Source of the DNA: Parcubacteria group bacterium SW_6_46_9
Lineage (GTDB): Bacteria; Patescibacteriota; Minisyncoccia; Phycocordibacterales; SW-6-46-9
Assembly (NCBI GenBank): GCA_003022255.1
Contig: PXPA01000011.1
Span: 1 to 41,337, forward strand
Direction: 5' to 3'
Length of the DNA: 41,337 nucleotides
Shown: positions 1 through 41,337 of the stretch, in pieces
Layout of the letters: every line of letters begins with the position of its first letter
Numbering within the stretch: position 1 is the first letter of the stretch
Made by a program: the position numbers and the translations under genes
Notes under the pieces: generated by a model
Told to the model about the DNA's origin: nothing
The model's database searches: none
Seen by the model: only the letters and a program-made list of their open reading frames with translations

Positions 1-271
1 TTTCTACCGTACATTTTTTATGCACAAAAGCCGCCAGCCCGTACGGTTCTTCAATACTGGGACGGAAAAAGTGTTGATAGTCTTTAAGTGTCTGATCAAT
101 ATGACTAAGAATGTCCGGCATACGTTCTGGATCATCTAAACCTGCATCCGGTGAAAAATTGTTTACTTCCTGCAGACAAAATATATCAACCTCTTGCCGA
201 TACTGCTTGAAAAAATCTTTAAGCAAGTCAGGTTTTTTACCACCCCACACATTGAGCGTAAGTAATCTCAT
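1..271 (-). CDS. endonuclease/exonuclease/phosphatase (EEP) family protein, N-terminal part; the gene runs off the left edge
   Basis: Own translation of the minus strand from ATG at 271-269 gives MRLLTLNVWGGKKPDLLKDFFKQYRQEVDIFCLQEVNNF... The LNVWGG ... DIFCLQEV pattern is the N-terminal signature of EEP-fold enzymes. It is absent from the ORF track because the window edge truncates it. Confidence 0.6.
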   Translation of the reverse strand, partial: MRLLTLNVWGGKKPDLLKDFFKQYRQEVDIFCLQEVNNFSPDAGLDDPERMPDILSHIDQTLKDYQHFFRPSIEEPYGLAAFVHKKCTVE

Positions 272-287
272 GCGTCCATAATACCAA

Positions 288-305
288 AGCCGCCAGATGG
301 CGGCT
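288..305. repeat. GC hairpin agccgcc-agat-ggcggct within a duplicated ataccaaagccgcc..ggcggct block; possible weak terminator of the rhodanese gene
   Basis: A 7-bp stem lies just downstream of the rhodanese stop (331) and 17 nt upstream of the EEP start. The same block recurs at 2904-2931, again just 5' of a minus-strand start codon. Confidence 0.45.
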
Positions 306-330
306 CTTGTTAACTGTTATCTCTCGTGTT

Positions 331-615
331 TTAGCTTTCTGCTAAATTCTGCGCGACTGTGTCGGCTTCCTCTCCTTCAAGATCATATCCGGCCTCGGCC
401 CAGGATTTGAGTCCACCTTCATAATCAACTACGTTCATGAATCCGGCTTCCGCCAGATCAGCTGCCGCCTGTGGACTCAGGACGCAGGAATGACTGCCGC
501 AGTAGACAATTACTTCCACCGCCATGTCATCCACCGCTTCTTTGACTCGCTCGATAAACCCGTCTTCCTTGGCGGAAATACTGACCGCCCCGGGAGTATG
601 GGCGCGATCGTACAA
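331..615 (-). CDS. single-domain rhodanese-like sulfurtransferase; N-terminus unclear
   Basis: The ORF track gives a 94-aa protein starting at TTG. It contains AHTPGAVSI and VIVYCGSHSC, matching the GHIPGA and active-site Cys loop layout of rhodanese domains. Rhodanese-like sequence (STQELNSKLESDDHFSLVDTLGDE) continues in frame up to the stop at 721-723, with no ATG, GTG or TTG in that stretch. Confidence 0.7.
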   Translation of the reverse strand: MYDRAHTPGAVSISAKEDGFIERVKEAVDDMAVEVIVYCGSHSCVLSPQAAADLAEAGFMNVVDYEGGLKSWAEAGYDLEGEEADTVAQNLAES

Positions 616-986
616 CTCGTCGCCTAATGTATCAACAAGCGAAAAGTGATCATCACTTTCGAGTTTGGAATTTAGTTCTTGTGTAGAATTGGTAGAAAAT
701 TCCGCCCTGGGTGATTTGTGTTAATGAATAACCACTTGTAGTGGTACAGCATCTGTGGACTGATACCTAATACACAGCCAACTAAACCGCAAGGACGGCC
801 TACTCAGGAGTAAGATGCGGCCGGGAAATCCTGTACCACACCTCATGACCGACAAACAGTAAGTATACACCTGCCAAAACTTCAATGGATTCTTATAAAA
901 TGCACGCCACATTTACATCATAGATAACTAACCGTAAGGGTGGACGCTGTCTGTATTAGCTCATAAATGTAATTAGACAAAATATT

Positions 987-2501
987 TTACAGCACAAGTC
1001 GCCAGACCGGAAAGTACGCCAAAAGAAAGTAGTAAACAATCGGTGCTGTCGCAATCGGCACAAAAAAGGCATAAGAAAGCGGGTTGATGGCTCCAATGAG
1101 CGCTTCGTTGTCGTGAGCATGATAAGCAATCCAACGCCAAAAAATTGGTACCAGCGGTATAAACCAGAGTAAAACCACTGTTCCCCATAACATCAGCATG
1201 CCACACACCGACAAGAGCACATAAAATGCTAAGAACAATTTGTATTTAGAAGATAGGCCGGAAGCAGTGCCGTATACAGCGTTTCCCCACCACCAGAACA
1301 CAGCACCACATACCACAACCAGAATTGAAAACACAAGTAGTGCCCGCGGCCATGCCCCAAATCCATCCGCATACTGCACAGGCCCACCACCTGCCACCCG
1401 CGTTGTATTAGCACCAACGACAACACCGTTTGGTAGGTGGGTGCGACCATTTTGCTCTACTGTTTCTGTATTAGTGGGGATAAACGTGCGATTACCGGTA
1501 ATGTTGGTTTGGCCTGAAATCCCGTCGGATTCGGTGTTATCAGACGTCACCGACGGGAACGTACTGTTTTGTTTGCTCTCCACCTGACCAACACTGTCCG
1601 GAAGCACCAGCAAGTCACTATCACGAGTAATATTGCGCGGCTCGTAGGAAACCTTGCTGAACGTGAGGTGTAAACCACCAGCCTGGCCGACATCGTGTAG
1701 GCCGGGAACACGAAGTAGATCAGACAATGAAACCATGCTTTTGTAATGCATGTCTGCACCGGCCAGCGCGAGAGCGGGCTGTGAAAGCGTATACAGCTCA
1801 AAACTTCGCACCTCATCAGTCGGCGCCTTCATACTATACATCGGAAAGAATGGTGAGTCGGACGCAAATGAGATCGATACCGGATCCGGCGTTGCTTGCT
1901 TAGATGCTGACCCGGACGATATTTTCAGCGCCACGAAGTGAAAGCCGTCTAGGTTGGTGTAATGTGATAGCACATCCTCACCGTCGGAGTTAAGCCGGTA
2001 GTCATTATCAGCCAACCATCCTTCTAAAAGTTGAGCTGAGTTCGCTCTTAGTACAGTAGCCGTATACGAACCCACCTGCTTCTGATTTACCACCTCTACA
2101 AACTCGTCACCCCGTGCGGCAGACCGTGTCCCCAGCGTCCGAAATGATGGCAAGGATGGTAAAGCGGTATCTACAAAGTCTGGCTTTTCGTAGCTAATAA
2201 CATCAGTAATGTGCTCGAAAATATTTTCCGGCCCAGATTGCACTTTTGGTTCAGCCGGAACGGGTATCACAGCGCCGAAGTCTTGCAGTTTTGTATCAAA
2301 CGATGGTTGTACAGTGAGCGTCTCGTGCTGGCCGTTGTACTCAAGTAGCCACTTGTTTGTGCCGTGGGTTATCTGCGATTCGCCTTTTGTCAGGCTTTTC
2401 ACAGCCGCTACTAATTCACCGACCTCGTCGTCACGGCTATCATGTCCGGCAGTAGTGGTGCTGTCCGATGTAGATGAAAATAAGAAAATATTGTGCATCA
2501 A
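987..2501 (-). CDS. large envelope protein: soluble N-terminal region plus a polytopic C-terminal membrane region (possibly DUF2330-like)
   Basis: 504-aa ORF. The last ~130 aa are hydrophobic segments (LLVFSILVVVCGAVFWWW, LFLAFYVLLSVCGMLMLWGTVVLLWFIPLVPIFW, VPIATAPIVYYFLLAYFPVW). The family assignment is from memory only. Confidence 0.6.
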   Translation of the reverse strand: MMHNIFLFSSTSDSTTTAGHDSRDDEVGELVAAVKSLTKGESQITHGTNKWLLEYNGQHETLTVQPSFDTKLQDFGAVIPVPAEPKVQSGPENIFEHITDVISYEKPDFVDTALPSLPSFRTLGTRSAARGDEFVEVVNQKQVGSYTATVLRANSAQLLEGWLADNDYRLNSDGEDVLSHYTNLDGFHFVALKISSGSASKQATPDPVSISFASDSPFFPMYSMKAPTDEVRSFELYTLSQPALALAGADMHYKSMVSLSDLLRVPGLHDVGQAGGLHLTFSKVSYEPRNITRDSDLLVLPDSVGQVESKQNSTFPSVTSDNTESDGISGQTNITGNRTFIPTNTETVEQNGRTHLPNGVVVGANTTRVAGGGPVQYADGFGAWPRALLVFSILVVVCGAVFWWWGNAVYGTASGLSSKYKLFLAFYVLLSVCGMLMLWGTVVLLWFIPLVPIFWRWIAYHAHDNEALIGAINPLSYAFFVPIATAPIVYYFLLAYFPVWRLVL

Positions 2502-2549
2502 TTATATCCAAGGCTATAACAATGTCTAGCTAATTCCAACAAAAAGATT

Positions 2550-2891
2550 TCACCTGTATCTAACTACTGTAAAACGTGCGGTGCAGTGGTTGTAGTAACA
2601 CCATATAATCAACCAGGTCTTCCTTGGCGGAAATACTGACCGCCCCGGGAATATGAGCATGATTGTACGACTCGCGCCCAGTGAATCGGCAGCTGGCTTA
2701 CTTTTGTCAGTAACTTCTTCTCGGGTAAATCCATTAATATCAAGCGCTTCTTGAGCAACCCGTTTCTCATTCTCCATTTGACATTCCAGGTAAAACCGAT
2801 TCTCGGGCTGCTTAAACTCCACCGACCCCCCAGACACAACTGAGTGTTTGTCGGGATCAAGGCCGGTTGCTTCAATATCGAGAACAATCAT
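2550..2891 (-). pseudogene. chimeric remnant: N-terminal ~66 aa of a DnaQ-like DEDD 3'-5' exonuclease joined to a second fragment of a rhodanese gene
   Basis: MIVLDIEATGLDPDKHS matches the ExoI motif DxE. After ~66 aa the reading frame runs into 2621-2672, which is a near copy of rhodanese nucleotides 571-622. A different frame there reads GRESYNHAHIPGAVSISAKED. Confidence 0.65.
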
Positions 2892-2909
2892 GTGACCTCA
2901 TCATACCAA

Positions 2910-2931
2910 AGCCGCCTTTTGGCGGCTTTTT
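2910..2931. repeat. second copy of the ataccaaagccgcc-N4-ggcggct hairpin block, here followed by TTTTT on the plus strand
   Basis: The hairpin is agccgcc-tttt-ggcggct at 2910-2927, followed by T's. It sits just 5' of the exonuclease remnant start, in the same arrangement as at 281-305. Confidence 0.45.
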
Positions 2932-3229
2932 CTAGCGGTACGAGACTCCATCCTAGGGAATGTCACAGCCTGTTGGCAATTAAACTATTGTCCTGTAAGT
3001 TACAGAAGTAGAGCGCGCTCAGGTGAGTGCAGTTCGCGGAAGCACCGAGGAGCGAAATGAGCCCTACTAATCTACAGGTAAGGTGAATGAGAACCGGAGG
3101 TACTGACAAAGAAATGCACCAGCTGACGCGTTCGGAGATACATTTAAAATTGCTTTATCAGGCAGTTAATTAAGTGAACGACTCAAGTCGGCACGTATGT
3201 GCATCAGTTACAAGTTGTTGTAGATATGA

Positions 3230-3814
3230 TTACGGCAGTAGTTTTAATACGTCCCACCACGCATCAATGTATGATCCGCGTTCGTTTTGGTGCTCAAGAT
3301 AATAGGCGTGCTCCCAGACATCCAGACCAATGACCGGCGTGTAACCGTTTAGATACGGCGAATCCTGGTTAGCGGTTGAGTACACTTCAAGCTTATCGTC
3401 GCTGTTGCGAACAAGCCACGCCCATCCGCTTCCAAATACCCCCGAAGCCGCCTGCGCAAACTCGTCTTTAAACGTATCAACCGAGCCAAACTCATCCTCA
3501 ATGTCAGCCACCAAGTCTTCATCTACATCTTTTTCTGGCCCCATAATCTCCCAAAAAAGCCGGTGGTTCACGTAGCCGCCGCCGTTTTGCCGGATTGCTT
3601 TCCGATCCTCTTCGCTTACGTCAAGCGAATTGAGGTTTTCAAGCAGGCTTTCGGCAGACAAACCTTTTAAATCAGCATAACCTTCCACTGCGTTGTTTAG
3701 CTTTTTGGTGTAGCCGGCGTGGTGCTTGTTGTGATGAATGTTCATCGTCTGTTCATCAATTGCCGGCTCGAGGGCGTCATAGTCGTAAGGAACCTTGGGT
3801 AGTTCGTAAGACAT
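3230..3814 (-). CDS. sodA: superoxide dismutase, Mn-type by sequence signatures
   Basis: The 194-aa ORF has YDYDALEP, HHNKHH and DVWEHAYYL. GGGYVNHRLFW and ANQDSP are the Mn-type (rather than Fe-type) signature residues as I recall them. Confidence 0.9.
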   Translation of the reverse strand: MSYELPKVPYDYDALEPAIDEQTMNIHHNKHHAGYTKKLNNAVEGYADLKGLSAESLLENLNSLDVSEEDRKAIRQNGGGYVNHRLFWEIMGPEKDVDEDLVADIEDEFGSVDTFKDEFAQAASGVFGSGWAWLVRNSDDKLEVYSTANQDSPYLNGYTPVIGLDVWEHAYYLEHQNERGSYIDAWWDVLKLLP

Positions 3815-3929
3815 AAAAAAATGTATTAACTACTAATACGAGCCTGTTTTATTATATCGTATACAGCCCTTGAACTTGAAGCAGGGTTTGCTATCTTAAA
3901 GACAAGGATTACTCGTTAAACAATTACGT

Positions 3930-5346
3930 ATGTCAACCGATACCGTAACCCGTTGGCCAAACCGCTGGGTCTTCATTCTTGCTGCCGTTGGTTCGGCGGC
4001 CGGATTAGGAAACATCTGGCGATTTCCCTTTCTTGCCTTCGAGCATGGCGGAGCTGCGTTTGTTCTCGTGCTCATTCTGGCGACACTCATTGTTGGTTTG
4101 CCACTTTTAACCTTAGAAACCGGGCTCGGACAGAAAACAAAAATGGCTGCTCCGGCCGCTTTGGGTAGTATCAAAAAACCGTTACGTCTTGTCGGCTGGA
4201 CCGCGCTTGTGTTTTCCTTTTTTGTGATTGCTTATTACATGTCTGTGCTTGGCTGGGGGGTTGATTATCTGGCCAGCTCATTTGATCTGCTGTGGGCACA
4301 GGAGACCAGCTCGTACTTTTTTGATACTGTCTTGAACATTAGCGAAAGCCCCGGATCAATTACCGGCTTTTCCTGGCCGGTTGTGGCTGGTTTTGTTATC
4401 AGCTGGATTCTTGTCTACTTTTCTGTCTGGAAAGGTGTAGAAAGTGTCAGCAAAGTGGTTATCTGGACGGCAACACTACCGATGGCATTGCTTGTTATCC
4501 TACTTGTTCGCGCCGTGACACTTCCCGGTGCTGGGGCCGGCGCAAGTATTTTTCTCGCTGTCTTTGGCCTTTGGGATTATGATCGCTTACAGCAGCTACA
4601 ACGCGGATACGGCTCCGGTACTGGCAAATACCGTCTGGATTCTTATCGGTAACATTATCGTGAGCCTTCTCGCTGGCGCCGCCGTCTTTGGCACCTTAGG
4701 GTACATGGCAGCAGAGCAGGGAACCCAAATTGCCGAGGTTGTGGCCGGCGGACCATCACTAGTGTTTGTCGTTCTGCCGGAAGCGATATCCTTACTGCCT
4801 GCTTTCTCAAGCCTGTTTGCCGTCGCCTTCTTTGCCACGATTGTCATGCTGGGAATCGACAGCGCCTTCTCAATCCTGGAAGGTATTGCCGCTGGGTTCA
4901 AGGATGCCCTCCCTAATCTTTCCGTAAAAAAAGTTACGCTAACACTCTCTGCTGTTGCTTTTGTTGCCGGCCTGCCTTTCGTCACCGATGGTGGCTTGTA
5001 TCTGCTTGATACACTTGATCACTTTACAATCAACTATGGGTTAGTGGCAATCGGTGCACTGGAGGCCGGGATTGTCGGCTGGCTGTATGAAGATGAGCTC
5101 AAAGCGTATATCAACAAACGTTCAGGCTGGCAGGTGGGAAACCTGTGGAGCATAGCTTTAAAGTATGTGATTCCGCTGTTTTTGGCTGGTTTGTTTATCG
5201 TGAATACGTATCAGGAACTGCAGGCGCCGTATGAAAGCTATCCTGTCTGGCTACTACTTGCTGTCGGAGTTATTCCGGTTGCGCTAGCACCAGGCATTGC
5301 TTATCTTGTCGATTATCTCACATTCCAAAACGCAGAAACTGAGTAG
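3930..5346 (+). pseudogene. sodium:neurotransmitter symporter (SNF/NSS) family transporter, disrupted by a frameshift and a probable small deletion near 4528-4560
   Basis: ORF 3930-4652 has WPNRWVFILAAVGSAAGLGNIWRFPFLA. ORF 4528-5346 has AQVFFSLSLAFGIMIAYSSYN. These are consecutive NSS motifs in two frames. About 20 aa normally lying between TLPGA and QxFFSLS appear to be missing. Confidence 0.7.
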
Positions 5347-5371
5347 GCGTAAGAAAGTATCCAGTTCAATG

Positions 5372-5400
5372 AAAAACCGCCCTGCCCGGGCGGTTTTTTA
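5372..5400. terminator. bidirectional rho-independent terminator between the SNF gene and the 5422-5988 gene
   Basis: The hairpin is aaccgccc-tgcc-cgggcggtt, flanked by an A-run upstream and TTTTTT downstream. Confidence 0.75.
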
Positions 5401-5421
5401 CATGCTGGCTGTCCTTTTAAC

Positions 5422-5988
5422 TTAGGAACGGTCCTTGTCGATATGAGCGCCACTGCCCTGCTCAACCATATTCGGGTGCGCAGCCGGCCCGCGATACTCA
5501 GCGTCACCGAATCCTAAGATCGGCCAAAACACAAACGGCAACACCATCAAGCCAAACGTAAAGCCCATGCCTTTACCGAAAGACCGGGCAACGTCATACA
5601 GCATAACCACGCTCGCCAGCATAATAAGCTGCCAACACGCCACAATTAGTAGCCCAACAAGTATCGCCACGATCCCGCCACCAGCGAGCGCCGAAGTTAG
5701 CTCAATAGAGGATCCGCCAGCACCGGCTGCGTCGTAACCACCAGGCCCCTGCGCATTTGCCGCCCCGCCAAGCAGTAGCGAGAAAAGCCAGGGAAGCAGC
5801 GGCAAAATAAATGCCATCACCCACCAACCAGAGTGCCCACCAATTCGCAACATTATGGCGCTATTGTAGAACGGAATAATCGCTTTCCATCCACTTTCGC
5901 CGGCTTTCGTAAACACCTTCCAGACTCCGGCAACAGAGACAATCAAAACAGCGAAAATGATTCCCACCAAAGAAATGAAAACTTCCAT
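5422..5988 (-). CDS. small polytopic membrane protein (DUF5684-like)
   Basis: 188 aa. The N-terminal WKVFTKAGESGWKAIIPFYNSAIMLRIGGHSGWW resembles the DUF5684 signature as I recall it. It has several TM segments and a Gly/Ala-rich loop. Confidence 0.6.
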   Translation of the reverse strand: MEVFISLVGIIFAVLIVSVAGVWKVFTKAGESGWKAIIPFYNSAIMLRIGGHSGWWVMAFILPLLPWLFSLLLGGAANAQGPGGYDAAGAGGSSIELTSALAGGGIVAILVGLLIVACWQLIMLASVVMLYDVARSFGKGMGFTFGLMVLPFVFWPILGFGDAEYRGPAAHPNMVEQGSGAHIDKDRS

Positions 5989-6167
5989 ACTAACTAATAT
6001 AAGTTAAGAATAATACGTGAACCTCTACATGTAGTATACAGCACAAACTGACAGCATCCGTCTTTTCGGCCCCCTGCTTTCAGCGAGGGTTTAAAAATGA
6101 CAGAAATCCGCGTGGTCCTGCGTTAAAACTAAAAACAGAGGCTTAAATCCGTCTGTACACAACTAAC

Positions 6168-6202
6168 AAGAAAATGGAGGGGTTGGCGTATCCACCCCCT
6201 CC
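6168..6202 (-). terminator. rho-independent terminator of pncB
   Basis: On the minus strand the hairpin ggaggggg-tggatacgccaa-cccctcc is followed by ATTTTCTT, 13 nt after the pncB stop. Confidence 0.65.
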
Positions 6203-6214
6203 ATATACTGCCAT

Positions 6215-7507
6215 TTAGACAGTGAGTTTCTGCTTCGTGCGACCGGACGTGCCAAAAATATCCTTGAACCACTCGGCTCGTTCTCCGCCCTGCGCTTTCT
6301 CGGGGTTGTCAGACAGCTTAACCGTCTTCTTGCCAGCCGCTTCTGTCACTTTGATCACCACCGAAAACGGCTCGTAGCCGGGATCATGCGTCCGTGGCCA
6401 GACACCAGCACAGTTGTTAGTGAGATTCGTGCCGATACCAAACGTGTAAGTACCGACCTTGTGTCCGTGCTGTCTGTACAAGTTATTGACTCGTGTAGGG
6501 GTCAAACCATCACTGGGGATCAGCGTCCTATCCTGAGGATCAACACCGTGATCCTGCCACCAACTGATCACCTCTTCGGTGGCAACATCCGGATCCTTTG
6601 AGTCAAGACGCACTCCTTGGCAGTCTTCGGCCATCCACGCAGGGGCATTCTCAAGGAACTGGCTTGTGCCGAACGTATCCGGAAGCAGTACCGAAAGCTC
6701 TGGATAGATCTCATGCCAGCGTTTTACCACCTCATACTGCGACCGCCGGACCTCTTCGGGGTCATCATGTTCCGTCAGATTTGCTGCGATCATCGGCAGT
6801 TCATGCGCATTGGTCCCAATCGGATTACTGCTTCCCTGCTGTTTAGCCAGATAAACATTCGAGGTTCCGATGTACTGCTTAGGCAATTGCTCAGCCAGAA
6901 TATCCAGCACCTGCCTCTGGTGCTGAAAGCTATGACGGCGCCTAGTGCCGAAGTCGGCAAACGTCAGATCATACAGACGCAACTCCTCTACTGTAGACAA
7001 TGTTCGCTCAAGCATCCGGCCGTACAGACCCACAAACAATGAGTAGTAATACAGCTCCGATATAATCGGTAGCGCAATCGTCTCCCAGTAGGTTACTTCC
7101 TTCCAGGGGCCAGAAAAGGAAAGGTCAAACCGACCGTCATCAGTTACCTCCAGGTCATACTCAGGAAGCCGGAAGTCAGACAAAAAGTCGATATACGCAT
7201 CGCCAAACAAACGACCGCCGTCAAGTGGCAAACCACGCAGGTAAGCAAGCTCCGACGGCTGAAACCGCAAGTCCCGGGCGGCATCAAGCTGTTCGCGAAG
7301 CTGTGCTGGCGGGATAACCTCGGCCAACCGCACGTCATCCGACCGGACAGTCAGCGAGAACGTAGTCTCTGTGTCCGCCCAGTCATCGTACGTGTTGATG
7401 AACTGACCCATCGTGAACTTGTACATATCCGTGTCCAGAAGACTCTGGATAATCGGTTCATCAGAAGCTGGTGCAAATACGTCAGCAATGTTAAACAGAT
7501 TGCTCAT
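6215..7507 (-). CDS. pncB: nicotinate phosphoribosyltransferase
   Basis: The track ORF is 6215-7669. The likely true start is ATG at 7507 (MSNLFNIADVF...IIQSLLDTDMYKFTMGQ, the classic PncB N-terminus). Also present are FADFGTRRRHS and GTSNVYLA...GTNAHE. Confidence 0.85.
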   Translation of the reverse strand: MSNLFNIADVFAPASDEPIIQSLLDTDMYKFTMGQFINTYDDWADTETTFSLTVRSDDVRLAEVIPPAQLREQLDAARDLRFQPSELAYLRGLPLDGGRLFGDAYIDFLSDFRLPEYDLEVTDDGRFDLSFSGPWKEVTYWETIALPIISELYYYSLFVGLYGRMLERTLSTVEELRLYDLTFADFGTRRRHSFQHQRQVLDILAEQLPKQYIGTSNVYLAKQQGSSNPIGTNAHELPMIAANLTEHDDPEEVRRSQYEVVKRWHEIYPELSVLLPDTFGTSQFLENAPAWMAEDCQGVRLDSKDPDVATEEVISWWQDHGVDPQDRTLIPSDGLTPTRVNNLYRQHGHKVGTYTFGIGTNLTNNCAGVWPRTHDPGYEPFSVVIKVTEAAGKKTVKLSDNPEKAQGGERAEWFKDIFGTSGRTKQKLTV

Positions 7508-7697
7508 GGCTAAATGGATCTTGTGAAAAGTTGTGAAGGTGCAGTAAGGTACAAAAGTCTGCTTGGAATGCTTAAGCAAACTCAAGCACTCCAGACAAAC
7601 CCCGGCAGCTGCACGTGTGTCCTTGCAGCCGCCGGGAGAGTGTGAGTGTGTGAAAGTGAAAAAGAACAAACGAATCGCTCAGCACAGACGGAACAGA

Positions 7698-8471
7698 CTA
7701 AACCCCAAAACCGCCGACATCGCCATCAAACTGAGCCGTGCCCTGGCTGGCCTGCACGGCACTCCGAGAGAAGACGCCGAAGGCATCGCGGATCTCACTC
7801 TCGGTATTGCCGGGCGTAAGAATGCGGTCATCGGCGATACCCATATCTCCGAAGACGGTCCGGTAATCAGTTCGGCCGTCATCGATACCCATACCGACGA
7901 CGATAGACATCTCTTTGGCCAGCAGGTCATCGACCCAGTTTTTTACGTCGCCAACACTGTTGACGGACTCATTGTCGTCTCCGTCGGTCACAATTAGTGT
8001 GATGCTTCGCGCCATCACACCTGCGTTGGCGAACTTCTCAATCTGAGCGGCGACCGTTCCCAGCAGGTTGACCGACTCTTCATAGAGTGGTGTCCGGCCG
8101 GAGGGCTTGTAATTCGTCTGGTCCATCCGTAGCGCTTCATCAATCGGGCGGAAGTCATAAAAGACACCGCCGTTAAGATAGCGCGTATGGGCCAACACGG
8201 CATCTCGCTGTTTTGATGCTTGCAGCGCATCTATAACCGTGTTGTAACCAGAGCGGACTGCGTCAGTGTTGTTGTGATGCCGGATTGAACTTGAATCATC
8301 AATCAGCATCGTCACCAACAACACCTGGCTGGCAGTGACATCCTCGGTGCTGACACCTAAGCCCTTCTCAATCTGGTCGCTCAAGTCTGGGACGTTAACT
8401 GACCCAACCGTTTCTGGAGAAACGGTTGTGCCGGCCGCCTGCTTGAGCAGTGCTTCAGCTGAATCAGACAT
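7698..8471 (-). CDS. von Willebrand factor A (vWA) domain protein, TerY-like
   Basis: Likely start is ATG at 8471 (MSDSAEALL). LLVTMLIDDSSSI carries the DxSxS MIDAS motif, and ITLIVTDGDDN is the later vWA strand with Asp. At ~257 aa the size fits stand-alone TerY-type vWA proteins. Confidence 0.75.
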   Translation of the reverse strand: MSDSAEALLKQAAGTTVSPETVGSVNVPDLSDQIEKGLGVSTEDVTASQVLLVTMLIDDSSSIRHHNNTDAVRSGYNTVIDALQASKQRDAVLAHTRYLNGGVFYDFRPIDEALRMDQTNYKPSGRTPLYEESVNLLGTVAAQIEKFANAGVMARSITLIVTDGDDNESVNSVGDVKNWVDDLLAKEMSIVVGMGIDDGRTDYRTVFGDMGIADDRILTPGNTESEIRDAFGVFSRSAVQASQGTAQFDGDVGGFGV

Positions 8472-8526
8472 AACTGGTAGATAGTTAGTGCGACAGAGTG
8501 AATTATGAGCGTGTACGCCGTCCAAC

Positions 8527-9505
8527 CTACACGTCCAGCCAATCCGCCATCGGATCGGTGGACTGCACGACATTCATTCCGGCGTCACGATACCGTTGTA
8601 ACGCCTTCTGCGTTTGCTCGGTGAAGTCGGCACCAGGCACGACGACCGGCGACATGCAGTCCTCAAGGATGTACACCTTGCGTGCAAGCGCCTCGTCTCT
8701 GGCGACAATCTCGCCCAGAAGGTCATCAATCGTGGACTTAACGCAGTGACTGGCTGCCTGTCCGGCAATCAGCACTGCATCATTGTCCATCAGCGACTGA
8801 ATGAAGCTGGCATTCTTCTGGGCAAGCGGCTCTCCGTCGTGGCGAGTTGTAACCTCCGGCCCGAGAACGGAGTAGTTCTCCGTAAGCGGATTACCGCCCT
8901 TTACTTCCGGCCGAAAGTTAACACTGCGTACGTGCGAGTGAAACTCCACTGTCAGCAAGTTTCCGCACGTAGTGGTGTGTATACTGCACAAGCCACGAGT
9001 AATTATCAGTGCCGATTACCGTCTCGGTAATGCTTGGTTTCGGTCGCACACCTTTGTAAATAACCGAACCATCAAGGCTGGTATTCACGAGCGTACCGTT
9101 CTGCTCGACAATCAGTGTGTGCGGATCCAAAACTTCACCATCCGGCCCTTGCCAGAATGGTGCGGAGAAAATTTGAAACGGGACGTGCGTATCCAGCGTC
9201 ATCGTAATCTGACTGATGCCGGCCAGATTGCGGTAGATAAACTCCGCAATCCGCTGGGAATCCCGAATGGCACCATCTCCACTCTGGCCGGCCACATACA
9301 GCGTGCCTTCTCTATTGCAGAAATCACGCTGCACGTCAATGAGCAAAAGCTCAACGCTTTTGTCATCTGCTGCAGCCGGCGATACCGAGTTATTCTCCTT
9401 ATAGCTTCGGGCCGCCGTTTGGATTTCACTGATATCCGGGCTGTAAGCCCAGTCATCAGCGTTGTCAGAATCGTAGAATGAGGGAATGGGGAGTGTGCTG
9501 TTCAT
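8527..9505 (-). pseudogene. long isochorismatase-family hydrolase (PncA/nicotinamidase-like) with a 1-nt frameshift in 8918-8991
   Basis: ORF 8918-9505 has LLLIDVQRDFC. ORF 8527-8991 has LIAGQAASHCVKSTIDDL, the catalytic Cys region. The two frames overlap by 74 nt. This may equally be a sequencing indel. Confidence 0.65.
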
Positions 9506-9517
9506 CGGTCTAGAGAG

Positions 9518-11416
9518 TTACTGTGAAGAGATAGTGAGGTTCCATATACTCCGGCGGTTCACAGCTGTGAGACCACCGTTTCCGGGTAGCAAATGAGTAG
9601 TGCTATCCACAATGTGATCCGTGTCCGAGAACCGCTTGGCCGGAGCCAGTCGGTTCCCGTTCGGTTCGATGCGAACAACACCATCATCAGTTGCAGCCAA
9701 CAAGAAATTACCGGCTGCAAGCGTGCCCGTAATCTTCCCCAGCCAACTACCATCACCGGCAGTTGTCTGGGCTTTCGCCTGTACCGTCCCGTCATCTCCG
9801 ATCAGATAACAGCGATTGCGACGACGCCCCTGCTCGTTTACGGTCTGGAAAAACCAGATCCGATCACGACATATAGACGCCGTAGCATTGATAAGCTGGC
9901 CGGTAATCGGCGGGACGGTTACGTTTTCGTTGATACCGCGATAAGCAGTATCAAACACGAAATACTGCTGGATCTTACCAGCCCGATAGAAGCCGAAACC
10001 GTGCTTATCTCCAACCCAGAATAATGTTCGGTCTTTGAGGGCACTGCCAACAGACTGCGCATAATCCACGCCAAACTTTCCTGCTCGCTTGAGATCACCA
10101 TTGCGAACCCAAAACAGCTTGTCGCTGGTTACATCAAAAACGGGCTGCCGACCGAATGAGTCGACAGAAAGACGATCCTTTGATCTGTCCTTGCCAACCA
10201 AATGCATCGTTCCGTCCACCCCGAAGATCGTGGTATCACCATACAGTCGATACCGCGTAAGTGGGCGAACCGGTGCATCAGCTATCGGTGTGTCGTCTTC
10301 ACGAAAGAAGCGGCCGCCCTTGTGATACAGCCACTGCAGCTTATCGTTTTGGCAATCAGCAAACATAATTCGTCCGCTGGTGCGAAACACACGCGTCGCC
10401 GAAACATCATTTGTGACACGCTCGACTGTTTGGTCGCCACCACCGTCACTGCACTCCGGACACTGACTACGAGCGTGCACAAGACCACAAGACGAGCATG
10501 TCTGCCAATTTATGCCGGCAAGCAACTGTTCAGGAAACGGTTCGCGCCTGTCTTCGGTAAATACCTCCGAAAAGAAGTCAAGCAGATCCGGTGGCAGCAC
10601 ATCTGGAGTTCGAGCCGGTTTCGGGTACTGCACAGCGGAATCAAAAATTGTCACCCGACTGAGGATCCGCTCTGATCGTGACAGTTGATCGTCTCCGTTT
10701 TTGGGTCGATGAATACCGCTGTAAGGACTGGCAAACAACAACGACTGCAGCAAGAGAACACAGAACGCATACCAGTCAGACATCGCGTCATGGGGCTCTG
10801 CCAGTGTTAGCCCGCCGGTCGGATTCTGAATGCCATTCGAGCGGTTACTTGTTGTAAGCTTCGTTGGGTCAGCAAACCGTTGTGTGAATGTTCGGCAAAG
10901 AAAGTTGGCAAACTGATAGCTGTCAACATCAATCAAGCGCGGTGCGGTGCCCTTTACGAACACATTCAGGTCACTGAAGTCACCGATTACAATACCGGAC
11001 TCATGTAGCTCTTTGACTACGTTCCGCAACGCAGAAAACACGCTAACGACGGCATTTTCATCAATACTCGACCGGAATGTTTTGTCGGCGTAGCGAACAA
11101 GCAACTCTGCCCTCGTAACACGCTGCATACTGTAGCCGACAATAGCTCCGCTATCGTCTCTGGCTAGCGATTGCGGTGTTACTAATGCATTCGGGACCTG
11201 TTCGGGAAACTGTGGTAGCTTCTTTTGGTGTTCGGCAAGACGCTTGCGGGCTGCCTGCTTTTGTTCTGGTTGTCCGGCATGGTCCGGGTGGTCAGGTTGT
11301 TTGAATAGCTTCAGCACCCGATTGTTACCTAAGCGGTAAATATCGGCCTCGCCACCACTATCGATTATGTTCTGTGTGTCAAGCGAGTGAGTGCGACCGT
11401 CAACTTGAACCTTCAT
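9518..11416 (-). CDS. Ser/Thr protein kinase-like protein with a central Zn-ribbon and a large C-terminal repeat (beta-propeller-like) region
   Basis: AGGAGGTG-N6-ATG at 11416. Kinase-like elements are VLKLFK, HESGIVIGDFSDLNVFV and LIDVDS. The Zn-ribbon is CSSCGLVHARSQCPEC at nt ~10454-10498. The 300-aa C-terminus has recurring aromatic/Gly-Asp strands. Confidence 0.75.
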   Translation of the reverse strand: MKVQVDGRTHSLDTQNIIDSGGEADIYRLGNNRVLKLFKQPDHPDHAGQPEQKQAARKRLAEHQKKLPQFPEQVPNALVTPQSLARDDSGAIVGYSMQRVTRAELLVRYADKTFRSSIDENAVVSVFSALRNVVKELHESGIVIGDFSDLNVFVKGTAPRLIDVDSYQFANFLCRTFTQRFADPTKLTTSNRSNGIQNPTGGLTLAEPHDAMSDWYAFCVLLLQSLLFASPYSGIHRPKNGDDQLSRSERILSRVTIFDSAVQYPKPARTPDVLPPDLLDFFSEVFTEDRREPFPEQLLAGINWQTCSSCGLVHARSQCPECSDGGGDQTVERVTNDVSATRVFRTSGRIMFADCQNDKLQWLYHKGGRFFREDDTPIADAPVRPLTRYRLYGDTTIFGVDGTMHLVGKDRSKDRLSVDSFGRQPVFDVTSDKLFWVRNGDLKRAGKFGVDYAQSVGSALKDRTLFWVGDKHGFGFYRAGKIQQYFVFDTAYRGINENVTVPPITGQLINATASICRDRIWFFQTVNEQGRRRNRCYLIGDDGTVQAKAQTTAGDGSWLGKITGTLAAGNFLLAATDDGVVRIEPNGNRLAPAKRFSDTDHIVDSTTHLLPGNGGLTAVNRRSIWNLTISSQ

Positions 11417-12272
11417 TGGAATCACCTCCTGAAGAATTTTTGCGCGATAGTAATACGATAGTTGTGTCGTCTTTCAGTGGGCCAGCTGCAATCTGCACCC
11501 CTTTGCTGGATTCAGAAACCGAGGCGCTATTGAAAGCAGCCAGCTTTCGTCGGATTGCGTCCGGATTCTGAGCGTACTGATCGTCCTCAGTGATAGCTAA
11601 CAAAGAGAGACCCTGATCTTCTTGCTTATCGCCATCACAGGTAAGCGGTAAGCTCGCAGCCCCGTCGGTACCCAAGAGAACCGAATCTATCTCCTTTGTT
11701 TTCCGGCTACAAACAGTAAACTGCAGATCACCTTCAGAAAACGACTGCTGGTTAAGCAGTGCATAGGTCATGTACGGCGGCGTGTTGCCGGCAGATGCAG
11801 TAACGTCCTGCAGTTGGTCGTTGACGGCACAAAGGCCATCTCCAACTGCAAAGACATACGTTGTCTCCGGCAAAACGAGTAGGCCAAGCACTGTCGTAAG
11901 AAAGTAATCGTTGATCGTTTGAGAAAAGTTACCTCCCATTCTGTTAGCCAGTACCCGAATTTCCGCCAGTACATTCTCGCGGATCTTCTGCCAGAATCTA
12001 CCCTCAGACTGATCATCTGTTACGTCTTGGTTCGGCAACCTACCGGCCGAGACATTTTCATGTATTTGCTGTGTCATCAGCCGAGCAATCAGGTTAGCGC
12101 CTACCTCACTGTTAGTTCCGCCACTGCAGCCGTCACAGACCACCGCTGTATACAAATTCTCACTACGGTACAAATCGTACGCATCCTGATTATTGTGCCA
12201 GCGCGGTCGGCCCGGAAGCGTATGATACGACCCGGGAACGCTGCCAGCATGAAGCACAAATACGTCTTGCAT
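11400..12272 (-). CDS. PP2C-family protein phosphatase
   Basis: GAGGTG-N6-ATG at 12272. NQDAY, AVVCDGCSGG, VFAVGDGL and LLGTDGA are PP2C metal-binding-type motifs. The 3' end overlaps the kinase start by 17 nt. Confidence 0.75.
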   Translation of the reverse strand: MQDVFVLHAGSVPGSYHTLPGRPRWHNNQDAYDLYRSENLYTAVVCDGCSGGTNSEVGANLIARLMTQQIHENVSAGRLPNQDVTDDQSEGRFWQKIRENVLAEIRVLANRMGGNFSQTINDYFLTTVLGLLVLPETTYVFAVGDGLCAVNDQLQDVTASAGNTPPYMTYALLNQQSFSEGDLQFTVCSRKTKEIDSVLLGTDGAASLPLTCDGDKQEDQGLSLLAITEDDQYAQNPDAIRRKLAAFNSASVSESSKGVQIAAGPLKDDTTIVLLSRKNSSGGDSNEGSS

Positions 12273-12325
12273 AGCAATCACCTCTGTGTGGGGTTAGTCA
12301 ATTCCGTTGTGAAAGAGCACACTTT

Positions 12326-12340
12326 GTGTAATATTTACAC
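12326..12340. promoter_or_regulatory. perfect 15-bp palindrome GTGTAATATTTACAC (GT-N7-AC core); candidate NrtR operator
   Basis: It lies 54 nt upstream of the PP2C ATG, in the 145-nt gap after nrtR. It has a near-identical partner at 12378-12392. Confidence 0.5.
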
Positions 12341-12377
12341 TAAGTAAGTGTAAAAACAAAGTGGACACGAGTACTTC

Positions 12378-12392
12378 GTGTCAATATTACAC
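12378..12392. promoter_or_regulatory. second copy GTGTCAATATTACAC; its reverse complement matches the first site at 14/15 positions
   Basis: The centre-to-centre distance to site 1 is 52 bp. A 7-bp hairpin gacacga-gtact-tcgtgtc overlaps its left edge. Confidence 0.45.
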
Positions 12393-12417
12393 TAACAAAC
12401 TGAGCTTAGTGTGCAAG

Positions 12418-13107
12418 CTACAATAACTCTATAGTACGGATTTCATTATTTGTAAAGCGGTACAGCATAGCCGGTCGATGCGGTCCGTCCGTCTTCTTCT
12501 CGCCCGTTTCCTCTAAAGACAACTTCTTTTTGATTTTCCGGCGGAAGTTACGTTTATCTAGTTGTCGTCCTAAAATTTCCTCATACGTATCCTGCAGTTG
12601 CGTTAATGTAAATTTTTCTGGTAACAGTGTTTTTGTTATATTCGTATACGTTAGTTTTGCCTGCAATCTGTCCACAGCAGTATCAAGAATCTTGTTGTGG
12701 TCATACGCTAGTTTGCCAATATCTGCCACTGGCTTCCAGAATGACCGGCCATCATCGGCAACGGTGAGCTTAGTCGGCGGTGCTAATGCTAAATACGCGA
12801 CTGATACTACTCGACCACGTGGATCTCTGTTAACACCACTAAACGTATATAGTTGCTCTAAATGCGTATGATCAGGATTCATACCCCCCTTCTCTTCAAG
12901 GTGGCGTCGAGCCGAATCTTCGGCGGTCTCGGTTGGGTCAATTAGTCCGCCTGGAAACCCGGCGATATCTGTATAGTGTGGTGGTGTATGTACATCAATT
13001 AGCAGCGTTTGTAGCTTGTCTTCATAGACAGCAAACAGCACCGTGTCCGTAGCCAGTACAGCAAACTGCAAATCTTCCTTGTCGGATGTTTTGTTGTCGT
13101 CGGTCAT
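12418..13107 (-). CDS. nrtR: NrtR-type regulator (Nudix domain plus C-terminal winged helix)
   Basis: It has a degenerate Nudix box (GFPGGLIDPTETAEDSARRHLEEKGG), RDPRGRVVSVAY, LAYDHNKIL, FTLTQLQDTYEEILGRQLDKRNFRRK and HRPAMLYRF. This matches the NrtR family pattern as I remember it. An alternative upstream start exists at 13152. Confidence 0.75.
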   Translation of the reverse strand: MTDDNKTSDKEDLQFAVLATDTVLFAVYEDKLQTLLIDVHTPPHYTDIAGFPGGLIDPTETAEDSARRHLEEKGGMNPDHTHLEQLYTFSGVNRDPRGRVVSVAYLALAPPTKLTVADDGRSFWKPVADIGKLAYDHNKILDTAVDRLQAKLTYTNITKTLLPEKFTLTQLQDTYEEILGRQLDKRNFRRKIKKKLSLEETGEKKTDGPHRPAMLYRFTNNEIRTIELL

Positions 13108-13164
13108 AGCTAATATAGAGTTCGTGTGTTTTTTACAATACATGAGGTGCAAGCAGATGCAAGT

Positions 13165-14811
13165 TTAGTTAATCTGCTTTTCAGCAACAAGCACGATATT
13201 TGTCGGGGGGTAGGCAATTTGTTCTTTGGGCTTGCCGTTTTCATTAACAGCGAAAAGTGTTAGTGCGTCTTCCCAGCGATTTTCTACAATCCAGTCACTT
13301 TGATAAACACGAGTACCGGCCTGATTTGGCGTATCAGCAACCACCGCAAAACCAGCCGCCTCCGCTGCCTTCCGCCAATCAGTGATATCCCAAAAAGCAA
13401 ACTCCTCCTGCAACTCACTATACCAGTTGTCCGTGTAATCTTTTTTGGTCATAAACTCAGTCATATCTTTATACGAGGCAATGATATACTCCTCTCCCTC
13501 ATGCCTTTCTGTTGTATACTCAAACGAATAATCATCTCGCTGATGCAGATACTCACGAGCAAACCGTTCAAATCGTCCGCGTGTAGACAACCCTTTTAGA
13601 TACGCTGCATACTCTTTACGTTCATCTTCTGCAAATACCTTATTCGGATCATTACTTTTGCCGTTGTCTGTGCGCAACTTGGCTGCAATATTTCGACCAC
13701 TATCTTTCGGACCGACAACATCACGGATTACGAGCCGACCACCCGGCTTTAGCTGGTCATACTTCATCTGTAGATACTTATATAATGAATCCTCACCATC
13801 ACCATAGGAGTAGATTTCGTGCGTCGTTGAATTGCACAAAACGGTATCAATCGAGTTATCCTCAAAAACTGGATCCATAATGTTGCGCTGGTACACATCT
13901 ACAAATGTCCCGCCGAACACTCCGGCGCGGATACGCTCTTCGAAACGAGCCTTAAACTCACTGGTAATTTCAATACCAATTAGGTCTGAGTCCGGAAAGT
14001 CGTCAGATACCCGCTCGAGTAACGCACCATCAGCACACCCCTCATCAACGATACGCCCGGATACAACTGCATCTTTAACATCGTTATACTTCATATCCAA
14101 AATATCCGAATTAGCCATTCCACGTAAATAAACTGAGTAAGACCTGGTCTCGGTTATCGACCCCTCTTCAGTTAACAACGGTTCGTTAGCAATTCGGATT
14201 ATCTTATCAGGTACTCGTGGTACCTGTTGCCAAAAATTATAATGAGCTTCGCTGAGGTAATTTTCTCCGCTTTCTTCAAACCACTCCCGGCCGGATTCCA
14301 TAAAATCATCAAGAATATCGCGAGGTGGTTTATTGGTGTATACGCCTTTTTTCGGATCCCATTCTCCACAAGCAATCGCGTATCCACAATCTCGGAATAA
14401 CTCAACCACTGACTCTGTCGAGCTAAATACGATAGTGTTTTCCGGAGTAATTTTATTACCCTCAAGCTGAAGATTGCAGTGGCTGATGACATGTTGTGCA
14501 AATTTGTCCGTTGGTTGGTAATGGGGAATTTCCGCAATGTCATAACTAACATCAAGAAAGTCATAAAATGGGCGCATAAATCGATCAACGCCAATTGCTC
14601 GATCTGCAAGCGAGAGCGGGTTATAGCGTGAGTTTGATTTGTTGGCTGAGGTGATAGCAAAGATGACCTCATCAATCACCTCGCCCTCACTGCCAACAAA
14701 GTCACCATACAAGTCAAGTTGTGAAATTGGTGTTCGGCAAATGTCTTTCAGGTACTCCTCCTGAAATTTGGTTGTAATAATTTGTCGACCAGGCATCAGT
14801 AGATTTGCCAT
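13165..14811 (-). CDS. two-domain protein: N-terminal NadM/NMNAT-like nucleotidyltransferase fold lacking HxGH, fused to a class I SAM-dependent methyltransferase
   Basis: The N-terminus (LLMPGRQIITTKFQEEYL ... EVIFAITSANKSNSRYNPLSLADR ... YTNKPPRD) lines up with archaeal-type NadM (GRxQPFHxGH ... IGSAQxSHxxxDPFTxxER ... YSGTxxR), but H/G/H are replaced. The C-terminal part has IVDEGCADG and LKPGGRLVIRDVVGP, which are SAM-MTase motifs I and post-II. Confidence 0.6.
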   Translation of the reverse strand: MANLLMPGRQIITTKFQEEYLKDICRTPISQLDLYGDFVGSEGEVIDEVIFAITSANKSNSRYNPLSLADRAIGVDRFMRPFYDFLDVSYDIAEIPHYQPTDKFAQHVISHCNLQLEGNKITPENTIVFSSTESVVELFRDCGYAIACGEWDPKKGVYTNKPPRDILDDFMESGREWFEESGENYLSEAHYNFWQQVPRVPDKIIRIANEPLLTEEGSITETRSYSVYLRGMANSDILDMKYNDVKDAVVSGRIVDEGCADGALLERVSDDFPDSDLIGIEITSEFKARFEERIRAGVFGGTFVDVYQRNIMDPVFEDNSIDTVLCNSTTHEIYSYGDGEDSLYKYLQMKYDQLKPGGRLVIRDVVGPKDSGRNIAAKLRTDNGKSNDPNKVFAEDERKEYAAYLKGLSTRGRFERFAREYLHQRDDYSFEYTTERHEGEEYIIASYKDMTEFMTKKDYTDNWYSELQEEFAFWDITDWRKAAEAAGFAVVADTPNQAGTRVYQSDWIVENRWEDALTLFAVNENGKPKEQIAYPPTNIVLVAEKQIN

Positions 14812-14969
14812 ATGACTACATACTACAATATGAGTTATCCATATTAAAAAGGTGCTCGTTTAACTATTACCCCTCTCCCCCATTACTTTTGAAGCAGTGC
14901 TCATATTACGTTCTACTAAGCACTTTTGGGGTTACTCATGTTAAAACCGAAATTAAGTGGGTGCGCTGG

Positions 14970-15033
14970 TAGAGGTTGTTCAAATTAAAATTCGCGAGCC
15001 GAGCATGGTGGGAATGCACGGATTTCAGAATTG
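14970..15033. repeat. conserved ~60-nt intergenic motif, copy 1
   Basis: tagaggttgttcaaattaaaattcgcgagccgagcatggtgggaatgcacggatttcagaattg aligns at ~75% with 16644-16701. Both copies sit between a terminator-like hairpin and the next minus-strand gene. Confidence 0.5.
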
Positions 15034-15047
15034 TAGGTATTAAAGTA

Positions 15048-15081
15048 AGCCACCGCCATGAGCTCATGACGGTGGCTTTTT
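15048..15081. terminator. strong hairpin agccaccg-N14-cggtggct followed by TTTTT on the plus strand; 21 nt downstream of the minus-strand J-domain gene stop
   Basis: The sequence is agccaccgccatgagctcatgacggtggcttttt. The T-run is on the plus strand and the minus-strand side has only tacttta, so the strand it serves is ambiguous. Confidence 0.5.
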
Positions 15082-15102
15082 CTAATGTGCTATCCTCGTG
15101 GC

Positions 15103-15966
15103 TCATGGCCTTTCAGCCTTCTGAATTACACCCTCAACCGCAATCAGTGGTGTTCCGTTCTGAATGCGGAGAGAGCAAAAGTACCCATGCTTGTCAGCGG
15201 TAAACTTGCTGATCGGCAACATTCCCTCACAAAACTCCTTTAAGGGGATGCGCCGCAACCAGTCATCAAATTCACCCTGACGATCTGCTGATGGGTTATA
15301 TTCTCCGTGAACTTCAGAGATTAGCTGTTTCGTTGTTTTTGCTTTCGCTAAGGCTTCTTTATCAGCCAGAGACCTGCTGACTACAGCTATCGGCATCAAA
15401 TCTTGGCTACCCAAGTTTGTGTCTTCAGTGCCGTGAAGCATCAGATCTTCGCCGATACGCAGTTTCAGCAGCTTCTCGTCTAACGAAACAGAACCCGGAA
15501 TGGAGGCGTGGTCTTCTGGTGGAGAAACTGCGAGCATCAAGCCCGGCGAAAAAATAGAATTTTCATCAGCAAACGAGTCACTGGCAATAGGAGCAAACTC
15601 AAGCAACCCAGTAAAGACTCTTCTTAACTGGTCTTTGTGCTGATTACTTCTTGCCGAAAGCAGCCTCTCCAACCGACGAACTCGATCCACCGTATTTTTG
15701 GACTCTCTATCTTTCAGATCATCCCGATGCTTTTTGAAGCTCAGAAAATCGTCTATCTCCGAGAGTGCTTCTTTTACCTCCTGAAATCTCTTTTTTCTTT
15801 TCTCTTTTTTGCCCCTCTTTTTCTTAAACTGATCCGGCATCCTGTCTGGATGAAGGTTTGCTAGCGTTTGCCTGCCAACCTTCTTGGCAACTTCCTGGGC
15901 TTGGCCTGTACCTAACCCTTCTAACATCTGAGCGGTAATGCCGAGAATGACAAGCGGATTATCCAT
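15103..15966 (-). CDS. J-domain (DnaJ-like) protein with a basic linker and an uncharacterised C-terminal domain
   Basis: PLVILGITAQML...AQEVAKKVGRQTLANLHPDR contains the HPD tripeptide at the position expected for a J domain, followed by KKKRGKKEKRKKR. Confidence 0.5.
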   Translation of the reverse strand: MDNPLVILGITAQMLEGLGTGQAQEVAKKVGRQTLANLHPDRMPDQFKKKRGKKEKRKKRFQEVKEALSEIDDFLSFKKHRDDLKDRESKNTVDRVRRLERLLSARSNQHKDQLRRVFTGLLEFAPIASDSFADENSIFSPGLMLAVSPPEDHASIPGSVSLDEKLLKLRIGEDLMLHGTEDTNLGSQDLMPIAVVSRSLADKEALAKAKTTKQLISEVHGEYNPSADRQGEFDDWLRRIPLKEFCEGMLPISKFTADKHGYFCSLRIQNGTPLIAVEGVIQKAERP

Positions 15967-16031
15967 ATTGGTTAATATAACTGTGCACCGCCAGATACAA
16001 TCTGACGGTGCGGGTGAGAATTACAGTGAGC

Positions 16032-16535
16032 CTACTGGTGAAGGCTGTTAAGCCTTTTCAGTGCGAACCGCAGCACCTTGATGTTGCGCCGTCGACCCAA
16101 GTCAACCAGTTCATTCATGATTGAACTGACGTAGTCCCAACTGCAATTAGTTGAGGTTTTGATTTTCTCAATCACAGTAGCAAACTGGTATGGGTCTTTG
16201 GGGACTGAAAAGTGGCGCTGGAAGCGCATCATGGTCGGGAACGAGACGCGCTCATTGATCATGTGTTCTATTTCCGAGCGGGTACGCAAAAGCCGATTCA
16301 CTTCATCAAGCTCATACCCGTCTCGCAGCCACTCCGCTACAGAGGGCAAATTGGTTCCGTGCTTGTGTGCCATTTCCTCAACCTCTACCAGAACTTCCGG
16401 AGTGAGGCCGAGGTTTTCCTCAAGACGTTGAAGATAATGCGAGGTATGACGCTTTTCTACCTCCTCCAGAATCACGAGATCCTGCTCAGAGGCATCTTCT
16501 TTCTTTCGTCGTACCAGAGACCGTTGATTGGCCAT
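16032..16535 (-). CDS. hypothetical protein, 167 aa, predicted helical
   Basis: It is a long ORF co-directional with its neighbours. I recognise no motif. Confidence 0.5.
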   Translation of the reverse strand: MANQRSLVRRKKEDASEQDLVILEEVEKRHTSHYLQRLEENLGLTPEVLVEVEEMAHKHGTNLPSVAEWLRDGYELDEVNRLLRTRSEIEHMINERVSFPTMMRFQRHFSVPKDPYQFATVIEKIKTSTNCSWDYVSSIMNELVDLGRRRNIKVLRFALKRLNSLHQ

Positions 16536-16643
16536 GGTGGCTAAAGCTGGTTGTGAAACTACAGCGCTATTAATTATTATAAAGTACTATAAAATCATGT
16601 CAACATATTTATTTGGTTCTGACTTTTATTTTGAGTACTCTAA

Positions 16644-16701
16644 TAGAGGCTGTTTAAACCAAAATTCGTGATAGCCATAGGCATGTGCAGGTTTCAAAAT
16701 G
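16644..16701. repeat. conserved ~60-nt intergenic motif, copy 2
   Basis: tagaggctgtttaaaccaaaattcgtgatagccataggcatgtgcaggtttcaaaatg shares tagagg, tgtt, aaaattcg, gcatg and tttca with copy 1, in the same order. Confidence 0.5.
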
Positions 16702-16723
16702 AAAAGACCGCCCCGGAGGACGG
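16696..16723 (-). terminator. probable terminator of the 16748-17884 gene
   Basis: On the minus strand ccgtcc-tccg-gggcgg forms 6 bp including one G-U pair, followed by TCTTTTCATTTT. The hairpin is better on the minus strand, because the G-U pair would be a C-A mismatch on the plus strand. Confidence 0.5.
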
Positions 16724-16747
16724 CCTGATCGATTGTGAGAAATTCAA

Positions 16748-17884
16748 TTAAGCATTGCGACGCACTATTTCTGCCGCTTTATGCTTTTTCTCGCCTGTGA
16801 CCTGACGAGTATGCTTATTTAACCCCAAAGGAAGAGCGGGGTCTTCCTCCATGCTAACTAGCTCAACCTCAACATACGCACGCCGAACCGGTTCTTTGAT
16901 TACGTCAATAACAAACCGATACCCTTCAGCGTATAGGTAATACCGGTCTTTTACCATACCAGGGTAAACGGATTCGTTCACCTCATCCCGGAATTCACTT
17001 TTAGTAATATCTTCAGAAGTCTCGCCACGCTCACCAAAATCTTCTGTTGGTCTTTTAGTGGTCTTAATATACTCAACTTCACCAGTCTCCATACCCTTTC
17101 TGCGACGGACGCGTTTTTCCACCTCTGCAGATATTTTCGTATATGCCTGCACCAGCTCGACCCCGGAAAGATTATGCTCATCCACAAATTCTTCTGCGAA
17201 ACCGTAGTCAGTTACCAGGTGTTTTCTTTCTTTTTCACGAGCATTCGGCATATGAAGCACCCGATTAAAAGCACTTATTGCTCGCATGACCTTCTCTGTA
17301 AATCCGGTACTGTTATCGATAACCCTATGGTTGCGGTGGCTTGACCAGGCGCTTTTAGTTGCTTTGTCTAATTGCCTAGCCTCTTCTGGGCTTTCAGTGC
17401 GGGCAGTATTATTTTCAGTCGTATAATGCTCTTTGGCTCCATTTGCGGCTGTTACCATGTGCACCACTAAATCATACCGAGATAGTATGTCGGTATTTGC
17501 AGACACGCCAAGATCAGCCACAATTTCCTCAAAGATCGATCGTTCTACGTAGGCCAGCGAGTCGAAAATAGCACGGTCACAGATTAGTACCCGCTCTTTA
17601 TCTGTATTCATTTTAAGCAACCCACGACAGCGGATGTTCTCTTTTCTGATTTGCTCTCGTATGATTAGCTCTTGGAAGTCATAATCAGTGAGATTTTCCG
17701 GTGTGATATTTGACCGAATGAGCCCGGTCGGCGTCTCTGATAGGGTTGCCACAGCAAAATCATGTCTTTGCAAAAGCGTAACCACCCTATTAATCAATGC
17801 TGTTTTTCCAGCACACGGGCCTCCAGTCACTACAATTACATTGACATCCTTGTTTACATTCGTCTTTATAGCAGTCGGGTTCAT
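16748..17884 (-). CDS. P-loop kinase (NadR C-terminal / AAA_28-like) fused to a CYTH (triphosphate tunnel) domain
   Basis: The Walker A is VVTGGPCAGKTAL. The second half begins REKERKHLV, giving the ExExK signature of CYTH, and ends in beta-strand-like YVEVELV. Confidence 0.6.
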   Translation of the reverse strand: MNPTAIKTNVNKDVNVIVVTGGPCAGKTALINRVVTLLQRHDFAVATLSETPTGLIRSNITPENLTDYDFQELIIREQIRKENIRCRGLLKMNTDKERVLICDRAIFDSLAYVERSIFEEIVADLGVSANTDILSRYDLVVHMVTAANGAKEHYTTENNTARTESPEEARQLDKATKSAWSSHRNHRVIDNSTGFTEKVMRAISAFNRVLHMPNAREKERKHLVTDYGFAEEFVDEHNLSGVELVQAYTKISAEVEKRVRRRKGMETGEVEYIKTTKRPTEDFGERGETSEDITKSEFRDEVNESVYPGMVKDRYYLYAEGYRFVIDVIKEPVRRAYVEVELVSMEEDPALPLGLNKHTRQVTGEKKHKAAEIVRRNA

Positions 17885-18003
17885 CAGCTTTCCTCGCGCA
17901 GGAGGTGGTTGGTGTAAAGAACAAATGCAAGGTTAGTATAACCCTCCCAGTTTCTCGTTGCAACTTACATACAGAAAGCGGTTCGAACTTCTCGTGTGTA
18001 TTG

Positions 18004-18076
18004 GGTGCCTGCCCGGATTTGAACCGGAGCCGCGGCCTCCACAAGGCCGTGTGCTAACCGCTACACCACAGGCACC
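18004..18076 (-). tRNA. tRNA-His (anticodon GTG) with an encoded G-1; CCA not encoded
   Basis: The reverse complement is ggtgcctgtggtgtagcggttagcacacggccttgtggaggccgcggctccggttcaaatccgggcaggcacc. The anticodon stem is cggcc/ggccg and the loop is ttGTGga. An extra 5' G faces C73. Confidence 0.9.
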
Positions 18077-18126
18077 ATAGTTACCACCGCATGCATTGTA
18101 CCGAAAATAACTACTAAGCGTAAGGG

Positions 18127-18537
18127 TTACTTGTTTTCGAAATGTCGGCGCAATATTTTTCTTGCTTGATCCACCGATTCGTACTCAGCGACTTCAAGAT
18201 TATCATTTCCAGCTATCATGGCCGACAAACTATTGCTCGATTGCGTTCTGTATAAACACAGGATTGGTTTTTCGTCTTCGACCTTTCCAATTTCGTAGCC
18301 AACTCCAAGACTTGGATTTGTTACTTCCGCAACCACGTAATCTGCAGACCGCAACCACTCCATGTCACGTTTGTAAATAGAGTTTTCTCGCTTACTTCCA
18401 CCAGAGCTATCCAACCTTTGATTGCCGACATGTTCAGTCAACACATCTCCGTAATTGGTTAGTTCTTGTATAATCTTTTCGTATACCTCCTTGTCATCTC
18501 TTCCGCCACGAATTGAGCCGGCAAAATAAATTTTCAT
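18127..18537 (-). CDS. DNPH1/Rcl-like 2'-deoxynucleoside 5'-phosphate N-hydrolase (nucleoside 2-deoxyribosyltransferase superfamily)
   Basis: MKIYFAGSIRGGRDD...VLTEHVG...DMEWLRSADYVVAEVTNPSLGVGYEIG closely follows the Rcl/DNPH1 pattern (GSIRGGR ... VLTEHV ... VVAEVTxPSLGVGYE). Confidence 0.75.
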   Translation of the reverse strand: MKIYFAGSIRGGRDDKEVYEKIIQELTNYGDVLTEHVGNQRLDSSGGSKRENSIYKRDMEWLRSADYVVAEVTNPSLGVGYEIGKVEDEKPILCLYRTQSSNSLSAMIAGNDNLEVAEYESVDQARKILRRHFENK

Positions 18538-18545
18538 ATCATTGT

Positions 18546-19001
18546 TTAAATTAAGCCGTTCATTGTTAATCGCATGTATGCTTCGGTGAGAATGTCCCGA
18601 GACGATTGATACTCCATCATGTCTTTTGCGGTCTTATAGCTTACCCAACAAGCATCAAGAATTTCCTTAGTTTGGCTTTCCGGTTTCCGCATCTCAGCAA
18701 ACAGCGCCAAGTAGTAAGTGTTGCGCTTCTCGATAAGCTGATCTGCTTTTTTGTACTGATACGACTCCTGAAATATCTCGTCTTTCACAAACTCATCCGG
18801 AAGTAGGCCGGTTTCCTCTTCAAGCTCACGAACTGCTGTATTGACCTCATACTCATACGGTTCTTTATGGCCCTTCGGAAAGCTCCAGTGATCGGGTTTG
18901 CCGTTATCATCAGCATTTTGTACTAGCAAAAACCGTCCGCCTTGCTGTGGGCAAACCGGAACACACCCAAATGCTTTCTCATTGCTTATCTTCTCACTCA
19001 T
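18546..19001 (-). CDS. Nudix hydrolase
   Basis: The Nudix box GHKEPYEYEVNTAVRELEEETGL fits GX5EX7REUXEEXGU. Confidence 0.8.
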   Translation of the reverse strand: MSEKISNEKAFGCVPVCPQQGGRFLLVQNADDNGKPDHWSFPKGHKEPYEYEVNTAVRELEEETGLLPDEFVKDEIFQESYQYKKADQLIEKRNTYYLALFAEMRKPESQTKEILDACWVSYKTAKDMMEYQSSRDILTEAYMRLTMNGLI

Positions 19002-19093
19002 CTTATTTTCACTAAAATAAACTCATTACAGAATGATGACACTAAGTTACATTGTTCACGTTGATTAGTATATCACCCTATAAGAATTCGTCT

Positions 19094-19876
19094 TTACACA
19101 CGAATAGCTATCAGCGAGCGTTCATGCCCAAATTTTTTAGGTTTTTCCTGCGCAATCTTTTGTGAAAAGTCACGAACCTGTTCTTGTAAACCGTCTTCCC
19201 ACTCTGTGAAAAACTGAAGAAATTGTTCGTGGTTAAAATAACGCTCAAAACCATCTGTGAAAAGAAACAGCCTATCACCCGCCTCCGCATTACGCACACC
19301 GCTTTCGGTAAAGTTAACCATTCGGCTCTCACCGTTAATGACAGCGTATGGATCACATCCTCCCGTACTCATAAACTTCTGATTCATTTCGCTATCAAAA
19401 TGGGCGAAAAACGAATCACAAATTGTTGTCCAATACACAGTGTTTCTTTTCTTCACTAAGAAAGCGCCCGTTGCGGCAAATTCACCCGTTGGATTGTTCA
19501 CTAACTCTTTGCGATTGACTGTTTGATTATACTCAGCAACACGTTCATTTGCCTGCGTAAATACATGATCTATGTCAGACTGATCAAAGCTTTCGTATAT
19601 CTCAGCAGAAAACGTTATAACTGATTCACAAAAAATCTCTGCTGTCCGCCCAGACGGAGACGGGTCTGGGTACGACACGCCTTGGTTCACTAACTCCTCT
19701 ACATCCAAGGTAACACCATCAGCGACGGCACATATCGGAAGATCATCTGCCACCGATAGGTAGTCTTCTTGCGGATGCTCATGTGAATCAATAAAATCCT
19801 GTGATAGGTCGTGCTTTTCTCCGGCTATTTGCAGGTACTCATCACTTGCTGGTTGCAGAATTGAAATAGTGTTCAT
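19094..19876 (-). CDS. PP2C/SpoIIE-like phosphatase domain protein (divergent)
   Basis: ICAVADGVT and RLFLFTDGFERYF resemble the first and last metal-binding Asp motifs of PP2C/SpoIIE folds. The remainder is divergent. Confidence 0.5.
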   Translation of the reverse strand: MNTISILQPASDEYLQIAGEKHDLSQDFIDSHEHPQEDYLSVADDLPICAVADGVTLDVEELVNQGVSYPDPSPSGRTAEIFCESVITFSAEIYESFDQSDIDHVFTQANERVAEYNQTVNRKELVNNPTGEFAATGAFLVKKRNTVYWTTICDSFFAHFDSEMNQKFMSTGGCDPYAVINGESRMVNFTESGVRNAEAGDRLFLFTDGFERYFNHEQFLQFFTEWEDGLQEQVRDFSQKIAQEKPKKFGHERSLIAIRV

Positions 19877-19892
19877 ACTATTTTCATAAAAA

Positions 19893-20426
19893 TCATTCTG
19901 GTAGGTGTTTGGCTAGTTTATGTACTGATTCTTTGACTGAAAGCTTGCCGACATCTAATTTGATTTCTTTTTCTGATTGTTCATTCATTACATACTCATG
20001 CAGCTCATCAAACTCATTCTTAGGAACACTATATTCTCGCTGTTGATTGCGTCGCCATAAAATTTCGTAGTCAGCGTAGAGAAGAATCGGGTGTGCCTTA
20101 ACGTTATACCGATCAGATAGAGTTAGAATATCACTCATAGAGCCATGTGGACCATCATCATTCCATGCAAATAACCCTTCAGTAACAATTGTATATCTGC
20201 CGTCATCAAGATAATTTTCTAGCACAGATAAATAATTTTTATATGCTAGCCGATGTTCACTCTTTGTAACTTCAGAAATTTCTCTGTCACAAAGATGAAT
20301 ATTCCAACGAAACATATCCAGCTCCAGATATGCAACTTTACCAGGAGTTTTTGGAATAAATTCTTTCGTAATAGTACCCTTACCACTGGCTGGTGCGCCA
20401 CGAAATATAAAAATCTGTTTGCTCAT
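19893..20426 (-). CDS. P-loop kinase (AAA_33 / zeta-toxin-like small kinase)
   Basis: The Walker A is FRGAPASGKGTITKEF. The size (177 aa) and layout are typical of small nucleotide or metabolite kinases. Confidence 0.6.
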   Translation of the reverse strand: MSKQIFIFRGAPASGKGTITKEFIPKTPGKVAYLELDMFRWNIHLCDREISEVTKSEHRLAYKNYLSVLENYLDDGRYTIVTEGLFAWNDDGPHGSMSDILTLSDRYNVKAHPILLYADYEILWRRNQQREYSVPKNEFDELHEYVMNEQSEKEIKLDVGKLSVKESVHKLAKHLPE

Positions 20427-20458
20427 ACTTAATCCAATGGTAGCAAAACCAAAGGGTG

Positions 20459-20880
20459 TGCTCAGGGTGGGAACCTCACGTAGACATAACTTCTTTTGAA
20501 ACCAGAGTGGGATTCCTCTCCAGTCAGCTGCCTGACGGCAGCTGCTTCCGAGCCGGACCTCGCCGTCTTCGCCTTCTCGCTTCGCCCCTCACATGGATTC
20601 GTTACATAACTTTGATGAAAAACTTTACAGCTTGGTACCCATCAATGGTCCATGCGAGGGGCTTCGATCAAAACTCAGACATGGCTGCGGCCTTCGAATC
20701 CCACAAAAACATGCATAAATGCATGTTTACCTAGCTATATTATAAGCAAGTACCGAGCTAAGGTGCTTAACTTGTAAGTGCCTTAGCTCGGTTCCTCGGA
20801 AAAGAGAGGCAGTGAGCGAGAAATCGCGCGAACGTCAGAAGATGAGTCGACGAAAGGGTTTTTCTCTCCGAGCCCTATTG
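20459..20880 (-). repeat. non-coding island downstream of tRNA-Leu, ending in a degenerate copy of the tRNA-Leu 3' end (20459-20475); contains the f-module of the tRNA-linked repeat family and two long hairpins
   Basis: 20459-20475 tgctcagggtgggaacc compares with tRNA-Leu 20881-20894 tgcccagggcggga (12/14). On the minus strand, gattcgaaggccgca, atgtctgagtttt and gacggcgaggtccggctcggaagcag parallel the Arg- and Val-linked copies. Hairpins lie at 20707-20728 (10-bp palindrome plus T-run on the minus strand) and 20752-20792 (12 bp perfect, extendable to 18 bp). Confidence 0.6.
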
Positions 20881-20965
20881 TGCCCAGGGCGGGACTCGAA
20901 CCCGCATGCGCGTAAGCGCGACGGCCCTCAACCGCCCGTGTATACCAAGATTCCACCACCTGGGC
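20881..20965 (-). tRNA. tRNA-Leu (anticodon GAG), class II with a long variable arm
   Basis: The reverse complement is gcccaggtggtggaatcttggtatacacgggcggttgagggccgtcgcgcttacgcgcatgcgggttcgagtcccgccctgggca. The anticodon stem is ggcgg/ccgtc and the loop is ttGAGgg. Confidence 0.9.
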
Positions 20966-20973
20966 ATCGGCAT

Positions 20974-21639
20974 TCATAGCTGCATATCCACTTTAGCTAA
21001 TGCTTCTTTGATTTTCAACCGCTTTCGTGAAAGGTACGTAATATCATTAGAGTGATACATATTTCTTAACAAATTCATAGACTCATCTTTTGCGTATTTA
21101 AGTTTATAAACCTTACTATTTTTCGATTTACAAATATGTCCACGAATATCAATAAATTTGTTTATATTCTCTCGTAGCCAGTCGATATGGTCTTCACTGG
21201 CTGAATTAAATACGGTATAAAACATATAACTAGATTCCCAGCGCTTATCCCAAAAGCTGTAAAAACAACCATCCCCATCAAAAAGACCGCGTAAAAAATC
21301 AAGAAAATACTTATCGGGAATATCGATTGACCCAATTGTTTTGGACTTGGCAGTTGTCAGCCCAATGTCTTCTAAAAAAGAATAAAACAGCACATCACCA
21401 AACTGAACTCTTCCACATCTTCCACCCCTGCCGTTCTCTTTTTCAGATATTTTTACATGCTCTATATCTAAACATCTCACAAAGTTTTCTAGCTGCTCTT
21501 CATCTTGAGAAGTAAAATCGAGATGCCTGCCATTACTTGAAAGACATCCATCGGCTGTAAAAAGCCCGACTGCATATGCAAAATCAGGAGACCAGGTAAT
21601 ATCAACTACTCCTTTGGGTTTTGGGCCAGGTTTTGCCAC
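20974..21639 (-). CDS. free-standing double-motif LAGLIDADG homing endonuclease
   Basis: There are two LAGLIDADG-type motifs, FAYAVGLFTADGCL and FLRGLFDGDGCF, about 100 aa apart. The stop codon is 8 nt upstream of the tRNA-Leu 5' end on the same strand. Confidence 0.85.
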   Translation of the reverse strand: MAKPGPKPKGVVDITWSPDFAYAVGLFTADGCLSSNGRHLDFTSQDEEQLENFVRCLDIEHVKISEKENGRGGRCGRVQFGDVLFYSFLEDIGLTTAKSKTIGSIDIPDKYFLDFLRGLFDGDGCFYSFWDKRWESSYMFYTVFNSASEDHIDWLRENINKFIDIRGHICKSKNSKVYKLKYAKDESMNLLRNMYHSNDITYLSRKRLKIKEALAKVDMQL

Positions 21640-21680
21640 TATCTATATTATACTGCAAGAAAATTCTTACAACCAGAACA

Positions 21681-21740
21681 GGTGTTACGTAACAGATTGA
21701 AAGTTGTTTTATAACAAAAATTTTGCTGTTATGTAACACC
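21681..21740. repeat. 15-bp inverted repeat ggtgttacgtaacag / ctgttatgtaacacc separated by 30 nt, just downstream of rplS
   Basis: Read directly from the sequence, with one G-T mismatch position. It could be a terminator-like or regulatory hairpin. Confidence 0.4.
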
Positions 21741-21747
21741 ATGCGGC

Positions 21748-22332
21748 TTACTCTTTAACCTCGTTGTCTTCATCGCCGGACTCTTCATCAGAATTTTCAT
21801 CTTCACTGTCAGATTTTTCTTGGCTGGAGTCATCTTGTTCTATTTCTGCGCTATCTTCTGGCGAATCGTCGGCAGATTCGTCAACATTATCAGCATCTTC
21901 ATCTTCTTCGGTGTCTTCATTTTCACCACTCTCTTCACCCTCAGTTTTCGTAGAAATATCAACATTAACCATCCGGCGCATCTGCCGGCGAATCTGGCGA
22001 GCTGCCTTATCCCGGATATGATACAGTTTCGAGCGACGCATTTGCGCGCGGCGAACAATATTAATTTCATCAATACGCGGAGAATACAGCGGAAAGATCT
22101 TTTCGACACCAACACCCTCAACCTCAGATCGAACCGTAAAGGTTCCGCCCGGCTCATCACCGTGTTTTCGACCGAGCACAATACCTTCAAACGGCTCAAG
22201 GCGGTACTCCCCGCCACCATCATCGACTTTCTCGACAACCCGAACCGTGTCACCGGTCTGAATATCAATATCCTGTCGCTTGCCGACATCAACCGGCGAA
22301 ATTACGTTTTGTTGATCTTTTGTGGGAGCCAT
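21748..22332 (-). CDS. rplS: 50S ribosomal protein L19 with a ~75-aa acidic C-terminal extension
   Basis: The L19 core includes GDTVRVV...EG(I)VLGRKHG...TFTVR...GVEKIFPLYSPRIDEI.VVRR. The tail is rich in D, E and S (EDEDADNVDESADDSPEDSAEIEQDDSSQEKSDSEDENSDEESGDEDNE). Confidence 0.9.
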   Translation of the reverse strand: MAPTKDQQNVISPVDVGKRQDIDIQTGDTVRVVEKVDDGGGEYRLEPFEGIVLGRKHGDEPGGTFTVRSEVEGVGVEKIFPLYSPRIDEINIVRRAQMRRSKLYHIRDKAARQIRRQMRRMVNVDISTKTEGEESGENEDTEEDEDADNVDESADDSPEDSAEIEQDDSSQEKSDSEDENSDEESGDEDNEVKE

Positions 22333-22379
22333 AAAAAAAGAATTTTACAGTATTACATTACCACATAAATTCTTGCCTC

Positions 22380-22986
22380 TCAAGAAAATACGGCGTCTTT
22401 TGCCGACTGAAAGTCTGGGGGCAAATCTGTTTCGGCGGCAATGGTTTGACCGTCTGGTGTATTAAAGGTAATTCGGCGCGCATGGAGCGCCTGACGATAT
22501 AATTCACCAAAACACTCTTTGCCGTCTGCATACAAACTGTCACAAACTACCGGATGGTGGATTGATTTCAGATGCACGCGGATCTGGTGGGTGCGTCCCG
22601 TTTTTGGATACGCTTGGCTCATCGATGGTAAATGACGGATTGGTTATTTCGCCGTACACAAGTGTTTGGTACTCTTTTTTAATCGTTCGGTTTTTAAACT
22701 GCTTTTTAATATGCTCGTAGGCTTTTTGGTTTCGTACCACAATCACCACACCGCTCGTTTCTTTATCCAGTCGATGAACAATGCCGGGCCGCGGTATATC
22801 CGGCTTACCCTCCCTTTGGATTGGTTCACCAACTCCATCTGTTTCCGGGTAGTTTTTCTGGATCCACTGAGCCAAATGCGGCCTGCCTGTTCGGCCGTCA
22901 CCATGAACCATCAAGCCGGCCGGCTTGTTTATGACGACCACAAAATCAGTTTCAATCACAACAGACACTTGGTCAAGTAAGCTCAT
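22380..22986 (-). pseudogene. RluA-family pseudouridine synthase, frameshifted and apparently internally deleted
   Basis: ORF 22540-22986 has VVINKPAGLMVH and GIVHRLDKETSGVVIV. ORF 22380-22622 has TGRTHQIRVH in another frame. About 40 aa usually lying between these motifs seem absent. Confidence 0.6.
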
Positions 22987-23258
22987 CGAACGACTTTAAA
23001 GTCAGACATCCGGTCTTGCAACGTATCGCTAATCTGAATATCAGTGTCTCGCACCTCAGCAAAATAAGGACCGGAATTGAGGTGGTCTGCTAACGTCTCC
23101 AGATCATCTTTCGGGCCCTGAGCAACGCACCGAACCGTACCGTCCTCCATATTCTTCACCCACCCGGCCAAATCAAGCTTTTGGGCCTGCTTTTTGGTGT
23201 AGGCACGGAAGCCAACATTCTGTACTTTGCCGTAAATTGTCGCTTCGAGTTCTTTCAT
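22983..23258 (-). CDS. acyP: acylphosphatase
   Basis: 91 aa. It has YGKVQNVGFRAYTKKQA..L.LAGWVKNMEDGTV, the acylphosphatase signature. Confidence 0.85.
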   Translation of the reverse strand: MKELEATIYGKVQNVGFRAYTKKQAQKLDLAGWVKNMEDGTVRCVAQGPKDDLETLADHLNSGPYFAEVRDTDIQISDTLQDRMSDFKVVR

Positions 23259-23305
23259 GTATTACAATGATACCGAATTAGCCATACAAAACAATTATCC
23301 TTATT

Positions 23306-23908
23306 ATGAGTTATAAAACTATCAGTTTAACAGTAGCCGTAATTGTAGTTGCTACAGGAGGCTTTCTGCTGGTAAACCAAAACCGGCCAACAACAAAAGA
23401 CAACAACAGCACAAGCACAGCCACTCAAAGCCAAAACTGCGATACCTATACCGCACAACAAGGTTCAGAGTTCCGACCAGGTTATTTACCACAAATAGAC
23501 AATCGTCAGGCACTCAAACAAGCAATGATTGACTACCATGGCGAGGACATGGAAGGTAAAGATGGCGAATTAGCTGCTGTCGGCTTCAATCTGGCTCTCC
23601 TATATCACGAATATCAAGCCCATCAGTGTAATGGCCCAAACACTGAGTTTGCGTCTGACCAATCTCGACTTGATAACATTGGCGGATCAATAACCATAGA
23701 AGGCTCTGCGCGAGACGGAATGGGAGGAAAGCTTGCTGAAAGACTGCGCAATCTTGGGGCAGATCGTGTCGCTGGATCAAAAAATGCAGTTAGCGGCATA
23801 ATTCCAATCGAGAAAATACCGCAGGTAGCAAAAATTAACGCTGCAAGCTCATTATGGTCTTCACAAGGAACCACCGATTCCGGATCGGCAGGTACAATAA
23901 CTGGTTGA
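23306..23908 (+). CDS. membrane-anchored hypothetical protein
   Basis: 200 aa, with an N-terminal TM segment ISLTVAVIVVATGGFLLV. I recognise no other motif. Confidence 0.5.
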   Translation: MSYKTISLTVAVIVVATGGFLLVNQNRPTTKDNNSTSTATQSQNCDTYTAQQGSEFRPGYLPQIDNRQALKQAMIDYHGEDMEGKDGELAAVGFNLALLYHEYQAHQCNGPNTEFASDQSRLDNIGGSITIEGSARDGMGGKLAERLRNLGADRVAGSKNAVSGIIPIEKIPQVAKINAASSLWSSQGTTDSGSAGTITG

Positions 23909-23948
23909 TTGATTTTTATCAAATAAATAGTAGAATAAGAATGTATTT

Positions 23949-24052
23949 GGGCGGTTAGCTCACCCCAAGAGTACTTCTTCGTCAGTAAACTGACTCAGGG
24001 CGCAGCTGGCAAGTTTGCCAGCTTCGCTAACCACTTTTTAAAATTTAACTAT
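23949..24052 (+). repeat. exact copy of tRNA-Val nt 1-14 (23949-23962), followed by the repeat-family core (b-module, 23961-24006) and a 9-bp hairpin
   Basis: gggcggttagctca is identical to 24053-24066. The core is caccccaagagtacttcttcgtcagtaaactgactcagggcgcagc. The hairpin agctggcaa/ttgccagct lies at 24004-24023. Confidence 0.7.
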
Positions 24053-24125
24053 GGGCGGTTAGCTCAGCTGGTAGAGCGTCTCGTTTACACCGAGAATGTC
24101 GTAGGTTCAAGTCCTACACCGCCCA
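24053..24125 (+). tRNA. tRNA-Val (anticodon TAC)
   Basis: The sequence is gggcggttagctcagctggtagagcgtctcgtttacaccgagaatgtcgtaggttcaagtcctacaccgccca. The anticodon stem is tctcg/cgaga and the loop is ttTACac. Confidence 0.92.
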
Positions 24126-24311
24126 CAACGAACAAAGTGAAAAGTGAGTTGTGGCGGTGAGCAAGCAACTTTCTTTGCTTGCATTCGGGCTTGAAAGCCG
24201 CAACTATATCTGAGTTTGCCAAGCTCTGCTTGGCGGGGCGTAGATAGTGAGGCTCGGCGCGAAGGCAAAACTCGTCAGAGTTTTGACCGAAGAGAAGTCC
24301 TACACCGCCCA
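24126..24311 (+). repeat. hairpin-rich tRNA-Val trailer (e- and f-modules), ending in an exact 20-nt copy of the tRNA-Val 3' end plus flank
   Basis: 24295-24314 aagtcctacaccgcccacaa equals 24109-24128. The trailer start caacgaacaa...gagttgtg parallels the tRNA-Arg trailer caacgagcaa...gagttgtg. atatctgagttt at 24206 is shared with 25594. Confidence 0.7.
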
Positions 24312-24321
24312 CAAATTCAAA

Positions 24322-24348
24322 AACAGCGTCCATTCGGGCGCTGTTTTT
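24322..24348 (+). terminator. rho-independent terminator after the tRNA-Val unit
   Basis: The stem is aacagcg/cgctgtt (7 bp) with a 10-nt loop, followed by TTTTT. Confidence 0.7.
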
Positions 24349-24359
24349 ATATTAGATGT

Positions 24360-24601
24360 TTAGATGTGTAGGACTCGAACATGGAAAGGGGGCGGGAAAA
24401 CTCCAGTTTTCCCGTGTTGGAAAGCAGTCCGCCGCAGGCGGACGTTGAGAACCGTGGGATAAAACAGAACCTTCTTTCTGTTATATCCGATTCTGCTCTT
24501 GGCGGAAATTTCGAATGTCGAATGTAATGAGACAAGAAATAGGAGGCCTCGAAGAGGTTAAAACGCAGGAGCGAAGCGACGAGTGGTGAGGGTCCTACAG
24601 C
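24360..24601 (-). repeat. inverted member of the repeat family, bounded by inverted tgtaggac / gtcctaca ends
   Basis: The left end is tgtgtaggactcgaac, the reverse complement of a T-arm/acceptor-like gttcgagtcctacaca. The right end is gggtcctacagcacaca. 24565-24595 gcaggagcgaagcgacgagtggtgagggtcc matches the type-B core seen at 33455-33493 and 36830-36870. Confidence 0.5.
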
Positions 24602-24696
24602 ACACACAAATTTTGTTTAAACAATCAAAGAAAAAGGCTCTGCCCGAGAGAGCGGACAGAGCCTGTAGTCGTCCCTGAGTGACAGAGACCGAGAGG

Positions 24697-25323
24697 TCAA
24701 AATGTTCGGGCTAACCCGAACTGGAAAAAGAATTCTTCCTGAGTGATCTCGTACTGTGTTCCGACAATCAGCCCGGTTTTGTTGTTGATTGAATGAGTGT
24801 ATTTTACACCCACCTGCTTAATGATGTAATCAACAGGCTTAAAGTCAACCAACGCAGCACTGAGCGTGAACGGACCTGGAGTGTAAAAAGCCACTACACT
24901 CCGAGCAAAAAACTCCGGACTCATTTCAAATCCAGATTCTTGTGTACCGGCTGACCATTCATGCCAGAGCCATACAGTTAAATTGTCGATCGGGTGGAGG
25001 TTAAGCCGAACCCCGCTCCACGGCACACCGGAAAATTGCCCAACGTTACCCGATATTGTCATCCAGCTTGTTACCGGGTATGTGCGGACGAAGTAAGCTC
25101 GCTCAGAATTGCCTTGAAGCGCGAACCAGTTGCCGGGCTGCTCTTTTTGGTACGTCCAGCGCACATCCAGCCCAGACGTGATAACTCCCGTACCGAAAGT
25201 GACTACTCGAGAACTCAATTCAAACCCACCAACCTCCTCCGGAGCTACCTGGGCAATGGTGTTACCAGGAAAGCTGAGGAAAGCGAGTGCGAGAAAGCAG
25301 AACAAAAAGCAACGAGGATTCAT
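24697..25323 (-). CDS. secreted protein with beta-strand periodicity and a C-terminal Phe (outer-membrane beta-barrel-like)
   Basis: Likely start is ATG at 25323. The signal peptide is MNPRCFLFCFLALAFLSFPGNTIAQ. The mature ~185 aa show alternating hydrophobic patterns and end in FFFQFGLARTF. Confidence 0.55.
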   Translation of the reverse strand: MNPRCFLFCFLALAFLSFPGNTIAQVAPEEVGGFELSSRVVTFGTGVITSGLDVRWTYQKEQPGNWFALQGNSERAYFVRTYPVTSWMTISGNVGQFSGVPWSGVRLNLHPIDNLTVWLWHEWSAGTQESGFEMSPEFFARSVVAFYTPGPFTLSAALVDFKPVDYIIKQVGVKYTHSINNKTGLIVGTQYEITQEEFFFQFGLARTF

Positions 25324-25534
25324 TGGAGGGTGCTCAGTTGTGAAGGAAGATAACGAACCCTGAACTATGTAAATATTAATACATATAAGCATAATAGTCA
25401 AACTAAACACGTGTCGCTTTCCGCTGGTTTTACATTACTCTCAACCACTAAAATCGCTCCGATGCAGCACTACATTGGCTAAATCTAGTTAGAATGCTTA
25501 TGCCAAGCGTGCTTTAACCAGATGAGCGTCTCTT

Positions 25535-25694
25535 GGGGGTAGAACTTCACTCTAAGAGTATCTCCTCGTCAGCAAGCTGACTCACAGTACAGCATATCTG
25601 AGTTTCAGCTTTGCTGAAGCCGAGGACGACGGGGTGCAGGCTACGAAATTTCTGCATCGAAAGCATTATTTGCAGTCGAATCCTACACCGCCCA
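25535..25694 (+). repeat. contiguous 160-nt copy of the repeat family (degenerate 5' tRNA-like piece, b-core, f-module), ending in a 15/16 copy of the tRNA-Val 3' end
   Basis: The start is gggggtagaacttca. The core is cactctaagagtatctcctcgtcagcaagctgactcacagtacagc. The middle is atatctgagtttcagctttgctgaa..., and the end is tcgaatcctacaccgccca. Just upstream, gagcgtctc equals tRNA-Val nt 21-29. Confidence 0.65.
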
Positions 25695-25787
25695 CCAATT
25701 AATACTTAAGCATTTTTGTTTGATTATATTAGCGTAATATTACATAATATTTTTGTGTCTGTTCCTTTCATAAGAACTTATTCTGAT

Positions 25788-26087
25788 ATGGATAACATCG
25801 ATGTGAGCGAAGTCGAAATATTCGGAAAGAAAGTTGGGAACAAATATGCCAAATTAGTGGTTACTGGAGTTGTTGTAGCGATTTTGATAATCGCTATTAC
25901 AGTTGCTACTGGGACTACCATGCTGCTTCTCAGTGCAGCGGCAGCCCTGGCAATCGCTCTTATACCAGCCCACTTCCTGTTAAGAGCATTGGGAAGAAAG
26001 GGTTTTTTCTACAAGAGCGTGGATCAGGAAACCGGAAAAATAACTGCCGAGTTTGCCCTCAGCAACGCCTTAGATCACGAAAAGTAG
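25788..26087 (+). CDS. small membrane protein
   Basis: ATG at 25788 (MDNIDVSEVEIF...). Two TM segments are LVVTGVVVAILIIAITVA and MLLLSAAAALAIALIPAHFLL. The track ORF starts at an upstream TTG (25716). Confidence 0.5.
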   Translation: MDNIDVSEVEIFGKKVGNKYAKLVVTGVVVAILIIAITVATGTTMLLLSAAAALAIALIPAHFLLRALGRKGFFYKSVDQETGKITAEFALSNALDHEK

Positions 26088-26117
26088 TACGAAGCACCCC
26101 CCTTCACTACCATAAAG

Positions 26118-26150
26118 AGCCTGCCCGCGGTCCAGCGGTCAGGCTTTTTC
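26118..26150 (+). terminator. rho-independent terminator of the 25788-26087 gene
   Basis: The hairpin agcctg-cccgcggtccagcggt-caggct is followed by TTTTT. Confidence 0.7.
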
Positions 26151-26171
26151 TTTCGGGAAACATATAATATC

Positions 26172-26214
26172 AGTGTGCAACACTTAGTCAGTGTGCAACA
26201 CTTAGTGTTGCACA
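26172..26214. repeat. 18-nt tandem duplication agtgtgcaacacttagt(c/g) x2, overlapping a perfect palindrome tgtgcaacac-tta-gtgttgcaca
   Basis: Read directly: 26172-26189 and 26190-26207 are identical at 17/18. The palindrome arms are 26192-26201 and 26205-26214. Confidence 0.6.
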
Positions 26215-26271
26215 GCCGATAGAGAGGCCCGCGGCCACACACTTAACTACTGTTACTGTTCTGGCTCACGA

Positions 26272-26300
26272 TAAAAAAAGGCCGCCGAACGTCGGCGGCC
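26272..26300 (-). terminator. rho-independent terminator of the 26336-27382 gene
   Basis: On the minus strand ggccgccgacgttcggcggcc is followed by TTTTTTT. Confidence 0.8.
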
Positions 26301-26335
26301 CAGGAGTGGGTGCATCACGTGCCAAAACCCCTTGA

Positions 26336-27382
26336 TTAATCCTCTTTAGTCTCGCTTGCGACAGTCGCAGAAATTTCCACTGATTCTACCGCAACCGCGA
26401 AAAGCTCATTAGACACCTCCAGTTCACGCCTGAGGTGCTTGGCTTGCTTTTGCAAACCCAACGCGCCGACGGCGTTATCGGTTTCCGGAGAGTTTTCTAC
26501 TACCTGACTTACCCGCTTTCGGGTTATTGATGGACTGCCCAACTTCTCAGTATTCACCGTATCGCCTTTCTTCACTTTTGGTGTTAAGTGATATACAACG
26601 GTAATATCTAAGCCGTTTACATCTTCAAAGTTTTTTGAGACAGGGGTATCCTCATCGCCAATCTTATACCAGGCGACTGTCTCATTGAACCCAAAAGCAC
26701 TGAACGCCGCCGGCGTTTCAAGAATCCGGGTTACCTCATGAGTATTCCGGTTGGTGACTACTCCAGCATAGTGAGGTAGAGCATCCTCTGGCCCTGGTGC
26801 AACCGAGAAAACAAGCGTAAACAGTGCAATGAGCCCGACCAGCACGCCGGCAGTAATATTTCGACCTGTCTTCTCGCTGGCGGTCATTATCATCAGACCA
26901 AATGCAGCGATCACTGCTCCAAGTACAAACTGGAAAGTGAGCTTGTGTTCAAACACATACGTGAACATCCAGACAACAGCCAAAATAACTGCCGAATAGG
27001 CAATCACGCCGGTAACCGTTGCCGAATTATCCTTTAGCCAATCCAATACCCCGGCAAACAGACTGCCAATCCAGCTTACAAAACTGCTGATATACGCACC
27101 GGCATCTTCGGCTTTCCAGATGAGCCGTCGCCACCCGGACGGGCCTTCTTGCAAGGTGTCCAGCATTCGAGTGGCTTCAGAGTAGGCAATGACTTCTTCT
27201 GCTTCGGCACGCCCGTTGTCTTTACGCTCATGTTGGTCTTCCAGCTGCTCTAGCTTGGTGCGATGCTTCTCCCAGAGTTTCTCTACGTCCGTAAAGCCTG
27301 CTTCTTTCGCCTCTTTTTCTTTTCGTTTTGCAAATCCGATAGGATCTTTCTGATACTTCTGAAACGTCTGACGGTCGATCAT
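26336..27382 (-). CDS. membrane protein: charged N-terminal coil, four TM segments, C-terminal soluble domain
   Basis: 348-aa ORF. The TM cluster is at ~aa 95-200. I cannot confidently assign a family to the C-terminal region. Confidence 0.55.
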   Translation of the reverse strand: MIDRQTFQKYQKDPIGFAKRKEKEAKEAGFTDVEKLWEKHRTKLEQLEDQHERKDNGRAEAEEVIAYSEATRMLDTLQEGPSGWRRLIWKAEDAGAYISSFVSWIGSLFAGVLDWLKDNSATVTGVIAYSAVILAVVWMFTYVFEHKLTFQFVLGAVIAAFGLMIMTASEKTGRNITAGVLVGLIALFTLVFSVAPGPEDALPHYAGVVTNRNTHEVTRILETPAAFSAFGFNETVAWYKIGDEDTPVSKNFEDVNGLDITVVYHLTPKVKKGDTVNTEKLGSPSITRKRVSQVVENSPETDNAVGALGLQKQAKHLRRELEVSNELFAVAVESVEISATVASETKED

Positions 27383-27636
27383 GAGACTGAAAGTGGCTTT
27401 GGAAAGATTGTGTGAGAGTATGGGAGGTTCAAAATCTAATATTATTGTAATTTAATAAATAAAAATGTCAAGTGTTTACCTTGTAATTAGCTGAGCTTTC
27501 ATACCTAGCATAAGCCAGTACATTAATAATAGTGAGCATACTGGCCACAGAAACAAGTTGTGGTAAAAAAGCAGTATCAATACTAGAAAGTGGAAACATA
27601 TTCTCGTATCAACAAGCCCGGCTAGCGTCCGGCAGA

Positions 27637-28287
27637 TTAACTAATATCTTCTCCAAACAACTCTTTGTAAATCCACCGTGCTGATGCAAACCGCTTTGGG
27701 TGGTTATCGCTTTCCAGCACCGTCATAAGATTTTCGTAATACTCAGGATCTCTGCTTTTAATCCGTGGAAACGCGATATAGAAATTATCCTGCCATTCAT
27801 TCTGCAGAATTTGATACCAGTACCGTGTAGAATACGCAACAAAATCCAGCCGGTAAAGATGTGCTATGTGTTTTGATCGCTCGGCCAGACGGTAGTAGGT
27901 TCGGCGCAAGTTATTCTTTTTGCCGTCTATCTCTTTTTGGGTGGCATTAAACCCATCAACATAAAGGGCTTCTGCCAGTTCGAGAATACTTTTGCCAACT
28001 CCATCTGTGTCATGTAAAACTTCCGCGTGCTTTAGTCGACAACCAAACTGACTTTCTACGTCTTGGGTGGTATTGATGGGTAATTGCTTAGACACAATAT
28101 CCAGTTCAGCACCAAATTTACGACCGGTTTCATTCGGTAATTCTTGCGTATCAAACATAAAAATATCCCAGTCGCTGTTTTCTGTTGCCTGCCCAGCCGC
28201 TCGAGAACCGTGCAGTATTAAAGCCTCCGGATCATATTTATCTTTGAGATAAGTGGCAATTTTATCTTTTTTGCTCATATTTGCCAT
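27637..28287 (-). CDS. Pol-beta superfamily nucleotidyltransferase with a helical C-terminal domain
   Basis: LILHGSRAAGQATENSDWDIFMF fits the GS-X9-12-DxD minimal nucleotidyltransferase motif. Confidence 0.65.
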   Translation of the reverse strand: MANMSKKDKIATYLKDKYDPEALILHGSRAAGQATENSDWDIFMFDTQELPNETGRKFGAELDIVSKQLPINTTQDVESQFGCRLKHAEVLHDTDGVGKSILELAEALYVDGFNATQKEIDGKKNNLRRTYYRLAERSKHIAHLYRLDFVAYSTRYWYQILQNEWQDNFYIAFPRIKSRDPEYYENLMTVLESDNHPKRFASARWIYKELFGEDIS

Positions 28288-28378
28288 TATAACTGACGTG
28301 ATTATTACGATCCCTATACTTATTTTCTAACCTCACACCCCGTTATGAGAAGCTTGGTTTATCTTACTGCACGAATAT

Positions 28379-28669
28379 ATGTATACTAAACATATGGCGC
28401 GATACCACCCGGATACATTTCCCAATCTTCCTGACGACCCCAAAGACGACCCGGATGATGAAACTCTTGATGAATGGTTACAAATATTTATGGATAGTGT
28501 GTGGCCAGATGATCAAGGGAAGTTTATGCAGGAAATCAAAAGTAATTACACTGCTGCAATTGAGCATAACGATCTAGAAAAGCTCCAGGATCTTTATGAA
28601 CGTATTGATAAACGCATCAGTTATCTTCGGCCGAAAATGCGTGATACCAAGAAAAAAAACGATTTATAG
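28379..28669 (+). CDS. hypothetical small acidic protein
   Basis: 96-aa ORF, divergent from the NTase gene. I recognise no motif. Confidence 0.4.
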   Translation: MYTKHMARYHPDTFPNLPDDPKDDPDDETLDEWLQIFMDSVWPDDQGKFMQEIKSNYTAAIEHNDLEKLQDLYERIDKRISYLRPKMRDTKKKNDL

Positions 28670-28974
28670 AAAATCTGAAAGTTTTACAAGACAGATTACT
28701 CGAAAAGATAACACGCCCCGAAGAAAAAGGTGAGAGATAGTAAACAATTTAGTTAGGGCCACTCAGACCACTCACAAACACGGCTCTTCCTTGGCTAAAC
28801 TTAGTTGGAGTAACTGCAGAAGGCAAGCCGACTGATACTGGTGCGTGGTTAGCGGAGTCATTTTCGGCCGAACCGGCAGTAATCTTGGTACAGACGGGGG
28901 CTCCACAGTGATGAAAACGACCACAGTAACTACGATCACACCCCATATGTTCGCTGCTTTTCGTGCCGACCAGG

Positions 28975-29574
28975 CTAATTTAGATACGCTTTGAGTTCAC
29001 GTCTGAACTTCCGGTAGGCCTGATCGGGCGTATCTTTCGTGGTGTCCAAAACAGAGTCGGCGTACTGCTTGGTAGCCAAAAGAAACTGTTTTTCCATCGG
29101 TAAAAGCACTTCGTTTACATATTTACGGTCCAATCCACTGCGTTCTTTGCGGCGCCTGAGACGGACACTTTTTTCAGCGGTAACCCACACGGCATAATCA
29201 GTAAGCTTTCTGATTTCGGAATTATAAAGTGATAAAAACCCCTCGATGAACATAACCGGCTGGGGTGCATGCGTGTCATCTCGTTTAGCGCGCCGGATAG
29301 CGGTATAGTGCTCTGGCACCGTCGGGGGCGTGATCGGCCTGCCCTGGCTGAGTGTGGTCATATCATCAGCCAATTGATCCAGCGCAAGTGCATCAGGGTG
29401 ATCAAAGTTATTGTAGCCAGCGTACGCCGGCACCTGGTCGGCTGTTTTGTAGTAGTGGTCGAGCTGAAGGACGCCACGGTTTTCCGGCTCGGCTTCTATC
29501 GATCGGTTGACCAATAGTGACTTCCCCGCACCGGTTGGACCAGCTACTGTGATAAACGTTGAAGTCAAACTCAT
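28975..29574 (-). CDS. udk: uridine kinase / phosphoribulokinase-family nucleoside kinase
   Basis: The motifs are ITVAGPTGAGKS (P-loop), LQLDHYYK, NFDHPDALALDQL, FIEGFL and VRLRRRKER, in the order seen in Udk. Confidence 0.7.
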   Translation of the reverse strand: MSLTSTFITVAGPTGAGKSLLVNRSIEAEPENRGVLQLDHYYKTADQVPAYAGYNNFDHPDALALDQLADDMTTLSQGRPITPPTVPEHYTAIRRAKRDDTHAPQPVMFIEGFLSLYNSEIRKLTDYAVWVTAEKSVRLRRRKERSGLDRKYVNEVLLPMEKQFLLATKQYADSVLDTTKDTPDQAYRKFRRELKAYLN

Positions 29575-29707
29575 TGTCTACAGTATAGTCTACGAAATTT
29601 TTGTGAGCAGTCTATTTCTATGGGATCTGCGAAAACCGAGCGAGTAGAATCAACTGGGTGAGCACCGTGCCAGAGAACCTGGATCATGAGTTCGCCAGAG
29701 CGAAAAC

Positions 29708-29730
29708 ATGTAAGGGCTAAGCCCTTACAT
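29708..29730. repeat. perfect palindrome atgtaagggc-taa-gcccttacat with a flanking cttacatata direct repeat
   Basis: Read directly. On the minus strand it is followed by GTTTTCG, so it could be the terminator of the 29847-30389 gene. cttacatata recurs at 29724-29733 and 29741-29750. Confidence 0.4.
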
Positions 29731-29846
29731 ATACTTACACCTTACATATATTGCTTACTCACCAGAACTTAAAGTCCGCAGCGTTGTGCGAGTTTTTCTG
29801 CTGCTAGAGTTGTCAGTAATTAATAACTCTAGGGTGGTAATGCACT

Positions 29847-30389
29847 CTAGTAATAGTCTGCAGGATCTCCCCCAGAAGCAAAAACACACCCCCTCCAAGA
29901 ACCAGTTGATTTTTTGAAGTACTTGTCACATATTTTCTTGTCACCTTCCTGTTTTACTAAACTCTCCGCACAAGATGAAAGAGCGGTGGATGAATGGGGA
30001 GTAGCATCAATTTTGTCACAGTGTCTTTCGGCAAACTTTCCCATAGCTTGCTGAACCTCTAAAACACATCTGGCATAAATATCATTTTTGGTAATTTTTT
30101 CACATTGATCTATTTGTTCAGATTCAATAGCAAATTCTCTGTAACAGTTATACTCTGCCTCTTTGGCAGAAATTTTGTTAGTATAGTCACGGGCCTCAAA
30201 AACATAACCTTTAGATTTTTTGCACAGGTCAGGATTACGATTGGACACGCTCCGCTCTATGATATCTTGGTTTTTAGCACTTGCCTGCTTGTGAGACAGG
30301 GTTGATGATTTCCGGTTAATTGCAAAATATACCGAAGCGCCAAGAATAATTAGTAAAACTGAAGTAACAATAAGGACCTTACGAAGCAT
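29847..30389 (-). CDS. membrane-anchored or secreted Cys-rich hypothetical protein
   Basis: The N-terminal TM segment is VLIVTSVLLIILGASVYFAI. Eight Cys residues are spread through the mature part. Confidence 0.5.
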   Translation of the reverse strand: MLRKVLIVTSVLLIILGASVYFAINRKSSTLSHKQASAKNQDIIERSVSNRNPDLCKKSKGYVFEARDYTNKISAKEAEYNCYREFAIESEQIDQCEKITKNDIYARCVLEVQQAMGKFAERHCDKIDATPHSSTALSSCAESLVKQEGDKKICDKYFKKSTGSWRGCVFASGGDPADYY

Positions 30390-30452
30390 AAAAAATTTTA
30401 GTTAATTTCTAACAAATATAATTTATTTAACTTTTCTTGTGTAATTATAATA

Positions 30453-30830
30453 TCAACAAGTTGAATGAATCAGCGCCCCAACCGGCTTACCAGACCGCGC
30501 GAACTTATTATACGTCTCAACCGCCTGGTTTGTCTCCTGCACGTACACACCAATTCCACGTTGCTTGAGATGATCAACGACACCGTCTTTTACTTGCAAC
30601 TGCTGATTTTGGCCGGTCGATAGCACAACAATCTCCGCGCCGTTATCTAGAAGTTCTTGGATATCTGCCAGCTGAATGCCCGGCTGGTGGCTGGTGCCGG
30701 TTTCCTTCCAGTCCCACCCGCGGGCACCGCCGGGCCATAATTTCGCATCTTTGAACTCACCTTCAGTGGTTTGCACGGACCCCCATAATAAGTTTGTTAC
30801 TTCCGGTGACTGTGGTGTTGTGCTAGACAT
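30453..30830 (-). CDS. Mth938-domain (DUF498-like) protein
   Basis: Likely start is the internal ATG at 30830, directly after the upstream stop. WGSVQT.EGEFKDAKLWPGGARGWDW...VVLSTGQNQQLQV...GIGVYVQETNQAVETYN matches the Mth938 family pattern as recalled. Confidence 0.6.
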   Translation of the reverse strand: MSSTTPQSPEVTNLLWGSVQTTEGEFKDAKLWPGGARGWDWKETGTSHQPGIQLADIQELLDNGAEIVVLSTGQNQQLQVKDGVVDHLKQRGIGVYVQETNQAVETYNKFARSGKPVGALIHSTC

Positions 30831-30831
30831 A

Positions 30832-31842
30832 TTAGTTATGGACAAATTCCGGTGCCTGCTTACGGTGCTGGTACCACTCAACAACTTTGTGGCCAGCATA
30901 GGCCAGAATAATGAAAGCAAGATACAGCCCAACGTACTCAAGATACGACAAGGATAGATGTTCAAAGGAGTCGACAAATGTAATCGTTGTCCAGGAGGTT
31001 ATGGAAATAACGCCGGCAAGCCCCGCGATTGTCTCCCACGTCTTAGATAGTCCGTCGCCGTCTGGTTTGATTGCGGCAAGCATTTTACGGACCAACGGAC
31101 CAGAAAGCAGAACACCATTGATAATAAGAATGCCGATCACTGTCTGCATGAAAAGCATTTTTGTTGTCGGCGCAAAGCCGCCGATAATAAACAGTGCACT
31201 CGCAAAATCAAACGCCAACCCAAACCAGACAGCGGCACTAATCGTCGGAAAGACAGCAAATATGTGTTCTTTTAAGATATGAGCTCGTTTGGAAAGCAAA
31301 AACAGATAATCGAGCACAATTACTGAACCGAGCGTAAAGATTGAGTGAAACCCATGGCCGATATAAAAGATCTGCTGGCTGTCAAAAGCTTCGCGCCACC
31401 CCGGAAACGACGAGATAAAAAAGCTAATTAAAAATGTGCCAACATAAAAGTACGTAATACTTTCAGCAAACGTATTTGATTTCTTTCCGGGTGCAAAAAG
31501 TATTATTACCGTTGCTACAAGCAAAAGCAAGAAAAGCGGCGTAAGAATTTCAAACGACCGAACAACTTCCGGATTTGTCGGCACATAGGAGATGCCTTCA
31601 TGGGCCGAGGCCGGCAGTGTCACAAGAAGACCGAAATAAGACAGCGACCCGATACCAACCCCAGACACAAAAAGCGGTAGAAGTTGGACAGCAATCCAAT
31701 CATAAATCACACACGGCTTCTCCGTGCTGCAATGAAAATCCTTCCGACTGAACACAAACCCCCATAAGGCGGCCGCACCGGCTAAAGCTATACCAACCTG
31801 TTTTCCAAACAGTAGTAGTTCTGTCAATTCAATGCCAAACAT
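30832..31842 (-). CDS. polytopic membrane protein (about 9-10 TM segments), unknown function
   Basis: 336-aa ORF that is hydrophobic throughout. Confidence 0.6.
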   Translation of the reverse strand: MFGIELTELLLFGKQVGIALAGAAALWGFVFSRKDFHCSTEKPCVIYDWIAVQLLPLFVSGVGIGSLSYFGLLVTLPASAHEGISYVPTNPEVVRSFEILTPLFLLLLVATVIILFAPGKKSNTFAESITYFYVGTFLISFFISSFPGWREAFDSQQIFYIGHGFHSIFTLGSVIVLDYLFLLSKRAHILKEHIFAVFPTISAAVWFGLAFDFASALFIIGGFAPTTKMLFMQTVIGILIINGVLLSGPLVRKMLAAIKPDGDGLSKTWETIAGLAGVISITSWTTITFVDSFEHLSLSYLEYVGLYLAFIILAYAGHKVVEWYQHRKQAPEFVHN

Positions 31843-31843
31843 A

Positions 31844-32113
31844 CTAATCGTTGATTAGCTCTACTGAAAGTAAAACGATACCAAGCAGATACACCGCTTT
31901 GGCGATGTAGTTAAACAAAAACCCGCCACCAAAAGACACGTAGATTACATTTACAAAAAACAATAGTCCGGAAATAATAAGTGCTTTCTCGAAAAACGTT
32001 AGATCTACTGTGATATTATCTTCTGTCATCATTCGTATTATATCAGCCAGATTATGGTTTTGCGGTCTTCGGTTACTGACGAATGTCGCAAACGCGATAT
32101 TCTCCGCGGGCAC
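31844..32113 (-). CDS. small membrane protein
   Basis: 89-aa ORF with two TM segments, abutting the next gene with a 1-nt gap. Confidence 0.45.
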   Translation of the reverse strand: MPAENIAFATFVSNRRPQNHNLADIIRMMTEDNITVDLTFFEKALIISGLLFFVNVIYVSFGGGFLFNYIAKAVYLLGIVLLSVELIND

Positions 32114-32128
32114 TTATTTATTTTGGTG

Positions 32129-32144
32129 GTGCCTCCGGGAGAAA
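32129..32144 (-). repeat. degenerate copy of the tRNA-Arg 3' end, marking the distal boundary of the Arg-linked island
   Basis: gtgcctccgggagaaa matches 33604-33619 gtgcctccggtaggaa at 14/16. It lies 16 nt upstream of the 31844-32113 gene start. Confidence 0.55.
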
Positions 32145-32403
32145 CTTACATAAAAATAACTTGCTCTGGGTTCCTCAACTTTGAAAGCTGTAGTTTTTCA
32201 AAGTTCAACCCTAAACAATGACACCTTTGCGGTTGGTCGATCGTCAACACAGGAACAAGTGTAAATATCTTTTTAGATTTTTACACAACGATTTTATGCA
32301 AAATTATAAAACTTATCCTAACATGTAGTTTTTTTTAAACTATTTCCACATCACTACACGATAAACTAAACTGCATTTGTTAGTTTAGTAATAACAAACT
32401 TGC

Positions 32404-32931
32404 TTAATTATCTTCCCCTTGCGTTTTTTGCTCAACTTTTTCATTCTTTACTCTTTCTGTTTCTTTCCGTTTTTTATATCTTTTCTTTTTCTGGCTCTTT
32501 TTTATGTTTCTCCAGGCCGCCTTTAGAGCTGGGTAACCACTCTGGAAAGCGCCCACGGTGCCAGCAAAAATAAGTGCACCATGGACTTCTGAATTTTCAA
32601 GCGAAGAGGACATAGCTATAAGCGCCGGTATTGCCCACCTGATCCCCTCACTGATACTCTTACCGGCAAATCGGTCAACGCTTTTCTGCAACTCTTCTAA
32701 CTCTGCCTTTTGTTCCGGTGTCAACTCACCAGCAAGTTCTTCTATTTCATCTCCCCACCCCAGATCATTGGCCAGCTCTCGAATATCTCTCCGAATTTCT
32801 TTAAAATTATCAACAGCTGATTGGAGTTCTTTCTCTAGTTCTTCTTCACTCATTTCTGAGATCACTTTTTCCTCCTCTTTATCAGGCAGGCCCTCATCCG
32901 GATGATTGCTGGGAAAGTTTTCTATAGTCAT
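32404..32931 (-). CDS. hypothetical protein: acidic coiled N-terminal half, hydrophobic centre, basic tail
   Basis: 175-aa ORF inside the Arg-linked island. Its start overlaps the stop of a 50-aa upstream ORF (ATGA). Confidence 0.5.
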   Translation of the reverse strand: MTIENFPSNHPDEGLPDKEEEKVISEMSEEELEKELQSAVDNFKEIRRDIRELANDLGWGDEIEELAGELTPEQKAELEELQKSVDRFAGKSISEGIRWAIPALIAMSSSLENSEVHGALIFAGTVGAFQSGYPALKAAWRNIKKSQKKKRYKKRKETERVKNEKVEQKTQGEDN

Positions 32932-33080
32932 GATTGTTTTGTTTGCTTGACTTCTTGTAACTTTTCTAAGTAAGCTTTGGTATATTCAGCAACACCATTA
33001 AGATGCCGCATTAAGGCAAGCTCTTCTTCCTGTGTTGATTCGTCTTTATTTATTTTTGTTATAAGCTCATCAATGTCCAT
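32928..33080 (-). CDS. 50-aa hypothetical protein, translationally coupled to 32404-32931
   Basis: Own translation gives MDIDELITKINKDESTQEEELALMRHLNGVAEYTKAYLEKLQEVKQTKQS. The stop TGA overlaps the next ATG. It is below the ORF-track length cut-off. Confidence 0.4.
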   Translation of the reverse strand: MDIDELITKINKDESTQEEELALMRHLNGVAEYTKAYLEKLQEVKQTKQS

Positions 33081-33184
33081 ATATTGTTATTATACTCATT
33101 ACACAAAAATAAAGCAAAATAAAAATAACTGCGGATCTCGGTTTCTACCGAATACACTTTCCGGATAAAGACTCTCTGCAACCA

Positions 33185-33604
33185 ACTACCTAACGGGAAC
33201 TGCTTTCGAGTCGGGCCTCGATACCGTCGCCCTGTCCTTCTACAAGCTCATGACAGACTTGGATATACTGTGCTGTGAGTCAGATTACTAACGAGCAAAT
33301 ACTCTTGGGGTGCACCCTTCGATTCCTGACGAATATCGCAGTAAATACTAGCAGGAATCCCTTACGGTAAATCGGCTAACGCCGATTTCCTCCAGACCGA
33401 GCCTCGATATCCTCGCCTTGTGCTCACCAGGCTCGCACAAACCCGGATATATCTGTGCTGGGAGCGAAGTGACCGAATACTCGTGGGGTGCGGCTTTCGA
33501 TTCCTAACGAACATGCAAAACTGTACTAGTAGGAATCCTCTTCGATTCCTACACGAACGCACCAAACGGTGCGTTCTCGGAGTCACAACTCGCGTTGCTC
33601 GTTG
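33185..33604 (-). repeat. tRNA-Arg trailer (e-module) followed by two tandem copies of the repeat family
   Basis: The cores are 33270-33314 (gtgctgtgagtcagattactaacgagcaaatactcttggggtgca) and 33455-33493 (gtgctgggagcgaagtgaccgaatactcgtggggtgcgg). Two 9-bp hairpins are gaacgcacc/ggtgcgttc and gtaggaatc/gattcctac. The orientation is co-directional with tRNA-Arg. Confidence 0.65.
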
Positions 33605-33676
33605 TGCCTCCGGTAGGAATCGAACCCACATCTACGGGTTAGAAACCCGGTGCTCTATCCGTTGAGCTACGGAGGC
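33605..33676 (-). tRNA. tRNA-Arg (anticodon TCT)
   Basis: The reverse complement is gcctccgtagctcaacggatagagcaccgggtttctaacccgtagatgtgggttcgattcctaccggaggca. The anticodon loop is ttTCTaa. Confidence 0.9.
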
Positions 33677-33865
33677 AGTACTTCGCCCCTCACCCAGACT
33701 GTAATCTAACATACAAAATTTTGAATTCGTAACAAGACAACGATAACAATCTGGGTGAGGGGCTGCTTTCCTTCACCAAACCACGGAAAGCAAAACAATA
33801 GCGCACAACCTACTTGCCCTCCCGTAGCTTGAATAAAATGAAAGCGAAGGTGGGCTACGGAGGCA
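33677..33865 (-). repeat. tRNA-Arg leader: exact copy of tRNA-Arg nt 1-11 plus its 1-nt 5' flank (33854-33865), its complementary partner, and a 13-bp long-range hairpin
   Basis: gctacggaggca at 33854-33865 equals 33666-33677. The partner gccctcccgtagc lies at 33816-33828. The hairpin cccctcacccaga (33686-33698) pairs with tctgggtgagggg (33750-33762). Confidence 0.6.
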
Positions 33866-33915
33866 TAGATGCTCTGACAGTATAAATAATACTAAGTAAA
33901 GTAAGTTATGTAAAA

Positions 33916-34248
33916 CTATCTAGAGGGGTTCGGTATTTTCGGCTGACGATCACGCAGCAAATCAAAGGTGGCACGTCGTTTTTGTAAATCACTTACAGCC
34001 TCATTTAGCTCCTGACGGTCTAGGGTAACAGTCTCGTTTGTGTTATTAGCACTGCTTCTGGAGGCAAAGTTGCCTGCCTGAACTTGTGAAAATATAACAA
34101 TACAAAATACAGAGATAGTTACCAGCAAGACCAAGGCAGTAACAACAAGCAGCCCCCACGCCCGGCTACTAGCAGCCGGATCACCAAAATCAGTAACCCA
34201 AGAAAAAGTCTTCCGCATGTGCTTTGTATCAAAACCAAAAATTTCCAT
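33916..34248 (-). CDS. small single-TM protein, last gene of the pilMNO cluster
   Basis: 110 aa with one TM segment (LLVVTALVLLVTISVFCIVIF). It is separated by 2 nt from pilO. Confidence 0.5.
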   Translation of the reverse strand: MEIFGFDTKHMRKTFSWVTDFGDPAASSRAWGLLVVTALVLLVTISVFCIVIFSQVQAGNFASRSSANNTNETVTLDRQELNEAVSDLQKRRATFDLLRDRQPKIPNPSR

Positions 34249-34250
34249 AA

Positions 34251-34823
34251 CTACTGAGATGTAAGCTTTTGGGCTTCAATTGTTGCCGTGACCGACCACA
34301 AAGACTGACTGCTTTCTTGAGCCTGCCTACCGTTCTGACTGAAAGATACATTGCTGATACTCGTTTTTTGCGGTAGCAACTCAATCGCGCGCACAAAATG
34401 GACGACCCGATCCCAGCTTCCTGATGCCTGTACCTCCATAGTAAGCAACTCTATTGGATTTGTTTGGTCTTGGCTGTTATCTACCGTGTCGGCAGAATCA
34501 ATTGACACATTACCAATTTGCAGATCAACACGAGTATCATCAGCAATACTCTCTATAAGCGTTATAAACTCAGCAGACGCGTTGGCGCCGATAAAGTAAT
34601 CATTCAACTCAGAGCGGGTTTCGGCTGTCTGGTCGACAAGATTTTGTAAAGCTTTTTCGCGCTGTTTTTGGTTGCTGACCCGCTCCACTTTAGCAGACAG
34701 CCGGTTTGCTGCTTGTGCCCGGTTATCCAGAAAGTAATAGAGGCCAGCAAAGCCACCAACAAGTAATACATTAACAATGATTAAGCCGGCAAGTATTTGC
34801 TTTGTGCGAGTTAGCGGAAGCAT
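34251..34823 (-). CDS. pilO: type IV pilus assembly protein PilO-like
   Basis: It has an N-terminal TM segment followed by a coiled coil, and it sits after pilN with a 2-nt gap. Confidence 0.55.
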   Translation of the reverse strand: MLPLTRTKQILAGLIIVNVLLVGGFAGLYYFLDNRAQAANRLSAKVERVSNQKQREKALQNLVDQTAETRSELNDYFIGANASAEFITLIESIADDTRVDLQIGNVSIDSADTVDNSQDQTNPIELLTMEVQASGSWDRVVHFVRAIELLPQKTSISNVSFSQNGRQAQESSQSLWSVTATIEAQKLTSQ

Positions 34824-34825
34824 AA

Positions 34826-35386
34826 TTACAACGACTGCACTGTTACAGTCATATTAAAAGCCGTGTTTTCCTGGCTTGCTAATGCCCCAATCGGTAAATC
34901 AACCGCCAATACCTGCGCTCTATTTTCCAGACTGTCCTCAAAACCAAGCAAATTATCGCGAGTATCAGCAACCCCATCTATGGAAACACGAGACACTCCT
35001 TCATTTGTGCTTTCACCATCTTCGGCGTTAATACTAATATTGTTTATTGCAATACCATCAGACCGTGTCTCTGCTAAAAGTTTCAGAATCCGGGTTGGTT
35101 GCAGCTGATTTGTTTCGGTGGAGTTAACGATTTCAAGCCGTGTGTTGGTTTGTTTGATTATCTGTTTTGCCGCCTCTGTGCTTGTTGCCACGGCAGTTTC
35201 TTCAACTGAATTCAGCTGTGATTGGTGCTGGCTGTGGCGAGCCTCTGTAAGCACAAACGACGGAACCAGCAACGCAATACCGGCAATAAACACAACCGCA
35301 AGCAACCCGAGGCCACCAGACCCGAGGCGTAATCTATACTCGCTAAAAATGCCTTGTTTGTGCTTTTGGGGAAGCAGGTTGGCCAT
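34826..35386 (-). CDS. pilN: type IV pilus assembly protein PilN-like
   Basis: It has the N-terminal ANLLP motif followed by a TM segment, and it is immediately downstream of pilM. Confidence 0.65.
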   Translation of the reverse strand: MANLLPQKHKQGIFSEYRLRLGSGGLGLLAVVFIAGIALLVPSFVLTEARHSQHQSQLNSVEETAVATSTEAAKQIIKQTNTRLEIVNSTETNQLQPTRILKLLAETRSDGIAINNISINAEDGESTNEGVSRVSIDGVADTRDNLLGFEDSLENRAQVLAVDLPIGALASQENTAFNMTVTVQSL

Positions 35387-35387
35387 A

Positions 35388-36476
35388 TTAGAATTCGTTA
35401 CTTAATGCCAAACCAATAGCAGAAGTGTGGGTTAGCGAGTGACGAAAATCAATGTCGGGAATGTACTCGTTAATATCAAACGCCCGCTTCCAAACATCAC
35501 CAATCCGCACCGACACATCAAGCTGAGCAGATATATGATCAGCCAACCCGGGTACGCTGGCATTTCCTCCACAGAGCAAGACACGCGTGATATCGCGATT
35601 CTCCCGGACGGTCTCCGTCGGATCAGAGTACCAGTAGCGAAACCGCCGAACCGCCTCATCCACAAAATCTTCGGCTCCACGACTCAATGCCGCAAACTCC
35701 TGCTTGTTAGCGTTGTTTTTGATAAACCCCTGCTCTTGCTTGTACGTTTCCGCTTCAGCAACAGATCGGCCGGTTGCCTCAGCGACGGCTTCAGTGAGCT
35801 GGTCACCGCCGATCTGAATCGTTGATGTATACTCCACCGTACCGGCATTAACAATTGAAATCCCTGTTCGGCTTTTGCCGATGTCAATAACCATCACTGC
35901 CTCATCATGGTCCCTAGAGACGACCGCCCGTGCGATTGTTTGTGCTTCTATTTCAAATGATAATGGCGATAGGTTTGCCTCCCGGCATATCTGCATGTAC
36001 TCACCGACAATATCCGCCGGCAGTGCTGATACAGTTATATAGCGGGTGCCATCATCCGTGCGGTTGGTGACATCAAAATCAAACACCGCCTCTTCGGTTG
36101 TAATGGGTATTTTTTCATCAAGCCGTAGGGATACCGCCTCGCGCAATTTATTCTCTTTAACCGAGGGAACTTCCAAGTTAAAAATATAGCCGTTTTCTTC
36201 CGGTATCGAAAACCGCGCGAATGATAAGTTGTGCTTGCTTTGCAGTTGTGACAACACGTCACTTACCACTTCCCGATCCTTGATATCACCGGAAACAACC
36301 GCACCATCCGGGATATCAAGCGCATCAAAACGTGCGGGAACACGCTTATCACCTTCCGGCCGTAAATCCATCATCTTTACTGAGTGGTCGGAAATATTCA
36401 GCCCAACCGCCGGAAAGCGTAGAAAATTGGGAGTGCTTATCCACTGCGGTATGGAAATGTCGGAAGCTAATGCCAT
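35388..36476 (-). CDS. pilM: type IV pilus assembly ATPase-fold protein PilM
   Basis: Actin-like fold motifs are VGLNISDHSVKMMDL, VIDIGKSRTGISIV and LLCGGNASVPGLADHI. Confidence 0.8.
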   Translation of the reverse strand: MALASDISIPQWISTPNFLRFPAVGLNISDHSVKMMDLRPEGDKRVPARFDALDIPDGAVVSGDIKDREVVSDVLSQLQSKHNLSFARFSIPEENGYIFNLEVPSVKENKLREAVSLRLDEKIPITTEEAVFDFDVTNRTDDGTRYITVSALPADIVGEYMQICREANLSPLSFEIEAQTIARAVVSRDHDEAVMVIDIGKSRTGISIVNAGTVEYTSTIQIGGDQLTEAVAEATGRSVAEAETYKQEQGFIKNNANKQEFAALSRGAEDFVDEAVRRFRYWYSDPTETVRENRDITRVLLCGGNASVPGLADHISAQLDVSVRIGDVWKRAFDINEYIPDIDFRHSLTHTSAIGLALSNEF

Positions 36477-36739
36477 ATCTAATTATCAGTATAACGCATT
36501 ATTAGATAACGTATTATCAGATAGTATTAGCTGCTAAACTCATACTAGCCAAAATATGAAGAGTTGAGGGGGGTGAGGCCGAGATTGAGAAAGTCTCGCC
36601 ACAAGCGGGTTTTTTGCACCGAAACATCGCACGGGCTTAACTGTAAACCATCCCGGGCTAAAGCCTGGAGCTTTCAAATAGTCAAGATATAGCACCTTTC
36701 TTGCGAAATCAATCTATGTTACTGAGCGCCAGGCATGTC

Positions 36740-36900
36740 CGAAACGAACGAGCACCCCTTTTCTGAAGAGGCTCCGCAGCCGACAATGCATGGTCTACGA
36801 TTGTCGGTGAGGACTGAACCAAAATCGACGTGCTGTGAGCGAAGCGAGGGAATACTCTTAGGGGTGCTGGCGATTTTGGTGTACTCTTCAGAAAACGGGG
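36740..36900 (-). repeat. orphan copy of the repeat-family core, not next to a tRNA, enclosed by a 9-bp stem
   Basis: The core is 36830-36870 gtgctgtgagcgaagcgagggaatactcttaggggtgctgg. It is enclosed by ccaaaatcg (36819-36827) and cgattttgg (36871-36879). An outer pair is ctgaagag (36763-36770) with ctcttcag (36884-36891). Confidence 0.55.
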
Positions 36901-36912
36901 TGCGAGAGAGCG

Positions 36913-37236
36913 TTACGAAACAACTGTGCCGTCCGCAACCGATTGTCGTGGAGCAACCAGTACTGCACCGCTGTCTCCGCGAGCAGCCAGAATCATCCCC
37001 TGGCTTTCGTGGCCAAACATCTCTTTTGGCTTGAGGTTTGTAACCATAACCACCTGCTGGCCAACAAGATCATCCAGATAGTCAACATCATTTTTAATGC
37101 CGGCAACAACCTGACGGGTTTCGTCAGCAAGCGATACTTGCAAGAGGATTAATTTGTTAGCATCAGTTATATCCTCTACCTCTTTTATTGTACCTACCTT
37201 AAGGTCTAATTTTTGGAAGTCTTCAAAGGAAATCAT
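36913..37236 (-). CDS. tRNA-binding domain protein (Trbp111/CsaA-like, OB fold)
   Basis: Likely start is ATG at 37236 (MISFEDFQKLDLKVGTIKEVE...). LQVSLADETRQVVAGI...LVGQQVVMVTNLKPKEMFGHESQGMILAA is the classic EMAP/Trbp111 pattern. Confidence 0.8.
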   Translation of the reverse strand: MISFEDFQKLDLKVGTIKEVEDITDANKLILLQVSLADETRQVVAGIKNDVDYLDDLVGQQVVMVTNLKPKEMFGHESQGMILAARGDSGAVLVAPRQSVADGTVVS

Positions 37237-37248
37237 TGTTTTTGTTAA

Positions 37249-37986
37249 GGCTCTTGAGTAGAACAGCACTTCTAAGTGCTAACATATCCCTATATGGAGC
37301 CGAAAAACAAGTATGCATACCGTTCAAAGCTTTCCGAGTACCAAGTACGCCGAATTATGAAGCTCTTTGCGCTGGATCTGACCGCTACACAGATGGCAGA
37401 ACTAATGGATGTCGGCCGGAAGACGATAAACCGGTACCTTAAGGCAGTTCGGGGGCGGATGGCGCAAGCCTGCACGCAAGAAGCCAAGCTGGTTGGTGAC
37501 GTAGAGGTGGACGAAAGCTACTTTGGCCCAACCCGAGTCCGGGGCAAACGTGGACGCGGAGCAGCAGACAAAACACTCGTATTCGGCATGTTCAAACGTG
37601 ACGGGAATGTCTACACAGAGATCGTACCGGACGCTAAAAAACCGACGTTGCAAGGCGTAATTCGGGGTAACGTTGACCAAGACAGCGTAATTCACTCGGA
37701 TGGCTGGCGTGGCTATGACGGCCTAGCGGATGTTGGCTACGAAGAGCATGTTAGAATTACTCACAGTGAGGATAACTTCTCGGATGAAGACGGCACGCAC
37801 ATCAACGGTATTGAAGCCTTCTGGGGTACGGTAAAGACACGACTGACCGCTCGCCGTGGTATTCGTGATGAATACTTGCACCTGCACTTGAAAGAATGCG
37901 AGTTTCGATTCAACCACAGAGACGAAGATCTATACAAAACATTACTAGAATTAGTTCGAGAAAATCCGCTGTTCTACTCTTGAGCC
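37249..37986 (+). mobile_element. IS1595-family insertion sequence (738 bp) with 19-bp imperfect terminal inverted repeats and a 7-bp target-site duplication
   Basis: IRL at 37249-37267 is ggctcttgagtagaacagc. The reverse complement of IRR at 37968-37986 is ggctcaagagtagaacagc (17/19). The flanking direct repeat TTGTTAA lies at 37242-37248 and 37987-37993. Confidence 0.85.
37276..37983 (+). CDS. IS1595-family (ISXO2-like DDE) transposase
   Basis: 235-aa ORF with an N-terminal HTH (TATQMAELMDVGRKTINRYL). VEVDESYFG...RGRG...K..VFG...R.G.V...IV.D......L...I......VIHSDGWRGYDGL...GY.H..I.H is the ISXO2-like transposase pattern. Confidence 0.85.
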   Translation: MLTYPYMEPKNKYAYRSKLSEYQVRRIMKLFALDLTATQMAELMDVGRKTINRYLKAVRGRMAQACTQEAKLVGDVEVDESYFGPTRVRGKRGRGAADKTLVFGMFKRDGNVYTEIVPDAKKPTLQGVIRGNVDQDSVIHSDGWRGYDGLADVGYEEHVRITHSEDNFSDEDGTHINGIEAFWGTVKTRLTARRGIRDEYLHLHLKECEFRFNHRDEDLYKTLLELVRENPLFYS

Positions 37987-38013
37987 TTGTTAATTATGGA
38001 TAAAAACCAAACC

Positions 38014-39273
38014 TTAGTTATCTTCTGGTGGTTGCTTTGTCTCGTCATTCTCTTGTGAATTTTCCACGACCGAATCACCAAACTTACTTGTGTTCGCATG
38101 GTCTAACACCGGCGAATCAAACACATAAGAGAGCTCAGTTTTTTGTTGGTGCGTTTGTTTTGCTGAACGAATCAAGGTCCGCAACAACTGTGAGAAGGAA
38201 GTGCCACTTTCTTCCCATAAGTGTTTATACAAGGTTCCCGGCATGGTATTAATCTCGTTGGCATAAATCTGGCGGGTTTCCCGATCAAGCAGAAAATCAA
38301 CCCGAGCGATACCGGAAAGTTCGAAGTTGGTAAACACCTCAACAGCCGTCTGACGAACTGCTTTGCGTTCGCCTTTTTCAATGTCAGCAGGAATAATGAC
38401 TTGTTTATCCGCACCACCAATTTGGGCGCCGCCATCCGCAATGTATTTTTCATCGTAGGAAAAGAGGTCGCTCTCAAATCGAGACTCTTGTACTTTGCTT
38501 ACCTCTGGATTTTCGTTACCAGCTAACGCTACGGTTAGATCAGCAACATCATCAACTCCTTCTTCAACAACTACCTTGTCATCATAATTGAAAGCCTCCT
38601 CAATTGCTTCCGGTAAATTATCCTCGTCTTCAACCCGGCTGATACCAATTGAGGAGCCGGCTCGGGCTGGTTTTACAAACAAGGGGAAAGAAAAGTACTT
38701 AAGATCTTCCTGAATTTTTTCGGCAAACGTGTCCCACTCACTGCTTGTGAAGTAAATAAATTCAGTCGTGGGAATATCAAACTGCTGATACAAAAGCTTG
38801 GTGAGTGCCTTATCCATCGCCACCGTACTAGCCGCCTGCCCGCAACCGACAACAGGAATATCAGCAAGATCAAACAGTCCGTGTAACGCTCCGTCCTCAC
38901 CGTGCGGACCGTGGAAACAGGGAAAGGCAATATCAATATCAACAGTTGTGGTAGTCAACATTGTTTCCGCTTGGAAAGTCAGGCCAGAATCAAGCTCTTG
39001 GGTTAAAAGCTGATACTCCGAGAGTTGGGTAAGATTTTCTTGGCGGTTGTCACGAAAGTAGGGAACCGTTGCCAGCGTTTCACTTTCGGGATCGTCTGTG
39101 TCCGGCCCAAGATAAAACGAACCTTCCGAGCTAACATATACCGGCACAACCGAGAAATCCATCGCTCGTAGGGCCTGGATAACTTGCGTTGCTGTGATTA
39201 TGGAAACGTCATGCTCCGGGCTTTTGGAGCCAAAAAAGACACCGATTGTTGATTTGTCGTCGGTCATACACAA
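38014..39273 (-). CDS. ddl: D-alanine--D-alanine ligase with a short acidic C-terminal extension
   Basis: The motifs are IGVFFGSKSPEHDVSI, FPCFHGPHGEDGALHGLFDL, LFVKPARAGSSIGI and ARVDFLL...IYANEINTMPG. Confidence 0.9.
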   Translation of the reverse strand: MCMTDDKSTIGVFFGSKSPEHDVSIITATQVIQALRAMDFSVVPVYVSSEGSFYLGPDTDDPESETLATVPYFRDNRQENLTQLSEYQLLTQELDSGLTFQAETMLTTTTVDIDIAFPCFHGPHGEDGALHGLFDLADIPVVGCGQAASTVAMDKALTKLLYQQFDIPTTEFIYFTSSEWDTFAEKIQEDLKYFSFPLFVKPARAGSSIGISRVEDEDNLPEAIEEAFNYDDKVVVEEGVDDVADLTVALAGNENPEVSKVQESRFESDLFSYDEKYIADGGAQIGGADKQVIIPADIEKGERKAVRQTAVEVFTNFELSGIARVDFLLDRETRQIYANEINTMPGTLYKHLWEESGTSFSQLLRTLIRSAKQTHQQKTELSYVFDSPVLDHANTSKFGDSVVENSQENDETKQPPEDN

Positions 39274-39392
39274 CTTTTATTGTAACAGAATCAGGGTGAA
39301 TGTAAGAGGTAAGATTTAGGATTTATGATTCAGGAATAAAGGGGGCATGATTCAGGAGACGTGAGTCACGAGTGAAATATTTTTGAGTGAAT

Positions 39393-39425
39393 AAAAAAGA
39401 ACCAGGCGGTGGGCTTTCCGCCTGG
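39393..39425 (-). terminator. rho-independent terminator of the 39463-40038 gene
   Basis: On the minus strand ccaggcgg-aaagccca-ccgcctgg is followed by TTCTTTTTT. Confidence 0.75.
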
Positions 39426-39462
39426 CTTAAGGTGCTTAGTTGTTGCTTCGTTAAAAGAAGCA

Positions 39463-40038
39463 CTATGAAGTTTTGGGCTTTATTCTATAGGAATCAGTAC
39501 CACCAACAATCTCTCCTAGATTTCTAAATTCCTGGTTAAATTGCTCCATCCAATCCGCTTGATCATGATCGCCAATGATTTCCAATAAAATTCCATCATT
39601 AACATGATCAACGTGATGCAGAGGATGGGGTGATAGCTTTTTCTCATACCAGCGCACCAAGATTCTGGAAGGATGGTTATCCTGAAAACTCACCGTGAGG
39701 TAAAATTTATGGAATAGTTTTGAGGCATTCCGACCAGAAGGAGTGCGGGCTGAAAAATAGATACTGGGAATGCTAACAGGCCGGTACAGAAACACCCACA
39801 AAAGATCAGTCACTGTCTTTACTTTTTTTCTTAAAGACAGACTTCTCATGGCAGTGCTGACATTAACCTCATCAACTGAGCCTGCCTCTGAATCAATGTG
39901 TCTAGCTTTGACACTGCTCTCTTTCCAGTTTACCCGAAGTTGATTCTTGTTGTTTTCGTTTTCCCTTGAGAACTTGAACAATTTTTCTGCTAGCTCTGAC
40001 GGTTCCGGTCGTGCAGGTGAAGCTGTGGTTTCAGGCAT
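39463..40038 (-). CDS. hypothetical protein
   Basis: 191-aa ORF between murF and ddl on the same strand. I recognise no motif. Confidence 0.45.
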   Translation of the reverse strand: MPETTASPARPEPSELAEKLFKFSRENENNKNQLRVNWKESSVKARHIDSEAGSVDEVNVSTAMRSLSLRKKVKTVTDLLWVFLYRPVSIPSIYFSARTPSGRNASKLFHKFYLTVSFQDNHPSRILVRWYEKKLSPHPLHHVDHVNDGILLEIIGDHDQADWMEQFNQEFRNLGEIVGGTDSYRIKPKTS

Positions 40039-40174
40039 TTGCTTACGTATAGGCTATTCACATTGTGACGAACATTCATGCAAATATTACTCTACATATA
40101 AATTCGTGTCAACCCAGTTTCAATTCTTGATTCGTGAATCTTAAATCGTGATTCGCTACCAATAAACGTAACGT

Positions 40175-41337
40175 TTATTGGTAGTTTTGGGGCCAATCAT
40201 TCTGAAACAACACAACGTCACCGGAAACGGTAAGATTAGATATTTGCTCACGCATTATATTATTACCCTCAAACGTATGTAGCTCACCCGCAAAGTCCGC
40301 GTCGTCTAATCCGTCTTTAATCCAGTCGGTCACACTGGACTCAACCAGCACCACCACATCTGCCACATCGGCAAGTTGGCGCCCAATGTCATTATGGATT
40401 TCTCTGCTTTGATCACCGACCTCAACCAACCCGGTCGTGACACACACCTTCCGGCGGCCAACAAACTTACCCAGGGTTTCAATCGCTGCCTGTACCCCGT
40501 CGGACGTGCCGTTGTAACTATCATCAATAACCAAAATGTCTGAAGACGTCCGCTGTACCGGCTGCAGCCGGCGTTCGACCGGAATAATTTTTTGTGCTTG
40601 GGTAAGAATTTCCTCCGGATCAATGCCAAGTTGTCGGCCAACCAGCACACCGGCAATAACATTGCCAACAATGTAGTCTCCCAGGTGCGGAACTTTTGTG
40701 TAACCAATCTCATCGTCATCCTGATACAGCCGAAAGCTAATTCCCGACCCGTCGGTGTGAAAGCGTTTGTCTTTAACAGAAAAGTCACACAACTTGTGGT
40801 TCTCTGCTGAGAAAAAGGATATGTTGTGATCACCCACAAAATCGTCGTAGTTTTGCATTACGCGTTTGTCATCCGCATTCCCAATCAGCGGTGCTTGGTC
40901 TTTTGCTTCGGTGATAATCTCAAACTTACTTTCTATTGTGTTTTGCATTGAGCCGAAACGCTCAAGATGAGCTTCATTAATTCCTGTAAGTACGCTAATA
41001 TCCGGCGGCGTCATCGCACACAAGTCAGCAATATCTCCTTTTTGGTATGCTCCCATTTCCACAATTACCACGTCAGTGCTTTCGGTTACTGAAGATAAAA
41101 TAAACCGCCCGACGCTTATCGGCTTGTTAAAGCTTGCGGGTGTAGCAACAACGTTAAGTTGCTCAGAAAGTAGAGTCTTGAGCGTCTGTTTCATTGTTGT
41201 CTTTCCGTAACTGCCGGTGACACCAATTACTGTCAGGTCATCGAGTCGAGCTATTTTCTGGTGGGCGCGCTGTCGTAGATACCCACGCACAAGTCGGTCT
41301 ATCGGCCGCACCAAAAGCGTGGCAACCGAAAGCGGAA
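40175..41337 (-). CDS. murF: UDP-N-acetylmuramoyl-tripeptide--D-alanyl-D-alanine ligase, C-terminal ~385 aa; the N-terminus lies beyond the right edge
   Basis: VIGVTGSYGKTTMKQ is the Mur ligase P-loop. Also present are EMGA...GDI, DDSYNG and the C-terminal domain. The frame stays open to the window end. Confidence 0.85.
   Translation of the reverse strand, partial: PLSVATLLVRPIDRLVRGYLRQRAHQKIARLDDLTVIGVTGSYGKTTMKQTLKTLLSEQLNVVATPASFNKPISVGRFILSSVTESTDVVIVEMGAYQKGDIADLCAMTPPDISVLTGINEAHLERFGSMQNTIESKFEIITEAKDQAPLIGNADDKRVMQNYDDFVGDHNISFFSAENHKLCDFSVKDKRFHTDGSGISFRLYQDDDEIGYTKVPHLGDYIVGNVIAGVLVGRQLGIDPEEILTQAQKIIPVERRLQPVQRTSSDILVIDDSYNGTSDGVQAAIETLGKFVGRRKVCVTTGLVEVGDQSREIHNDIGRQLADVADVVVLVESSVTDWIKDGLDDADFAGELHTFEGNNIMREQISNLTVSGDVVLFQNDWPQNYQ

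Follow-up and report, generated by a model that had tools for sequence, protein, structure and literature searches.

The hairpin-rich repeats downstream of tRNA-Arg(TCT) in Parcubacteria group bacterium SW_6_46_9 belong to two nested insertion families without open reading frames (ORFs), here called the f unit and the b core, which differ in their distribution and neither of which corresponds to a described family. Both were analysed in a stretch of 41,337 nucleotides of contig PXPA01000011.1 (the window), for which a sequence-only reading had proposed a single family of at least seven copies; instead, there are two families, b nested within f, and two of the listed copies are not copies. No described counterpart of either was found in the literature searched. 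Searches of all repeat regions and one relative with the Rfam 15 covariance models, at the gathering cut-off and at E<=10, returned tRNAs only (best non-tRNA score: YrlA, 16.8 bits against a cut-off of 69), which confirms the earlier failure to match the repeats to any RNA family.

Architecture and fold of the f unit

The f units lie immediately 3' of tRNA genes, namely those for Arg, Val and Leu in the window and for Arg and Ser in relatives. The unit has no ORF, is ~163-171 nt long (~185 nt with its repeat) and keeps this size across different tRNAs; its junction with the tRNA lies at T-loop position 56|57, and a direct repeat of the tRNA 3' end, 17-21 nt long, closes its other end. The repeats start at nt 57 in all intact cases (window Val 20/20, L132 Arg 16/17 and L133 Arg(GCG) 21/21), and the same order of modules recurs at five different tRNAs on four contigs. 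Every f unit in the four f-bearing contigs is co-oriented with its tRNA, as had been claimed for the repeats as a whole, but this does not hold for the b core as such, which occurs elsewhere without a nearby tRNA; tRNA linkage is confined to the f unit.

Each f unit carries antisense copies of the acceptor 3' strand (anti-acceptor) and of the T-loop plus 3' T-stem (anti-T) of its own tRNA. The anti-T segments show 0-3 mismatches to the cognate tRNA versus 2-6 to non-cognate tRNAs, and the antisense segments also match the element's own copy of that tRNA sequence. The f module with its four stems of unrelated sequence, and the trailer common to tRNA-Val and tRNA-Arg (CAACGARCAA...GAGTTGTG), are present as first described; the unit contains three hairpins with covarying stems (H0, H1 and H3) and a conserved loop, CGUCAG/CGUUAG. 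Owing to the antisense copies and the covarying hairpins, the tRNA-sense strand folds as a rod in which the tRNA-derived core is double-stranded.

For 11 units from four contigs, two of whose rows were edited (one is a chimera of two window pieces, one is trimmed), a fold of 39 pairs in 6 helices, derived by eye from these same sequences, is 85.8% paired, versus 61.0% in shuffles and 36-47% with slid partners. Compensatory change has altered both partners in 31 of the 39 pairs, and none of 500 shuffles attains the observed figures, in agreement with the proposal that stems kept with differing sequence reflect a selected fold. G-U pairs number 23 versus 9 A-C on the tRNA-sense strand, and folding z-scores are -7.45 and -5.58; the Val unit, with an acceptor-like closing stem, has z = -5.58. 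The f units are known from these four contigs, the genome and metagenome scans having used the b core.

Insertions at tRNA genes in the window

The tRNA-linked features and the b copies of the window are collected in Table 1. In the Arg array, the intact L132 equivalent of the truncated fragment GATTCCTAC is GATTCCTACCGGAGGCA, and the pairing of GATTCCTGC with CAGGAATC shows a compensatory change, A-T to G-C, when compared with unit D. The hairpins of the insertion on the 5' side of tRNA-Arg include 22-bp arms at 33685-33763; a promoter-like site (33914-33886) lies upstream of the displaced tRNA-Arg 5' fragment, and in the related contig L130 the tRNA directly follows the promoter region. Two ORFs that overlap both the tRNA and the repeats, 33362-33631(-) and 33420-33665(+), have no support as genes. 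More generally, both elements produce false ORFs, false 'tRNA fragments' and protein length variants that annotation pipelines will misread.

Downstream of tRNA-Val, the displaced 3' end is followed by a hairpin with a T run (24322-24348). The second, different element there has a core in common with the element downstream of tRNA-Ser in L133, and the third tRNA-Val-type fragment closes a 1.07-kb segment (24610-25697) bearing ORF 24697-25410. The composite hairpin element has a 19-bp outer stem (36884-36903/36752-36770), and an f-like start lies at 36681-36696; the gap between the tRNA_bind gene and pilM measures 436 nt in the window versus 47-88 nt in relatives. By their names, PilM homologues of about 35% identity point to the candidate phyla radiation as the lineage of the window.

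Table 1. tRNA genes, f units, associated fragments and b copies in the window
Feature	Position	Strand	Details
tRNA-Leu	20880-20965	-	
f unit downstream of tRNA-Leu	20502-20728	-	nhmmer E 1.3e-3, unit outside training set; H0, anti-T GTGGGATTCGAA, GCCGCA (empty), core with expanded H1
Leu unit, right part		-	H3 CAGCUGC-CGUCAG-GCAGCUG, degenerate tRNA-Leu 3' fragment
Copy of tRNA-Val nt 1-19 (GGGCGGTTAGCTCA|GCTGG)	23949-24023	+	split by b copy A; then palindrome AGCTGGCAAGTTTGCCAGCT
b copy A	23961-24004	+	covariance model (CM) 42.2 bits; splits tRNA-Val 5' copy
tRNA-Val(TAC)	24053-24126	+	
Intact f unit without b, 168 nt	24127-24294	+	nhmmer E 5.9e-16
Val unit, left parts		+	spacer hairpin; anti-acceptor GGCGGTG 24153-24162; H0 24162-24181
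Val unit, right parts		+	anti-T/GCCGCA 24187-24202; core, H1, H3 24203-24294
Displaced tRNA-Val 3' end (nt 57-73 + CAA)	24295-24314	+	20/20 identical to 24109-24128
Second, different tRNA-Val-linked element	24355-24609	+	anti-T GTAGGACTCGAAC 24368-24380; ends in degenerate tRNA-Val 3' fragment
f unit B, diverged, b inserted	25530-25677	+	nhmmer E 3.6e-6
b copy B	25548-25591	+	CM 42.1 bits, E 1.3e-9; in f unit B
Third tRNA-Val-type 3' fragment GAATCCTACACCGCCCACCA with CCA	25678-25697	+	85% match
f unit C	33170-33345	-	nhmmer E 1.4e-12; anti-T TCAGGAATCGAA, GGGTGCA, b insertion, core
f unit C, right part	within 33170-33345	-	H1 CUGUC/GACAG, decayed H3; without terminal tRNA fragment
b copy C	33269-33312	-	long hairpin GUUAG/CUGAC; CM 54.2 bits, E 6.8e-13
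Second truncated tRNA-Arg 3' fragment GATTCCTGC + TAGTA	33346-33359	-	pairs with CAGGAATC of unit C
f unit D	33360-33523	-	nhmmer E 1.4e-13; degenerate hairpin, anti-T TTAGGAATCGAA, GCCGCA, b insertion
f unit D, core onward	within 33360-33523	-	GATATATCC..., H1 UUGUGC/GCACAA, H3 AAUCGG-CGUUAG-CCGAUU
b copy D	33454-33490	-	subtype TTCGG/CCCAGCAC; CM 49.6 bits, E 1.2e-11; at GCCGCA^ of unit D
Truncated displaced tRNA-Arg 3' fragment GATTCCTAC (tRNA nt 57-65) + TAGTA	33524-33537	-	
Core-deleted f unit, left part	33538-33603	-	spacer hairpin CAACGAGCAACGCGAGTTGTG, anti-acceptor, H0, anti-T, then GAG
Its anti-acceptor GACTCCG	33576-33584	-	tRNA-Arg match 6/7
Its hairpin H0	33556-33575	-	
Its anti-T GTAGGAATCGAA	33541-33552	-	tRNA-Arg T-loop + 3' T-stem match 12/12
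tRNA-Arg(TCT), array host gene	33604-33676	-	ARAGORN; Rfam tRNA 70.3 bits
Insertion 5' of tRNA-Arg	33677-33863	-	tRNA nt 1-11 copy (33853-33863), its antisense copy, two hairpins
Composite hairpin element	36740-36905	-	z = -6.35; b copy E in loop of ACCAAAAUCG/CGAUUUUGGU
b copy E	36829-36866	-	CM 53.9 bits; in composite hairpin element

The b core as an independent element

The b core stands as an element in its own right, 34-45 nt long and typically ~36 nt, with the plan CCCCAAGAGTA, hairpin, CTCACAGCACA. A strict b pattern matched three times in the window versus 0.00 expected from 100 shuffles, and five copies scored 42-54 bits with the covariance model (E 1e-9 to 1e-13). Five of the seven core copies first listed are thus significant, but two are not copies: 24565-24595 reached only 5.8 bits (E=9), the lookalike there being a degenerate tRNA-Val 3' fragment (GTCCTACAGCACACACAA, 24592-24609, 15/18 match), and the covariance-model search gave no match at 29625-29700. 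The central hairpin is, as proposed, fixed in place and variable in sequence (GUCAG/CUGAC, GUUAG/CUGAC with a G-U pair, or a 2-bp GC/GC mini-hairpin), and it includes a C-G to U-A change. The gcgaag-type mini-hairpin is found in two window copies rather than three, and, since its bases never vary, the flanking GAGT/ACTC pairing lacks support. Read on the complementary strand, most loops have the form GNA or GNNA, like those of stable DNA mini-hairpins, and the core is often bordered by mutually complementary sequences. Insertion adjoins CA and adds ~36 nt with one central hairpin only; the ends of b given here are approximate, and the murB site described below has no clear duplication.

Beyond the window, the b core is present in at least five phyla or lineages (Campylobacterota, Bradymonadales, Bacillota, Fusobacteriota and the present lineage), and ~37 nt of it are conserved at 85-100% across phyla. 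An isolate with a finished genome, Ilyobacter polytropus DSM 2926, carries it, and the megaplasmid of this isolate was the only match when the b consensus was compared with plasmids by BLAST, and a diverged form lies in a murB protein named Candidatus Sulfurimonas marisnigri in its sources, on a 2.49-Mb contig. In Sulfurimonas, b interrupts murB and other genes but keeps them in frame; it lies there in either orientation and shows no tRNA linkage. The murB, pepN-like, tex-like and cobU-like ORFs read through b as 12-13 codons. Orthologue and DNA alignments show Sulfurimonas murB with and without a 12-aa, 36-nt insert at ACATGT^, an insert that an alignment of MurB with PDB sequences also suggests. 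The element thus sits inside ORFs on both strands rather than in fixed orientation to transcription and in intergenic or UTR positions. One copy is nested inside another b in contig L089. Linkage of b to tRNAs elsewhere was considered and rejected (one tRNA among 17 loci, not adjacent), as was a conserved neighbour gene, the neighbours being unrelated housekeeping genes; in the related contig L133, b lies next to a tRNA in opposite orientation. No split b halves around a gene, as expected of an autonomous form, were seen in the b loci examined.

Occupied and empty sites

Both families have filled and empty sites. For f, tRNA-Arg(TCT) has two units behind it in each of L132 and L133; in L130 (79% PilM identity, same gene order) only a terminator-like hairpin follows it, with no unit. 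In L131 the sites at tRNA-Arg(GCG) and tRNA-Ser are both empty, whereas both are filled in L130 and the former also in L133. L133 in turn has an empty site at tRNA-Val, which is filled in the window. For b, the insertion site GCCGCA^ is filled in unit D and empty in the window Val unit, L132, L130 and L133; units B, C and D hold different b subtypes at one and the same f site, which indicates independent insertions. The alternative of a recombination-site structure raised in the sequence-only reading therefore fits best, whereas a free-standing functional RNA, its other suggestion, is the less likely reading of the f unit.

The only mobile-type genes among the window ORFs scanned are an IS1595 transposase and a LAGLIDADG protein. 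Those ORFs include no integrase (Phage_integrase), recombinase, reverse transcriptase or IS110-type gene, no match to DEDD_Tnp_IS110 or Transposase_20, and no IntI; the gene lists of the related contigs L130-L134 show no integrase, recombinase, reverse transcriptase or IS110-type gene either. A scan of viral contigs for the f core gave at least 119 matches, which is chance level, with no real unit among them by nhmmer, and BLAST against phages matched the tRNA only. No autonomous relative or excised form of f was found in the window, the five related contigs or the listed viral-contig matches.

A model for the two elements and its alternatives

We think it probable that f and b are small non-autonomous insertion elements, with the tRNA-targeting f unit piling up and decaying and b inserted secondarily. 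From the arrangements described above we infer mobilising enzymes, a single-stranded intermediate, and the direction and timing of events. An f unit would enter a tRNA gene between T-loop nucleotides 56 and 57; the tRNA stays intact because the left end of the unit supplies a new tRNA 3' end, and the original 3' end would be pushed to the right end of the unit, giving the direct repeat. Further insertions at the rebuilt tRNA, and subsequent deletions, may have produced the tandem, partly decayed Arg array at 33170-33603, and the same repeated insertion would explain the three successive elements downstream of tRNA-Val and the co-orientation of all units with the tRNA. A folded single strand, either RNA or single-stranded DNA, may be recognised by an enzyme supplied in trans, similar to integron attC or CTX-phage attP, and this enzyme would most simply be a tyrosine recombinase of the T-loop-targeting kind. 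An excised f unit would join its right end to its left end (...GGAAAG|GATTCCTACCGG...CAC...), and the b core may have entered f units secondarily at GCA^. However, we know of no need for covarying hairpins or antisense target copies in ordinary attP arms, and for this reason a classical integrase mechanism may be wrong. A bolder version, which we regard as rather unlikely, makes f a programmable ORF-less mobile element whose antisense guides choose the tRNA, and b the smallest known mobile element to cross phyla. The guides might pair the RNA or single strand of the element with its target, or rebuild, for a host recombinase, a double-stranded copy of the target; with a new guide, f would switch from one tRNA to another, and b would be moved by a widely shared enzyme.

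Could the f unit and its terminal tRNA fragment instead be a functional tRNA-like non-coding RNA, with mobility secondary? Such an RNA would be co-transcribed with the tRNA, and RNase P cutting at the acceptor-like stem, together with 3' processing, would release it; one arm would replace the D and anticodon arms, the T-stem would be extended, and the conserved ~100-nt core would take the place of the T-loop. This proposal accommodates the acceptor-like closing stem of 6-7 bp and the discriminator base, identical to those of the cognate tRNA, the conserved loop and single-stranded stretches, the location of the Val unit between the tRNA and the T-run hairpin, and the orientation of every unit; the strong covariation of H0, H1 and H3 and the excess of G-U over A-C on the sense strand suit a functional RNA equally well. 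Nonetheless, close relatives carry the same tRNA without a unit, the units are tandem and decaying (unit C is without a 3' fragment and the first Arg unit without a core), b insertions are tolerated in the core, and Rfam gave no match, with YrlA far below its cut-off; we consider this explanation possible but unlikely. That the f units are immobile, functionless leftover arms (attL/attR flanks) of deleted tRNA-integrated islands or prophages seems quite improbable. T-loop-targeting integrases leave direct repeats of the tRNA 3' end and a T-loop junction, so that these features are expected traces; tandem arrays at tRNA genes are common, and the Val-linked segment 24610-25697 bears cargo in the form of its ORF. 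But a single type of unit, 163-171 nt long and with one order of modules, recurring at five tRNAs on four contigs, is not what independent deletions would leave, the compensatory changes indicate selection on the fold after divergence, and no integrase remnants were seen in the window ORFs scanned.

For the b core, conservation by function as a structured RNA motif, such as a small ribozyme or a regulatory element, might be argued from the ~37 nt kept at 85-100% across phyla, the C-G to U-A change in its hairpin and the frequent complementary flanks. We hold this to be very improbable, as b lies inside ORFs on either strand and is read through as codons, is present or absent in orthologous murB, is nested in itself, is without an Rfam match and has unrelated neighbour genes. 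Chance similarity, or an assembly or adapter artefact, comes to mind because the related sequences are mostly from metagenome assemblies; it has a negligible probability given zero matches expected in shuffles, E-values down to 1e-13, natural variants with compensatory changes, and the occurrence of b in the finished Ilyobacter isolate genome and, in diverged form, in Candidatus Sulfurimonas marisnigri murB. Several further identities were rejected: a tmRNA in one piece or two (ARAGORN negative, no tag), a group I intron interrupting the tRNA (tRNA intact, no Rfam match), an archaeal-type T-loop intron (tRNA complete without splicing, no evident bulge-helix-bulge motif), a CRISPR repeat (no array), a SECIS element (TGA outside the frame used) and a sequencing adapter (variants occur naturally, and isolate genomes carry the element).

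Comparison with known systems

The f unit resembles islands and prophages of tyrosine integrases, whose sublocation classes of tRNA-gene integration Williams reportedly set out in 2002. Common to both are the T-loop junction, the direct repeat of the tRNA 3' end, the rebuilding of the tRNA from the element, tandem arrays at one tRNA, and orthologous sites that are either occupied or empty; in contrast, f measures only ~185 bp, has no ORF and no integrase found nearby, and carries antisense target copies and covarying hairpins. Like MITEs, and like CIMEs derived from integrative conjugative elements, f is non-coding, uniformly small and multicopy with a presumed trans-acting enzyme, but it has no terminal inverted repeats or known autonomous parent, targets a specific position in tRNA genes and is matched, unit by unit, to its own tRNA. 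Integron attC and CTX-phage attP(+) sites likewise keep structure rather than stem sequence, and in them too a hairpin rebuilds a double-stranded core site from sense and antisense copies; f differs in having no integron integrase among the window ORFs scanned and no evident attI or dif context, its single-strandedness is putative, and the sequences were compared via Rfam only. IS110/IS1111 elements with bridge (seek) RNAs have a structured non-coding part with target-complementary segments that vary with the target, to which the antisense segments of f may correspond; they encode their own DEDD recombinase in ~1.2-1.5 kb, whereas f units have no such gene and a putative guide function. As in tmRNA and YrlA Y-RNA-like molecules, an acceptor-like stem and a T-stem-like helix surround a large non-tRNA domain; however, ARAGORN called no tmRNA, the f unit has no tag ORF, no rsr gene lies nearby, and the YrlA score is that given above.

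Rickettsia palindromic elements (RPEs) measure 100-150 bp and lie in frame in protein-coding genes, and they are lineage-specific, as are SDRs. The latter are the very small dispersed repeats of cyanobacteria that Elhai et al. are said to have described in 2008. The b core resembles both in being tiny, in its hairpin and in its insertion into other repeats, itself and copies of RNA genes (for SDRs by description), and it resembles RPEs in its in-frame insertion into protein-coding genes that stay open (the murB, pepN-like, tex-like and cobU-like genes). In contrast to both, it is only 34-45 nt long, and its 37-nt sequence hardly changes between the five or more phyla that have it. IS200/IS605-type elements have subterminal hairpins at both ends and enter 3' of a fixed short motif without target duplication; b has a single central hairpin and inserts next to CA.

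Implications

If f units move as proposed, they would come close to the minimum for an integrative element, being hardly more than a folded attachment site, and they would show how tRNA genes can be colonised harmlessly in very small genomes, as each f unit restores the tRNA and gives the displaced fragment a pairing partner. Because the antisense segments match their target, guide-directed insertion is a testable possibility. Cultured hosts of b exist in Ilyobacter polytropus DSM 2926 and Sulfurimonas species. The near-identity of a 36-nt b core across phyla, and its in-frame position in murB, imply that b either spreads horizontally often, with a shared mobilising enzyme, or is under a very unusual constraint.

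Results

Using an HMM of its core, we find that the f unit, an ORF-less element of ~165-170 nt, occurs only directly downstream of tRNA genes and always in tRNA orientation. The window holds such units at tRNA-Val, twice at tRNA-Arg(TCT) and at tRNA-Leu, plus a diverged unit B; in contigs of relatives they are found at Arg(TCT) (L132, L133), Arg(GCG) (L130, L133) and Ser (L130). The HMM detects none in those loci of other phyla that bear the b core, a separate 34-45-nt element. The co-orientation with tRNAs that the sequence-only reading proposed for one hairpin-rich family holds for every f unit seen, but not for b, which has no adjacent tRNA in other phyla.

After the discriminator base of the tRNA, an intact unit consists of a short spacer (the shared "trailer"); the anti-acceptor, a copy of the tRNA 5' acceptor strand, followed by AG; hairpin H0 (8-bp); CGU and the anti-T, complementary to the tRNA T-loop and 3' T-stem; GAAAGCCGCA and the core TATATCYGAGTTTG; hairpin H1 and AGGCGA...CGAG; hairpin H3 with a CGUCAG or CGUUAG loop; and a second tRNA copy that begins at nucleotide 57 and extends a few bases past the discriminator. 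The junction lies between T-loop nucleotides 56 and 57 in Val, Arg(TCT), Arg(GCG) and Ser, and the span between repeats is 163-171 nt (measured for L132, L133 and the window's Val unit). In close relatives, empty orthologous sites occur at Arg(TCT) in L130, where only a terminator-like hairpin follows the tRNA, at Arg(GCG) and Ser in L131, and at Val in L133. At Arg(GCG), the sequence after the empty L131 site matches the L130 sequence after the repeat.

The pieces downstream of tRNA-Arg (see table) amount to three units in a tandem, partly decayed array, and tRNA-Val is followed by three elements in succession, with a tRNA-Val-type 3' fragment closing each. The second of these belongs to another tRNA-linked ORF-less type, found in the window and L133, which has the common core TTTCCCGTGTTGGAAAGCAGT...ACGTTGARAACCGWGGG...AAACAGAA, begins with an antisense copy of the local tRNA T-arm and has a tRNA 3' fragment at its end. 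We show that the f unit has inserted at a fixed tRNA-gene position with repair of the gene, and has accumulated in tandem and decayed.

Positions of b copies and of the arrays at tRNA-Arg and tRNA-Val
Feature	Position	Strand	Remarks
b copy A	23961-24004	+	covariance model
b copy B	25548-25591	+	covariance model
b copy C	33269-33312	-	covariance model
b copy D	33454-33490	-	covariance model
b copy E	36829-36866	-	covariance model
tRNA-Arg	33676-33604	-	array read from here on minus strand
f-unit left half	33603-33538	-	core deleted
Truncated tRNA fragment	33537-33529	-	GATTCCTAC
Unit D	to 33360	-	with b
Second truncated tRNA fragment	between units D and C	-	GATTCCTGC
Unit C	to 33170	-	with b, without terminal fragment
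tRNA-Val element 1	closing fragment 24295	+	intact f unit, 168 nt
tRNA-Val element 2	24355-24609	+	closing fragment 24592; different type, common to L133 4790-5031 (-)
tRNA-Val element 3	closing fragment 25678	+	1.07-kb segment: secreted-protein ORF and unit B

For the fold, 11 units were aligned and 39 pairs counted in six helices (acceptor-like, H0, anti-T with the terminal fragment, H1, H3 with its extension). In this alignment, whose structure was drawn from the same few and related sequences on which it was scored and which has two edited rows (a chimera joining two window pieces and a trimmed row), 85.8% of cells are paired, versus 61.0 +/- 1.9% in shuffles and 36-47% with partners slid by 1-3 columns; the covariation score is 0.54, versus 0.20 and 0.07-0.13, respectively. 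Both sides have changed in 31 of the 39 pairs, bearing out the earlier proposal of stems preserved with different sequences. For single units, folding z-scores are -7.45 and -5.58, the acceptor-like stem closing the minimum-energy fold, and the antisense segments in most cases match their own tRNA best. On the tRNA-sense strand, G-U pairs outnumber A-C mismatches (23 vs 9), and it is therefore this strand that forms the fold, whether as RNA or single-stranded DNA. We show that the fold is under selection and that its tRNA-derived core is base-paired to antisense copies borne by the element.

The b core stands as a separate element. With a covariance model of 24 distinct cores, exactly five window copies are significant (E 1e-9 to 1e-13), and a strict b pattern has 3 matches there versus 0.00 expected. 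Of the at least seven copies first proposed, five thus stand: 24565-24595 scores only 5.8 bits and looks core-like because of a degenerate tRNA-Val 3' fragment (24592-24609, 15/18 matching), and 29625-29700 is not a copy by the same model. No Rfam family matches any repeat region; the sequence-only reading likewise could name no matching RNA family. Copy A interrupts a copy of tRNA-Val nucleotides 1-19 (GGGCGGTTAGCTCA[b]GCTGG). Copies B, C and D share one f-unit site, GCA^, which is empty in the window Val and Leu units, the intact L130 and L132 units and the first Arg units of L133; they differ in subtype and are therefore independent hits. Copy E, with no adjoining tRNA, lies within a different composite hairpin (z = -6.35), which fills the 436-nt spacer between the tRNA_bind gene and pilM; this spacer measures 47-88 nt in relatives, and the composite hairpin is thus another insertion.

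Scanned against species-representative genomes and JGI metagenomes, b gave many chance matches and also a distinct group of almost identical cores of 34-45 nt. These lie in Sulfurimonas and further Campylobacterota, in Bradymonadales, and in one MAG each of Oscillospiraceae and Clostridium, among unrelated neighbour genes. BLAST added a match on megaplasmid pILYOP01 of the isolate Ilyobacter polytropus (L129, NC_014633.1 219593-219893), where a ~300-nt repeat, present at 22 places on the 962-kb replicon (BLAST), includes a b-like module and a long hairpin whose loop holds a second b-like half. In Sulfurimonas, b lies on either strand inside long ORFs (MurB, a PepN-like peptidase, a Tex-like protein, a CobU-like kinase) and is translated through as 12-13 codons. 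The sole block difference between MurB orthologues (~70-80% identity) is exactly b's 12 residues; in the DNA, one orthologue without the block reads ACATGT^CACGG and two have the same site plus 36 bases. In L089, one b is nested in another (CCCCA[b]AGAGTAC).

CA, rarely TA, always precedes the insert, which itself ends in CA. Three subtypes are common to different phyla (TTTCC/ACAGCAC, TTCGG/CCAGCAC, CTTCT/AGGGCGC). Pairing in the central hairpin reaches 93.8%; four C-G to U-A changes and long-stem variants occur. On the complementary strand, the short hairpin reads GC-GNA-GC, e.g. GCGAAGC, a shape that forms a very stable DNA mini-hairpin; this hints at a possible single-stranded DNA step.

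In Sulfurimonas and relatives (L005, L016, L030, L037, L050, L090, L123), b nearly always sits within TTGG...CATGTGG(A/G)A, a flank that in murB is partly native coding sequence, and L037 also holds an uninterrupted TTGGCATGTGG in a local palindromic repeat. These features suggest a long preferred target or homology-assisted insertion. In L133, at 12937-12976 and, downstream of tRNA-Lys, at ~100-130, displaced tRNA 3' fragments (Arg, Lys) carry b or a decayed b in the opposite orientation, inserted precisely at CCTG^CCGG, where T-stem and acceptor stem meet. The hexamer CGTCAG/CGTTAG occurs both as the conserved f-unit H3 loop (e.g. 24274-24279, 33388-33393) and at the start of the long hairpin in the window's three long-stem b copies, A, B and C (TCGTCAGTAAACTGAC); this could be coincidence, recombination or a common protein-binding motif.

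Upstream of the tRNAs, a copy of tRNA-Arg nucleotides 1-11 lies ~190 nt before the gene (33853-33863, -). The segment 33677-33863 (-) comprises this copy, an antisense copy of it and a further two hairpins, of which one has 22-bp arms (33685-33763). Upstream of the displaced fragment is a promoter-like site (33914-33886), and L130 is without an insertion here. The segment appears to be the f insertion's equivalent on the 5' side. At 23949-24052 (+), the b-split tRNA-Val copy is followed by a perfect palindrome, AGCTGGCAAGTTTGCCAGCT. A promoter-like site at 24015-24044 comes just before the real tRNA-Val, so the promoter now serving this gene may be part of inserted DNA.

The window comes from a bacterial chromosome and not from a phage, and carries ddl, two Mur ligases, pilMNO, NAPRTase, sodA, ribosomal protein L19 and four tRNAs (His, Leu, Val, Arg). 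It was compared with five syntenic contigs of relatives, L130 to L134 (PilM identity 79-54%). The only identical PilM detected lies on a short ENA metagenome contig. More distant PilM homologues (33-35% identity) carry the source names Nomurabacteria, Paceibacterota, Parcubacteria or Minisyncoccia, so that the organism probably, though tentatively, belongs to the candidate phyla radiation. A free-standing ORF (221 aa, 20974-21639, -) for a LAGLIDADG-type homing endonuclease lies directly upstream of tRNA-Leu. A small IS1595-family insertion sequence (37247-37988), its 21-bp inverted repeats (90%) flanking a 235-aa DDE transposase (37276-37983), abuts the start of the tRNA_bind gene. The sodium:neurotransmitter symporter (SNF) at 3930-5346 (+) is split into overlapping ORFs (3930-4652, 4528-5346) and may be a frameshift or pseudogene. 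A 58-nt direct repeat (90%; 562-619, 2617-2674) and similar terminator-like hairpins (277-317, 2899-2939) suggest a duplicated small gene with its own terminator.

Discussion

How is the f unit mobilised? The window ORFs scanned and the gene lists of related contigs contain no integrase, reverse transcriptase or IS110-type gene, and none of the matches listed, from viral contigs, is an autonomous relative. The most economical reading, by analogy with the folded single-strand sites attC and CTX attP, is that a recombinase supplied in trans would act on the folded single strand of the unit. The main rival, compatible with mobility, takes the unit to be a tRNA-like RNA that is processed and has its own function; we regard this as rather unlikely. 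The descriptive model of insertion, gene repair, tandem accumulation, decay and a selected fold, by comparison, we hold to be fairly probable. A guide-directed mechanism for the f unit, which would be new in kind if true, seems to us improbable.

Neither Rfam nor the literature searches made yielded an earlier description of the two elements. The f unit resembles non-autonomous integrative elements, and b resembles very small dispersed repeats or RPE-like in-frame inserts. Ilyobacter polytropus is a cultured organism, and b could be studied there.
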